Shown in pieces: positions 1-64,000 of a stretch of 64,000 nt of DNA. This stretch comes from an uncultured Thermococci archaeon (GTDB lineage Archaea > Methanobacteriota_B > Thermococci > Methanofastidiosales > B48-G16): NCBI GenBank assembly GCA_964595645.1, contig CAZQQT010000003.1, positions 72,177 through 136,176 on the forward strand, given 5' to 3'. How positions within the stretch are numbered: position 1 is the stretch's first letter; every line of letters begins with the position of its first letter. The notes beneath the pieces were generated by a model. It was not told the DNA's origin. It saw only the letters and a list, made by a program, of their open reading frames with translations, and ran no database searches. A program made the translations under genes and the position numbers.

Positions 1-1
1 C

Positions 2-193
2 AATATCTTCTCGTATGTTGAGTCGAGGGGCGATTTCGTGATTATGATCGGACGTTCCGAGTGTACTGAGGGATCGTTGCGCGGATCTGCTATCTGGACT
101 GCAGTAGTAGAGAATGGGCGCGTGGCAGAATGGTGTGTTTATGAGGACAGCGAAGAGATCCGTAAGAAGTTGGAGATCGATACAGAAAAATAA
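2..193 (+). CDS. 3' end of an upstream gene (C-terminal fragment ...EEIRKKLEIDTEK*); product unknown
   Basis: Open frame runs from the window edge to a TAA at 191-193; no recognisable motif. Confidence 0.3.
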   Translation, partial: NIFSYVESRGDFVIMIGRSECTEGSLRGSAIWTAVVENGRVAEWCVYEDSEEIRKKLEIDTEK

Positions 194-201
194 AAAAAGG
201 A

Positions 202-1590
202 GTGAAAAGTAACTATAGTATGAAAGAATATGACATTCTGGTATTAGGTCATGGTTCTGCAGGATCAATTGTACAAAATGCAGTAATGCACGATATGAAA
301 ACAGCATTGGTAGACAAAGGGCCACTGGGCGGTACCTGCTTGAATTTCGGATGCATTCCTTCTAAAATGATAATATACCCGGCAGATCGCATCGTTGAGA
401 TCCAGGAAGCCGAAAAACTCGGTATCGATGCAGAGGTGAATGCCATAGCTTTCGAGAACATCATGGAACGGATGCGGAGAGTCATCCGTGACAGTCATGA
501 TCATATGAAAGGAATTGGGCAAGTTGAAGGTCTCGATTACCACAATGGAGAAGGACGGTTCGTCGATGAGTACACCGTAGAGGTTGGTGGTGAGACCCTT
601 CGAGGGGAGAAAGTGTTCATTGGTACCGGTGCACGTCCCTTAATTCCTCCAATAAACGGCATTGACGAGATTGAGTATCTGACCAATGAGACTGTATTCG
701 ATCTCACCGAACGGCCAGAGAGCATCGCAATTGTCGGTGGCGGTTATGTTGCCGTTGAGTTTGCCCATTTCTTCTCGGCTGTTGGTACAGCAGTGACTAT
801 TCTCCAGCGGGGAAAGCGATTGATAAAAAATGCCGAGCCCGAAATCTCAGAGCTGTTACAGAAAAAGCTGGAGGAACGAATGAATGTCTATACCAATACC
901 GAGGTTGTTGAAGTTAAAAAAGAAGGAGACAGCATTGTTGTAGTAGGTAAGGATACGAATACCGGTGGAGAACGAACTGTCACCGTAGAAAAAGTGTTGG
1001 TTGCAGCAGGCAGGAGGTCCAACGCCGATCTCTTAAACGTAGAAAATACCGGTGTAGAGACAGATCAACGAGGATACATCAAGGTCAATGAGTATTTAGA
1101 GACGAGCAAAGCGAATATCTGGGCGTTGGGAGATGCAACGGGGCAGCATATGTTCAAACACGTTGCCAATGAAGAGGCCATGGTTGCGTGGAACAACGCT
1201 ATGAACGACGAAAAAATAACGGTGAACTATAATACTGTCCCCTACGCAATTTTTACTCGCCCTCAGATTGCCGCCGTGGGAATGACAGAAGAAGACGCCA
1301 GAGGGGATCATGATATACTTGTCGGTCGTGCGTCGTACCTCGATGTGGCAAAGGGCGAGGCGATGGTAGAGAAGGACGGATTTGCAAAGGCTATCGTTGA
1401 GAGGGAATCACGGAAGATTCTCGGGTTTCATATCATCGGTCCCTATGCCCCTCTTCTCATACAGGAGGTAACTGATATCATGGCACTGAATGGAACGGTC
1501 GGCCATCTTGGCGTGGGGATGCATATTCACCCAGCACTCTCTGAACTTATCCTTGAGACACTCGGAAACCTTAAACCGCCTTCCGAATAA
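202..1590 (+). CDS. Class I pyridine-nucleotide-disulfide oxidoreductase, dihydrolipoamide-dehydrogenase-like
   Basis: N-terminal FAD fold (VLGHGSAGS); redox-active disulfide motif GGTCLNFGCIPSK; second Rossmann fold (VGGGYVAVEFA); C-terminal His-Pro-Ala/Glu dimer-interface motif (HIHPALSE). Confidence 0.7.
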   Translation: MKSNYSMKEYDILVLGHGSAGSIVQNAVMHDMKTALVDKGPLGGTCLNFGCIPSKMIIYPADRIVEIQEAEKLGIDAEVNAIAFENIMERMRRVIRDSHDHMKGIGQVEGLDYHNGEGRFVDEYTVEVGGETLRGEKVFIGTGARPLIPPINGIDEIEYLTNETVFDLTERPESIAIVGGGYVAVEFAHFFSAVGTAVTILQRGKRLIKNAEPEISELLQKKLEERMNVYTNTEVVEVKKEGDSIVVVGKDTNTGGERTVTVEKVLVAAGRRSNADLLNVENTGVETDQRGYIKVNEYLETSKANIWALGDATGQHMFKHVANEEAMVAWNNAMNDEKITVNYNTVPYAIFTRPQIAAVGMTEEDARGDHDILVGRASYLDVAKGEAMVEKDGFAKAIVERESRKILGFHIIGPYAPLLIQEVTDIMALNGTVGHLGVGMHIHPALSELILETLGNLKPPSE

Positions 1591-1599
1591 AGGAAGAAA

Positions 1600-3441
1600 T
1601 TAAAGGAGCGCCTCAAGCTGATCGACGAACTCCTTGTACTGTTGCATACCGAGCTGCCAGAACTCTGGCTCTGTGAGATCGAATCCCGCGAGAGCAACTA
1701 GCTCTTTTGGCGATTTACTGCCGCCGGCAGCAAGGATTTTCTTTAGTGTCGGAACAAATTCTTCTCCTTCTTTCGTATAGATCTGGTACAGACTCCAGAC
1801 TAAGAGTTGTGCGGCTACATAGGGGAAGTTGTAGTAACGGAAGTTGGGCAGATAGTAATGCGGTTTCATGGCGTACTCCCATTTCATCTCATCAAACCAT
1901 TCTATCGCGTCACCATAGACCTTGTCTCGCCCCTTCATCCAGTACTGTGCTTGTGTTTCTCCATCAAGGTACTCTTCCCGTTCTATCGCATCGTACATAT
2001 GCGTTTCGAACCAGTACCTCGCCGATACTTGGAATATTGCCATTCCTGCACCATCGAGGATATGAGCTAGTATTGCCTGTTTTTTTTCTTTTTGCTCAGC
2101 CTTTTTAAGAAGGAGCTCTGTCAGCAGTAATTCTCCAAAAATACTTGCTGTTTCTGCGATTATCATGCCGCTGTGTGCACTGAGGAAGGTCTGGGCTCTT
2201 TGTGCGTAGTAATTATGGGTTGCGTGACCCAGTTCATGTGCGAGGGTGTAGAGATCTCCAAGGGACTCCCCGTAACTCTGGAGGATGTACGATGTTGTTC
2301 CTCCATACCATGAGCTGCAGAACGCACCGTTCCGTTTTCCCATACGAATACTCGCGTCGATATGATTTTTTGCAAACATTTCCTTTACTGCAGAGGCATA
2401 TTCATCACCGAATTCCTCATATGCTTTTTTTATTAGTTCTTTCGCTTGTTCGTATCCTATCTTTTCTCTGGGTGCATTGGGCAATGGCGCCACGATATCC
2501 CAGCACGACAATTTTTTCACTCCAAGTATTTGTGCCTTTATTTTTAGGTACCTGCGATACAGTGCTATATTTTGTTCCACTACATTCATCAGGTTTTTAA
2601 GGGTCTCATACTCGATGTCATTTACTATCAATGCCTTCTCCACCGGCCTCTCGTACTTTCTTCTTTCTACGATATTCATCCAATCAGCAGCGATGTTCCT
2701 CAGTGCACTTGCATACACAATTTTATCTTCACCTAATCCTGTATATATTGCTTTATATGCTGATTCTCGTGTTTTTCTATCAGGGTGATCTAGCAGATTA
2801 TTTGCCTCCCCATAGGAAATCTCTTTCTTCTCTCCTTCTACTTCAACCTCAAACGTTCTTGTGTTGAGCCATTCACTCTGTAACTGTGACCACGCTTTTA
2901 TCCCATACTGATCCTTTTCTATAATCAGTTGCTCCTCTGTTTCTGATAACTGGTGTGGAACCTCTCGCTTCAATTTCTCCAGGTAATGTCTATATGCTTC
3001 CAGCACTGGATCTTCTACCAGATCTTTCTCACTGTCTATTCGTTTTCCCAGTTCCAGATCAACGAATGCGAGTTTTTTGTTCAGTTCTGCTCCCATTTCT
3101 TTCGTTCGATTGTACAATCGTTGATTTTCCGGTACAGTCATATTTGCTGAAAAGGAGAGATATCCAAATGTTTCTACCCTTTCAAGTGGTATTTTTATCT
3201 CTTCCAATGTTTCCAATAGTTTTTTTATTTTTTGAGGACCAAAACCCTCTTTATCAATTTCTCCTTTGCACTCTTCAACAAATTTTTCAGCTGTTTTCCT
3301 TATTTTTTCTATTTTTCCGTCTATTTTTGAGTCTTTTGGAGATGAAAACATCTCTGTTAAGTCCCATGCTATTTCTTCTTTCTCCATGCACTCACCATTT
3401 ATCTGTGAGGGGATGAGAATAAAAAAATTGTCATATACCAA
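1600..3441 (-). CDS. pepF: Oligoendopeptidase F (M3B family)
   Basis: 613 aa with the zinc motif HELGHATH (HEXXH) and overall M3B length and organisation. Confidence 0.8.
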   Translation of the reverse strand: MVYDNFFILIPSQINGECMEKEEIAWDLTEMFSSPKDSKIDGKIEKIRKTAEKFVEECKGEIDKEGFGPQKIKKLLETLEEIKIPLERVETFGYLSFSANMTVPENQRLYNRTKEMGAELNKKLAFVDLELGKRIDSEKDLVEDPVLEAYRHYLEKLKREVPHQLSETEEQLIIEKDQYGIKAWSQLQSEWLNTRTFEVEVEGEKKEISYGEANNLLDHPDRKTRESAYKAIYTGLGEDKIVYASALRNIAADWMNIVERRKYERPVEKALIVNDIEYETLKNLMNVVEQNIALYRRYLKIKAQILGVKKLSCWDIVAPLPNAPREKIGYEQAKELIKKAYEEFGDEYASAVKEMFAKNHIDASIRMGKRNGAFCSSWYGGTTSYILQSYGESLGDLYTLAHELGHATHNYYAQRAQTFLSAHSGMIIAETASIFGELLLTELLLKKAEQKEKKQAILAHILDGAGMAIFQVSARYWFETHMYDAIEREEYLDGETQAQYWMKGRDKVYGDAIEWFDEMKWEYAMKPHYYLPNFRYYNFPYVAAQLLVWSLYQIYTKEGEEFVPTLKKILAAGGSKSPKELVALAGFDLTEPEFWQLGMQQYKEFVDQLEALL

Positions 3442-3473
3442 ACCTTTTTTACGCTACTACAAAATTAGTCAAT

Positions 3474-4196
3474 ATGCCACAAAATTTCCACTATCTAAAC
3501 GAGATGAGGATGGATGAGTTACGAGATCCATCTCAGTATATCTTCTTTTTGCCTGTAGGAATAAGTGAGGGCCATGGGCGGCATCTCCCCATTGGAACGG
3601 ACACAATACAAGCAGAGTACGTTACAGCGAAGGTTGCTGAGAGGCTCAGCTACATATCTGTCATTGCCCCCACATTACATTACGGCCACTGCAGAGAGAC
3701 GTCTCCTCTCCCCGGCACACTCTCAATTTCCTTTGACACCCTCCAACGAGTCACCTACGACATACTCGACCATGCATGCGCACAAGGATTTGAGAGACTA
3801 GTACTCATCTCAGGACACGCTGGAAGAACGCATATGGCTGCGTTGAAACTTGCATGTGAGCGAAGTGTAGACGAGCATAATGTATCAATACTTTTATTGT
3901 CTGATTATGATTTTGCCTACGATTTCAAGGGAGATCTTGTTCCTGAAACAGACGGTCATGGAGGCGAGATAGAGACAGCCAGAGTACTAGATATCCGGGG
4001 TGATCTTGTGAGAGAAGATCGACCTTCGGCAGCAGTTGAGTACCCTCGGTTTCAAGTAATGAAGGATCCAGCCGCGTATTTTTCTGAAGGCGTTATTGGT
4101 GATCCTGGTCCGGCCACGAAGGAGGAAGGAAAGAGAATCAACGAGTATGTGATCGATAGTATTGTTGAATTACTGGAAGCAACGTGGCAACCATAA
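3474..4196 (+). CDS. Creatininase-family amidohydrolase (archaeal ArfB-like)
   Basis: Conserved metal-binding motifs of the creatininase fold: GHGRHLPIGTDT and LISGHAGR. Confidence 0.55.
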   Translation: MPQNFHYLNEMRMDELRDPSQYIFFLPVGISEGHGRHLPIGTDTIQAEYVTAKVAERLSYISVIAPTLHYGHCRETSPLPGTLSISFDTLQRVTYDILDHACAQGFERLVLISGHAGRTHMAALKLACERSVDEHNVSILLLSDYDFAYDFKGDLVPETDGHGGEIETARVLDIRGDLVREDRPSAAVEYPRFQVMKDPAAYFSEGVIGDPGPATKEEGKRINEYVIDSIVELLEATWQP

Positions 4197-4229
4197 CATT
4201 TTAAAAGTACTCCTCGTGGACATGGGTCA

Positions 4230-5453
4230 ATGGGGCGTGTAAGAAAAGAGATCACCGATTATCTCAATCGTCTGAAGTCCTTTTCAAAAAATTCAAAACT
4301 ATTCTTAGGAAGTTACGCGTTAGTACGAATAGGGTGGGGCATTTTTCGGGTGATCTTTAATCTTTATATCCTGGAATTGGGATACTCAGGAGGATTTCTC
4401 GGCGCATTAATCTCTACAAACCTCGTTGCCTCAGCACTTTTTCTTTTTCCTGGAGGAGCAATCTCTGATCGAATTGGACGACAAAAAACCTTGTTGATTG
4501 CCACCATACTGATGTCAGGGTCGATTCTCACGTTGGCTACAATGCAGGAGAGATATCTCCTTTTATTGGCAAACGGGGTGAGAGGAATTTCACGATCACT
4601 TTTTAGGACGACAGTAGCACCGCTTATGATGGAACAGAGTGATGATTATGAACGAATGCATCTTTTCTCTGTTACCGCCGCGTTACGAAGCTTTTCAGCG
4701 ATGATTGGGAATCTTCTCGGCGGATTTCTTCCCCCTCTTTTCGCAGCCATCATCGTGGGGGGCCTTTCAGTGCAGTACCAGTTCACTTGGGGCATGGCAG
4801 GCGCATTGATATTAGTGGCATCTATCCCACTTATTTTTATCAAAGAAGGAAAGAAAATTAGAAAAAAAGTACAAATTTCTCCTCAAAAGCTATTTTCAGG
4901 CAAACGAAGCTTTGTACTACAGTTTACTCTCTGCAGTATTATCATCGGACTGGGTGCAGGTATTATTGTCCCATACTTCAATGTGTATTTCTCCGAGGTA
5001 CTCCACGCAACATCGGGACAAATTGGGATGATGTTCTCGGCCGGTGCACTAACTATGACGATCGCTTCATTAATTCTCCCCCTCTCGGTACGACGACTGG
5101 GACGGGTACGTTCTACGGTGTTAACACGATATCTCTCTATTCCTTTCCTTCTATTGATGATGATAGCGGTTACCCTGCCCGTTGCATTTATTGGATATTT
5201 CATGCGGATGACACTGATGAATGTCTCCCATCCTGCCCAGCGAAACTTCTATATGGATCACATCGTAGCACATGAGCGAGGGAAGGCAAATGGTGTCGCT
5301 CAGTTTGGAGCTACTATCTTCCGGGCTGCAGGCTCCAAGATAGGAGGATTCTTAATTGATACTGGGAACTTTTCCCGAGCATTCCAGTTTACAGCTGTCA
5401 TGTACACAGTAGGTACAAGTGTGTTCTATTCATTTTTCAGGAAAAAAGAGTAG
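4230..5453 (+). CDS. Major facilitator superfamily transporter
   Basis: About 12 predicted hydrophobic helices; MFS-type loop motif GAISDRIGRQK between TM2 and TM3. Confidence 0.7.
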   Translation: MGRVRKEITDYLNRLKSFSKNSKLFLGSYALVRIGWGIFRVIFNLYILELGYSGGFLGALISTNLVASALFLFPGGAISDRIGRQKTLLIATILMSGSILTLATMQERYLLLLANGVRGISRSLFRTTVAPLMMEQSDDYERMHLFSVTAALRSFSAMIGNLLGGFLPPLFAAIIVGGLSVQYQFTWGMAGALILVASIPLIFIKEGKKIRKKVQISPQKLFSGKRSFVLQFTLCSIIIGLGAGIIVPYFNVYFSEVLHATSGQIGMMFSAGALTMTIASLILPLSVRRLGRVRSTVLTRYLSIPFLLLMMIAVTLPVAFIGYFMRMTLMNVSHPAQRNFYMDHIVAHERGKANGVAQFGATIFRAAGSKIGGFLIDTGNFSRAFQFTAVMYTVGTSVFYSFFRKKE

Positions 5454-5488
5454 AAAAATATATAAGGTAAAAAGAAGAACAATATTAT

Positions 5489-6181
5489 ATGCAACACATA
5501 AAAAAGGCTGTTTACGTGACATTTCTGTTCATGTTCCTTTTTTTAGCATCTGCAAGAGCTTCATGGGTAGAAATATGGTTGGAAGAGGGTGAGTGTAGTG
5601 ATGCAACATTTTACTCTGGTGACACCGTGTACTTCTATTTTCAAGCTGAAAGAGATTGCAACGCTACGGTAATATTGGAGACACCCTGGGTAGAGAAGAC
5701 ATTAGTAGAGCGTACGGAACTAAGAGCATGCAGAATATATCGCACCTATTACGATATTGGTGTAGGAGTTACACGGTCGGACTGGTGGGAGTTACGAATT
5801 GAAGCTGAAGACGCTACAGGACATATAGTAGTGGCAACATGTACCTTCTACGTCCCTGTGAAAAAGCCAACAACAACGCCACCTTCTACCACGCCGCCAG
5901 AAACAACGACCCCTCCACCCACAACAGCTCCTCCAACAACGAGTGCGCCAACGACCTCACCACCTACCACTGCACCTCCCACAACACTTGCACCCACCAC
6001 CGTATCCCCGAGTTCACCAACAGAACCTCCCCCTACGATACAACCGACAACGTTGGCTCCACGTGCGTATTCCCCTCCTACAACGGCACCGCCACGGTAT
6101 ACGCCCCTCCTTCTTGCAGGAGTATTGTCAGCTGCTGTGGTCTTCATCATGCTCTACCTCCTGCTCATGAAAAGACCGTAA
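5489..6181 (+). CDS. Secreted/surface-anchored protein with Thr/Pro-rich linker and C-terminal transmembrane anchor
   Basis: N-terminal signal peptide (VTFLFMFLFLASARA); globular domain; about 70 aa of T/P repeats; C-terminal hydrophobic helix plus KRP. Confidence 0.5.
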   Translation: MQHIKKAVYVTFLFMFLFLASARASWVEIWLEEGECSDATFYSGDTVYFYFQAERDCNATVILETPWVEKTLVERTELRACRIYRTYYDIGVGVTRSDWWELRIEAEDATGHIVVATCTFYVPVKKPTTTPPSTTPPETTTPPPTTAPPTTSAPTTSPPTTAPPTTLAPTTVSPSSPTEPPPTIQPTTLAPRAYSPPTTAPPRYTPLLLAGVLSAAVVFIMLYLLLMKRP

Positions 6182-6184
6182 CCT

Positions 6185-6910
6185 ATGAGCAGCGAAAAGA
6201 ATAACACAATGTATATAAATTACACAACTGTAGGTATGACAATGGTATGTAGAAAGTTGAGAATCGCAGATATTGTCGGCGGTAAATGGGACGAAGAGAC
6301 ACGATCTCTCAGCACAATCTTAGGGGAGACAACAGAAGTGCGGGCCTTTGGAACAGTGATGGATAAGTTTATTTCAGAGGATGAAAATTACTCTCATCTC
6401 ATTCTCGATGACGGAACAGAGACGATACGAATCAAGACGTGGCGAGACGATGTGGAGAGACTGAACGGCATCGAAAAGGGTGATATTGTAGATGTTATTG
6501 GACGGCTGAGTTACTATAATGAAGAAATTTACATATCGCCGAAGATAGTGAAGAAGATTCCCTACAATTTCTGGCTTTTACGTCATCTAGAAATAGTAGA
6601 ACTCCTCGAAACACTCCCCGAAGAAGAGCGGGAAATAGAGAAAATCGACGAATCTAAAGAGCCAGAAGAAGAGATTGTGACTGAGGATGTAGCGAAAACA
6701 GAGGAAGTAGACGAGGTAGATATCCTCGATACTGACGAAACGGCAAAAACGATACTCGAGCTTCTGGATTCCGAAGAATTAAGTAGAGACGAGATCGTTG
6801 AGAGGACAGCGTTCGATGAGATCGATGTTGAATTGGCACTTCGAGAACTTATAGATGAAGAAAAAATAGAAGAGAAAGAAGGAAAGTTTATGGCAGTATC
6901 ACAGCAGTAA
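6185..6910 (+). CDS. OB-fold nucleic-acid-binding protein, RPA32-like (OB fold, acidic linker, C-terminal winged helix)
   Basis: OB-fold pattern (TEVRAFGTV...ILDDGTETIRIKTW...GDIVDVIGRL) followed by a Glu/Asp-rich segment and a winged-helix-like C-terminus. Confidence 0.4.
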   Translation: MSSEKNNTMYINYTTVGMTMVCRKLRIADIVGGKWDEETRSLSTILGETTEVRAFGTVMDKFISEDENYSHLILDDGTETIRIKTWRDDVERLNGIEKGDIVDVIGRLSYYNEEIYISPKIVKKIPYNFWLLRHLEIVELLETLPEEEREIEKIDESKEPEEEIVTEDVAKTEEVDEVDILDTDETAKTILELLDSEELSRDEIVERTAFDEIDVELALRELIDEEKIEEKEGKFMAVSQQ

Positions 6911-8144
6911 GCTCTATTTGTAGCCTGTCTGTCTCCTCGAGTTCATCCCACCAGTACGTTTTGATGGTGACATCTGCTTTGACGAGTCCTACCTCTTCAG
7001 CGTACCAGTGGTACCCTTCTTCTATCCACGTCGTTTTTCCCCAGTCTTCGTTGTAGTGTGGCGAGAGGAACTCCACGGTGTGCTTCATATAGTACTTAAC
7101 CTTCGCACAGCGATAGGTCTCACCGCCTGCCTCGATCTCCTCGAACTCTTCAGTGTAGATTCGTCGTTCATAGTTCCCTCGTCCTTCCACGTAGCCTGAT
7201 CCCCCTAACCAACTAAAGCTCTCTGCATACATGCAAAACGTACCGTTATCGACCTTTTCATCTCCCTGTACAAGGGGGTAGACATTTGGTACTGCACTTC
7301 TATATTTCCCTGTACAAAAAGGCCATTCTTCCGGTATGGAAGACCATTTGCTGTATATAATCACATATCCACTAAAGAATGCTGTTTTATGACCACCAAT
7401 TGCAGTGCTTATGATTCCTTGGAGGTCCCAGTTGCTGCTATAGATGTAGGTGTAATCACCGCGCCAGTATGTGTCATCAGGATTAGTAGTCCACCAGTCG
7501 GTCACTCCCCATCTGAACCACGGTGTTCTCTTTTCTCTATAGGATTGATTGTAGGAGATGGTCGATCCCCACTCGTTGCCGCCGACGGTGATCAGGTAGT
7601 TTAGCCGTGTCCCCAGCTCGTACGCGGGACGATCGATCCTGTTCCGTTCCTCCGGTGGAGCGGTAGGTTGCGGGGTCGTTGGTGGCGCTGTGGTAGGCGC
7701 TGCCGTCGTAGTCGGCGCAGCGGTCGTCGGTGCCGGCGTTTCTTTCGGCGAGACGACAATCGTTTTCGCGAAGTTTCCCGTGGCGATCTCGATGGTCCCC
7801 TCATTCTGGAGTTCCACCTGGAAGTCCACGGTGGTGGTACTTTGTCCGTCCAGCTCAATGTTCTTGGTCTGTGAGCTGTTCCCCACGGTGATGAGGACCG
7901 TGTAGCTCCCCGAGGTCTCCCCGGTGTTCTTCACGTCGACGAGGACGGTCAGCGTGTCGCCTATCGTGGGAGTGGTGGGAGAGACACGGAGGTCCGTGAT
8001 CTCGAACGCCGCAGGTGCAGTTGTGGTCGGTGCTGCCGTGGTCGGAGGCGGCGTGGTCGTTTCCGGTTGTGTACCTATACAGCCAGCGAACAATACGATG
8101 ATCAGTGTGGTTTCTATCAATTTTTTAATAACAGCGTTTTTCAT
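6888..8144 (-). CDS. Secreted lipoprotein-like protein with CARDB-like domain and two Thr/Pro linkers
   Basis: Probable true start at MKNAVIKK (signal peptide with lipobox-like FAGC); CARDB-like Ig fold (ITDLRVSPTTPTIGDTLTVLVDVKNTGE); TTAAPTT linkers. The track start at 8249 overlaps guaA. Confidence 0.5.
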   Translation of the reverse strand: MKNAVIKKLIETTLIIVLFAGCIGTQPETTTPPPTTAAPTTTAPAAFEITDLRVSPTTPTIGDTLTVLVDVKNTGETSGSYTVLITVGNSSQTKNIELDGQSTTTVDFQVELQNEGTIEIATGNFAKTIVVSPKETPAPTTAAPTTTAAPTTAPPTTPQPTAPPEERNRIDRPAYELGTRLNYLITVGGNEWGSTISYNQSYREKRTPWFRWGVTDWWTTNPDDTYWRGDYTYIYSSNWDLQGIISTAIGGHKTAFFSGYVIIYSKWSSIPEEWPFCTGKYRSAVPNVYPLVQGDEKVDNGTFCMYAESFSWLGGSGYVEGRGNYERRIYTEEFEEIEAGGETYRCAKVKYYMKHTVEFLSPHYNEDWGKTTWIEEGYHWYAEEVGLVKADVTIKTYWWDELEETDRLQIELTAVILP

Positions 8145-8205
8145 ACTCAATAAACAATACGTTTCTTTACTTATAGTTTTCGGTCTCACAGAGTATACAA
8201 ATAAA

Positions 8206-9129
8206 CTATATGTACTCAATAGTGCTTGGAGGCTTCGGTGTGATATCATAAACTACCTTCGTCACTTCAGGAATCGCATCTAGGATTCTATCCCTCACGC
8301 TCTCCAATTTTTTCCAGGAGATCTCGGTAGGAGATGCAGTGAGTGCATCCTTCGATTCTACACATCGTACTGCGATAATATTGCCGAATATACGTTTTCC
8401 ATCCTTGACACCAGTAGCTCTATCCGTCAACAATACAGCCAACGTCTGAAAGGGATTTAGCGGCAAGAGTTCTTCTTCCACGATTTTCGTTGCTTTTCTT
8501 ACCATGGAGACTCGTGCTGGTGTTACCTCTCCGATTACCCTGCACGCGAGACCGGGACCAGGGAATGGAATTCTGTTCCATGTCTCCTCAGGAAGTCCAA
8601 GCGCCTTTCCTACCTCCCTCACCTGGTGCTTGTAGATATCCCGTAACGGCTCCACGATGGTCAGTCCATACTCCTTGGGATCGACACCTATCTGTTCCAA
8701 CACATTGTGCTGTGTTTTGATTCCTCTCTTTGTCTCCTTAATGTCGGTAGCGATTGTCCCTTGTATCAGATACTCTGCATCGAGTTGTTTCAGTGTCCGT
8801 CCCAGTACAGTATAAAACGTGTTTCTAAAGGCTTTTCTTTTCTCTTCAGGATCTGTAACACCCTGCAAGTTCTCAAAAAATTCGTCTTGTGCGTTGATAA
8901 GTATCGTATCAAGGCCGTTATCCTCAAAGAATGACTTCACCTCTTCAGCTTCGTTTTCCCGCATTAATCCATCGTCAATAAATACTACAGTTAGATCTTC
9001 CAGTACAGTGTGCGCGAGAAATGTGCATACAGTACTATCTACTCCACCTGAGGCAGCAATTACGGTCTTTCCTTCTATCTCTTCTAGTTCTTGTTTTTTC
9101 TTTTCAATATACGACTCTGCGTCAAACAT
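8206..9129 (-). CDS. guaAB: GMP synthase subunit B (ATP pyrophosphatase subunit, archaeal two-subunit type)
   Basis: PP-loop motif AASGGVDSTV; 307 aa, typical of the archaeal GuaA-B subunit; conserved C-terminal dimerisation region. Confidence 0.8.
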   Translation of the reverse strand: MFDAESYIEKKKQELEEIEGKTVIAASGGVDSTVCTFLAHTVLEDLTVVFIDDGLMRENEAEEVKSFFEDNGLDTILINAQDEFFENLQGVTDPEEKRKAFRNTFYTVLGRTLKQLDAEYLIQGTIATDIKETKRGIKTQHNVLEQIGVDPKEYGLTIVEPLRDIYKHQVREVGKALGLPEETWNRIPFPGPGLACRVIGEVTPARVSMVRKATKIVEEELLPLNPFQTLAVLLTDRATGVKDGKRIFGNIIAVRCVESKDALTASPTEISWKKLESVRDRILDAIPEVTKVVYDITPKPPSTIEYI

Positions 9130-9203
9130 GCATTCTTTTCGTTGTGAAGGTTTAAAATCCTTTTGCGGGAAACAATTATAAACCGTGACTACTACTTACG
9201 AAC

Positions 9204-10220
9204 ATGAGTGACAAATTGTTTGTTCGCGCTGGAAAAACGATTGTCGAGACGTGTTCACGACTTATGCCCTCAGAACATGTGGTAATCGTCACCGATGAAG
9301 AAACAAAGAAAATTGGAAAGACTGTTGCTGTTCAAGCGGAAAAAATTGCAGATAACGTGAGTGTACATGTGTTGGAGGAATATGGAGACCGTCCTCTCTC
9401 CACCTTACCCAAGCCAATAGAAAGGGATGTGAAGGAGGGAGACGTCACCTACTTCGCTGCTCAATCGAAAGAGGGAGAGTTACCACAGTTTAGACGGCCG
9501 TTAATTGAACTGGCCACCGAGTATGGAAGGGAGATACATATGCCCAACATCGATGAGACCATCGTGAAAACAGGATTACAGGCAGATTACTATACGATTG
9601 CATCGTTGACATACCGTATTGCAGGCATGGCGGTTCGTGCGAAAACGGTACGGGTTACTACACCTGCAGGAACTGATATTACAGCTACATTTTCGCCCAA
9701 CCTAAAATGGGTTCCCGACACGGGTCTTTTATGGTATCGGGGGATGTTTGGTAACCTGCCTGCAGGAGAAGTCTTTACCTGTCCGAAGAGCGTTGAGGGC
9801 ACGATGATAGTAGATGGTATTCTTGGCGATTTTTTCAACGAGAAATATGGAACCCTCGGGGACACACCACTCACTATTCCACTCCACAAAGGGAGAGCAA
9901 AAGTAGAGGATATCACATGTGAAAATGATCAACTGCTGAATGAGTTCCAACAGTACCTCACCGAGGACGAGCACGCTAATAGAGTGGGTGAATTCGCCTG
10001 TGGGACGAACACAGCACTTGATTCTTTGGTAAGTAATCTCCTCCAGGATGAGAAGTTCCCAGGAATCCATCTTGCCTTTGGATACCCATATCCTAAGAAG
10101 ACAGGCGCTAACTGGGAATCAGGAGGGCATGTGGACGGTATTCTCAAGGACTGCTCTGTATGGTTTGACGACGTACAGATTATGGAGGATGGAGCGTTTA
10201 TCATAGAAGAGGGGTTCTAA
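9204..10220 (+). CDS. Putative aminopeptidase (M29/AmpS-like)
   Basis: General resemblance to thermophilic metallo-aminopeptidase (M29) organisation; no motif checked exactly. Confidence 0.4.
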   Translation: MSDKLFVRAGKTIVETCSRLMPSEHVVIVTDEETKKIGKTVAVQAEKIADNVSVHVLEEYGDRPLSTLPKPIERDVKEGDVTYFAAQSKEGELPQFRRPLIELATEYGREIHMPNIDETIVKTGLQADYYTIASLTYRIAGMAVRAKTVRVTTPAGTDITATFSPNLKWVPDTGLLWYRGMFGNLPAGEVFTCPKSVEGTMIVDGILGDFFNEKYGTLGDTPLTIPLHKGRAKVEDITCENDQLLNEFQQYLTEDEHANRVGEFACGTNTALDSLVSNLLQDEKFPGIHLAFGYPYPKKTGANWESGGHVDGILKDCSVWFDDVQIMEDGAFIIEEGF

Positions 10221-10243
10221 GAAAGAATAGAAAGGGAAAAAAA

Positions 10244-12349
10244 TTAGGAGATAAATTCCTCTGTCCATTTGGGGAGTGGAGGCTTAGCCATCTGCTGCCA
10301 CTGTTCATCGGTGAGTCTGTCGTCCATTGGCCATTTAAACTCGTAGTAGGAAAACACTGGTCCCTCCGTTAAATACGTCCTTCCTTCGTTCTGAACGACT
10401 GCATAGAGTCTGAATACGTTTCCAACAGCTTCCTCGAGAACTTTTCCAGTATTGGTATCCGTGTGAACGTCTGCAACTATCTCTACAGACTCATCCGTTT
10501 CTGATTCTTCCGCTGTTTCGAAGGTGCAGAGTGTTTCTATCGTGTCGCCAATATTCCATATTGTTCGGTATTCTTCTTCGGTGAGAGATTTATTCTCGAG
10601 TTCTTTTTCAGCGATTGTTTTTAATGAGAGCAGCAAACTCTCTAAATTCTGGAGTTTTGTTTTGTACTCGTCGAGGAGCAGTCCTCGTGTTTCTAACCCT
10701 TGTCGGGTCATTTTGGTAAGAGATGCGAGCCGTGCATAGACATGAGGCTGTGGTTCCACATACCCCTTTGTCAGTTCCGGTGGCGTGGGTATCGACGTGG
10801 CTTTTATTGTGTAGCTCTGTTTTGCGTAGAGTATCGTATCATGCCGCAGTTCTGTCCATGAACCCAGCGCAGTGAACAATTGTTTTCGTGTCCACGCAGT
10901 ATTCTGCATAAACTCTGGGTATCCTTTCTCTTTCTCCTCAAGCAATGGACGCAGGCTGTAGAGCCAGCTCCAGTAGAGATTCTGTGTCCAGTCCTTCTCA
11001 TTGAGCGAGTGAAACTCATTTTGTAGTTTTTCCATCTGTTTGTCGTAGTTGTTATACTCTGTGTCTCCTTCCTCTTCTAGGATGTTCAACGCCTCCTCCG
11101 AGTCCAAGACTGCGAGCACATCCAGTCCACGTGGAAATCCACGGATGGGTCCTGCCTGTGATGGCACAAGAGTAAAGGGTTCATTATTCCCTTGGTACTG
11201 TAAGACTTTATCGTATACCAACTGTTGGAAGATGTAGGAGTCTGGAATAAACCGCTGCCCCATAAATCTGAATCCTTTGGTCACTTCTTCAGATTTTTCC
11301 ACATCGTAGACAAAGGACGACGTGATTCGTGGATCTCGGCATGTTTTTGCTATGGATATGAACTCATCCAATTTCTCATCAATATCTGTGATAGTATCCC
11401 CGTAGACTTCTTTTATCATGGCCTTGTATTCATAGACGTTGAGATCGTCAGTTTTTCCAACAAAAAACACTGTTGGATCGTAGATTTTTTCCCAAAGTTT
11501 CATATCTTCCTCGTTCATTGCATTTACAATGAGTATCGCTTGTCTTGTTTCTTCTCGTCCCTTTTCTTTTGCTTCAGGAGTCTTACCAGGCTCTAATCTG
11601 AACATCATCCGTCCGTACCACATCATTGCCTTGAAGTATTGTTTTAATTCTTCTGAGCGAGTATAATGTCCTCGTGGAACATACTGCGAGTAATCTCCTT
11701 TGTACTCGAAGATAGGTGATTTTGCGAAGCCCTCGTGTGATTGTATCAATGAAAGTTCCAGTTCCACTTCTGCAGCCACAATATCCGAGACATTATATGA
11801 GTCATCCAGCAGTTTCATAGCCACTGAGAAATAGGCGAGATTTTTTTGTGCTGCTTCTTTTATTGTCCCTTCAGAAGTTTTGTACTGTTCTATCGATGCG
11901 TCAATCATTGATTTTGTCAGTGTTTGTAGATCTTCTGTGAATTTTTCCGTTTCGAGAATTCTCAGTGTATAATCGTAGAGAATGTGGTATGTGTGGAGCA
12001 TGGAGTCTGTGGTGACGAATATAGGAACATTATTTTTTTTGCATCGTGTATAGATATCATAGAACTGTTTCTCATTGCTGGGAACAACAACAAATCCATT
12101 CTCATTTAAAACGTTCTTCTGTTCTTCCGTAAGCGAAAATTTTTCTATATTCTCAGGTGTAAACTCGTATGTGTCTACTTGAGGTGTAATATCTATAGCG
12201 TACTGTTCATATGGAGCGAACCCCTGTTCCACAACTATCTCTCCTGGTTTCAATGGTGTTTTTTCTGGGGTTTCTGTAGATTTTTCTCCTTCCGAGACAC
12301 ACCCGGAAAGTAGTATTCCTGTTATCACTAATAGCGCTATCTTTTTCAT
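10244..12349 (-). CDS. Large secreted lipoprotein, function unknown
   Basis: Likely start at MKKIALLVITGILLSGC (signal peptide plus lipobox); about 700 aa with no recognisable catalytic motif. Confidence 0.45.
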   Translation of the reverse strand: MKKIALLVITGILLSGCVSEGEKSTETPEKTPLKPGEIVVEQGFAPYEQYAIDITPQVDTYEFTPENIEKFSLTEEQKNVLNENGFVVVPSNEKQFYDIYTRCKKNNVPIFVTTDSMLHTYHILYDYTLRILETEKFTEDLQTLTKSMIDASIEQYKTSEGTIKEAAQKNLAYFSVAMKLLDDSYNVSDIVAAEVELELSLIQSHEGFAKSPIFEYKGDYSQYVPRGHYTRSEELKQYFKAMMWYGRMMFRLEPGKTPEAKEKGREETRQAILIVNAMNEEDMKLWEKIYDPTVFFVGKTDDLNVYEYKAMIKEVYGDTITDIDEKLDEFISIAKTCRDPRITSSFVYDVEKSEEVTKGFRFMGQRFIPDSYIFQQLVYDKVLQYQGNNEPFTLVPSQAGPIRGFPRGLDVLAVLDSEEALNILEEEGDTEYNNYDKQMEKLQNEFHSLNEKDWTQNLYWSWLYSLRPLLEEKEKGYPEFMQNTAWTRKQLFTALGSWTELRHDTILYAKQSYTIKATSIPTPPELTKGYVEPQPHVYARLASLTKMTRQGLETRGLLLDEYKTKLQNLESLLLSLKTIAEKELENKSLTEEEYRTIWNIGDTIETLCTFETAEESETDESVEIVADVHTDTNTGKVLEEAVGNVFRLYAVVQNEGRTYLTEGPVFSYYEFKWPMDDRLTDEQWQQMAKPPLPKWTEEFIS

Positions 12350-12460
12350 ACTATCCTCATTTACATCAAAATATAAAAAGGTTTCTATAAGCTTCAATAT
12401 ATATTGAAGTTAAAAGTACCAATACATTTGGGCAAAGAAGAGAAAAAATAAATAAAAGGG

Positions 12461-14662
12461 TTAACTAAAATCTGACGGTTTTGGTGGTTCCGGTTTCAGG
12501 CCTTTCCTCTCTCGCACCTGACGCACTACTTCGGCCTGAAGGTTCTTTGGCATCTTCTCGAATCCGAGCTGTTCAGTTGTCCAGAGAGCTCTCCCCTCCG
12601 TTGCCGAACGTATATCGCTTGAGAATCCAAACATTTCTGCCACAGGAGTTTTTGCAATTACTGTTGTAAGCTCTTCCTTCTGTTCCATGTCCAGAATCTG
12701 TCCTCTTTTCTGCTGGAGGAGTCGGGTGACAGTACCCATGTACGTATCCGGTACGGTCACAAAGACCTTCTGTACCGGTTCATAAAGCGAAACATCTGCC
12801 AGAAGCATTGCTGTGTACAACGCGCTTCTCACTGCAGGAATCACCTGTGCAGGTCCTCGATGGATTGCATCTTCATGGAGTTTGGTGTCTTGGAGTTTTA
12901 CCTTCAACTTGATGGCGGGCTCGTTTGCCAGAACGCTATGATCCATTACATTGTGGAATGCTTCAAGAACGAGGTCTCTTACCTCACCCATATGCACGAT
13001 ACCCCGGGTCATATTCAAATAAATGTTCCCCTGATACACATCTTCAACGTTTTTCGCTTCGTTTTTATCCATCCCCAGCTCTCTCAGTTTTTGTGCAATA
13101 TCTTTCCCCTTTACTTTTCCTTCAGGGATCTCTTCGTTCTTTATCGCGTTATAAATCTCATCTTCCAGAGTTTCTACGGTAACATAAAACCTGTTGTGTT
13201 TGTTAGGCGACTTTCCTTCGATTTCCGGAGATCCTTTCTCTACACCCTCCCGATACACAACAATGGGCTCTGATGTTCTTATTAGAACTCCTTTTTTATG
13301 GACGATTCTGTGGGCTACTACCTCTAAATGTAGCTCACCCATTCCAGCGAGTAGATATTCTCCTGTTTCTTCATCTATCGTTGCTTTCAACGTGGGGTCT
13401 TCCTTCGCAACCTGCTTCATGACTTCAATGAGTTTGGGAAGATCCTGCGCATTTTCAGGCTCTATCGCTTGTGTCACCACAGGTTCGGAGTAATGTTTTA
13501 TTGCTTCAAAGGGATGTATCGGTTCTTTGGTATCACAGATTGTTTCTCCAGCGATTGCCTCTTTTAATCCTGTAATCGCAACCATATTGCCAGCTGGAAC
13601 TTCCTCTACGTTTTTTCTGTCTGCCCCCATGAAAATTCCTACTTGTTGAGCTCTTCTTTTCGTCTTTGCTCCTACTATCCATACCTCATCCCCAGGCTTT
13701 ATTTTTCCGGAGAATATTCGTCCAGTGGCAACATCGCCGGCGTGTGGATCTGCAATGATCTTTGTCACTACCATTGCCAGTGGGCCGTCGTCGTCACATT
13801 CCACCATCGCTTTTCCAACCTTCGACTCAATATCTCCCTTCCATATCCTGGGGAGTCTGTACTCCTGAGCAACCAATGGTGAGGGGAGATGTTTTATCAC
13901 TGTATCAAGCACTATCTGATGTATCGGTGCCTTTTTCGCAAGTTCCTTTTCTTTTTCTTCTTTGGTGTAGTTAATGATATCAGCAAAACTCACACCTGTT
14001 TCTTTCATTCTAGGGACAGAAATCGCCCAGTTATAGTACGCGGAACCAAAAGCAACGCTCCCATCATTGACACTGACTTGCCAGTTCTCTTTTCTTCCTT
14101 TAGGCGCTGCCTGCTTTATTAACTTATTTACCTCCCTGATAATTTTTGCAAATCTTTTTTGCATTTCATCAGGAGTCAACTGAAGCTCGTTTATAAGTCT
14201 ATCAACTTTGTTGATAAAGAGGACTGGTTTTACACCTTCCTTTAATGCCTGTCTCACGACAGTCTCTGTCTGCGGCATTTTTCCTTCCACAGCACAGACA
14301 ACGATGATACATCCATCAATAGCCCTCATTGCCCGGGTCACGTCCCCTCCAAAATCCACATGCCCCGGCGTGTCTATCAGGTTAATAAGGTAGTCTTTCT
14401 CATCGTACTTGTGTGCAAGCGATATGTTTGCAGCATCAATGGTAATACCTCTGTCCTGCTCCTGTTCATCGAAATCAAGCGCTAACTGTTTTCCTGCAAG
14501 CTCCTCGGACATTAATCCTGCCCCTGCGAGCAAGTTATCCGAAAGGGTGGTCTTCCCATGATCTATATGAGCTGCAATACCTATATTTCTAATATATTCT
14601 GGATTGTACATTAATTTATTGGCTAATTTGGCCATTTGTTCTTTTCTTCCCATGTAACTCAC
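12461..14662 (-). CDS. fusA: Translation elongation factor 2 (aEF-2)
   Basis: G-domain motifs [18 protein letters not shown] and NKVDR; diphthamide-region motif (HRGPAQ); full-length collinearity with archaeal EF-2. Confidence 0.95.
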
Positions 14663-15276
14663 CTTGCTGACTTTGCAATTCTTTCTACATCCTCTCTTTT
14701 ATTCACAGCAGTGCTCTTCATGTCGTGGTTTGAGGCAAGGATGATCTCCTCTGCAAGTGCTTCTGCAAACGATTGTTTGGAGTCAAACGCCTTTAAACTT
14801 GCTCCAAGAGCTATGTACTTAAGTGCAAAATCCAATCTTCTCTGCGGTGCTGTATCTACAGCCACATGATAACTCACACCACCATAGGATATCGTCGTCG
14901 TTTCTTCCATTGGCGCAGCGTTTTCGAGTGCTCTTACTAGTATCTCGAGAGGTTTTTTCTCTGTTCTCTTATGTATAACGTCAAATGCTTCTTTTAGTGT
15001 CTTATACACTTTTGTTTTTTTACCAGAATTGCCTCCCTGTCTTCGTAGGATTCTCCCCCCAACTTTCTTTTTTGCTGTTCCTGTTCTCATTAATTTATTC
15101 ATGAGCCTCTCTACAATATTAATATTCGCTTTTCCAAATCTTTTTTGTTGATATCTACCGCTTGAATGCGGAATGTAAATAGGATCTAAATTAATATACT
15201 TTTTAAGTCCGTGATCTTTTATTTCTACGTCATATTCCCATTTATTAAAAAGTTTCTCGTTCAACTTTTTTTCCAT
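14659..15276 (-). CDS. rps7: 30S ribosomal protein S7 (uS7)
   Basis: Position between S12 and EF-2 (str operon order); uS7 family sequence pattern. Confidence 0.85.
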
Positions 15277-15280
15277 CGAA

Positions 15281-15718
15281 TCACCGTATCGGTTTCTCCT
15301 TCTTTCCGGCGACCATCTCGCTCAATGCCACTCGATTGACCTTGATGACTTTAAACCTGACACCCGGAATGTCTCCCATCGATCGTCCTTTTCTTCCGCC
15401 TATGCCCTCAATGACAACCTCATCATGTTCGTCTATGAAATTTATTGCTCCATCACCTGGACAGAAGGCTGTCACCTGTCGTCCGTTTTTTATCAACTGA
15501 ACTCTCACACATTTACGGATAGCAGAGTTGGGTTGCTTCGCTTCGACGGGCACTTTTTCGAGAACAATTCCACGCGCCTGAGGCGCCTTTTCTAGTGGAT
15601 CGGTTTTTTTTTCCAGTCCTAAAGCTCTTCTTTTAAAATCTATATCTTGCCATCTAAGTTTCTTTCTCTTCTTTTTGAGGGTTCTACCTGCGAATTCTCC
15701 TCGTGCGCCTTTACTCAT
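15281..15718 (-). CDS. rps12: 30S ribosomal protein S12 (uS12)
   Basis: Conserved motif [22 protein letters not shown] plus PGVRFKV. Confidence 0.95.
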
Positions 15719-15729
15719 GATTATTCACC

Positions 15730-16152
15730 TCATTTTATTTGAACATCTGTTATATCATAATGTCTGTTGAGTAACGATCTTATTCTTTTTATATTTTTGC
15801 CAGACTTTCCTATTACAAGGCCTTTTTTTTCTCGTGGTACTTCTATTGTTGCTACCCTTTTATTGTTTTTCTTAGAAATAACGAATGAATTCAACGTTAT
15901 AGGTCTCAACATATTCTTTATAAACTCTTCGGGATCATCGGTGTATCCCACAACCTCTATATCTTTCCCTGACATCTTGGACATTCTTTTTATATTGGAT
16001 CCTTTTCTACCTATGGCCAGTCCAACATCTTTTTCTTCTACAACAAACGTGAGTTTGTCGTCCCCCTTAAGACAATCAATCACATTTGCCCCAGTTATGT
16101 TTTCAAAGATGTTTATGCACTTTATCTCTTCCGTTCCGAGTTTTAATCCCAT
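15730..16152 (-). CDS. nusA: Archaeal NusA-like transcription termination/antitermination protein (two KH domains)
   Basis: 140 aa; two GxxG KH motifs (IGRKGSNIK, IGKSGKNIK); conserved position after L30e. Confidence 0.8.
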   Translation of the reverse strand: MGLKLGTEEIKCINIFENITGANVIDCLKGDDKLTFVVEEKDVGLAIGRKGSNIKRMSKMSGKDIEVVGYTDDPEEFIKNMLRPITLNSFVISKKNNKRVATIEVPREKKGLVIGKSGKNIKRIRSLLNRHYDITDVQIK

Positions 16153-16160
16153 TATTACAC

Positions 16161-16460
16161 CTAAATGGAGTCGACTGAGAGTATATTTGACTCTCCTTGG
16201 TCTATTACAGCGATAGTTGAGATCACATATGGTTTCCCTACTGCAGTTCCCAGCTCTATCGACGAGCCTTTGAACATGAAATACGGAGTTTCCAAAAGAT
16301 CACAGTAATACTTTATGTCTTCGATAGTCCCTTTTTGGATGTTTTCTGCGTATATAATAAGTTTTACCTTTTCGTTTTTTAAAGCTTTTAAAGACTCTTC
16401 CGTTCCTATCAGGACCTTTCCTGTCTGTGCTGTTTTTCTTATTTCCTGTGCTACATCCAT
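16161..16460 (-). CDS. rpl30e: 50S ribosomal protein L30e
   Basis: 99 aa; L30e/L7Ae fold pattern (KVLIGTEESLKALKNEKVKLIIYAEN); conserved position downstream of rpoA''. Confidence 0.85.
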   Translation of the reverse strand: MDVAQEIRKTAQTGKVLIGTEESLKALKNEKVKLIIYAENIQKGTIEDIKYYCDLLETPYFMFKGSSIELGTAVGKPYVISTIAVIDQGESNILSVDSI

Positions 16461-16462
16461 AT

Positions 16463-20277
<3,815 letters not shown>

Positions 20278-20281
20278 GATA

Positions 20282-23200
20282 TTACACCTTCTCCTTTAAA
20301 ATAAAGCGGGGATCCAGACCCATAGCCTCCATCTCCTTGATTAATAGTACAAAAGCATAGGAAAGTTTCACTTTATAAATTGCTGTGTTATCTTCACAGA
20401 GTGGGCAGTACCTTTTGTTCTTTATCGCATCGTATACAGCGACGCTTCCACAGTTCTCACAGACGAGAATAGACGTCTTGTCAGATGCATCGAGAAGTCG
20501 CTCTTGGAGTAGCATCGACGCGCCATGACCCACGAGACAGTCTCTTTCCATTTCTCCAAATCGTAGACCTCCTTCTCGTGCCTTTCCTTCTGTTGGCTGT
20601 CGTGTGAGCATCTGTCTCGGTCCCCGTGGACGGGAGTGGAGTTTATCTCCAACCATATGGTGGAGTTTCTGATAGTATGCAGGACTTATAAATATGCCTG
20701 CCTCGATTATTTCACCTGTATAACCGTTATATAATATTTCTTTTCCAGTATTCTTAAATCCAAGCTCTTTCAGGGATTTTCTTAGGATTTCTTCTTTTTC
20801 ACTATCGAATGCTGTACCATCCACTTTTCTACCTTTCATCGCTCCCACTTTGGATCCTATCATCTCGAGAATCTGTCCTATTGTTTTTCGCGAGGGAATT
20901 GCGTGTGGATTTATAATGAGATCAGGGACAATTCCCTGCTCTGTGAAGGGCATATCTTCCTGGGGGAGGATGAATCCAATAACACCCTTCTGACCATGTC
21001 GTGAGGAGAATTTGTCTCCAAGTTCTGGGATTCTCTCCGTTCTCACCCTCACTTTAGCAAGTTTATTCCCATCTTCGTTATCTGTGAGCAGGGCAAAGTC
21101 TACAGTTCCTGATTCATTGGGTCGTAGGTCCTCTGAGGACTCTATTCTCCCGGCCATCTCTGTACCGAACTCATCCAGTTCTTTCAGGAATCGTGGAGGG
21201 CTTGTTCTTCCGACGAGAACATCTCCTCCTCCTACATCTGACTCTAGCCTCACTATGCCATCTTCATCGAGACTTCTGTAGGGTTCTGGACCTCTGTACC
21301 CCTTTGTTGTTTCTGCCGGAACTTCAAAGGCATCTACCTGACCCCCGGGATACCTTCGTTCTTCGCAAGTATATGTCCTGAAAAACGTGGATCGTGCAAG
21401 TCCCCGCTCGACGGATCCCTTGTTGATGATAAGGGCATCCTCAATGTTATACCCTGTGTAGGAGAGCACAGCCACTATGAAATTTTCCCCTGCAGGCCGT
21501 TTATCATAGTTTATCGCATCCGAAACCTTTGTTTTTACAATTGGTTTCTGCGGGTAGTGCAGAAGATGTCCTCTGGTGTCAACTCGCCAATTATAATTTG
21601 AAAGGCCAAATCCTAAGCTCTGTTTAAACATACCTGCAGCTGTGGAATTTCGAGGTGCAGCGTTATGCTCAGGGAAGGGCACCATACCTGCGCAGACTCC
21701 TAGGATGGTAGGAGGGTATACTTCCATGTGTGTATGATCTGAATTGACTTCCTTCCTATTGATAGCGATGTAAGCATTCTCTTCCTCCTCGGAGTCTATA
21801 TACTCGATAATTCCTCGTTCTACGAGATCGCTCCAGGAGAGCTCTCGATCTTTTATTTTATCGATATGATTTTTTGTGAGCTTTGGTTTTCCATCGTCCA
21901 CTACAACCAATGGCCTTCGAGCTCTTGCACCATCACAGTTTATTTGGACTTCATTTATGTTATCATAGTACACAACATTAATATTATGAGAAATTTTTCC
22001 TTTCCTTCTATCTTTTCTAATATTTTCTGCCAAAGTCTCTCCATTCTCTGCTGTGCCCACGAGATTACCGTTTAAATAGACATATGCATTGACCTCTGGG
22101 CCTTCTGCTTTCTCTATTTTTCGGATTTTAAGATTTTTATAGAGGTACTCCTTTACCTCTTCTTCATCAACACCGATAGAAACGGATGCCATTAATGCCA
22201 TATTTTTTACGAGGCCACAGTTCGGACCATCCGGTGTTTCGTTTGGGCATATTCTGCCCCAGTGTGTGGCATGTAGGTCTCTCGCTTCGAAATGAGACTG
22301 ACTTCGGCTGAGTGGGGACACAACTCTTCTCAAATGAGAAAGAACAGCTACATAATTTACAGCGTCCATCAGCTGACTTACGCCCGTCCTTCCACCGGGC
22401 CACGCACCTGTAGCCATGGCGTGTCTAATTCGTTCTGTGAGCACATCTGCCCGCACGGATTTTCTCACGAACTCTTCCTCTTTCCCTTTTTCATACCTGC
22501 CTCGGGAGTGCGTTCGTTCAAGCTGATACTTTATGTCTCTATTCAGTTGTTTAAAGGATAATCTAAAAAGATCTTTTAACAGCTCTCCTGCAAGTTTCCA
22601 TCTTTTATTCGCGTAATGATCTTTATCGTCCACATCTCTAATACCTAGAGACAATTCTATAGATCTAGAGGCCATTATTCCTAAATAATACGCTTTTCTT
22701 ATTCTATCTTCAGGTTCTACGCCGATATGGGGAAGCAAGTATCTATCCACGGTGTTTTTTGCTCTTTTCAGTCTGTATTCCTTTATTTGTCCGACAGCAA
22801 CCTTCTTTCCAATAACATCCAGTGCTCCTTCTTGATCGATGATATCCATTCCTTCCTCCAGGTTATCGAGTAGCTCCTTCTGTATTGTTTCATTTCCAGA
22901 CACAGCGTTGACAATATTCATGTCCTTTTCCAATCCTAATGCTTTCATAAGAGTCACAAAGGGTACAGCACCCGGAACGCCCGGAAATGAAACTCGAAGT
23001 AATCCATCCCGTTTCCTTTCGACACTTATCAGGGACCTAAAGCCATGTCGTGTGGAGAAAACCTTTGCAATACAACTTCTTTTCCTTGTATCTTCTTCCA
23101 CAAGTATCCTATTTGGAGCGAGATCCTCTATGGCGACGATCACTCTTTCGGACCCGTTAATAATGAAGTATCCTCCTGGATCGATTGGATCTTCCTTTTG

Positions 23201-23599
23201 ATGGATGAGTTCTTCTCTGTCCATTCTGCCCAGTCGACATATTTTCGATTTGATCATGATTGGGAGCTCACCTATTGTTACTTCTACGGGTCCAAACTTT
23301 TCTTCATTGAGTACAGGGTACATCTCCAAGAACAGAGGTGCTGCATAGGTCATATCTCGCAGTCTTGCTTCCATTGGATGCATGATCCTTCTGGATCCAT
23401 CTGCCTCCTTCGTCCTCGGCTGTCCAATCCGTATCTTGCCAAATTCTACATGAAACTCTTCTATATCTGTTTCGATTTCTCCTATTTCGTTCACAACTTC
23501 TTGGAGGCCTCTTTCAATGAGATCATTATACGAATCAAGATTTTGTTTAACAAATCCTTCTTCTTCGAAAAAAGATTTAATAATAGGCCATCTATCCAT
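20282..23599 (-). CDS. rpoB: DNA-directed RNA polymerase subunit B (unsplit)
   Basis: 1105 aa single ORF covering both the B'' and B' regions; conserved motifs ([12 protein letters not shown]; C-terminal zinc ribbon CENCGS...CPLC). Confidence 0.95.
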
Positions 23600-23600
23600 T

Positions 23601-23843
23601 TTACCACCCTTTAACCACCAATCGGTAATATGTAGTTTCCCCTGCTAGTGTCTCCTTTCTTATTATCTTTAACACTTGCCCCGGTTTAGCACCTATCGAC
23701 TTTGCTACCGGATCATCTGCTCTGATCAAGGGTAACTCTCCTTTTTTAATATCATATTTCTTTAAAACTTCTTCTACCTCTTCTTCATCCAATACAATGT
23801 GTTCAGGCACCATTTCGTGTTTTAAAATATTTTTCTTACTCAT
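23601..23843 (-). CDS. rpoH: DNA-directed RNA polymerase subunit H (Rpb5 homologue)
   Basis: 80 aa; Rpb5 C-terminal domain pattern ([10 protein letters not shown]...[11 protein letters not shown]...[10 protein letters not shown]-like); immediately upstream of rpoB. Confidence 0.85.
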
Positions 23844-23936
23844 ATTAGTTTCTCCTGCAGGTCGAGTATGATCAAGGGATGTGTGAACCTGAATGATGTG
23901 AGGTTCTCTCCCTATGAGTTCATGACGGGGATGGAA

Positions 23937-24011
23937 CGGGCCCGACGGGATTTGAACCCGCGACGCCCGGCTTAAAAGGCCGGTGCTCTCACCAGTCTGA
24001 GCTACGGGCCC
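23937..24011 (-). tRNA. tRNA-Lys (anticodon TTT)
   Basis: Reverse complement folds as a cloverleaf: acceptor GGGCCCG/CGGGCCC, anticodon stem CCGGC/GCCGG with loop CTTTTAA, T-loop TTCAAAT; no encoded CCA. Confidence 0.85.
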
Positions 24012-24017
24012 CTAAAA

Positions 24018-24093
24018 CGCCCGGGCCGGGATTCGAACCCGAGTCACGGGAGTGACAGTCCCGTATGATACGACCGGACTACACCACCCGGGC
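24018..24093 (-). tRNA. tRNA-Asp (anticodon GTC)
   Basis: Reverse complement GCCCGGGTGGTGTAG...CGGGACTGTCACTCCCG...GGGTTCGAATCCCGGCCCGGGCG: acceptor GCCCGGG, anticodon loop CTGTCAC, T-loop TTCGAAT. Confidence 0.85.
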
Positions 24094-24160
24094 ATTATTA
24101 AGGCTATTTAATGAGTATATGGGTTTTCCCCTAATTTATTCTATTTTTTTATTTTATGAA

Positions 24161-24278
24161 GAGCCGGCAGCGAATTGAAATTCCCGCCATAAGGCAGTAC
24201 CACTCAAAACGTGGGAAGGCTTAACTTCCGTGTTCGACATGGGTACGGGTGTATCCCTTCCACTGTGGCCGCCGTACA
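24161..24278 (-). rRNA. rrf: 5S ribosomal RNA (stand-alone)
   Basis: Minus strand carries the universally conserved 5S motif CGAACACGGAAGTTAAGC. The termini can pair as helix I (5' CGGCGGC with 3' GCUGCCG). Length is about 118 nt; ends are approximate to within 5 nt. Confidence 0.75.
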
Positions 24279-24296
24279 GAACGTGGTGAGATAGTG

Positions 24297-24312
24297 GGAT
24301 ATAAAAAGCTTT
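24297..24312 (-). promoter_or_regulatory. Archaeal TATA box / BRE-like promoter for the 5S rRNA-tRNA unit
   Basis: Minus strand reads CGAAAGCTTTTTATATCC about 22-27 nt upstream of the inferred 5S 5' end. Confidence 0.4.
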
Positions 24313-24345
24313 CGGTGATTTTCAAATAAAGAAGCATTATTCGCC

Positions 24346-25299
24346 CTACGTTTCCCAAAAATCTTTTTTGGTCAGATGACCTCCGTACTCTGATTTCAAA
24401 ATCGTGATAGCAGCCTGAGGAGAGATGATACCTTTTTCTGTGATGATAAGATCGATAAGTTCAGGTGGTGTTACATCGAAGGCAGGATTTCTCACCCTTA
24501 TATTTCCTATTTCTTCTTTTTTTTCCTCAGAAATTACTTCTCTCCAATTTCTCTCCTCTATTTCAATAAGTTTTCCTGCAAGAGTTTCTGGATGGAATTT
24601 ATACGTTTCTGCAGCCACAATTAAATCTACTCTAGCTTCTTCAGCTAAAACAGCTAATGCTGATGTTCCTATCTTGTTTACAACAGCTCCATTTGCAGCA
24701 ACAGCATCTGCACCAATGATGGCAAGGTCCATATCGGCCATGAAGTATCGGGCAGCGCTGTCCACTATCAAACTTGTAGGTATTCCTTCATTACAGAGTG
24801 TTTTGGCTGTGAGATGTCCCTGGTATCTCGGTCTCGTTTCTCTCACAAAGACTTCAAACTCCTTTCCTCTTTTAAAGGCTGTTGTGATTACAGAGATGGC
24901 ACAACTACTGTTGCAATGGGTGATTATTTTATCTCCCTCCTGAATCCTGTTCGCCCCTATCTTTCCTATTTCTCTTACCGCAGAGATAGAAAGCTCGATG
25001 AACTCTTGAGATCTCCGTATTATTGTGGATTGCAATGAGTCCAGATCTGTGGAAAAATCTATGTCTTTAACCACATACCTGAGAGAGTTAGCGAGAGACA
25101 CAGCTGTTGGTCGAGTACTTACCAAAAACTTCGCATTATCTTTTAGTTCCTTTATAAACTCCTCCTTTGTCCCTGAAAACTTTTCACAGAACCGTTTTAT
25201 TGCTTCTGCTGTTTTTCTTCCAATCTTTGCAGCACCTCTAATCTCCATATTTTTTATTTTTTTACCGGTCTCAACAATATACTCATCCATGGGATCCAC
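24346..25299 (-). CDS. eIF-2B alpha/beta/delta-family protein, probable ribose-1,5-bisphosphate isomerase (e2b2-type)
   Basis: 317 aa (e2b2-type length rather than the longer MtnA type); family motifs ITHCNSS and C-terminal FDVTPPELIDLIITEKG. Confidence 0.55.
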   Translation of the reverse strand: MDPMDEYIVETGKKIKNMEIRGAAKIGRKTAEAIKRFCEKFSGTKEEFIKELKDNAKFLVSTRPTAVSLANSLRYVVKDIDFSTDLDSLQSTIIRRSQEFIELSISAVREIGKIGANRIQEGDKIITHCNSSCAISVITTAFKRGKEFEVFVRETRPRYQGHLTAKTLCNEGIPTSLIVDSAARYFMADMDLAIIGADAVAANGAVVNKIGTSALAVLAEEARVDLIVAAETYKFHPETLAGKLIEIEERNWREVISEEKKEEIGNIRVRNPAFDVTPPELIDLIITEKGIISPQAAITILKSEYGGHLTKKDFWET

Positions 25300-25948
25300 C
25301 CTTTCTTCTCTTTTTGCATTTATCTACTGCTGAGATGGCATATTGGATAGAAGGCTTAAGTTTCTGTGTTTTTGCGTACTGTGTTAAAAATCCTGCAATA
25401 AACGCGGCTCTATTTTCTTTCGTTATCGTTACATCGAAGTTACCTTTCTCGAATGTTATTTTATCCCCCAAAATGATTCTTTTTCCCGGCCCTTCCTCCT
25501 CAGAAAAGATTATATCCGCTTTCACATCTAATGTAGATGTTAAAAAGGGTTTTTTGTCCATGTTTACAAGTTTTTCTGCAAGCTCACGATCATCGGATAT
25601 ATGAATTATTTTCGTTTTTTTTAGAACGGCAGAGTCAAGTTCTAGAAGTTCATTTGCACCTTCAAAGATATACTCCTTATTAAGATGTATAATTCTTCCT
25701 GTTCTCTTTTTTGAAAGTATAAGATCAGAGTAGTCCACTTTATAGGTTTCGAGAAGATCAGTAATTCCATACGAATCTTTTCCTACAGAGGCCATAATTC
25801 CCGTCTTTGCACCCAAAAAACTACCATTTATTGCGGTATGCAAACACTCGCCCGTTATCCTCTCTTTTATTTTGTATATATGGTTATTTTTTACTTTATA
25901 AATCGTTTCTATATATATTTTCCCTACAGTAAGAAAATCAAGGACCAT
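25283..25948 (-). CDS. Short PfkB/ribokinase-family-like protein with a degenerate ATP motif
   Basis: N-terminal PfkB-like glycine motif (AINGSFLGAKTGIMASVGKD). The C-terminal AAFIAGFL...AISAV resembles the ribokinase lid region, but DTxGAGD is replaced by TKENRAAF. Only 221 aa. Confidence 0.4.
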   Translation of the reverse strand: MVLDFLTVGKIYIETIYKVKNNHIYKIKERITGECLHTAINGSFLGAKTGIMASVGKDSYGITDLLETYKVDYSDLILSKKRTGRIIHLNKEYIFEGANELLELDSAVLKKTKIIHISDDRELAEKLVNMDKKPFLTSTLDVKADIIFSEEEGPGKRIILGDKITFEKGNFDVTITKENRAAFIAGFLTQYAKTQKLKPSIQYAISAVDKCKKRRKGGSHG

Positions 25949-25972
25949 ATATATTGATATGGGAATTACTAT

Positions 25973-28666
25973 TTATATCTTTTCAGTTTGTTTTTTTACG
26001 AGATCATGATCTTTATAGAGGTACTTAGCTATCTCAACTATCACGATAATGCCGATACTCGCGAGGAGAATCACGATCCAGCTCTGCAGTCCGAGAGAGG
26101 TAGTTCCTACATACTTTTGGAGGAAGGGGATATATATCACACATAACTGCATGGCAAATGACGTGAAAAACGCAGCGATGAGATACAGGTTGTTAAACAG
26201 CCCTAGTTTGAAGATAGAGTATCTCTCCGATTTACAGTTGAAGGAGTTGAAGATCTCTATCATGGTAAGGAGTGTGAAAGCCATTGTTTGAGCCTCAAGA
26301 AGACCGGCAGTCTGTTTTGTATAGTAAAATATAGGAAGTATTACTATCGTTTCATAGATTCCTACGCCTATGATAAGTGCGCTTATTCTACCTTTAAAGA
26401 TGCTTTCACCCTTTTTTCTGGGGTTTCTTTGCATTATGTCCGGATCTTTTGGATCGACACTGAGTGCAATTGCAGGAAGCCCATCAGTAAGTAAATTTAA
26501 GAACAGGAGTTGGATAGCAATGAGGGGAAGACCAAGATCGAGGAACACCGCTAGTGTCATGATCAGGATCTCGCCAACATTTCCAGAAAGAAGATGTGCG
26601 AGATATTTCTTTATATTATCGTAGATTCCTCGTCCCTCCTCTACAGCAGCCTCAATGGAAGCGAAGTTGTCATCGGTAAGAATCATGTCAGATGATTCCT
26701 TTGCTACATCTGTTCCTGTGATCCCCATAGCAATGCCGATGCTCGATTTCTTCAGCGCGGGTGCATCATTTACACCATCTCCCGTCATTGCCACAACTTC
26801 ACCCTTCTTTTTAAGTGCGCTGACAATCCTCATCTTATGTTCAGGAGAGACTCTGGCGTAGACCTTCACTCTTTCGACTATCTCTTCAAACTCTGCATCG
26901 CTCATTTCATTGAGTTCCTCCCCCATGAGAATGAGGTCTCCTTCCTCGTAGATTCGTAACTCTTCTGCAATCGCTTTGGCTGTAAGTTTTTGATCCCCCG
27001 TGATCATCACTACCTTTATCCCTGATTCTCCGCAGAGTTTTATAGCCCTCTCCGCCTCTTCTCTCGGCGGATCGAGCATCGCAGTAAGTGCAGTAAAAAT
27101 GAGATTCTCTTCTTCGAGGGTGTCTCCTTCTTTGTATGCGAGGGCAAGTACACGGAGACCCTCAGAAGCAAACTTTTCGTTCATCTCTTGTATCTTCTTT
27201 TTGTCTTTGTTAGTTATCTCTCTTACACCGTTTTTATCATGAATATACGAGCATTTTTCGAGAAGAATCTCTGGCGCTCCCTTTGCGTACACTTTATCAT
27301 TCAGTACAGACATCATCTTTCTTTCGGAGGTAAAGCTCATCTCGTTCGTTCTTGGGAATTGTTCTTCCAATTTCGATTTTTCTAGTCCTATTTTCTTCGC
27401 GAGCACAAGAAGTGCACCTTCTGTCGGATCTCCGATAATTCCATAGCCTTTGTTGTGGGCAAGTTCAGCGTCATTACAGAGTACTGCTATTTTCCCCACA
27501 ATACCTAGGGTATCAGAGTCAATTTTCTTCTTTTTCACATAGAAGTTCCCTTCCGAATCGTAGCCCACACCACTCACATCAATCACATCGTTGTGGAAGA
27601 AGAGTTTTTTGACCGTCATCTCGTTTTTGGTAAGTGTTCCAGTTTTATCAGTGCAGATGATTGTGGTGCATCCGAGCGTTTCTACTGCTGGTAATTTTCG
27701 TATGATTGCATTCCGTTTTACCATTTTTTGTACGCCTAACGCGAGGGTAATGGTAACAACTGCCGGAAGTGCTTCAGGGACAGCAGCCACAGCGAGAGAG
27801 ACTCCCCATATAAACATTTCCAGCGGCTCGTAGCCCCGTAGAATACCAATACCTGCAGCCACAAAACATATAATAAGCGCAGCGATTCCAAGAGTTTTTC
27901 CTAATCCTTCTAGATTCTTCTGGAGAGGAGTCATTTCCTTTTCCACGCCTTTAATCATCTTGGCTATCTTTCCAAATTCTGTCTCCATCCCCGTGCTGTA
28001 CACGACACATTTCGCACGTCCAAAGGTTACTACGGTCCCGGAAAACACAATGTTAATTCTCTCAGCAAGAGGGAGATCCTTGGGAAGAGCTTCAGGAGAT
28101 TTCGTAACAGGGACGGACTCACCTGTTAACGCGGCTTCGTCTACTCGAAGATTGTGACATGAAATGATTCTACAGTCTGCTGGGACTTTATCTCCCACAT
28201 CCAAAAGAACGACGTCTCCAGGAACAATTTCCGTTGTATCGATTGTTCTCTCGGTGCCATCTCTCACTACTCTGGCCTTGGGAGAGCTCATTTTCTTCAA
28301 CGCTTCCAACGACTTTTCTGCCTTGTACTCTTGGACAAACCCCAAAATACCAGAGGCAACGAGTATAATTAATATAACAATAGCATCAGCAGTCTCACCA
28401 ATAAAGAAGGAAACGATCACAGCAATAATTAAGATGATCATGAGAAAATCCTTGAACTGACTCAGAAAGAGTGTCACTACTGAAATTCCTTTCTCTTCCT
28501 TCAGTTCATTCGGTCCATATTTCTCAAGCCGTTTTTCCACTTCTGCTTGTGTAAGTCCATGTTCTGTTGTTTCAAGTTCCTTCAGCACCTGAGATATACT
28601 CTTGGAATACATGTGTACTCGTACTGGTACATCTACGGAGATATATAAACCCTGTGGTCTCCTCAA
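25973..28666 (-). CDS. P-type cation-transporting ATPase (type IIA/SERCA-like)
   Basis: Phosphorylation motif [14 protein letters not shown] actuator motif (TGESVPV), MITGD and [10 protein letters not shown] hinge motifs; 10 TM helices; 897 aa. Confidence 0.85.
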
Positions 28667-28876
28667 TATATATTAGTTTAAATTAATAAAGTTATATATC
28701 CATACGCTTTAAATTGTGCAATAACTTTTTGTAGTCTCATTTATGGTGATCGATTATTATACACAAAATAGTACCCTTTATTATAGATTTTTTTAAGAAA
28801 TTCTTTTTTAATAAATCTTTTAAATAAAATTCTTTTTTTAGAAATCTTTTTATAGACTTTTATTCATAAGATTTTT

Positions 28877-29728
28877 TTAAATAGCTTCTTTATTTAAGGG
28901 ATGACTCTTTTTGTATGTACTTTCTTTATACTTGTTTGTTACGTGAGTATACTGCTGTGTAGTAGAGAGGTCGCTATGTCCAAGGAGATCTTTGATGACA
29001 ACAATATCTGCATCATTTTGAAGTAGGTGAGTAGCAAAGGTGTGTCTCAGCGTATGGGGTGTGACGTCTTTCTCTATATTTGCCTTTTCAGCATATTTTT
29101 TTACGATACTTTGTACAGAACGCTGAGACATTCTTTCTCCATATTTATTTAGTATTAAGGCATTTTTTTCTTTTTTTCTTTCTTTTATGTATTTTTTCAC
29201 TAATTTTTTTGTGTTTTCATCCATAAATACAATTCTATCCTTTGATCCTTTCCCTAAATGTACAAAAACTTTTTCTTCTTCGATATCATTGACATTTAAC
29301 TTACATAACTCGGAGACACGCAGTCCAGTAGCGTATAGAAGCTGTATTATCACTTTATCTCTCAAATTATCGGCGGCATTTAATAAAGCCTTTATCTCGC
29401 TACGATTTAGGAATACAGGAAGAGTCTTAGAGACCCGTGGAAGATCGATATCTTCAGCGATTTTCATGTTTTTTGTCTTATAAAAACATTTGATAGCACT
29501 TAAATATCTGTATAAGGTCTTTAAAGATAAATTTTTTTCCTTTTGGAGCTTGAACATGTATTTTTTTATTTCTTTAGCCTTTATTTTTTCATAAGGCTTG
29601 CCAATGTCTTCAAAAAAGTTTTTCAACGTATTTTTGTAGTTCCTTATTGTGTTATCAGAGTATCCTTTCAAGCTCATCTCCATCTCAAAGTCTTCTATCG
29701 CTTTCATTCTTACACCTTCGTATAACAT
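28877..29728 (-). CDS. Tyrosine site-specific recombinase, Xer-like (archaeal XerA-type)
   Basis: 283 aa; catalytic region HTLRHTFATHLL...LLGHSDLSTTQQYTHV (R-H-R-Y signature); N-terminal SAM-like core-binding domain. The likely true start is Met8 (MKAIEDF, at 29707). Gene GC is about 33%, lower than the flanking genes. Confidence 0.8.
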   Translation of the reverse strand: MLYEGVRMKAIEDFEMEMSLKGYSDNTIRNYKNTLKNFFEDIGKPYEKIKAKEIKKYMFKLQKEKNLSLKTLYRYLSAIKCFYKTKNMKIAEDIDLPRVSKTLPVFLNRSEIKALLNAADNLRDKVIIQLLYATGLRVSELCKLNVNDIEEEKVFVHLGKGSKDRIVFMDENTKKLVKKYIKERKKEKNALILNKYGERMSQRSVQSIVKKYAEKANIEKDVTPHTLRHTFATHLLQNDADIVVIKDLLGHSDLSTTQQYTHVTNKYKESTYKKSHPLNKEAI

Positions 29729-29745
29729 ACATTATACGAAGTTAC
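29712..29745. other. lox-like recombination-site candidate: 13-bp inverted arms with an 8-bp asymmetric spacer
   Basis: Sequence ACACCTTCGTATA-ACATACAT-TATACGAAGTTAC. The perfect inverted core is CTTCGTATA/TATACGAAG. It overlaps the annotated start of the Xer gene and sits 5 bp upstream of the Met8 start. Confidence 0.55.
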
Positions 29746-29798
29746 TATTTAAAGGTTTCGGTCCAAATCAGCTCCATGTCGAAAATTGCATTTTTCAG

Positions 29799-29820
29799 TG
29801 AAATACCCCGGGGTATTTCA
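29799..29820. repeat. Perfect 22-bp palindrome TGAAATACCCCGGGGTATTTCA
   Basis: Exact inverted repeat (11+11, no spacer) located upstream of the Xer gene within the AT-rich intergenic region. Confidence 0.6.
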
Positions 29821-30211
29821 AGACAAAAATACTGTTTTTCACACTTTGGCGAAAAATAGATACTTAATCCGGTATACGGCGGCGAGGATTGTGTGATTGT
29901 GTAGGAAGAAACAGTTTATAAAAAATTTTTTTAAAAAATCGAAAAAATTTAATTAAACTTCTAGAAAGAGTATATAAAATTTAGTTCTTTTTTATAGATT
30001 TAAACTATTAAGTTTAAATTAAAGACTCTAATTTTTAAGATTCTATTTATTATATCTTTTATAATACATATATTTTTCAGCATAATAGTTTTGTTCTATT
30101 TTTGAGACTTCAAAAAATTTTTGCACAATTTACAATGTTTCATTATTTAAGCATATATTTTTATCATCCGCGAACAGAAAATTTTTTATCTTTTGATAAG
30201 AAGTATTCACT

Positions 30212-30415
30212 ATGGCGAGAAAGAAAAGTGAGATTGAGAAATTGAACATGACAATGGATCTCTCTACGCTTACTACCTACTTGGATGATCTCCAAAGGAG
30301 ATGGTCCTTCAGTACCATTCGTCAGGTGTCGATTCGTGAAGGACGAAGAAGAACTGTTGCAACAATTGATAAACTGTTTGAAGATCTTAGAGAAGAAATT
30401 AAGACTCTAAAGTGA
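30212..30415 (+). CDS. Small hypothetical protein (67 aa, predicted coiled-coil, basic)
   Basis: ORF with an ATG start immediately after the AT-rich region; no recognisable family. Confidence 0.3.
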   Translation: MARKKSEIEKLNMTMDLSTLTTYLDDLQRRWSFSTIRQVSIREGRRRTVATIDKLFEDLREEIKTLK

Positions 30416-30500
30416 GACAAAATCTATGATGTGTCTAAATGATATTTTTTGACCTTTTAACCTAGGTTAATAAGATAAAAAAATATGAAGAAAGAACGTG

Positions 30501-31949
30501 TTATTGTTTCTTCCTTAAAACATCTACAAGATCCGCTATTTTCACCCGTTCCTGCTCCATGGAGTCCCTATCTCGTATCGTGACGGTGTCGTCTTCTAGT
30601 GTATCGTAATCGATGGTGATGCAGTATGGTGTTCCTATCTCATCCTGCCTCCTGTACCGTTTCCCGATAGATCCTGAGTCATCGTACCGTACGCGGAATT
30701 CCTTCGAAAGGATGCTGTAGACTTTCTGTGCTTTTTTTGCAAGGTTATCCTTACTCATCAGCGGGAAAACAGCACAGTAGTAAGGTGCTACTCTTTTTGG
30801 AAGTTTTAACGTTGTTCTTTTTTCAGTTTCTTCGTAACCGATATCGAGCAGTGCCCATAAGTTCCTATCTATCCCAAAACTTAACTCTAACACATGCGGA
30901 ATAAACTTTTTCCCGTCTACATGCACCGTTAAGTTTTCATTGGACAACTTCTGGTGCCTTGAAAGGTCGTGATCCGTTCTATAGTGGATCCCAGCCACTT
31001 CCTTAAATCCTCCAATGGAGTCCATTTTTAGTTCAATATCCCAGTGGATCTTGTTGTAGAACGCTTTCTCATCTTCAGAAAGTTCTCTAAATCTAAAGAT
31101 CTCTTTTGGAAGGTTTAACGTCTCGAGATAAAAATCTTGGATTTTTGCCATGTGGAATACATAAAATCTTGGCAGATCGAGATCCTTACATCTTACTTCT
31201 CTTGTTTTTTTTCCCCTATTCTCTATAGCGCAGATTCGTAGTTTCTTCTCCTTTACCGAATCGAAATTTTCATGGGTGTCAAAGTTATCGGGATCGAAGA
31301 ATATCTGAAGTTCGGCCTGATGGAACTCTCGCAGACGGTAGAATCCTTGTCGTGGAGAAATTTCATTTCTAAACGCCTTTCCTACAATTGCGAGACCTAG
31401 CGGTATTTTATTTCTCTGTGCGATGAAGGATCGTTTAAACGCTAAAAAAGCACCTTGGGCTGTTTCCGGTCGCAGGTACCCCTGAATAACAGAATCTCCA
31501 GCACCTATCTCTGATCCAAACATAAGATTGAAAAATTTTACACTCAATGGCCCTTTACACTGTGGACATCGCAGGTCGTGTTCATTGATGACTTCCTCTA
31601 TCTCCTCTAGATTCATCCCTTCGGAGGAGATTTCTAGTTGTTCCTCGGTGAGATCATCAGCTTTGTAGCGGGAGTGGCAAGAGCTACACTCTGCAAGAAT
31701 ATCATTAAAGCTTTCAAGATGCCCCGATGCTTCGAACACTTCCTTGGGCAGTATATTTGACGTTGAAACTTCATGGAAGTTGGGATGCAACCCCAGAAAA
31801 TGGGATCTCCAGAGGGTTTCCCATGAATTCTTTATCTTCGTCCCCAGTGGTCCGTAGTCCCAGAATCCTTTTACACCACCGTATATTTCAGCAGAGGGAA
31901 AAAGTATTCCCCGTCTCAGACAGAGGTTCATTATTTCATCAGTTTTCAT
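30501..31949 (-). CDS. glyS: Glycyl-tRNA synthetase (class II, archaeal/eukaryotic type)
   Basis: Class II motif 1 region FPSAEIYGGVKGFWDYGPLG; C-terminal class II anticodon-binding domain; a Cys-rich insertion (CSSCHS...CPQCKG). 482 aa. Confidence 0.85.
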   Translation of the reverse strand: MKTDEIMNLCLRRGILFPSAEIYGGVKGFWDYGPLGTKIKNSWETLWRSHFLGLHPNFHEVSTSNILPKEVFEASGHLESFNDILAECSSCHSRYKADDLTEEQLEISSEGMNLEEIEEVINEHDLRCPQCKGPLSVKFFNLMFGSEIGAGDSVIQGYLRPETAQGAFLAFKRSFIAQRNKIPLGLAIVGKAFRNEISPRQGFYRLREFHQAELQIFFDPDNFDTHENFDSVKEKKLRICAIENRGKKTREVRCKDLDLPRFYVFHMAKIQDFYLETLNLPKEIFRFRELSEDEKAFYNKIHWDIELKMDSIGGFKEVAGIHYRTDHDLSRHQKLSNENLTVHVDGKKFIPHVLELSFGIDRNLWALLDIGYEETEKRTTLKLPKRVAPYYCAVFPLMSKDNLAKKAQKVYSILSKEFRVRYDDSGSIGKRYRRQDEIGTPYCITIDYDTLEDDTVTIRDRDSMEQERVKIADLVDVLRKKQ

Positions 31950-31964
31950 CTATTCACCTACATT

Positions 31965-32579
31965 ATGAATGCTATCTATGGTACAGGGCAAACGATTTAT
32001 AAAAAGATTTGCTTATACGATCAGATGTATGATGTATATCCACCATCAGAAGATACGTTTTTACTGTTGGACACGTTGAAAAAAGAAGATGTAGAAGGAA
32101 AAAGTTGTTTAGAGATAGGGGTGGGATCAGGAGCGATCACCGAGTTCCTCTCACAGTACAACACTGTCGATGGCGTTGATATAAACTCAAAAGCTATTGA
32201 GGTTACGCGGAAAAAATGTGAGAATGCGAACATCTTTTACAGCGACCTTTTTTCTCATATTGACAAAACGTATGATGTGATCGTATTTAACCCACCCTAT
32301 GTACCTGAAAAACAGAGATTTGATCATATGTACGATAGGTCGTGGTATGGTGGAGAAAATGGGAGAGTAGTAATAGATAGATTTCTCGCCGAGTTCGATG
32401 ATTTTTTGAACCTGGAAGGCTGTGCGTATCTATTACAGTCCTCCCTTAGCGATCCGCTGAAGACACTGCGTATCCTAAAACAGAAGGGATTTATCAGTGA
32501 GATACTGGCACGGAAAAAATTATTTTTTGAGGAACTTACAGTTATAAAAAGTAGAAGAGAGAAGTACTACCAATGGTGA
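31965..32579 (+). CDS. HemK/Mtq2-like protein N5-glutamine methyltransferase (release-factor methylase)
   Basis: NPPY motif (VFNPPYVP); SAM-binding motif I (LEIGVGSGAI); conserved N-terminal YxPSEDT; about 200 aa as for archaeal Mtq2. The start may be Met21. Confidence 0.65.
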   Translation: MNAIYGTGQTIYKKICLYDQMYDVYPPSEDTFLLLDTLKKEDVEGKSCLEIGVGSGAITEFLSQYNTVDGVDINSKAIEVTRKKCENANIFYSDLFSHIDKTYDVIVFNPPYVPEKQRFDHMYDRSWYGGENGRVVIDRFLAEFDDFLNLEGCAYLLQSSLSDPLKTLRILKQKGFISEILARKKLFFEELTVIKSRREKYYQW

Positions 32580-32583
32580 TCGA

Positions 32584-33816
32584 ATGAAGAGAGTGAAAGT
32601 CAGGAAGGATGATAATATCTATGAAGGGATCGAGATCCCCTCTGCAGAGAAAAACTTTTTCGTGTTGAAGCTCGACAATGGCTATAACATCGGATTTAGG
32701 AAGGAAGATATCCGGGTAGAGGTCGTTGAAGAGTTCGAAAAGGAATCTCCGATCGCAGAAGAAGGATCCGTAACTCACAATGAGGAGTTGGAGGATGTAG
32801 CGATAATAGGAACTGGAGGGACTATCGCGTCGAAGATCGATTACACCACTGGAGCTGTTTATCCAGCCTTTACCCCGAAGGAACTTGAGGAAATGGTCCC
32901 AGAGATCTTCGAGATCGCCAATATCTATCCTCGAGAGGTACTCCAGATTCTCAGTGAAAATATGGATGTAAAAAAGTGGAAGACAATTGGAAATGCTGTG
33001 ATGGAGGAGATAGAAAAGGGACGACGTATTGTAATCGGCCACGGTACTGATACCATGCACTATACTGCATCCTTCCTCTCGTTCACGCTGAAAAACCTGA
33101 ATGTTCCCGTGGTGTTGACCGGATCACAGCGATCCTCTGATAGACCATCCAGCGATTCGCGAATGAATCTCTTCTGTTCTGTAGCATTTGCCACGACGAA
33201 CTACAATAACGTAGTAATCTGCATGCACGGGACCATGGAGGACACCTTTTGCGACGTGCACAGAGGAACCAAGGTGAGAAAAAATCATACCTCCCGCCGA
33301 GACGCGTTTACAAGTATCAATACTTCTCCAGTCGCCCAGGTATATGCCAACGGCACTATCGAATTTCATGAAAAATTACCAGAGAATTCTGCAGAGAATC
33401 CATACTTTGACAAGAAACTTGAGGAGAAAGTCTTTCTTTTAAAGATATTTCCCGGCATCTCGCCGCTTATACTGGACAACCTCATCGATCAAGGGTACAA
33501 AGGTATTGTATTAGAAGGTACAGGATTGGGGCATGTTCCCTCGTCATTGTATGACACCATTGAGAGAGGGGTTGAAGAGGATGTGATCTTCTGCATGACA
33601 TCTCAGTGCATGTATGGCAGAGTGAGTATGAACGTGTACCAGACGGGAAGGAAGCTGCAGGAACTGAGAGTAATTTCCTGCGAGGATATTTTCCCTGAAG
33701 CATGCTATACGAAAATGATGCATGTTCTCGGCCACACAACTTCGTATGATGAGGTAAAGACGTTGATGAAAACAAATATTGCGGGAGAGATCACGCAGGA
33801 TACGGTGGTTCAATGA
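32584..33816 (+). CDS. gatD: Glutamyl-tRNA(Gln) amidotransferase subunit D
   Basis: Asparaginase-type motif IIGTGGTIAS and HGTDTM; 410 aa; overlaps gatE by 4 nt. Confidence 0.85.
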   Translation: MKRVKVRKDDNIYEGIEIPSAEKNFFVLKLDNGYNIGFRKEDIRVEVVEEFEKESPIAEEGSVTHNEELEDVAIIGTGGTIASKIDYTTGAVYPAFTPKELEEMVPEIFEIANIYPREVLQILSENMDVKKWKTIGNAVMEEIEKGRRIVIGHGTDTMHYTASFLSFTLKNLNVPVVLTGSQRSSDRPSSDSRMNLFCSVAFATTNYNNVVICMHGTMEDTFCDVHRGTKVRKNHTSRRDAFTSINTSPVAQVYANGTIEFHEKLPENSAENPYFDKKLEEKVFLLKIFPGISPLILDNLIDQGYKGIVLEGTGLGHVPSSLYDTIERGVEEDVIFCMTSQCMYGRVSMNVYQTGRKLQELRVISCEDIFPEACYTKMMHVLGHTTSYDEVKTLMKTNIAGEITQDTVVQ

Positions 33817-35618
33817 AGGCAGGACTGGAAATTCACGCGCAATTGAACACGGAGAAGTTATTTTGCAGTTGTGATACCACACTAAAAGATGATGATCCTA
33901 CCAAAGAAATAGAACGAAAACTTCATGTTACGGTGAGTGAACTAAATGAAGTGGACAGAGCTGCCTTTGAGGAGAGCTTGAAAGATAAGAAACACGTGTA
34001 CGAAGCATTTGATGATTCATGTCTGGTTTATCTCGATGAAGAACCGCCGCATGATCCGAATAACGAGGCAATAGAGACAGCACTGACAGTTGCACTTTTG
34101 CTGAATGCAGATATTGTAGATCAAATTCACTTTATGCGAAAGATCGTAATCGATGGAAGCAATGTGTCTGGATTTCAGCGAACAGCGATTATCGGACTTA
34201 ATGGTATTGTTGAAACAGAGAACGGCACTGTAGAAGTTCCAACTATTTGTCTAGAGGAGGATGCTGCAAGACGAGATAAAGAAGAAAACAACACAGTATA
34301 CTGGAAGATTGACAGACTCGGTACCCCATTAATAGAGATAGCTACCTCACCTACGATAAAAAGTCCCGAACAGGGGAGAGAAGTCGCGTTGTTCATAGGA
34401 AATATTCTGAAGGCCACGGAAAGGCTCAAACATGGAATAGGAACGATACGTCAGGATCTTAATATTTCGATACCTGAGGGTGCGAGAATAGAGATCAAGG
34501 GGGTGCAGGAGCTGAACATGATCCCCATGTATATCGAAGAAGAAGTGAAACGACAAAAAGCTCTTCTCACAATAAAGGAAGAACTCCACAAGAGAAATGC
34601 ACAGGTGGGAGATATATTCGATGTGACAGATCTTTTTGAGGATACGCACTCTAATATAGTAAAAAAGGCGGATAAGGTTCTTGTGTTAAAACTAAAGAAT
34701 TTTTCTGGACTTTTGGGAAGAGAAATACAGGAGAAGAGACGATTCGGATCCGAACTTGCAGATTACGCTAGCAAGTATGTTCCGGGACTGTTCCATTCGG
34801 ATGAACTGCCTGCATACGGCATTACCGAGGGAGAGAAAATAGATGTACTCGAGGAGCTTGGAACAGACAGTTTTGTGTTAGTAGCATCCACAGAAGAGAA
34901 GGCGGAAAAGGCTCTGAAAGAAGTAAAAGAGAGACTAAAAATAGCGTTTAAAGGCGTTCCCGAAGAAACGAGGAAGCCATTGGACACAGGTGCCTCGTCG
35001 TATGCCCGGCCATTGCCTGGAGAGGCAAGAATGTACCCAGAGACAGATGTTCCTCCATACCATGTCTCTCGCGATACTGTTGAAACACTGAAAGATAAGC
35101 TGCCGGAACTTCCAAAGGAGAAAAAAGAACGGTTGATGAGAGAGTACGATCTCAATGAAGAGAACACTATAAAGATAATGAATTATGATCCCGATTTCTT
35201 CGAGAAAGTAATGGAAAAGTACGAAATAAAGCCCACACTGTTCCTAAAAGCCGCAGAAACATACAGAAGTTTTGGTGCCGGGGAGTTGAAGGATCTGGAT
35301 GTGGTGTTTGAGTATCTTTCTCAGGATAAGTTGGTGAAAGAAGGGATAGAGAATGTGTTGGAGGAATTTTCTAAAGGTAACAAAGATATAGATACCATTA
35401 TAGAGACGTACAACCTCACTCCGCTCTCGGATAAATACGCAGAGGAAACAATACAAGAAATAGTACAAAAAAATAGAGATGTTATCGAGGAAAAGGAAGA
35501 AAGAGCTATTTCTGCATTGATGGGGGAGTGTATGAAAGCACTGAGGGGTAAAGTCGATGGAAAAACAGTGAATGAGATTCTTAGGAAAGAAATAGAAAAA
35601 ATTCGCAATCATGAGTAA
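33813..35618 (+). CDS. gatE: Glutamyl-tRNA(Gln) amidotransferase subunit E
   Basis: N-terminus MKAGLEIHAQLNTEKLFCSC (GatB/E family); 601 aa; C-terminal GatB/YqeY-like tail. Confidence 0.85.
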   Translation: MKAGLEIHAQLNTEKLFCSCDTTLKDDDPTKEIERKLHVTVSELNEVDRAAFEESLKDKKHVYEAFDDSCLVYLDEEPPHDPNNEAIETALTVALLLNADIVDQIHFMRKIVIDGSNVSGFQRTAIIGLNGIVETENGTVEVPTICLEEDAARRDKEENNTVYWKIDRLGTPLIEIATSPTIKSPEQGREVALFIGNILKATERLKHGIGTIRQDLNISIPEGARIEIKGVQELNMIPMYIEEEVKRQKALLTIKEELHKRNAQVGDIFDVTDLFEDTHSNIVKKADKVLVLKLKNFSGLLGREIQEKRRFGSELADYASKYVPGLFHSDELPAYGITEGEKIDVLEELGTDSFVLVASTEEKAEKALKEVKERLKIAFKGVPEETRKPLDTGASSYARPLPGEARMYPETDVPPYHVSRDTVETLKDKLPELPKEKKERLMREYDLNEENTIKIMNYDPDFFEKVMEKYEIKPTLFLKAAETYRSFGAGELKDLDVVFEYLSQDKLVKEGIENVLEEFSKGNKDIDTIIETYNLTPLSDKYAEETIQEIVQKNRDVIEEKEERAISALMGECMKALRGKVDGKTVNEILRKEIEKIRNHE

Positions 35619-35755
35619 AATACAGCAAAAAAATCTAATTGAGGATTTAAATCAGAGGAAAATCAGTTCTAAAGATATCTTAATCCGAAATATTAATAAA
35701 GTGAGCTGTATCCTTATAAGTTAGCACAAGTTGAAAGACTTTCGGTGTTTCATAT

Positions 35756-37666
35756 ATGAAAGACAAGAATAACACAGAGAATGAACTCTTGGCAGTGCAT
35801 GAACAGTATCTCATCGAAAACGCAACCGATATTATATTTATTCAGGATTTGGATCTTAATTTACATTATGTAAGTCCCTCTGTCGAATCTTTGGCAGGTT
35901 ACACTGTTGAAGAAGCGTTAGAACTCACAGTGAAAGATTTATTAACAGTCGATTCATTTGAGAAGGCCCAAAAAAGCCTTCAAAGATATGTAGAATTAGC
36001 CAAAGAGAAAAAAAATGTAAATGTTCCGCTCATGCAGTACGAGTATGTGAGAAAGGATGGCTCTACCTTCTGGGGGGAACTGCGAGTGAGATTCTTACGT
36101 GATTCCACCGGCCATCCTGTTGGTGTTCATGGGATTTTACGAGATATTACAGAGCGCAAGCGGGTAGATGAGGCGTTACGTAAGAGTAAAAATAAAATTG
36201 AAGAGCTCCATAGTATTGCAACACAGTTGGGGGTCTGCAGTTCAGAAGAGGAGGTCTATAAGATTGCTGTAGATGCAGCCGAGAATGTTCTCGATTTTGA
36301 TGTTGTTGAAGTATTAATACGAGAAGGTGACATGCTTGCAGTGAAAGCAAAATCCAGTTCCCTACCAGATATTGAAGCACAGGATATGGGAATCAATGAA
36401 GGCGTTGCGGGTAAAACCTACCAAACAAATCAATCCTACCTTTCGGGCAATGTAAAAAAGGATAGGATAGCTAGTCCATCCTCAGATAAATATCGATCAG
36501 GTATAAGTATACCTATTGGAACACTGGGGGTATTTCAGGCAATATCAACTGAAACAAACAGTTTTAACCAGGAAGATCTCAAAATGGGAGAACTTCTTGT
36601 TTCACATGTTCGAGAAGCCCTTGACAGAATTCAACATGAAGAGGCACTGCGAAAAAGTGAAGAGAAGTACCGTACCTTGTTTGAACGTGTCCCTGTTGGG
36701 ATCTACCGTACTACCCCTGAAGGAAAAATAATAGATACGAATCCTGCACTGATCGAGATGCTCGGTTACCCGAATCGGGATCTTCTCTTAACTCGAGAAG
36801 CAGACGATCTTTTCATAGAATCGTATGATAGAGAACGAGAAAAAGCTTTTTTAGAAAGAAATGGAGAAATAAGAAACTTTACAAGTCAAATGCGTCGTTA
36901 TGATGGTACTATCATTTGGGTGCAGGACAATGCTCGAGCTGTCCTAGATGAATATGACAATGTACTTTTTTATGAGGGCAGTCTCCAAGATATCACCCAG
37001 CGTAAGAAAGCGGAAGAGGAAGCAGAGTTTTATAATTCTCTATTGAGGCATGATATCAGTAACAAGATCCAGGTGATGATGGGCTATCTAGGAATGCTTG
37101 AAAGAACAGATCTCTCTGACAAGCAAGAGACATTTGTTAAAAAGGCAGTCTCTGCAGCAAAAAGTAGCAGTGATCTGATTCGAAAAGTAAGGGATTTGGA
37201 GAAATTAAAGGATACACAGGAACTGATAACGCTTTCTCTCGATGACGTTATCGTTGATACAATCCAAAACTTTTCTCATCACATAGAAGACAAAGGAATT
37301 AAAGTAACATACGATCTGTCAGAAATACGAGTAAAAGCAAGTCCTCTACTCGAAGAGATATTCGTTAACCTAATACAAAATGCAGTTATACATTCTGGAT
37401 GTAACGAGATTACAATCCACGCTTCATCTGGGAAGGAATACTATCTTGTTTCTATTGAAGATGATGGAAAAGGTATACCTAATGAGTACAAAAAAAGGAT
37501 CTTTCAAAGAAGTGTAAAGGGAACGGAGAGTGAAGGAAGTGGTATTGGTCTTCACCTTGTAAAAATGATTTTAGAAAGTTTTAACGGAAAAATAGAAGTA
37601 GTTGACAGGGTTGAAGGAAATTATTCGAAAGGTACGCGCTTTAATGTCTATATTCCACGACGGTAG
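35756..37666 (+). CDS. Sensor histidine kinase with tandem PAS/PAC and GAF-like sensory domains
   Basis: PAS/PAC motifs (two repeats ending ...GILRDITERK and ...GSLQDITQRK); H-box LRHDISNK; HATPase_c motifs (N box NLIQNAVIHS, G boxes DDGKGIP and GSGIGL). Confidence 0.8.
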   Translation: MKDKNNTENELLAVHEQYLIENATDIIFIQDLDLNLHYVSPSVESLAGYTVEEALELTVKDLLTVDSFEKAQKSLQRYVELAKEKKNVNVPLMQYEYVRKDGSTFWGELRVRFLRDSTGHPVGVHGILRDITERKRVDEALRKSKNKIEELHSIATQLGVCSSEEEVYKIAVDAAENVLDFDVVEVLIREGDMLAVKAKSSSLPDIEAQDMGINEGVAGKTYQTNQSYLSGNVKKDRIASPSSDKYRSGISIPIGTLGVFQAISTETNSFNQEDLKMGELLVSHVREALDRIQHEEALRKSEEKYRTLFERVPVGIYRTTPEGKIIDTNPALIEMLGYPNRDLLLTREADDLFIESYDREREKAFLERNGEIRNFTSQMRRYDGTIIWVQDNARAVLDEYDNVLFYEGSLQDITQRKKAEEEAEFYNSLLRHDISNKIQVMMGYLGMLERTDLSDKQETFVKKAVSAAKSSSDLIRKVRDLEKLKDTQELITLSLDDVIVDTIQNFSHHIEDKGIKVTYDLSEIRVKASPLLEEIFVNLIQNAVIHSGCNEITIHASSGKEYYLVSIEDDGKGIPNEYKKRIFQRSVKGTESEGSGIGLHLVKMILESFNGKIEVVDRVEGNYSKGTRFNVYIPRR

Positions 37667-37719
37667 ATTTACAAAGTCTTCAATTCATTTAAAAGGGAGA
37701 TAAAGAAAAAAAGTGAGTT

Positions 37720-40700
37720 TTACGTTTCTATCCATATTTCAACTGGTTCAGAGTCGACCATCCATTCTTTATGGTAGCCCTTCCCCTTTTCGAATTTCAA
37801 AGTTTCAGATCGCGTTTCCTTTTTTATGTACTCCTCATCAAGATCGAAATTGCACACGAGATAGGTCACGATATTTTCTTCGATATTTAAATCCATTTCC
37901 TTTCTCATCTGCTGGATTCTCCTCACTAATTCTCTTGTGTAGGCTTCTTTTTTTAGGTTTTCGTCCATTTCCTTATTGAGAAAGAGATTTCCGAGATCGG
38001 ACTGAACGAGCTCAAACCCTTTTGGAGGCAACACTTCAAAATCTACGTCTCCCTTTTCTATCACGAAGTCTTCCATCTTGAACTCCCCTTTCTCCAGCGC
38101 GTTGTGAAGTGTCCTACCATCTATTTTTTCCAGCAGTGCAACTACCTTGTTGGTATCCTCTCCGAACTTTGGTCCAAGGCTCTTATAATTCGGCACTGTC
38201 TTGTACCGCATGTCCATTTGTGCCAATGTTATTTTTTTGGCGTTTGTCTGTTCGAGGAGTATCTCTTCGAACTGTTTCACTGCTTTTTCTACGTGTTGAT
38301 CATCCGAATCAAGAACAATTTCCGATACTGGCCACCGCAGTTTTATTCCTGCTTTTTGTCGTGCGAAAGCTGCGTTCTCGACGATTTTTCTCACGATGCC
38401 CATTAACTCGTTGGTTTTGGTGTCTATCAACCTATCGTCGTACTCCGGGTACGACGTGAGATGTACGCTCTCTTCCTGCTCAAGATTAGTAAAGATGTGG
38501 TCCGCGATATAGGGTGTGATTGGCGCCATCATTCTCGCCAATCTTTTCAGTACATAGCTCAACACAAAGTATGCGGCCTTTTTATTCGGATCATCCTTCT
38601 CTATCCATGTTCTACTCCGTACAAGTTTCACATACCATCGTGAGAGATCTTCGACGATAAATTTGTATATCGGTCTTGTTATTTTGTGGAAATGAAATGT
38701 GTCCCACATTTCTAATATCTCTTTTACCAACGTGTTTACTCTGGAGAGCATCCATTTGTCTTCTTCTCTGAGGTATTCCTCTACTTCATCATACGACGTA
38801 TCTGGATCGAACTCATCAAGGGACATATAGGTTGTCGAGAACTTATAAACATTCCACAGTATTTTGAGCATTCCATTTACACTCTCTATTTTATTCCAGG
38901 AGATTCTCACGTCCTCCCAAGGCGCAACAGCCCACAGAACGTAGAATCTGAATGTGTCTCTTCCGTATTTCTCGATTACCTCTTCAGGGGGAATGACATT
39001 TCCTATGGATTTATGCATTGCATCTCCCTTTTCATCCAGGGTAAATCCGTGCATTTCCACCATTCTGTGGGGCACTGTATCGAACGTCACTACCGAGGCG
39101 GCCTGCTGAGAGTAAAACCACTTTGTTATCTGATCATGTCCCTCTACAACGTAATCTGCTGGAAAAATCTTCTCAAAGAGTTCCTTTTCAGCCGGATAGT
39201 TTAGTGATGCCCAGGGAGCGGATCCAGAGTCAAGCCAAACATCGAGAACGTCATCCACTCTTTTCATGATGCCGCCGCACTCACATCGTAGTGTGATCGG
39301 ATCCACGGTCGGTCTGTGGAGATCATCTACCTCTATATTCTCAATACTCTTCTCTTTGAGCTCTTTTATACTTCCGATTACTATCTCTTCTTCACAGTCC
39401 TCACAGACCCACACAGGAAGTGGTACGCCCCAGTATCGCTGTCTGGATATACACCAGTCTCCTACGTTTCTCACACCGTTCACGTATCGTTTCTCAGCCC
39501 AGTCAGGAATCCATGTGACCTTCTCATTTTCCTTGACAATCTCCTCCTTTATTCTGGAGATCCGCATGAACCACTGTTCCGTGGACATGAATATCAGTGG
39601 TGACCCACATCGCCAACAGAAGGGATATTTGTGCTCAATTTCTACAAATTTTATCAATAAGCCCTTATTCTTTAGATCCTCTACGATCTTTGGATCCGTA
39701 TCCTTCACAAACATACCTTTCCATTTTCCCTCAGTAAACCGTCCTTCGGAGTCAAGAGGGGAGTATGCAGGTAACTCGTACTCCTTTCCCACTTCAAAGT
39801 CTTCTTCTCCGTGACCCGGAGCAGTGTGGACACAGCCTGTACCTTCTTCCAGCGTGACGTGATCGCCCAAGATAACATAATGGGCGTTGTCAAATGTTTG
39901 CTGTGAGGGCATCTCTTCAAGGAAAGGATGCACGTATCTCATCCCCTCGAGTTCTTCTCCGGTCATCTCTTCAACTATCTCATAGGGAATATCAAAGGAG
40001 GAGAGTATCATGTTTGCCATATCTCTGGCCATTATCCAGTACTCTTCTTTTCCATTCACATCTACCTTCAGTTTCGCATAGGTGAACGAAGGATGAACAC
40101 ATACCGCGATATTTGCAGGAAGCGTCCACGGTGTGGTAGTCCAGATCACAATATACTCATTCTCCGTATTTTCCAGTCTGAACTTAACGAATACAGAGGG
40201 GTCCTTCACCATTTGATACTCTCCTCGAACTTCGTGTTCTGCCAAGGCGGTCTCACATCGCGGACACCATTGAATGACTCTCCGATCCTTTTCCAAGAGT
40301 TCTTTCTTCCATGCACGTTTAAATGACCACCATTCAGCCTCCATATAGTTTTTCTTGATAGTCATATAAGGATTATCCCAGTCTAACCATACCCCTAAAT
40401 TCATGAATTGTTCTTCCATTCTATCCTTATTTCTGATTGCAAATTCTTTACATTTTTCGATGAAGATTTTCACGCCGATTTTATTCTCAATATCCTTCTT
40501 GTTTTTGATGTTGAGCTCACTTTCTACCTTTACCTCGATAGGAAGACCGTGCATATCCCATCCTGGTTGTCTTCTCGGTGCGTAGCCCCTCATTGTCTTA
40601 TACCGCAGGACGGTGTCCTTGATCACTTTGTTCAGTGCGGTTCCGATATGGACCTCACCGGATGTGAAGGGCGGTCCATCCAAAAAGTACCATTTCTTTC

Positions 40701-40803
40701 CATCCTTTGCCAGATACTTCTTGTATATGTCGTTTTCTTTCCATTGTGTATCTACTTCTTTCTCCACTTTGAGCGGTTCGTATCTTCCTTCTACTGCTTT
40801 CAT
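37720..40803 (-). CDS. ileS: Isoleucyl-tRNA synthetase
   Basis: 1027 aa class I aaRS; HIGH motif region PPFTSGEVHIGTALN; IleRS-typical WCISRQRYWGVPLP; zinc-binding Cys cluster; KMSKS-like AMHKSIGN. Confidence 0.9.
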   Translation of the reverse strand: MKAVEGRYEPLKVEKEVDTQWKENDIYKKYLAKDGKKWYFLDGPPFTSGEVHIGTALNKVIKDTVLRYKTMRGYAPRRQPGWDMHGLPIEVKVESELNIKNKKDIENKIGVKIFIEKCKEFAIRNKDRMEEQFMNLGVWLDWDNPYMTIKKNYMEAEWWSFKRAWKKELLEKDRRVIQWCPRCETALAEHEVRGEYQMVKDPSVFVKFRLENTENEYIVIWTTTPWTLPANIAVCVHPSFTYAKLKVDVNGKEEYWIMARDMANMILSSFDIPYEIVEEMTGEELEGMRYVHPFLEEMPSQQTFDNAHYVILGDHVTLEEGTGCVHTAPGHGEEDFEVGKEYELPAYSPLDSEGRFTEGKWKGMFVKDTDPKIVEDLKNKGLLIKFVEIEHKYPFCWRCGSPLIFMSTEQWFMRISRIKEEIVKENEKVTWIPDWAEKRYVNGVRNVGDWCISRQRYWGVPLPVWVCEDCEEEIVIGSIKELKEKSIENIEVDDLHRPTVDPITLRCECGGIMKRVDDVLDVWLDSGSAPWASLNYPAEKELFEKIFPADYVVEGHDQITKWFYSQQAASVVTFDTVPHRMVEMHGFTLDEKGDAMHKSIGNVIPPEEVIEKYGRDTFRFYVLWAVAPWEDVRISWNKIESVNGMLKILWNVYKFSTTYMSLDEFDPDTSYDEVEEYLREEDKWMLSRVNTLVKEILEMWDTFHFHKITRPIYKFIVEDLSRWYVKLVRSRTWIEKDDPNKKAAYFVLSYVLKRLARMMAPITPYIADHIFTNLEQEESVHLTSYPEYDDRLIDTKTNELMGIVRKIVENAAFARQKAGIKLRWPVSEIVLDSDDQHVEKAVKQFEEILLEQTNAKKITLAQMDMRYKTVPNYKSLGPKFGEDTNKVVALLEKIDGRTLHNALEKGEFKMEDFVIEKGDVDFEVLPPKGFELVQSDLGNLFLNKEMDENLKKEAYTRELVRRIQQMRKEMDLNIEENIVTYLVCNFDLDEEYIKKETRSETLKFEKGKGYHKEWMVDSEPVEIWIET

Positions 40804-41128
40804 CGAATCACCTTTTCCATGAATATCTCGATAACTTTCATTCTATTTATATATTCATGTTATACTATACCTAAATTCCTTTCACATTCGGTAACAATGC
40901 GGTAAATTTTACGAATTAAAGTATTAAATTAAAATTATAATTATATTCTCTGTGTCCCTGTATTCTCCTATCATTTTCATGGAACACCAGCTCCTGGATA
41001 CACTACCCAATTACTCACCCTTTATATGCTTTTCGGTTACTCGTGCATACAAAGACGCGTAGAATCCGAGAAAAATGGTGCTCCCATCGTGCCAAAAGTT
41101 TTTAATATATTTTATTTACGTAAACAGT

Positions 41129-42322
41129 ATGGGCTTGAAGAGGATCGGCGTTGCTGGGCATGTAGGTGTTGGTCATACACATGGCCATGCAGGATTCATC
41201 CAAGATGATTCAGGTGGATTTGTTACCGTGGGTGCGCTCATACGGGATCATGTGCGTGTAGATACACACATCGCGGAGGCAGAAGCTGATGTTGATTCTA
41301 ACACGATCAGGATCACAACTGTTGATGGTGGAACAGCTACTACGTCACCCCGCAGAGGATTGACACCTGCTGAGGCTGGGAGTATACGCAGATTGCGGGG
41401 CCAGGATGCTCTTTTTTGTCAGACTGTCACTGTTAATGCACTAGGCAGAATGTACGGACAGGGGGTGCTGGAGACGCCAGTAGCCCTTGAAGCTGCAATG
41501 GCCAATGCAGTGGTTGATACCTTCCGGGAAAATGCAGAGAGTTTTAAGATGGTTGAAGAAAGTATTGAGACCAATCATGGACTTATCGGCGGTATCTCGG
41601 CTGAATCTGATGAAGCGACAGTATCTTATCTTCTTAGTGTTAATTATACAGCAGGAGGTCTCGGTCCAGTGGAGGATATGGAAGGAAATATCCCTCTAGG
41701 AACAAAGGGTGAACTCATGAAGGAACTTGGAATGATGGAATGCCCCACGATCATCGTTGAAGGCAAGGCATACCTACCATCGATCTCAGATGACCTCGAT
41801 CGGAATACCTTTCTTGTCCGTGCACAAAAAGGCATCGATAATCCTATTGTCGCCTGTAGCTTGGTAGATTCGGCAAAGGAGCTGGGATACCCTGCTATCT
41901 ACAGAGATGATCTTCTTCCCCATGATGAAGGCGTAATGACACGAGAAACAACGCGTTTTGCCGAACGGATCAATGAATATGCAGAACAGCTGAAACGAGC
42001 CACGCAGGCATCGGAGAAAGTCCAAATTGTTGCAAAGATGGCTGCCCTGATAAGTCAGGATGTTGGAGGAATTACATGCATATCTAATAAGATTCATGAT
42101 CTCGTGAGAGGAGCAGGGATGATGCCCGGAACTTCAGCTGTATTATCTATTGCAACCACCAAATCCTACCGAGATCACTGGAAAATACCGTTGTATGAGC
42201 AGGATGATGCTGAAAAAGCTAAAAATATTGTGAAACTAGGAATAAAGAAAATAGCTACCAATTACGAGCGTGCCCATGATGTGCTCGAACGCCGCTATGC
42301 GCAGTGGAATCTAGACGTATAA
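41129..42322 (+). CDS. Hypothetical protein (His/Gly-rich N-terminus GVAGHVGVGHTHGHAGF), function unknown
   Basis: About 398-aa ORF from MGLKRIG; GC about 50%, clearly above its neighbours; no family recognised by eye. Confidence 0.4.
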   Translation: MGLKRIGVAGHVGVGHTHGHAGFIQDDSGGFVTVGALIRDHVRVDTHIAEAEADVDSNTIRITTVDGGTATTSPRRGLTPAEAGSIRRLRGQDALFCQTVTVNALGRMYGQGVLETPVALEAAMANAVVDTFRENAESFKMVEESIETNHGLIGGISAESDEATVSYLLSVNYTAGGLGPVEDMEGNIPLGTKGELMKELGMMECPTIIVEGKAYLPSISDDLDRNTFLVRAQKGIDNPIVACSLVDSAKELGYPAIYRDDLLPHDEGVMTRETTRFAERINEYAEQLKRATQASEKVQIVAKMAALISQDVGGITCISNKIHDLVRGAGMMPGTSAVLSIATTKSYRDHWKIPLYEQDDAEKAKNIVKLGIKKIATNYERAHDVLERRYAQWNLDV

Positions 42323-42333
42323 AAGGATGCTGT

Positions 42334-43410
42334 TCACGACAGGAAATCCTCGTTTTCGATTTTCTCTGGGAGGTATTTCTCCGCCACGAAGCTGAGCGAT
42401 TTATTTGCCAAAGCCTGCTGTTCTATTCTCACTCCCTTCTTAAGTGCGAGCTTGAGTTGCCGTTGCCAGTCCTTTTTCTTAAACCATGGATACTCCATCT
42501 CCTCCTTTATTCTCTTTTTTCCTGAGTCTTTGAGTTTTTCTGTAACATTTTCCAGTCCGTATCGCTCTACATCATCGATAGTCATGCCAACAAACTTCGA
42601 ATCTGGAACTGACAACATCTGTGAGAGATAGGCGAGGTTGATAGATCCCTGTTTTATCGTTGAGTAAATGTACCATCCGTAAGGATCACCGTCGGTGAAC
42701 ACGATGACAGGGAGTCCTGTTTCGTTATGCATTCTTTTTATTAGACGTCGTACTCCCCGGGGGGCCTGACCTTGGCACGCCACGATCAATGCATCGTTAT
42801 CCTCAGCGAACTTCTCTTCGATCAATCTGTCTGCCATGGCAGCGGTTTCGACGACGAGGATGTACTCGGCATTCACATCCACAAAGCCGATATCCTCTAG
42901 GTTACCAGGTACTGCCCAGCCGCCTCTACCAAGCTTTGAGCAGTTAAACTCGTCTTCTCCATCTTTTATCACGATATCGCCATACATGTAGCCCCGTCTA
43001 TCAGCTGTGAGATTGAGCTCCTCCCGCAACGCGTTAAGACTGAGTTCAAGATCCTCGATGATCGGATTGGACTCATCCTGGTCGTTGAATGTGTTTTCAT
43101 TTTTCCTCCCTGCGAGAGTATGCTTCAGTGCATAGTACAATTCCCTTATCCCTGCGTGTTTATTTTCTTTTATGAGCTGACGACAGTAAGAAGCAACGAG
43201 GAGTGTCTGCATAAATTTTCTCGTGTGCGCGACATTGAGGTAGTACCGTTTTGAGTACTTGTCACCCATTATCAGGTATCCTTTCTCTTCATCGTACTCT
43301 ACATTACTCAAACTTCTCTGTGTTATCTTTATGTGAGGATTCTTCCCTTTTTCTAATTGCTTCAACACATCTTCTCCAAGTTTCTCCAAGTTTTCTTCTA
43401 TTTTTTTCAT
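42334..43410 (-). CDS. top6A: DNA topoisomerase VI subunit A (Spo11-like)
   Basis: Winged-helix region with catalytic Tyr context (GIRELYYAL); Toprim acidic motifs (E...DGDPYG); 358 aa. Confidence 0.85.
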
Positions 43411-43418
43411 ATTCTCCC

Positions 43419-44933
43419 CTATGTGTATTTTTTCTCTATAAGCTTATCGAAGAGCTCTTCGATTTTTTCCTCGTTTCCCCCAGTGAGTTTTGAAATAGCC
43501 TTACTTGTTTCGGCAGCATATCGTTCTAAAGATTTTTTCCGCTTCTTTTGACGATGAGCTTTTCTTTTTGAGCTTAAAAATCTTTTTAGACTCCTACATG
43601 CTTCCATTATTCCATAACGCAGTTCGTTATAGATCTCTTCCTCTGCAGCTATCGCCTGTTTGCCAGCAGAGGTATACGGTATATGAGTAGACGTGACATT
43701 TATAAATACCGTGAGGGGCGTCCTCTCTACATCTACTCCATATCTTCTCCAATCTATACTTTTTACAGCTTCATTTATTACTCCACCACCTCGATCGAAC
43801 ATCAACGGGCTTCTATTGGCATATCGTATTACCTCTACCCCTTGATCATTCCTTCCTCCAAGAGCAAGTCCGACTTCAACGATAAATGGAAAGCCGCCTC
43901 TGTACGTTTCTGGAGATCGGGTGATAGCAATGGAGAATTCCGGATCTATTAAGGAGAGTCCCTTTTCTATGTTCTCTTCGCCTATTGGGATTAATCCATC
44001 GCTGGAAGGCGCCATAAAATCTATTTTTTTGAACGCGTTTACGACGTTTTCTACATCTTCCCAGGTCAGATTTTTTATCCGTTTGTCCATCGAAACTCCG
44101 CTCACTTCTTCTATTTCCTCTGTTCTGTTTCGTGAAACTCTGGCGAGTTCTGTCCTTAAAAAGCTCCCTAATTTTATCGATTTAGAATTTTTTGCCATCA
44201 ACAGAAGATCATTCGTTGAAACTCCTTTTGGATGAAGTTTCATGATTTTGGGGGACTCAGGCATTTCCTTCGATGTACGAGGATATATAATTTTTCTTCC
44301 GTCGGGTTCTATAAACTCTATTCGCGCATGTGGATTTGCAATCGATGACATTTTTAGATATCTTTGTGGCGAATATCGTGATCTGTTATATTTCACATTT
44401 TTAGCTTCTATTATGATTTTTGTTCCTCTCCAACGGTCATTGTTCTCTATCTTTCTCTTGTTTATTATTGTTCCTCTATTTTTCTGGATATCAACGTTCA
44501 TATCCACTTCCCACATTTCATTCCCCGTGGAAGAAATAACCGTTGCAGGCTCACCCGTGGTGACTTGTGAGTACATGACGGCACCAGAGACACCGATACC
44601 TTGCTGCCCTCGAGACTGCAGGTTCCTATGAGCCTTACTCCCTGCCAACATCTTTCCAAATACGTCAGGGATAAACTTTAATGGGATCCCCGTGGCGTTG
44701 TCTTCCACACTTATTTTGTAATGATCTTCTCCCCTCTCATCTATTTCCACTCGTATTTCCGGAAGAATTCCTGCCTCTTCGCATGCATCCAGTGCATTTG
44801 TCACCATTTCATGGACTAATACAGTCATAGAACGTAATTTACCTGTATAACCAAGCATATCAGCGTTCTTTTTAAAAAATTCGGATACACTCAACGTTCT
44901 AAACTCTTTAAAGAGATCGTCAGCAGTCTTCAT
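43419..44933 (-). CDS. top6B: DNA topoisomerase VI subunit B (GHKL ATPase)
   Basis: Bergerat-fold N box [10 protein letters not shown] boxes ([16 protein letters not shown]), transducer domain; 504 aa; adjacent to top6A. Confidence 0.8.
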
Positions 44934-45481
44934 TTTTCATCCTTCCACAATTTAACTTTTTTGGCCTTTTTCTTTCTTTTTGCCTTTTCTAGATACTTGT
45001 AGGCTACTGAATGTGGTTTTCCGTCTAGTATCATCTCTGCAGCCTTTTTTGCATCGTATACATCCTCAAATTCACCGATAAATGAGATTGTTTTACCATA
45101 AATAGAGACATAAGCCCCTGTCATTTCTTCTATATGTTCTCTCGTTTTCCCATTTTTACCAATTACTCTACCTTTGATTCGCATCAACTGTTTTTTTGTG
45201 TTCGCATATTTCTTTAGATCCACAGTTTCAAATATTATTCCATTTTTAAATAGGTAAAAAGCTCTCCTTGGAGAAAAACCTCTTGCAATAGCTTTGACAA
45301 CATCTTTAGCTTTCCATACAGCTAGAGGATCACCTACGGCCTTTTCAGTTATCCTCACCGTGCCGTCTTCTACTACTACTTCTACATTGAGCCTTTCCTC
45401 TATTTCTTCTTTTGTTCTTCCATTTTTTCCGATTATCGTTCCGATTCTTTTTTTCGGAACCTTTATGTATTCCTCTGCCAT
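44930..45481 (-). CDS. KH-domain RNA-binding protein (two KH domains; archaeal Dim2/Pno1-like)
   Basis: Two GxxG KH motifs (IIGKNGRT, VIGKNGKT); Lys-rich tail; positioned next to the Rio1 kinase as in the conserved archaeal cluster. Confidence 0.55.
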   Translation of the reverse strand: MAEEYIKVPKKRIGTIIGKNGRTKEEIEERLNVEVVVEDGTVRITEKAVGDPLAVWKAKDVVKAIARGFSPRRAFYLFKNGIIFETVDLKKYANTKKQLMRIKGRVIGKNGKTREHIEEMTGAYVSIYGKTISFIGEFEDVYDAKKAAEMILDGKPHSVAYKYLEKAKRKKKAKKVKLWKDEK

Positions 45482-46227
45482 TATACCACCTTTTTATAGA
45501 TTTCTTCAAATTTAGGGGTCACAATGAAATTAGAAAAATATCGCAGCATGTTTTCAATGTCTCTTTCTAAAAAGGACAGTGCACGGGAATCCTCCAGAAC
45601 GGTCCCTTGGGAAAAATCGATAAAGTACATCTTTTCATTGGTGAGGATGTTATACTCACTAAGATCACTATGAACAATTCCAACATCATACATTGTCTGT
45701 ATGTTCCTTATTATCTCTTCAAAGTCCTCCTCAGGATTTCTTGGACCCACATCTTTCATTCTTGGGTACGGGATACCATTTTTTCCTATAAAGTCCATTA
45801 CGAGCACATTGTTTTTTACAATAATCGGTTCAGGAACATTAATTTCTCCATAGACCTTTTTAAGATTTTTAAATTCCCGTTTTGCCCACGCATACGTCAA
45901 TTTTTTTCGATTATGTTGTATCCCTTTAAAACGTGGATCTGAAGATATATACTTCCGTATATCCCTGAAAGAAGACGTTGCCGTCCTAAAAATTTTTATT
46001 GCGACCCCTTTCTTTTTATGTAGACCATAAAACACGTTGGCTTCCTTTCCTGTGGACACAATACCCTCCACAGAGTCTAAGTAGCCTCTATTCTGAAGTT
46101 TATATAGGGTCATGAGGGTAGAGTGATCAAAGACCCCTGACCGAATCCTAAACATCTCAGAATCCTTTTCACGTCTCTTTTCCTTTATATTCTCCCTGTA
46201 CCCCAACAAGACCACCGTTAAAGCCAT
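45481..46227 (-). CDS. rio1: RIO-type serine/threonine protein kinase (Rio1-like)
   Basis: Atypical kinase motifs: ATP-binding Lys (VAIKIFR), catalytic loop VHSDLSEYNIL, metal-binding IDFSQ; 248 aa with no N-terminal wHTH, so Rio1 rather than Rio2. Confidence 0.8.
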   Translation of the reverse strand: MALTVVLLGYRENIKEKRREKDSEMFRIRSGVFDHSTLMTLYKLQNRGYLDSVEGIVSTGKEANVFYGLHKKKGVAIKIFRTATSSFRDIRKYISSDPRFKGIQHNRKKLTYAWAKREFKNLKKVYGEINVPEPIIVKNNVLVMDFIGKNGIPYPRMKDVGPRNPEEDFEEIIRNIQTMYDVGIVHSDLSEYNILTNEKMYFIDFSQGTVLEDSRALSFLERDIENMLRYFSNFIVTPKFEEIYKKVV

Positions 46228-46517
46228 TCTTTATCGAGATAACCTTTATTCACAAGCCATTTCGCTTGGGATCTCTTATATCTCCAGATAATGTCGCCTC
46301 GCTCATCTCTACTAAGTTCCCATGGTTCAACCAGCACGATATTCCCAACTTTTATCCAGAGTCTTCGTCTAAATTTGCCAGGTATCCTACAGAGCCGTGT
46401 TTTGCCGTCTGTACATTTTACCTTCATCTTTCCATATCCCATCATCTGTTCTACTTTACCTATTACCTGACCGCTTTTGGGTATCCGTGCTCTTGTTATC
46501 TCTTCTTCTTCAGACAC
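46218..46517 (-). CDS. eif1a: Translation initiation factor aIF-1A
   Basis: 99 aa; S1-like OB fold (GQVIGKVEQMMGYGKMKVKCTDGKTRLCRIPGKFRRRLWIKVGNIVLV). Confidence 0.85.
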   Translation of the reverse strand: MSEEEEITRARIPKSGQVIGKVEQMMGYGKMKVKCTDGKTRLCRIPGKFRRRLWIKVGNIVLVEPWELSRDERGDIIWRYKRSQAKWLVNKGYLDKEWL

Positions 46518-46552
46518 TGTGTAACCTCCTTAATTTTTACTCTTTATAGAGA

Positions 46553-46566
46553 TATAAAAAGCTTAT
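46553..46566 (-). promoter_or_regulatory. Putative TATA box for the aIF-1A transcription unit
   Basis: Minus strand reads GCTTTTTATATCTC about 35-45 nt upstream of the aIF-1A ATG. Confidence 0.3.
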
Positions 46567-46574
46567 TGTCAAAA

Positions 46575-46718
46575 TTAAATCTTTCTCTCCTTTGACTTAG
46601 GCCTAAGTCCCTTATACCCACATTTTCTACATTTTTTCGCGTCTCGTGGATTTCTTGCATTACACTTCATACAGATTTTCACATCAAATAATCGTTTTTC
46701 TGCAATTTCAGATCTCAT
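46575..46718 (-). CDS. rpl40e: 50S ribosomal protein L40e (47 aa; absent from the ORF track)
   Basis: Manual translation gives [47 protein letters not shown], the canonical L40e C4 zinc-ribbon pattern. It overlaps the tsr3 stop by 11 nt. Confidence 0.7.
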
Positions 46719-47196
46719 CTATATCACCCATAAACTCTTTTTGGATAGCTACTATCTCTCTACTGTTTTTTGCCTTCGCGTACTCTTCAAGCATCTTATG
46801 ATTTAGATCAATAAAAACTCTACCCCAACCAAACTTACTGAGGATATTTAAAGCTTTCTCCTTTTTACCCAGTATGTAGAGTGCCCCTGCCAAGGCTTCC
46901 ACTGTGGATAGTTTTGTAGGTTTTCCATAATTTACAGGGTTTGCAGGGACGAGGTAGGGCAATGATCGTGAATTCTTTTCGTACTTTAAAAAGATATCCT
47001 GAGATTGGTTCCATGAACAGTCCAGTGCGAGGATGTCTCCCGTATCTTCTGGTGAAAACGCTTTCTCACTGAGCGGATTTAAAATTGTACAGTTGGGTAT
47101 CTTTTTTACTGGTGTGGCCAGTCCGAATCGGATGAGTTTTAATCCTGTACATTTCTTTGGATCACACTGACCTGTATGATAAATAAATAGGTTCAT
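46708..47196 (-). CDS. tsr3: Tsr3-family rRNA aminocarboxypropyltransferase (DUF367)
   Basis: 162 aa; conserved CDPKKCTG motif near the N-terminus; the size and pattern of archaeal Tsr3. Confidence 0.6.
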
Positions 47197-47771
47197 GTTA
47201 CCACCAGATATGTTGTTGCAAGAAGGGTAGATCCCATCAAAAAGTATCCTTCTCTCCTCTTCTCGTAACAGATCTCTAGAACCGATCCCATTAAAAGTCC
47301 ACCGAGGTGTACTGCGTGCGCGATCTCTCCCACGAGATCAACATAGATCAGAAATACCGTGAATATTACATAACCCAGTGCGATGAGCAGAAAGTAATTT
47401 TTGTACTCTCCTTTGTAGATCACAAGACTCGCGCCGAGGATCCCGAATACGAAGCCTGAGAGACCTACACAGGGTGTGGAAGAGGAAGGGTAGATCAGTA
47501 CATACACAACACCTGCAAATATCGTTGTGACGAAGAACAAAATGAGAAATTTCTTCGCTCCTATCCGTTCCTCGAGATAGTATCCAAAGGAGAGGAGCGC
47601 GATGAGATTGAAAGAGAGATGGGTGGAGGAAGAGTGGAAAAAGGCGTAAGTGATGAAATTCTCATAATGTAAATCTGTTGATGTCACTCCTCTAAGATCT
47701 CCTGTTTTCATTTGATAGAGAAAAACTAAAACCGTGGTGAAGAAAAGCATAAGTGTGATCTTTCCTTTCAT
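47193..47771 (-). CDS. Rhomboid-family intramembrane serine protease
   Basis: Six TM helices; catalytic GLSGFVFG (GxSG) and a His in AHAVHLGGLLMG. Confidence 0.7.
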   Translation of the reverse strand: MKGKITLMLFFTTVLVFLYQMKTGDLRGVTSTDLHYENFITYAFFHSSSTHLSFNLIALLSFGYYLEERIGAKKFLILFFVTTIFAGVVYVLIYPSSSTPCVGLSGFVFGILGASLVIYKGEYKNYFLLIALGYVIFTVFLIYVDLVGEIAHAVHLGGLLMGSVLEICYEKRREGYFLMGSTLLATTYLVVT

Positions 47772-49207
47772 TCTTCTCTCCTTAACATTTTATAGGATAA
47801 AACTGGTTCTTTGGTGGCTTTCACTACATCAAGCCGTTTTACCGCAGTGTTGTGAGGTGCAGAACTCACGATCTCAGGATTTTTGTAACATTCTTTGTAT
47901 ATTGTTTTCATGATATCAATGAACTTATCTAACTCTTCCTTTGACTCTGTTTCAGTTGGTTCTATCATCAACGCTTCCTTGACGATCAATGGGAAGTAAA
48001 TCGTTGGTGCGTGAATCCCAAAATCAAGAATTCTCTTGGCAATATCCAGAGCACTAATTCCAGTGTCCTCTTTTATTTTCTTACACGAGAGTACAAGTTC
48101 ATGTTTCCGCAGTTCATTACATGGGAGTTCGTAGAACTCCTTCAGATTCTGTGCAAGATAGTTGGCATTCAGTACGGCTCTTTCAGAGACTCTCTGCAGT
48201 GAATTGCCCATGGTGAGAATATAAGCGTATGCTTTGACCATCACACCAAAATTGCCGTAAAATCCCTTTATCTTCCCAATAGAGTGTTCAAGATCATAAT
48301 CCAGGGAGTACGTGTCTCCATTATACGTGACGATGGGGTACGGGAGGTACTCCTTCAAAAACTCCTTCACGCCCACTGGTCCCGCACCGGGTCCTCCACC
48401 CCCATGAGGGGTAGAGAATGTTTTGTGGAGGTTGAAATGGACGATATCGAATCCCATCTCTCCCGGTTTTGTGATACCCATGAGTGCGTTGAGGTTTGCA
48501 CCATCGTAATACAGCAGTCCGTCAGCATCATGAACAATCTCTGCAATCGCTTCAATGTTTTCCTCAAAGATGCCCAAAGTATTTGGATTTGTGAGCATTA
48601 ATCCTGCGGTATTGTCGTTCACTGCTTCCTGAAGGGCATCCAGATCTACACAGCCCTTCTCATCGGAAGGGATTTCCACTACCCGCATTCCGGCCATGGC
48701 AGAGGAGGCTGGATTTGTGCCATGAGCCGAGTCTGGAACGATAATTTCATTTCTATCGATTTTTTTTGTTTTTAAATACTTTTTAATAATCTTTATTCCT
48801 GTGTATTCGCCGTGGGCACCTGCTGCAGGCTGGAGTGTGATAGCATCAACACCGCCTATCTCACACAGTGCCTCACCGAGTTTATACATTATCTCGAGAG
48901 CACCCTGGACTGTGGAGGGATCTTGGTATGGATGAATATCAGTGACCGTTCCCCATGATGCAATTTCTTCGTGCAGCTTCGGATTGTATTTCATCGTGCA
49001 GCTTCCAAGAGGGTAGAACCCTGTGTCTACACAGTAGTTCTCTTGAGAGAGTTTGAGGAAATGCCTGGCAATATCTATCTCACTCACTTCAGGTAGATTC
49101 AACTCCTTTCTTTTTAAGGTGTCAGGAAGTGATACCTCTCCATCCTCGATAGGTGGAGGGAGTGAGTACGCCTTTCTTCCTTTCTTCGATCGTTCAAAAA
49201 TAAGCAT
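47768..49207 (-). CDS. gcvPB: Glycine dehydrogenase (decarboxylating) subunit 2 (P-protein C-terminal subunit)
   Basis: Motif PLGSCTMKYNP; PLP-Lys region (NLHKTFSTPHGGGGPG); 479 aa. Confidence 0.9.
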   Translation of the reverse strand: MLIFERSKKGRKAYSLPPPIEDGEVSLPDTLKRKELNLPEVSEIDIARHFLKLSQENYCVDTGFYPLGSCTMKYNPKLHEEIASWGTVTDIHPYQDPSTVQGALEIMYKLGEALCEIGGVDAITLQPAAGAHGEYTGIKIIKKYLKTKKIDRNEIIVPDSAHGTNPASSAMAGMRVVEIPSDEKGCVDLDALQEAVNDNTAGLMLTNPNTLGIFEENIEAIAEIVHDADGLLYYDGANLNALMGITKPGEMGFDIVHFNLHKTFSTPHGGGGPGAGPVGVKEFLKEYLPYPIVTYNGDTYSLDYDLEHSIGKIKGFYGNFGVMVKAYAYILTMGNSLQRVSERAVLNANYLAQNLKEFYELPCNELRKHELVLSCKKIKEDTGISALDIAKRILDFGIHAPTIYFPLIVKEALMIEPTETESKEELDKFIDIMKTIYKECYKNPEIVSSAPHNTAVKRLDVVKATKEPVLSYKMLRREE

Positions 49208-50598
49208 TATATCGCCTCCATTACAGTAATAAGCTTATCAATGTCCTCTTTACTGTGTAACTCCGTGACACAGTATAGTGCAGTATTTTCGAGATCATAT
49301 CCTACGTTTTCCAGGAGTAGGCCTCCTTGGATATTGTTGTGAAGAAGTTTTTTATCAACAGTTTTCATCTTCTCATGGTGTACGGTGAATTCCTTAAAAT
49401 GCGGGGCATTGAACAAGGGCGCTGTGAATCCATCGATTTCGTTAATTCTATCCATTGTGGATCGTGCATTTTTCATACAGATCTCAGCAAGCTCTCTCAT
49501 CCCCTGTTTTCCCATTACAGAAAGATACACTGCAGAAGCCACGGCACAAAGCGCTTCATTTGAGCAGATGTTGCTTGTAGCTTTCTCCCTTCGTATATGC
49601 TGTTCTCTTGTTTGTAGAGCCATAACGAATCCTTGGTTTCCTTCTTCATCTTCAGTGGCGCCGATGAGTCTCCCCGGCATTTTTCGTATCAGCTTCATCT
49701 CATCTTTTACACCAAAAATGCCCAGTAACGGGCCGCCAAAACTGGGAGAGTATCCCACAGACTCCCCAATAGCTATATCTGCGTACTCTCCTGGTGGAAT
49801 GACCATGCCCAAAGAAACAGGATCTGCACCTGCAACTACTAATGTATCGTGATTGTGTGCAATTTCTTTAATTTCTTTTATTTGCTGCTCAAAAAATCCA
49901 AGAAAGGTGGGATTTTCAATATATACGCCGCATGCATTCTCTATATTATTCTTTAACTCCACAAGATCGATTCCTTCTTCGTTGTATCCTATTTCTATAA
50001 TTTCTAAAATTCCTTCAGCATACGTTTCCAGTACTGCCTTTCTTTCAGGATGGATATTTTTGGAAACAATGAATGTAGGGTTCTTATTGACTCGATAGCA
50101 CATAAGTGCTGCCTCTCCTAGGGCAGTGGCCCAGTCGTACATCGATGAGTTGACCACCCCCATACCGAGCAGCTCGCCCATGAGGGACTGATACTCGAAA
50201 AGTGCCTGCAGCATTCCCTGCGATACTTCTGGCTGGTATGGAGTGTATGAGGAGTAGAACTCTGTTCTTCCCACAATCTCCTTTACGATCGACGGAATAT
50301 AGTGGTTGTACACCCCTGCACCAAGGAAATTGAGCATCACATCATTTTTATCAAGGATATGTTTTATCTCTCGTTTCGTCTCGAACTCGCTTTTTTCGTC
50401 CCATAATTGCAGATCACTCCGTAGGTTCTCTGGTACATCAGAGAAAAGTCTTTCTGTTGTGAGACCTATCTCTTCCAGCATTTTTTGTTCATCGTCTTCG
50501 GGGATATATCTCATCGGATCACCTTTGTACGTATTATATAGGATATTATAAATTTTTTGTGCATTAGATATTCCACTAGAAGTTATCTTCTTATTCAA
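49207..50598 (-). CDS. gcvPA: Glycine dehydrogenase (decarboxylating) subunit 1 (P-protein N-terminal subunit)
   Basis: 463 aa; GcvPA family collinearity (YIPEDDEQKMLEEIGL..., SYTPYQPE); overlaps gcvPB by 1 nt. Confidence 0.9.
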   Translation of the reverse strand: MNKKITSSGISNAQKIYNILYNTYKGDPMRYIPEDDEQKMLEEIGLTTERLFSDVPENLRSDLQLWDEKSEFETKREIKHILDKNDVMLNFLGAGVYNHYIPSIVKEIVGRTEFYSSYTPYQPEVSQGMLQALFEYQSLMGELLGMGVVNSSMYDWATALGEAALMCYRVNKNPTFIVSKNIHPERKAVLETYAEGILEIIEIGYNEEGIDLVELKNNIENACGVYIENPTFLGFFEQQIKEIKEIAHNHDTLVVAGADPVSLGMVIPPGEYADIAIGESVGYSPSFGGPLLGIFGVKDEMKLIRKMPGRLIGATEDEEGNQGFVMALQTREQHIRREKATSNICSNEALCAVASAVYLSVMGKQGMRELAEICMKNARSTMDRINEIDGFTAPLFNAPHFKEFTVHHEKMKTVDKKLLHNNIQGGLLLENVGYDLENTALYCVTELHSKEDIDKLITVMEAI

Positions 50599-50727
50599 TC
50601 ACTCTCCCCCTCGTAAATTTTACAACAGCTTCTGATAACATTTTATATTCACGCATTTTTAGCTAATATACTATGTTATTATCATTGGATAGTAATCTTT
50701 TTAATATTACCTTTCCCATCCACTCTT

Positions 50728-51585
50728 ATGAAGATAATCGTGCATGGAGGAGCCTGGGCCATACCTGATGACGCAGTGGACGATCATCTGAAGGGTGTGA
50801 CACAGGCCGTGAAAAATGGATTGAAGGAAGATACTGCAGTTGATGCTGTAGAAGCAGCAATCAACGTAATGGAAGATGATCCAACCTTTGATGCAGGTTA
50901 TGGGTCTTTTCTTAATGGTAATGGGGATATAGAGTTAGATGCAGTGCTTGCAGAGGATCGTAAATTTGGTGCCGTTGCAGGGGTAAGTAGGGTGAAAAAT
51001 CCCATCTCGCTTACCAAGAAAATCCTGTTTGATGAAAACGTGAACTTTATTATTGCGAGGGGAGCAGAACAGTACGCAGAAACTCATGGCATCCCTCTCT
51101 GCGATCCGAAGGAACTCATTATGGAACGAGAGAGGAAACGGTGGAAAAAGATCAATGAAGAGGGAAAAAAACCTGAGGATTTTTTCCATGATACCGTTGG
51201 TGCAGTCGCCTTTGATGATGGGGGACGGCTTGCCGCCGGTACATCTACGGGAGGGACACCGAATAAAGTGCCGGGACGGGTAGGCGACTCCCCGCTGTTC
51301 GGTGCCGGTTGTTACGCAGATGGGAGGATCGCAGCCTCCGCTACAGGCTACGGCGAACAGATCATGCGGGTGCTCCTCACACGGACATTAGCTGAACTTT
51401 CCACGCGGATGAATCTTTCTGAAGCCTGCCGTGAGGCACTAGTTGTATTGAAGGGAATAGGAGGGCACGGCGGTATCATCTCACTGGACAAAGAAGGAAA
51501 CCTCGGCTATCAATTTAACACGCCTAGAATGGCATACGCCTTTAATGAAGGCGATGAAATAAAATCATTTATACAGAAACAATGA
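50728..51585 (+). CDS. Isoaspartyl peptidase / plant-type L-asparaginase (Ntn hydrolase)
   Basis: Autocleavage/nucleophile motif DTVGAVA with preceding Gly-rich loop; GAG...GRVGDSP motifs; 285 aa. Confidence 0.75.
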   Translation: MKIIVHGGAWAIPDDAVDDHLKGVTQAVKNGLKEDTAVDAVEAAINVMEDDPTFDAGYGSFLNGNGDIELDAVLAEDRKFGAVAGVSRVKNPISLTKKILFDENVNFIIARGAEQYAETHGIPLCDPKELIMERERKRWKKINEEGKKPEDFFHDTVGAVAFDDGGRLAAGTSTGGTPNKVPGRVGDSPLFGAGCYADGRIAASATGYGEQIMRVLLTRTLAELSTRMNLSEACREALVVLKGIGGHGGIISLDKEGNLGYQFNTPRMAYAFNEGDEIKSFIQKQ

Positions 51586-52265
51586 AAATTTATCCCGTTG
51601 ATAATAGTCCTTCGTTACTCATAGAGAACGATAAGAAGATCTTGGTAGTTGCTGATCTACATCTAGGTATCGAGTATGAATTGTACAAAAAAGGCGTAAA
51701 ACTTGGCAATGTTACACGAAAAATAAAGAGAGTACTTGAAGAGACAATTGAACGAACAGAAGCAGACGAAGTGATATTTTTAGGTGACTTGAAACATAAT
51801 ATTCCACAAATTTCCTTTCGAGAAGAGCGAGATGTTCCGCATTTTTTGGAACTACCGATAGAATTTAGGATTGTAAAAGGAAATCACGACGGCAATATCG
51901 AACGGTTAACTGAGGAGGATGTGTACAAAAAGATTGTAATTAATGATATATTGCTAACTCATGGCCATCTCAAAATACCAGAACGACCTGGATACCTCAT
52001 CATGGGACACTCTCATCCCGCCGTGACATTTCGAGATGAAGTGGGCAAGGCCACCAAGGAAAAATGTTTTCTCTTCGGGTCGTTAAAAGATGAGAATACG
52101 AAGGTCGTTATCCTTCCCGCCTTCTCCCCACTTATCACAGGGATATCCATTAACAAGAAACGAATTCCAGGGTATTTCTTTAATAATGAACTTATCGACA
52201 TGAAGCATTTGGAGGTTTACCTCCTCGATAATACGTACCTCGGATCGTTTCCTGATCTTCCATAG
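51582..52265 (+). CDS. Calcineurin-like metallophosphoesterase
   Basis: Metal-binding motifs DLHLG, GDLKHN, GNHD, THGH, GHSHP. Confidence 0.6.
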   Translation: MKIYPVDNSPSLLIENDKKILVVADLHLGIEYELYKKGVKLGNVTRKIKRVLEETIERTEADEVIFLGDLKHNIPQISFREERDVPHFLELPIEFRIVKGNHDGNIERLTEEDVYKKIVINDILLTHGHLKIPERPGYLIMGHSHPAVTFRDEVGKATKEKCFLFGSLKDENTKVVILPAFSPLITGISINKKRIPGYFFNNELIDMKHLEVYLLDNTYLGSFPDLP

Positions 52266-52299
52266 AAAGATTTTTATTTGCCAGTATTCTCCTTCAAAC

Positions 52300-53007
52300 A
52301 TGGTCTTTCTGCCTCTTTCAGATAACGTTCCCGGAAAAAAAACACCGTACATAGTATACGGATTGATCGCGACTAATGTTATTGTATTTCTCTATGAAGT
52401 GTACCTCCAGGCGCTTCCTTCAAATGCATTCGATAGGTTTATTTATACGTACGCGCTTATTCCCAGACAGATCACGCAGTTTGAAGGCATGGGAACACTC
52501 GTGTCATCAATGTTTCTCCATGGAGGATTTATGCATATTTTTGCGAACATGCTGTTTCTCTATATTTTCGGTAACAATGTCGAGGACTCGATGGGCCATG
52601 GACGATTTTTGGTGTTCTATCTCCTCTGTGGATTTGCAGCGTCATTTCTTCAAATCGCCGTGGATCCGGGCTCAACAATACCAAACCTTGGTGCCTCCGG
52701 TGCGATTGCAGGCGTACTCGGTGCTTATATGATTACGTATCCCAAAGCAAAGGTACATACGCTTATATTCCTTGGATTCTTTGTAATGATACGGAGGATA
52801 TCCGCGTTCTTCTTTTTAGCTGTATGGTTTGTGATACAGTTATTTTCTGGTGTTGGATCGATCGTGGCGGTGTCTCAGGGCGGTGTTGCGTACTTCGCAC
52901 ACATTGGTGGATTTGTGGCGGGCGTGCTTCTCTCCTTCGTGTTCCGAAAGAAAGTGGAGGAGATTCGGGAAGATGAGTGGGACGAGCTGGTGTACGGCTA
53001 TAGGTGA
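52300..53007 (+). CDS. Rhomboid-family intramembrane serine protease (second copy)
   Basis: GASGAIAGVLGAY (GxSG) and a His in FAHIGGFVAGV; 6-7 TM helices. Confidence 0.7.
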   Translation: MVFLPLSDNVPGKKTPYIVYGLIATNVIVFLYEVYLQALPSNAFDRFIYTYALIPRQITQFEGMGTLVSSMFLHGGFMHIFANMLFLYIFGNNVEDSMGHGRFLVFYLLCGFAASFLQIAVDPGSTIPNLGASGAIAGVLGAYMITYPKAKVHTLIFLGFFVMIRRISAFFFLAVWFVIQLFSGVGSIVAVSQGGVAYFAHIGGFVAGVLLSFVFRKKVEEIREDEWDELVYGYR

Positions 53008-53011
53008 AACA

Positions 53012-54022
53012 ATGAAATATCTCTTGTTCATTCTTTTCGTGCTGTCCTCCTTTCTTTCCCCATCCTTTCCTGGTGTAGAGGTAGAGGTTACACCGTGGTA
53101 TCACAATGCCGAAGGCGCATTGAGTGTCACATTCGATGACTGCGATGAAACTCAGTATCTCGTTGCTGCCCCTATTATTGAAAAATATGACATTCGAGGG
53201 ACCTTTGGGGTAGTTACCTCCTGGGTAGGAAAAATGGTAGAAGAACCGAAAGGTGTGCGAATTCAGAAGATGACCTGGAAACAGATACAAGAGCTTAGTG
53301 TTACTCACGAGATCGCCTCTCACACGTGTACCCATCCTAATCTGGCCATGCTTTGTAAAGAAGCCCTTCTCACCGAGATACAGGACTCAAAAAGACTTAT
53401 TGAAGAACATACCAGAAAAGAGTGTATTGCAATGCATTATCCTCTTTCACGTACGAACAATGTTGTGAAGAGAACACTGAGAGATTCAGGGTATCTCTGT
53501 GCTCGGTCGTATGAGAACAGGATCAACACTGATCCAGATCTATATGAAATTTCCTCATACGCCATTTTTAGTGATAATGATCCCTCTCTTGGAGATTTAC
53601 AGGCAATGATCAGGGAGACAAGGGGCAAGAATGGATGGATGGTGCTGATGTATCATCATATAAGTAACTATCCGGAAAATTACAGCGTAAACGCCTCTGT
53701 TCCTCTCTGTGTTACACCTGAGACATTTGAGTTTCAGATGCAGCTTCTCTCGTCGTCGGATCTTTGGATTGCACCACTAGGAAAAGTAGCAACATACATC
53801 CAACAACGGGAGACTTGTACGATTGATGTGATTCCCTCCTTCGGCTATGTCAAAATCCGTGTAAATACTCCTTTTGATCACCCCCTCACGATTCGGGTAC
53901 ACCATGACTGGAAGGAGGTGAAAGTGAAAGGAAGTCTCTCCGATAGTGTCTACACCACAGATACTTTCTACCTGGATGTCCAGCCCAATACGGAGATTAT
54001 CCTCTATCGGGTCTGGCCGTAA
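53012..54022 (+). CDS. Secreted polysaccharide deacetylase family protein (NodB homology domain, CE4)
   Basis: Start at MKYLLFILFVLSSF (signal peptide); NodB motifs TFDDC, HTCTHPNL, and the trailing RTLRDSGYLCARS region. Confidence 0.6.
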   Translation: MKYLLFILFVLSSFLSPSFPGVEVEVTPWYHNAEGALSVTFDDCDETQYLVAAPIIEKYDIRGTFGVVTSWVGKMVEEPKGVRIQKMTWKQIQELSVTHEIASHTCTHPNLAMLCKEALLTEIQDSKRLIEEHTRKECIAMHYPLSRTNNVVKRTLRDSGYLCARSYENRINTDPDLYEISSYAIFSDNDPSLGDLQAMIRETRGKNGWMVLMYHHISNYPENYSVNASVPLCVTPETFEFQMQLLSSSDLWIAPLGKVATYIQQRETCTIDVIPSFGYVKIRVNTPFDHPLTIRVHHDWKEVKVKGSLSDSVYTTDTFYLDVQPNTEIILYRVWP

Positions 54023-54065
54023 CGATGCATATAAAAACCTCTCAGGAAAAAAGAATATCATATAC

Positions 54066-54150
54066 AAGCGGGGGTTGCCGAGCCTGGCCAAAGGTGCAGG
54101 GCTTAGGACCCTGTCTCGTAGGAGTCCGCGGGTTCAAATCCCGTCCCCCG
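54066..54150 (+). tRNA. tRNA-Leu (anticodon TAG), long variable arm
   Basis: GCGGGGG acceptor, anticodon stem-loop CAGGG-CTTAGGA-CCCTG, variable arm TCTCGTAGGAGTC, T-loop TTCAAAT; 85 nt. Confidence 0.85.
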
Positions 54151-54555
54151 CACTCAAATCCCTTCGATTCTCCAAAGGACTGATATATGGGCTTGAAAAG
54201 AATAGAGTTTTTGCGAGATAGGGCACTGTTCATTGGGGTGTCCTGTCTCGTAGATCTATCCTTACGCATACAGCACCCCATTTTCCTCATAAAGCCTATA
54301 TTGCACCTTCAACTCATTAATAATATCATACGTTGTTTCCCACGTGAGATTATACCTTCTTCTTAGGTATGTTGCTAATGTTTTCGTTTCTATTCTCCTT
54401 TTTCCAACGACAAGACGGTTAATGTCATTAAAAATTCTTTTTTTAACATCTGTGCATTTTTTACGTCCATATTAATGTCCCCTACTTCCAGAAAAAAAGA
54501 GTGGACTGTTATTTCTCCTTCAATTTCTACCCGCATTTTCAAGCTTTCATGAGTA

Positions 54556-55044
54556 TTATTTCATCCTACCGAAGTAGATCGTGAGAAGAAGTACCACGAA
54601 CACACCAGCAGCAATGTAACATATCATTTTGTGGGGGGATTTCGGTGTCCTAGTTGGGGTTGCGGTTGTTGTAATCGGCGCAGGTGTTTCTATCTTTTTG
54701 ATGCAATAGGAATTGGAAGTTCCTCGATCTGTAGCTAGAATTACATTACATTCCTGATTCTTCCTATACTTCCCATATACCTCTACTTTGTCACCAGGTT
54801 CTATGGTCGGATCGATGTCGCCCCATTCAATGTTGATAGCTTGGAAGGTGACTACCTTAATTCTGTCAGTACAGGGCTGTGGGCCGCTGAGAACTTCCTC
54901 TACCTGTACACGCCAATAGCTTGTTCCACCAGGTTTTACCGCCTCGTGATACTCTACTGCGGTACCTACAAATTGCATTTCTGTATCTGCTCTCACGTTT
55001 TTAAATCCGATTCCAATTCCACTCAACGCCAACGCACCAATCAC
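54556..55044 (-). CDS. Small surface protein with Thr-rich linker and C-terminal TM anchor
   Basis: Signal peptide, beta-rich domain, PITTTATPTRTP linker, C-terminal hydrophobic helix; same architecture as the gene at 5489..6181. Confidence 0.45.
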   Translation of the reverse strand: MIGALALSGIGIGFKNVRADTEMQFVGTAVEYHEAVKPGGTSYWRVQVEEVLSGPQPCTDRIKVVTFQAINIEWGDIDPTIEPGDKVEVYGKYRKNQECNVILATDRGTSNSYCIKKIETPAPITTTATPTRTPKSPHKMICYIAAGVFVVLLLTIYFGRMK

Positions 55045-55308
55045 AAACCAACCACAAGTTTCCTCTTTATATTACCACTACTTAGCCTATGGGCAGAAAT
55101 ACTTAAGGTTTTGGAAAACTCCAATAACAGCTGCTTCTACATTTCATGCATAAGATCCTCTATAGTCCATCGGAGGTACATAATTCTATGGATCTGGTTA
55201 CAGCAACATTAACTTCTCCCCTACCTATCATCTATAATGGACTGAAGACATTGGTAGAGATATAATTCAATCCGAAAAAAAGGATTATATGAGTTTCGCT
55301 CCAATGAT

Positions 55309-56238
55309 TCAATGCCTTTCAACTGCTACAATATACTCACTAAATATTTCATTAAACTCATTCTGGCTCAATACTGATTTATTTTCTTTCTCAATTTTTT
55401 GCATGGCTGGAGGATTGTTTAAGTATCCTGGCATTTTATTCTCTATTCTTTTTTCAAATGAAGGAGTGATCGTATCCTTATAGAAGATTCCAATAGGTAT
55501 TTTTTTATTCTCAGATAATTTATTCATTGCCTGATATTTCTTTTCGACTCGCTCCTCATCATCTTTTACGGTAGGATCCCAGTCATCAGCCAACTCTTCA
55601 ATACGTTGCTGGTAAAACGCCGATGTGTGTATATTATTGTACGTGACACAAGGCTGGAGTATGTCAATAAAGGCAGCGCCATCGTGTTGTATACCTTCGA
55701 TAATCAGCTTCTGTAAGTGTGCAGCGCTTAATGCGTATCCTCTTGCCACGAAGGTGTATCCTGCTGTCAACGCAAGTGGAAGTGCAGGTACGGCATCCTG
55801 TATAGTGGGCGTTGAAAGCGCTTTGGGCCGCTTTCCCCTGGATAGCGTGGGGGATGCTTGTCCCTTAGTGAGTCCGTAAACCCGATTGTCATGCATGAGC
55901 ACAACCATATCTAAATTTCTTCTGCCTAATGCGACGAAATGCCCTGCACCAATACCCAACAGATCTCCGTCACCCCCGTTCACAATCACGTTTAGAGGGG
56001 GGTTCGCTATTTTAATGCCGGAGGCAAAGGGTATAGCCCTTCCATGGATGGTGTGGACTCCGTTTACATCTATATAATGAGGTATTTTACCAGAACATCC
56101 TATCCCTGAGACTATCACCGTGGTTTCTGGGTGTAAATCTGTTTCGTTCAGGGCCTTGTACATACTAGACAGTATCCCAAAATTACCGCAGCCGGGACAC
56201 CAATCTACCCAGTTTTCAGTTGCATACTCACGGGCCAT
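55309..56238 (-). CDS. 2-oxoacid:ferredoxin oxidoreductase beta subunit (TPP-binding)
   Basis: N-terminal CPGCG, TPP motif GGDGD...N; 309 aa; overlaps the alpha-subunit gene. Confidence 0.85.
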
Positions 56239-58144
56239 GACGTAGCACCACCTTTTTTCTTCCGTTCAATACCTTTTTAATCGCGTTTTTCAGTTCATTT
56301 TTATAGATCGGGCGGCCGGTGTATTTTAATATCTTCTTTTCTATTGTTATACCAGTATTCATCGCAATTACTTTACCTGCTTGTGCGGTATAACTGTGTT
56401 CAACCAATATTGTTTTATTCGGTGTGAATCTATTAATTACTGATATGACGTATGCAGACGGAAAGGGAACAAACATTTTTAGATGAAGGTAGGCGCCTTC
56501 TTTCTCTTTTTCTTTTGCTATATCCTCTATAGTGTCCAGTGACACGCCTTTCACAGATCCCCAACCCACAATGAGAAAATCTGCGTTCTCTGGGCCGTAG
56601 TATCGTACCATCTCCTCAGTTGGGATATTCTTCTCAGCCGCTTCCAACTTCCCCATTCGTTTCTCTTCCATTCTCATTCTATTGTACGGATCTTCACTCA
56701 CGTTTCCATACTCGTTATGCTCACTGCCAGTATACCACATCTTACCGGAACCCAACACTTTTCTTTTCGAGATGGGTCCCTCCCCAAATCGTTTGTAATC
56801 AGTGTCCTCCAATCCTTCTTTTTTCACAAGCTCTCCTCGATCTACCTCTGTTGATGAAATGTCAGGGACGGTTGCTGTCACCGTTGAGTTCGCCAAAAAT
56901 TTATCGAGCAAGTGAATAACAGGTGTTTGGTATTTTTCAGCTAAGTTGAAGACCTCGACACCGTCATGAAACGCCTCTTCGTGATCACCCGAAGTAAGCA
57001 CTATTCGAGGAGATTCCCCGTGAGATCCATGCAAAGTCGAGAGGAGATCGGCCTGACTACCTCGTGTGGGTAGCCCTGTGCTGGGACCTCCCCGTTGATA
57101 GCAGGTGATCACGACGGGCACCTCATTCATCGCTGCCCATCCCAATCCCTCAACCATGAGGCTAAATCCGGGCCCGCTGGTGGCCGTAGCACTTCTTGCA
57201 CCACTGAGTGCAGCGCCGATGGCCGAGCCGATTGCTGATAATTCATCTTCAGTTTGAAACACTACCACGTTGTTTTCTCCCAGCGCAGCGTGTTGTTCGA
57301 TGAAAAAACTTTCATCGGCTGCTGGAGTAATAGGATAATAACTTTGAAATCGTAATCCTCCAACGATTTTTGCCATTCCTATGAGTTCATTGCCTGTGAC
57401 CAGCATGAATTCATCGTGTGCTAAGTTAGGTGATGCTAGTTCCAATGGAGCGTTATATTCATCGTTGATCAACTCTGAAACGTAGTTGGCTAAAAATCTG
57501 TTCTGTTCTGCGATTTTCTCTTTGTTCCCAAACTTTTTCATGATCCCGTAGTTCATATTTTTTGTATTCATATTCACTAATCCTGCTACCGCTCCTATGA
57601 GAATAGAACTGACGTATCTCGATGTTTGGGATGGTGAAAGCTCAAATTCCTTCAGTAGTTCATCTAATATATCCGGATAGTGTAAATTGACAATATGTAT
57701 ATGCTTTTCTTTCTCTAAATACGTGACCAAGGATTCAATTGATCCATCCACCCCTATCTCGATGAATTTCGCGTTTAATCTCCTTTTAAGAGGGACTTCA
57801 ATGCTTGGAATTGATTTCATCTTCTTTTTCGAGGATGAGTGATCGTAGACGAGGTATCCTCCCTTTTTTAGATCTTCAAAATGAGTAAATACTGTCTCAG
57901 CATCCATACAGCCCAGTAGATCAATGTCAAACGTCAATGACTTTGGACGGGTGGAAGAGGAAATAGTGGTATGCACATAGCTGTGCCTTCCTTTAATGTT
58001 TGAAAAGTATTCTCTATCTGCAATCACTCCGAACCCCTCCAATGCGAAAGCAGAGGTCAGCACCTGCTGACATGTGTTCAGACCAGCTCCCTGTGCACCT
58101 CCCAAAATAACTGTTATTTCTTCTCGAGCCATCTGATCACTCAA
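56228..58144 (-). CDS. 2-oxoacid:ferredoxin oxidoreductase alpha subunit (fused alpha/gamma, two-subunit OFOR type)
   Basis: 638 aa; N-terminal gamma-like domain followed by the alpha core (GAxxxG..., YPITP motif region). Confidence 0.85.
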
Positions 58145-58464
58145 TCCGCTGCAGGACTCTCCTCTGAGGCAACGGCGTCCGAGTACTGATCGATAACCAT
58201 TACATCCTCCTCGTGATCATCCAATTTTTCTTTCGAATAGATCACTGTTCGGCATGTAATACAGTATATCCATCCTCTTGTGTCCAGAATTTTTTCGATT
58301 TCCTCCCTCTTCAATTCTTTGAACTTATCACAAGCTTCTTTTCGCACGATTAATTTATTGCTCTTTTTGCATATGCCCACGTAAGAGTACACATCGTGTG
58401 GAACAAAATACACGCAGGTTGTACACTCTGAGCGTGATCTACCACCTGTAACCATATGTATCAT
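58141..58464 (-). CDS. Small Cys-rich hypothetical protein (putative zinc ribbon), translationally coupled to OFOR alpha
   Basis: 107 aa with CTTC...CITC plus two further Cys; the stop overlaps the OFOR alpha start by 4 nt. Confidence 0.35.
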   Translation of the reverse strand: MIHMVTGGRSRSECTTCVYFVPHDVYSYVGICKKSNKLIVRKEACDKFKELKREEIEKILDTRGWIYCITCRTVIYSKEKLDDHEEDVMVIDQYSDAVASEESPAAD

Positions 58465-58606
58465 TTTCTATTTAAGCTTTAATACTTTTGGGTCACATAT
58501 TTCTGAAAAAAACAATATTCAGAATAATTCTCTAACCGATTCTGCAATGGTGCATAATTCTACTTCTCACAGTATTATATGGCCGTAAGGAGGCAGTAGG
58601 CTGAAC

Positions 58607-60208
58607 TCACCATACGCCAATATGTCCATCGGTCCGTGGTTCAGTAGCGCCTCCATACCCTTCTCTGTTTTTAAGAATAATTTGGCCTCTTCCGAATCCC
58701 CCTGCATGAAGCGCGTAAGTAATCTCATGTCCCCTTCTACCTAATGCTCTCCCGATATGTTTTGGGAAGGAATCTTCTAGCACAACGTGTTTACCTCTCT
58801 CCCATCGCCAGCGTGGTGCATCTAAACACGCCTGGGGATTCAAACCGAAATCTAATAGGTTCATTACTACTTGAAGATGTCCTTGAGGCTGCATGTACCC
58901 CCCCATTACCCCAAAGGGACCAATTGGTTCGTCCTCTAACGTGATAAAGCCTGGTATTATCGTATGATAGGTTCTCTTCCTCGGTTCTAGACAGTTTATG
59001 TGCGAGGGGTCTAAGGAGAATGTGTTTCCGCGATTATGTAAAGCGATTCCCGTTTCGGGCACCACTAATCCAGAACCGAACCCCATGTAATTACTCTGTA
59101 TGTACGATACCATATTTCCCTCTTCGTCCGCTGTAGCGAGATATACTGTCCCTCCTCCACCACGAGCTCCTTTATCTGGCTCTATAGCTTTATTTTGTAT
59201 TAACGAACGTTTTTCTTTCGCATACTCTTCCGATACTAACTTTTCAGATCTAATATCCATGTAGTTCGGGTCAGTAATGTACTCCTTTCCGTCGCTAAAG
59301 GCAAGTTTAAGGGCATCTATCTGTTTATGGTACGTATCAACACTGTCCTTGTTGCTGAATTGGAGTCCTTTGAGTATATTCAGAGCCATCAGGGTGATTA
59401 TCCCCTGCCCATTCGGCGGTAATTCCCACACATCATACCCTCTGTAATTGACGCTCAGCGGTTCTACCCATTCAGGCGAAAATTCCTTCAGGTCCTTCAA
59501 TGACAGATATCCTCCATGATCTTGAGAAAACTCATCTATTTTCTCTGCAAGTTCGCCACTATAAAATGATCTCCCTTTCGATTTAGCGATCTGCGTCAAT
59601 GTTTCAGCGTGACGATCCGATCTCCACATTTCACCAATCGCTGGTGCCCGTCCATTGGGAGCGAAAATATCGAACCACGTCTTAAACTCTTCACCTTCTA
59701 ACTCTTTGTATCGCTCGTATGCGTATTTCCAATATTTGCCTACCGTAGGATACACGAGGTGCCCATTTTTTGCTTGTTCTATGGCCGGCTGAAAGAGTTC
59801 TTCAAACTCGAGACACCCAAATTTCTCCGAGAGTTCGGACCATGCGGCGGGTGCTCCAGGTACTGTGACGGGGACCCACCCGAATGTGGGCATACTAGTG
59901 TATCCCCTTGCTTTAACGGTATCCATGGAGATGGACGCAGGGGCAGGCCCACTGGAGTTCAACCCGTGAAGTTTATTTCCCTGCCAGAAGAGTGCAAATG
60001 CGTCTCCTCCTATCCCATTAGAGGTTGGCTCCACTACTGTCAGTGTGATCGCAGTTGCAACAGCTGCATCTACCGCATTCCCTCCCTTTTTCAATATCTC
60101 TAGTCCAGCTTGTGCAGCGAGGGGGTGCGAACTACAGACCATCCCCCTCCTTCCGTATACAATAGTTCTTCGTGAGGGGTACGGATAATAAAGTGGATCA
60201 TATTTCAT
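58607..60208 (-). CDS. ggt: Gamma-glutamyltranspeptidase (Ntn hydrolase)
   Basis: 533 aa; GGT family N-terminal region (GGNAVDAAVA...EPTSNGIGGD) and small-subunit Thr nucleophile region (GGGTVYLA). Confidence 0.85.
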   Translation of the reverse strand: MKYDPLYYPYPSRRTIVYGRRGMVCSSHPLAAQAGLEILKKGGNAVDAAVATAITLTVVEPTSNGIGGDAFALFWQGNKLHGLNSSGPAPASISMDTVKARGYTSMPTFGWVPVTVPGAPAAWSELSEKFGCLEFEELFQPAIEQAKNGHLVYPTVGKYWKYAYERYKELEGEEFKTWFDIFAPNGRAPAIGEMWRSDRHAETLTQIAKSKGRSFYSGELAEKIDEFSQDHGGYLSLKDLKEFSPEWVEPLSVNYRGYDVWELPPNGQGIITLMALNILKGLQFSNKDSVDTYHKQIDALKLAFSDGKEYITDPNYMDIRSEKLVSEEYAKEKRSLIQNKAIEPDKGARGGGGTVYLATADEEGNMVSYIQSNYMGFGSGLVVPETGIALHNRGNTFSLDPSHINCLEPRKRTYHTIIPGFITLEDEPIGPFGVMGGYMQPQGHLQVVMNLLDFGLNPQACLDAPRWRWERGKHVVLEDSFPKHIGRALGRRGHEITYALHAGGFGRGQIILKNREGYGGATEPRTDGHIGVW

Positions 60209-60508
60209 ATAGACGCCTCCAATTTGAGTCTTTAATTAATACTAATTATATATGTTTTTCGAAGACTTTTTATTATTTTCGATGAAGGTTTGCAGGAAAG
60301 AACAGCCCTATACGCAGTGCAAAAAGAAAGATGCAGTAATTTTCTAACATTTTTTGACAAATGATTAATTTCTTTACCGTGTATATCTGTCATTTTCCAA
60401 GACGAACCGATCCAAAACATTTATAAAGAAATAGTTCACTTTATTTAATAAGAATTAGAAAAGAAGTATAATATACCAGTATAGGAACATAATAAAATAG
60501 GTGAAAGG

Positions 60509-61780
60509 ATGAAGAGATTAAAAGGAGGAATACTTGCAGCAACGTTTTTGGTCTCTTTGTTAGCAGTGATTCATCCGGTAAGTGCAACAACATACCATGT
60601 CTATTCTGGAGACTCAATTTAAAACGCAATAAACAGTGCCTCCAGTGGGGACACGATCCACGTCCACGCAGGAACGTATAACGAAACTCTTTTGCTCCAC
60701 GGGAAGTCCTTATCACTAATTGGAGATGGAGCTTCCGTGACAACAATCAATGGAGGCGGCGGAGCGGATGTAATAAGCGTTAAAGATGCAACAGTCACCA
60801 TCAGCGGTTTTACAGTAAAAAATGCTTCTTCTCATGGAATCGAATATTATAACAACGCTTCAGGGACAATAACACAGAATAGACTCACAGGAAATGTTCA
60901 AGGTATTCATGTTTCTGGAAGCAGTGTTACAATAGTACACAATACAATAGATAATAATACTGCAGAGGGCATTTGGCTTATTAACTCTAGCAATTGTGTC
61001 ATTTATAACAATATTATTCACGACAATGACGTAGTCCATGCAGGTATCTTTCTCACGACGTGCTCTAACAATGAAATGATAAATAACGATATTTACAATG
61101 AGGCATTCGGTATCCTTCTGTACGATTCAACTGATAATACTATCTCCAACAACAGTATTCACGACAACGGCCACGGTATCTGGATTGCAGGAACATCACT
61201 CAACAATACCATCCTCAAAAATGATATCCGAAATAATACCGCATCAGCAGATTCAGGTATTCACATAGCGCTTGGTAGTGATCCTTCTGGAACAGAGATC
61301 CACTACAACACTATACTGGACAACACGCGCTATGATAGCAGCTACGTTGTATCCTTCGGTGTGTTCAACAATACCGCCCATACCGTCGATGCAACGATGA
61401 ACTGGTGGGGTGATAATTCAGGACCGTACGATCCTTTTCCCGGAGCACCAGATTACAACCCAACTGGCGAAGGAGACGCTGTTTCAGATTACGTGATATA
61501 TCGGCCATGGATAACTCGAGCAGCAATCACCCCTGTCGTCGCCTTCATGCCGGTGAAGAACTACCATTTAGCGCAGGTGACAGCGTGTCAAGAATGCATC
61601 GAAAAGAATCTTCCAGACGATGTACCAAGCGGTGTGCAAGCGTTGTTAGATACGATGCAGCTACATATCGACAACGCGAACACGACGGGGAACAGCATCT
61701 ACGCGAACAGTGAACTGCTGAAAGCTCTGGAGTGTTGCGAAGAGATCCAAGAAAAACTGGGTATTACATGCCCACATTAA
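60509..61780 (+). pseudogene. Secreted right-handed beta-helix (NosD/pectin-lyase-fold) protein interrupted by a single in-frame TAA
   Basis: A signal peptide (MKRLKGGILAATFLVSLLAVIHPVSA) and a typical beta-helix N-terminus (YHVYSGDSI | * | NAINSASSGDTIHVHAGTYNE) lie in the same frame as the long ORF 60692..61780. They are separated only by a TAA at 60620-60622. Confidence 0.6.
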
Positions 61781-61788
61781 CTCTTTTT

Positions 61789-61986
61789 TTATTCTTCTTC
61801 CAAAATTTTCCTCATTTCAAAGAGAAAGATATCATTCTCCTCTGGCGCACTGATTGAGACTCTCATAAACGAGGATAGCCAGTATGCCGAGAGATCGAGA
61901 ATGAGTATTCCTCGGTCCTTTAGTTTTCTTCCGAGATCCGGTACTGTCGTTTTTATCAGCAAGAAATTTGTAGTGCTCGGATACAC
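61789..61986 (-). pseudogene. C-terminal fragment (about 65 aa) of a class I/II aminotransferase (HisC/CobD-like)
   Basis: The ...RKLKDRGILILDLSAYWLSSFMRVSISAPEENDIFLFEMRKIL pattern matches the C-terminus of histidinol-phosphate aminotransferase-type enzymes. No upstream coding remainder is present. Confidence 0.45.
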
Positions 61987-62238
61987 CTCAACATTTATTT
62001 TTCTTAGTTTCTCTCCTACTCCTCTCTTTTCCAGCTATTTTCTCAAAAGTATATTAATTCAAAACACCCCTATATAATAACCAAAACCTTTAAATAAGCC
62101 TGGGACACATCTCTTCTCTTGTTGGCATTGACTCTCAGAGAGGAGAGTTCCTCCGAGGCTTCCTCGGTACCATATCCATGGGACACCACAACTCCATTCT
62201 CTCCTCTCTGCATGCCATCACTACTTTTTTAACAGTAG

Positions 62239-62685
62239 TTGATGAGATATAGTATGGACACAGATGAGCAGGAGTTTTCCCCGCGCTCTTCGGTATGGCA
62301 GTGGATACCCTGGCTAGCATGTGCTGTCCTTATCATTGTGTTCTGTTGGTTTTTTGCGGTGAAGATCTCGTTCCCTCTGATTCAGAAAGATGCGTACTTA
62401 CAGCTTGCCAGCAGCATAGGCGGAGTGCTACTCAGTTTACTCGGACTTATCTGTCTCCTTAAAGGAACATACGATCTTCTCGAAAAGAGTACACGTCTTG
62501 AGGACACTGACATTATGAGGAGGGAAATTGCACCTCGCAATGCGTCTCATCTTGCCGTGTTAGAAACAGTGGAGAGAGATATGCGTGCCGGTCTTCCTAC
62601 TTTAAAACTTCCAATATTCTGGATACTTATTGGATTTGTACTGCTCTCTATCGGTGCGTACTTATGTAAAAATTTCGTAGAATAG
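62239..62685 (+). CDS. Hypothetical membrane protein (3 predicted TM helices)
   Basis: 148-aa ORF with hydrophobic segments; no family recognised. Confidence 0.4.
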   Translation: MMRYSMDTDEQEFSPRSSVWQWIPWLACAVLIIVFCWFFAVKISFPLIQKDAYLQLASSIGGVLLSLLGLICLLKGTYDLLEKSTRLEDTDIMRREIAPRNASHLAVLETVERDMRAGLPTLKLPIFWILIGFVLLSIGAYLCKNFVE

Positions 62686-62688
62686 TAA

Positions 62689-62916
62689 TTACTCCATGCT
62701 TTCCATAATAAGTTTTAACCAGTTCATGTACGAGTTGAACGTACCGCGCAGTGCAGAGAGATCTTCAGACGTTATTTCCAAATAGAGGAAATCATCTCTA
62801 TTCTCGAAAACGGTGGAAGTCTTCGTATATGGCGCCGAGTCTATCTCCATTTTCAGTGCTTTGTACACGGTGTCTTTGTGAGGGGTGTAGACCTTAAACG
62901 TCATCGTTCGTTTCAT
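62689..62916 (-). CDS. pcc1: KEOPS complex subunit Pcc1-like
   Basis: 75 aa; pattern ...EDLSALRGTFNSYMNWLKL... resembles Pcc1; position downstream of Brix in the conserved archaeal super-operon. Confidence 0.5.
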   Translation of the reverse strand: MKRTMTFKVYTPHKDTVYKALKMEIDSAPYTKTSTVFENRDDFLYLEITSEDLSALRGTFNSYMNWLKLIMESME

Positions 62917-63394
62917 TCACATCGTACCTGCAGAGGTCTTCAATTGTCATTTGAGGACCCACCGGTGTAGTATACAGGTCTTTTCTATAAAAAGTTATCG
63001 TGTTTTCTTTTAAATGAAGTACAGAATAACTCTCTTCAGTGGACGCATTAAAGAAGTGGATGATATCATCTCTGTATTTTCCCTTTCCTTTTACACAGAG
63101 ATCCACATCCTCCTCAATCGATGGAGCGGTTCTCCCGAGACGTACAGTCACATCCATGTGGCCCATCCACTGCCAGTCCAGATCAACGTTGATAAATGCG
63201 AGTCTATGAGGAATTTCTCCCTTATTTTCTACCACACACAACCTATCCATTCCCTTCTCATAAGCAGTATCAAGGAGTGTGCGCAGTGTTTTAGCTCCTC
63301 GAGGTGTATAAAAAGAGAATGGAAGAACTCCCTCCATATCCTTACAGAACAGCTTTGTTGCAGGGGGTGTCCTTCTCGATGTGGTGAGAAGCAT
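62894..63394 (-). CDS. Brix-domain (Imp4-like) ribosome biogenesis protein
   Basis: N-terminal MLLTTSRR(T/K)P signature of the Brix/Imp4 family; 166 aa; start immediately follows the rpoP stop. Confidence 0.7.
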   Translation of the reverse strand: MLLTTSRRTPPATKLFCKDMEGVLPFSFYTPRGAKTLRTLLDTAYEKGMDRLCVVENKGEIPHRLAFINVDLDWQWMGHMDVTVRLGRTAPSIEEDVDLCVKGKGKYRDDIIHFFNASTEESYSVLHLKENTITFYRKDLYTTPVGPQMTIEDLCRYDVNETNDDV

Positions 63395-63535
63395 CTACTC
63401 TGCCTTTACTTTTTTGGATACTGAGGGTCGTATCTTAATTAACACTCTTCCGCTACAAAAAGGACATTTCACGCTCTGGGAAAAGTCTAACGACTCTTTT
63501 TCCAGCTCTTTACCACAGTTAATACACTTATACAT
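63395..63535 (-). CDS. rpoP: DNA-directed RNA polymerase subunit P (Rpb12/RpoP; 46 aa; absent from the ORF track)
   Basis: Manual translation gives MYKCINCGKELEKESLDFSQSVKCPFCSGRVLIKIRPSVSKKVKAE*, the CxxC...CPxC zinc ribbon of RpoP. The start overlaps the rpl37ae stop by 8 nt. Confidence 0.7.
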   Translation of the reverse strand: MYKCINCGKELEKESLDFSQSVKCPFCSGRVLIKIRPSVSKKVKAE

Positions 63536-63785
63536 TTTGCTCCTCTTTTACAACCTCTTTTACGAGTTTTCCTGTATCCGTTTTGGGGATGTACGCTCCT
63601 CCAGCAAACTTTAGTCCACATTTTGTACATTTCCAGATGCCTGTGGAAACTCTTTTCACTGTTTTTCGGTCACATTGAGGACACTTATGTGTATCTTTCA
63701 CTTGTTTTTCTATTTTATCTACTTTATCTCTCACTCGTTTTCCAGCCCGTGTTCCAAATCTTTTCGCAGTCCCCATGAAAATCAC
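63528..63785 (-). CDS. rpl37ae: 50S ribosomal protein L37Ae (eL43)
   Basis: 85 aa; FGTRAGKRVRDKV...CPQC...GIWKCTKCGLKFAGGAY zinc-ribbon pattern. Confidence 0.9.
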   Translation of the reverse strand: MIFMGTAKRFGTRAGKRVRDKVDKIEKQVKDTHKCPQCDRKTVKRVSTGIWKCTKCGLKFAGGAYIPKTDTGKLVKEVVKEEQNV

Positions 63786-63818
63786 TTTTTCCTTCTCTTT
63801 ATAAAGCTTACTCTTTCA

Positions 63819-64000
63819 GAGATTCTTTTATTTTTTTCCTGATTTCCTTCCCCATTGTAAGCGACTTATGTATGCAGTCCATGATTTCATCTATTGTGAG
63901 TTGACCGCTTTCTCCTTTCTGCATTGCACAAATATAGTCATTATCCTCTGTCGTGACCGTTAACCGTGCATCAAGTACTCGCTCTTCATTGCGGCTCGGG
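63819..64000 (-). CDS. 3' end of an exosome RNase-PH-domain subunit gene (Rrp42/Rrp41-like), partial
   Basis: C-terminal ...ICAMQKGESGQLTIDEIMDCIHKSLTMGKEI... matches the RNase PH C-terminal pattern; position upstream of rpl37ae as in the archaeal exosome super-operon. Confidence 0.4.

Follow-up and report, generated by a model that had tools for sequence, protein, structure and literature searches.

The dif site of P. abyssi reads ATTGGATATAA-TCGGCC-TTATATCTAAA and is recombined by XerA without partners (PMC2958812). The T. kodakarensis site, TTTTGATATAA-TGTACC-TTATATGACAA, was confirmed by XerA ChIP-seq and is located at TK0561/0562, with xerA at TK0777 (PMC11840125). TAA-N(6-8)-TTA is the most conserved feature of archaeal dif sites according to the same study (PMC11840125). 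In S. solfataricus the dif site located by ChIP falls between SSO1161 and SSO1162 and is distant from the xer gene SSO0375. A dif site close to xerA was predicted in Sulfolobales by Cortez (2010); this was considered as a validated precedent for a linked gene and site and was not upheld, as the S. solfataricus ChIP places dif elsewhere. In H. volcanii and H. salinarum the xerA operon is reported to have dif-like sequences upstream (PMC11840125), and the 2017 review by Castillo refers to an "individual xerA/dif module". Linked xerA and dif have already been described in archaea, and the locus presented here is a well-supported further example and not a new kind of system. A sequence-only reading of the same DNA had stated that such modules were not described for archaeal XerA; the Sulfolobales prediction (Cortez 2010) and the two haloarchaea (PMC11840125) show this to be wrong.

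The window is the whole 64-kb stretch of DNA that was analysed. Positions 29712-29745 of the plus strand read ACACCTTCGTATA-ACATACAT-TATACGAAGTTAC, a 34-bp loxP-like stretch. Both the sequence and the coordinates given for it by the sequence-only reading were correct when the window was read again. The stretch had been taken for a tyrosine-recombinase target with 13-bp arms, a 9-bp perfect core and an 8-bp spacer. The type of target and the palindrome were borne out, and the 13-8-13 layout was replaced by an 11-6-11 layout with 10 perfect base pairs. The 13-bp arms are complementary at only 10/13 positions. The A at the start and the T at the end of the 8-bp "spacer" are complementary, which gives a perfect palindrome of 10 bp (CTTCGTATAA/TTATACGAAG) around the 6-bp spacer CATACA. 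The resulting 28-bp core reads CCTTCGTATAA-CATACA-TTATACGAAGT on the plus strand and ACTTCGTATAA-TGTATG-TTATACGAAGG in gene orientation (Table 1). It carries the TAA-N6-TTA signature and is the only 11-6-11 site in the window with both this signature and 10/11 complementarity. The 34-mer occurs once in the 64-kb window, with no second copy at three mismatches or fewer, and no further TAA-N6-TTA palindrome there reached 8/11. A repeat search with default-like settings did not detect the site, as its perfect part is limited to 10 bp. No Rfam match was obtained at the site, the only hit being a sub-threshold Histone3 match inside xerA. GC skews in archaea are often uninformative. No terminus signature was seen at the site in GC skew or as a gene-orientation switch within the 64-kb window.

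Table 1. Coordinates of the dif-type site, its parts and the adjacent gene in the window
Feature	Position	Strand	Basis or remark
dif-type core site, 28 bp, 11-6-11	29715..29742	.	10/11 arm complementarity; conserved in 18 orthologous loci
Promoter-distal arm ACTTCGTATAA (gene orientation), presumed XerA monomer binding site	29732..29742	-	Core TCGTATAA invariant in 17/18 loci
6-bp central (crossover) region TGTATG	29726..29731	-	Six spacer forms among orthologues, arms fixed
Promoter-proximal arm TTATACGAAGG (gene orientation)	29715..29725	-	Outer end overlaps Shine-Dalgarno-like GGTG
34-bp loxP-like stretch of the sequence-only reading	29712..29745	.	30/34 identity to loxP; inner 28 bp 26/28
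TATA-box-like TTTAAATA, abuts distal arm	29746..29753	-	Predicted from archaeal promoter consensus
BRE-like CGAAACC, preceding TATA box	29754-29760	-	Predicted from archaeal promoter consensus
Shine-Dalgarno-like GGTG, 5-8 nt upstream of Met8 ATG	29713..29716	-	Predicted
xerA, 276 aa from Met8, archaeal XerA-type tyrosine recombinase	28877..29707	-	NF040815, Pfam, PDB 4a8e

The mechanically called ORF beside the site (28877-29728, minus strand, 283 aa) starts inside the spacer. Its ATG at 29728 consists of the last three bases of the window spacer and is missing from the spacers of the orthologues. The orthologues are 274-278 aa in length and begin at the equivalent of Met8. Based on these lengths and starts, and on the missing ATG, the true xerA start is the ATG at 29707-29705 (Met8). 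The suggestion that the site overlaps the annotated ATG and that Met8 is the more plausible start was thus upheld on both counts. Measured from the Met8 ATG, the near end of the 34-mer is 4 nt upstream and that of the 28-bp core 7 nt upstream.

The protein had been described as an archaeal XerA and not Cre, and this was confirmed. It scored 289 bits against a cutoff of 220 for the NCBIfam XerA equivalog NF040815, and Pfam Phage_integrase and SAM-like N domains were identified. The best solved structure was P. abyssi XerA (PDB 4a8e, 5e-55), and the best PDB matches were XerA, XerD and IntI; no Cre chain was among the 15 PDB matches listed at E<=1e-3. The catalytic motifs LRVSEL, GKGSKDR, HTLRH, LGHS and YTH are conserved, and the catalytic residues R, K, H, R, H and Y were invariant in an alignment of eight sequences. 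The nearest named homologues are "Thermococci archaeon" MAG proteins, followed by proteins of Methanofastidiosa and Theionarchaea at approximately 50% identity. No other tyrosine-recombinase ORF is present in the 64-kb window.

Orthologous xerA loci were gathered independently of the site, by exact-protein look-ups and by an XerA-profile scan of metagenome contigs. The exception among the comparison loci was L015, which was taken from a scan for the site pattern. The 18 comparison loci were drawn from independent JGI, ENA and NCBI assemblies. A cognate site would be expected to recur in the orthologous loci of relatives, as the sequence-only reading had pointed out. It was found at the same position, just upstream of xerA, in 18/18 loci with XerA 48-76% identical to the window protein. 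In these loci 4-25 nt separate the end of the core from the xerA start, except in L185, in which the first in-frame ATG falls inside the proximal arm. An upstream alignment of five lineages contained TCGTATAA-nnTAnn-TTATACGA as the only contiguous invariant block. The 16 core bases were invariant among the aligned loci at XerA identities down to 50%, while the flanks had diverged. No site was found within about 4 kb of xerA in the Methanofastidiosa and Theionarchaea loci, which are the closest outgroups, and none was found near xerA in loci with XerA at 43% identity or less. The adjacency of site and xerA is clade-specific, as it is missing within approximately 4 kb in these two outgroups.

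The arm cores TCGTATAA and TTATACGA are fixed among the orthologues with the exception of L185, which has the symmetric variant TCGCATAA/TTATGCGA. The L185 site reads GTTTCGCATAA-TGTATA-TTATGCGAAAT, and its symmetric T-to-C and A-to-G pair is the sole change in arm positions 1-8. Six spacers were present among the orthologues (TGTATG, CGTATA, GGTACA, TGTATA, TATACA and TAAACA). Symmetric double changes were seen at arm positions 5, 9 and 10, with positions 9 and 10 varying between subclades (CTTCG/CGAAG, TGTCG/CGACA, CGTCG/CGACG), and the symmetry was lost at position 11. Positions 1 and 8 of the supposed 8-bp spacer were an invariant A and T, complementary to one another, in all orthologous loci. 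These invariant complementary ends, together with dyad symmetry that stops at arm position 10, indicate the 11-6-11 layout of the dif type and not 13-8-13. Fixed arms, six spacers and symmetric double changes form the pattern predicted for the site of a homodimer-type recombinase. Such covariation is the signature that identical subunits would leave if they read two arms of approximately 10-11 bp around a 6-bp crossover region.

In 17/18 loci the distal arm is directly adjoined by a TATA-like, A/T-rich element, with sequences such as TTTAAATA, TTTATAAATA and TATATAAATA. The exception is L010, which has GACAGAGTTA at this position. A BRE-like (C)GAAA is found ahead of the TATA-like element in most of the 17 loci, and GGTG or GGTGA lies between site and ATG in most orthologous loci. 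The spacing from TATA-like element to site is conserved and the distance from site to ATG varies. The outer loxP-like bases on the distal side (ATAAC or GTAAC) are part of the TATA box and lie outside the symmetric site. The centre of an archaeal TATA box is usually near -26/-27. Applied to the window, this spacing would put the transcription start near the junction of spacer and proximal arm, so that approximately -22 to +6 of the predicted promoter would fall within the site. If XerA binds there, it should occlude RNA polymerase and repress its own transcription. Autorepression by XerA is likely, given that the site has the BRE/TATA box on one side and the Shine-Dalgarno sequence and start codon of xerA on the other. 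The sequence-only reading had offered autoregulation as an alternative to a recombination site. The position between TATA box and ATG favours autoregulation, though probably as a second, additional function and not in place of recombination.

The window shares the order GatE-GatD-methyltransferase-GlyRS-[intergenic]-xerA-P-type ATPase with the loci of two relatives, from JGI (L001) and ENA (L002). The genomic context indicates that the xerA locus is chromosomal and vertically inherited. No tRNA was found at or near the site and no second integrase was found in the window. The GC content of xerA is 0.32 compared to 0.43-0.45 in its neighbours, approximately 10 points lower, and the region of the site is AT-rich (0.25-0.34 GC). 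Low GC was considered as a sign of horizontal transfer of xerA and was rejected. The offset is repeated in every orthologous locus; it therefore characterizes the gene itself and gives no evidence that it was acquired recently.

The site was compared to loxP as printed, ATAACTTCGTATA GCATACAT TATACGAAGTTAT (PMC4132099). The match counts of the sequence-only reading agree with the printed form (11/13, 7/8 and 12/13, or 30/34 in total). The inner 28 bp are identical at 26/28 positions, including the whole 6-bp crossover region CATACA. This identity is a resemblance only and establishes no membership of the Cre/loxP system. Because the dyad symmetry is conserved only as far as arm position 10, loxP positions 11-13, the outer ones, fall outside the window site.

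The wider distribution of the core was examined by scanning one genome per GTDB species with the pattern TCGTATAANNNNNNTTATACGA, and at least 119 loci were obtained. Among the matches listed 27/119 were archaeal. A tyrosine-recombinase ORF was located within 500 bp of 26/119 listed sites (25 when the weak match at L091, E=1e-4, is left out), and in 12/12 loci with an examinable downstream ORF the distance from the site to the recombinase start was 120 nt or less. XerA equivalogs lie beside the site in L015, L080 (Methanosarcinales) and L052 (Methanoperedens). The L015 protein, labelled Methanomicrobia at NCBI, is 56% identical to the window XerA. At L052 and L080, as in candidate-phyla-radiation (CPR) bacteria and other bacteria, the core precedes a Xer-like gene by 19-120 nt. 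The bacterial neighbours of the Xer-like kind include those of L092 (Tissierellia), L026 (Lachnospiraceae) and CPR bacteria. In Planctomycetota and Chloroflexota, too, tyrosine-recombinase ORFs occur near the site; the Planctomycetota locus L059 scored well below every Xer cutoff. The site in L012 lies inside a stop-to-stop ORF holding a tyrosine-recombinase match, at the end of the block. A site in Peregrinibacteria (L055) has 32/34 identity to loxP. A true Cre homologue in Pantoea (L011; 1nzb, 1.5e-79) is encoded 139 bp from a TCGTATAA-N6-TTATACGA site. An equation of the Pantoea sites with the published pox site was withdrawn, as pox resembles rox and not loxP. A strong intergenic palindrome of the same core is present in the archaeal locus L037 without a nearby recombinase gene. 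Cores away from recombinase genes, such as this one, indicate that the motif is not merely an operator of xerA. The motif was beside Xer-like genes in 2/42 viral contigs, both weak matches. L107, in public genomes, is a clear lox artefact candidate.

Cre cleaves 6 bp apart inside its 8-bp spacer. For this reason loxP can be read as ...ACTTCGTATAG-CATACA-TTATACGAAGT..., a 6-bp-spacer member of the same site family with one asymmetric base. The comparison suggests that loxP may belong to one family with the window site, and the resemblance is best read as reflecting a widespread Xer-type core and not contamination.

The adjacent XerA probably has its cognate core recombination site (dif) here, and the site is most likely both the dif of the chromosome and the operator of xerA, judging from conservation, covariation and position. 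Each arm of approximately 10-11 bp (TTCGTATAA / TTATACGAA) would be bound by one XerA monomer. When homologous recombination produces a chromosome dimer the two site copies would synapse in an XerA tetramer, and cleavage at the edges of the 6-bp central region followed by strand exchange would restore monomers. No FtsK-like partner should be needed, by analogy with P. abyssi XerA. As that enzyme recombines dif without partners, a second full site elsewhere would cause deletions or inversions. A full site embedded in the promoter is, on account of this hazard, most simply dif itself.

An operator at which XerA or another dimeric regulator represses xerA, with the real dif elsewhere on the chromosome, would also explain a site placed between TATA-like element and ATG in 17/18 loci, at conserved distance from the former and varying distance from the latter. 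It would agree with the experimentally studied archaea, in which dif is not beside xerA, and conserved half-sites with a free spacer are typical of operators. An operator alone is nevertheless unlikely. The 11-6-11 layout is complete, not a degenerate half-site, and it carries the dif signature together with a spacer like that of dif. Any second dif would be recombined with it by an XerA that works without partners, and other archaeal genomes (L037) contain the motif at a distance from recombinase genes. Moreover, the window contains no rival TAA-N6-TTA palindrome at 8/11 or above. The footprint of an integrated element, raised by the sequence-only reading, is a good deal less credible. The site would then belong to an integrated plasmid or virus, or to a Xer-exploiting element carrying its own integrase, and act in attachment (att) or resolution. 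Cre-like and plasmid resolvases typically adjoin their sites (L011; PMC5357621), and xerA differs in GC from its neighbours by 10 points. Against this, the GC offset recurs in every orthologous locus, the flanking housekeeping genes are syntenic in relatives, the protein scores as an XerA equivalog, and there is no second copy, other integrase in the window or tRNA at the site. The scarcity of the motif beside Xer-like genes in viral contigs points the same way, and the mobile-element explanation was rejected.

The site might also be a chance AT-rich palindrome or a plain part of the promoter, with no recombinase function. First-order Markov simulations gave at least one palindrome of 10/11 or better in 40% of 64-kb sequences, and the region is AT-rich; a perfect 10-6-10 palindrome was expected only 0.04 times per 64 kb. 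Chance expectation alone is a weak argument and conservation is the decisive evidence. A core that stays invariant across loci with XerA down to 50% identical while its flanks diverge, and that covaries symmetrically, leaves a chance origin highly improbable and effectively refutes it, and the recombinase ORFs near listed sites in other genomes (26/119, or 25 without L091) argue in the same direction. The least credible explanation, to the point of being negligible, is an assembly or vector artefact in the form of an engineered loxP variant. The 30/34 identity to loxP would suit it, and public genomes do contain a lox artefact candidate (L107). The site is, however, not an exact lox variant, it is flanked by a native promoter and a native gene, and natural variants of it occupy the same position in independent metagenomes. 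An engineered footprint, also raised earlier, was rejected on this evidence. Recombination at the site by the adjacent XerA, combined with control of xerA, is the reading retained here.

The present assignment is a well-supported in silico identification of dif for an uncultured euryarchaeal clade, backed by conservation in 18 loci and symmetric covariation. The locus is a very tight xerA/dif module with the site inside the core promoter of the recombinase, making it a testable case of Xer autoregulation in archaea. The unusual part is the near-identity of an archaeal dif-type site to loxP. No papers noting either the core-promoter embedding or the near-identity to loxP were found in open-access text. 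The inner 28 bp of loxP differ at only two positions from a natural archaeal XerA-linked site and loxP is thus not isolated. The result is relevant to how Cre/loxP arose, and new recombinases that are loxP-compatible or loxP-orthogonal could come from it. More tentatively, the TCGTATAA-N6-TTATACGA core might mark an ancient cross-domain family of gene-plus-own-site modules, with Cre/loxP as a phage-borne offshoot; this is a possibility, though less likely than not. Its partners would be archaeal XerA, Xer-like enzymes of CPR and other bacteria, and Cre homologues. If such a family exists, XerA and its relatives may be accessory-factor-independent recombinases acting on loxP-like sites, and XerA could cross-react with loxP and Cre with the window dif. 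A dif site in the xerA core promoter would then couple XerA synthesis to site occupancy.

Cre/loxP of P1 also has a recombinase gene beside its site, with recombination presumably independent of accessory factors. It differs from the locus described here in that the window protein is XerA, the dyad symmetry ends at arm position 10, and the locus is chromosomal and not on a phage or plasmid. Assignment to Cre/loxP was rejected, as neither a Cre-family recombinase nor the 13-8-13 layout was found. The sequence-only reading had likened the gene and site to the single-recombinase Xer/dif modules of bacteria, and the likeness is supported. XerS/difSL and XerH/difH likewise consist of one recombinase gene immediately beside its own dimer-resolution site. 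However, difSL is 31 bp long with an 11-bp central region and is FtsK-dependent, whereas the central region of the window site is 6 bp. The window protein scored 115 bits against a cutoff of 267 for XerS (NF003462), and its match to XerH was distant (7.8e-16). Membership of XerS/difSL was rejected on the XerS score and the 6-bp central region, and the layout of gene beside site is the only common feature.

The closest agreement is with the archaeal XerA/dif systems of P. abyssi, T. kodakarensis, T. acidophilum and S. solfataricus, which likewise combine a single XerA-family recombinase with a 28-bp imperfect inverted repeat of 11-6-11. The comparison with known archaeal dif sites proposed by the sequence-only reading was favourable. 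The signature is present, and the window site matches the dif of T. kodakarensis at 18/28 positions, of E. coli at 18/28 and of P. abyssi at 14/28. The inner TATAA/TTATA is identical in the window site and P. abyssi dif. The spacer is dif-like, being TGTATG in the window and TGTATA in E. coli dif, and the L185 variant forms a bridge towards the bacterial XerC-side arm GCGCATAA. The outer arm is TTCG in the window compared to TTGG/TTTG-A in Thermococcales. A further difference is that dif is far from xerA in the experimentally studied archaea, whereas the window site is 7 nt from the start codon and inside the core promoter. The predicted archaeal xerA/dif modules are similar to the window in that a dif-like site is genetically linked to, and upstream of, xerA. 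They differ in lineage, the window coming from an uncultured clade related to Methanofastidiosa and Theionarchaea. The coupling of TATA box, site, Shine-Dalgarno sequence and ATG in the window is far tighter than in those modules, and it is backed by conservation in 18 loci and by covariation.

The longest reading frame of xerA, the archaeal tyrosine-recombinase gene beside the dif-like site, starts at an ATG (29728-29726) within the dif spacer and encodes 283 aa. This ATG is not conserved. The database entry P0001, identical to the window protein, uses this 283-aa form, and its start is therefore likely misplaced by 7 codons (29708-29728). The GC content of window xerA is 0.32, compared to 0.43-0.45 for the flanking genes. 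Across every lineage examined, xerA was 4-11 GC points below its neighbors (the window and loci L001, L002, L010, L015, and L175 from other genomes or metagenomes). Features of the window and of the other loci are listed in the table.

Features in the window and in loci from other genomes and metagenomes
Feature	Position	Strand	Source
xerA	window 28877-29707	-	Thermococci archaeon
Perfect 11+11 palindrome TGAAATACCCC/GGGGTATTTCA	window 29799-29820		Thermococci archaeon
67-aa ORF	window 30212-30415	+	Thermococci archaeon
AAGTATTCCAA-GATACA-TTGGATTTCTT	L009:4865-4892		Theionarchaea GCA_019008885.1
GTTTCGCATAA-TGTATA-TTATGCGAAAT	L185:2964-2991		Metagenome contig Ga0315295_10003407
ATAACTTCGTATA-ACATACAT-TATACGAAGTTAG	L055:3184-3217		Candidatus Peregrinibacteria MAG JAYUSS010000149.1
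TCGTATAA-N6-TTATACGA	L011:2942-2963; L014:1145-1166; L090:190-211		Pantoea spp.
ATAACTTCGTATAATGTACATTATACGAAGTTAT	L107:384-417; L107:534-567		Marinifilum caeruleilacunae scaffold_235
ATAACTTCGTATA-ATGTGTGT-TATACGAAGTTAT	L169:2095-2128		IMG/VR UViG_2579778564_000016

Some 80 bp separate the window palindrome from the dif-like site downstream of it; the palindrome is equally readable as 8-6-8 around CCCGGG. In the subclade of L178, L179, L183, and L015 (55-58% XerA identity), the main site is preceded at ~70 bp by a dif-like dyad, CCAAATAA-CCCGTA-TTATTTGG. These upstream elements could be accessory or second binding sites. The small ORF, which is read divergently to xerA, had no Pfam match. Its conservation extends to L002, at 51% identity across 65 aa, and it is probably a real small gene.

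The Peregrinibacteria site is identical to loxP at 32 of 34 positions. A XerC/D-like gene starts 42 nt downstream of the end of its core, with the stop-to-stop ORF beginning 29 nt from the core. The arms are shared by related Peribacteria (L057, L077, L084, and L098) while the spacers differ (AATGCA, TGCATT). In two Pantoea loci (L011 and L014) a tyrosine-recombinase ORF lies 139-176 bp from the site, that of L011 being a full-length Cre homologue (PDB 1nzb, 1.5e-79). In L090 the site lies 190 nt from the edge of the block, and the block yielded no such ORF. Identification of the Pantoea site as the published pox was rejected; pox resembles rox.

Perfect loxP arms occurred in two further sequences. 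The Marinifilum contig is 571 bp long and carries two copies 150 bp apart with a palindromic spacer; these look like a library-linker or vector artefact within a public genome. The site on the 39.8-kb viral contig has a spacer differing from that of loxP and is presumably a natural lox variant from a P1-like element.

The Theionarchaea palindrome (9/11, 6-bp spacer) follows the stop codon of xerA at a distance of 31 nt and may be a different xerA-linked site of that lineage. The xerA-proximal site of L185 is a symmetric variant, and in arm core and spacer it approaches bacterial dif (Escherichia coli GGTGCGCATAA-TGTATA-...).
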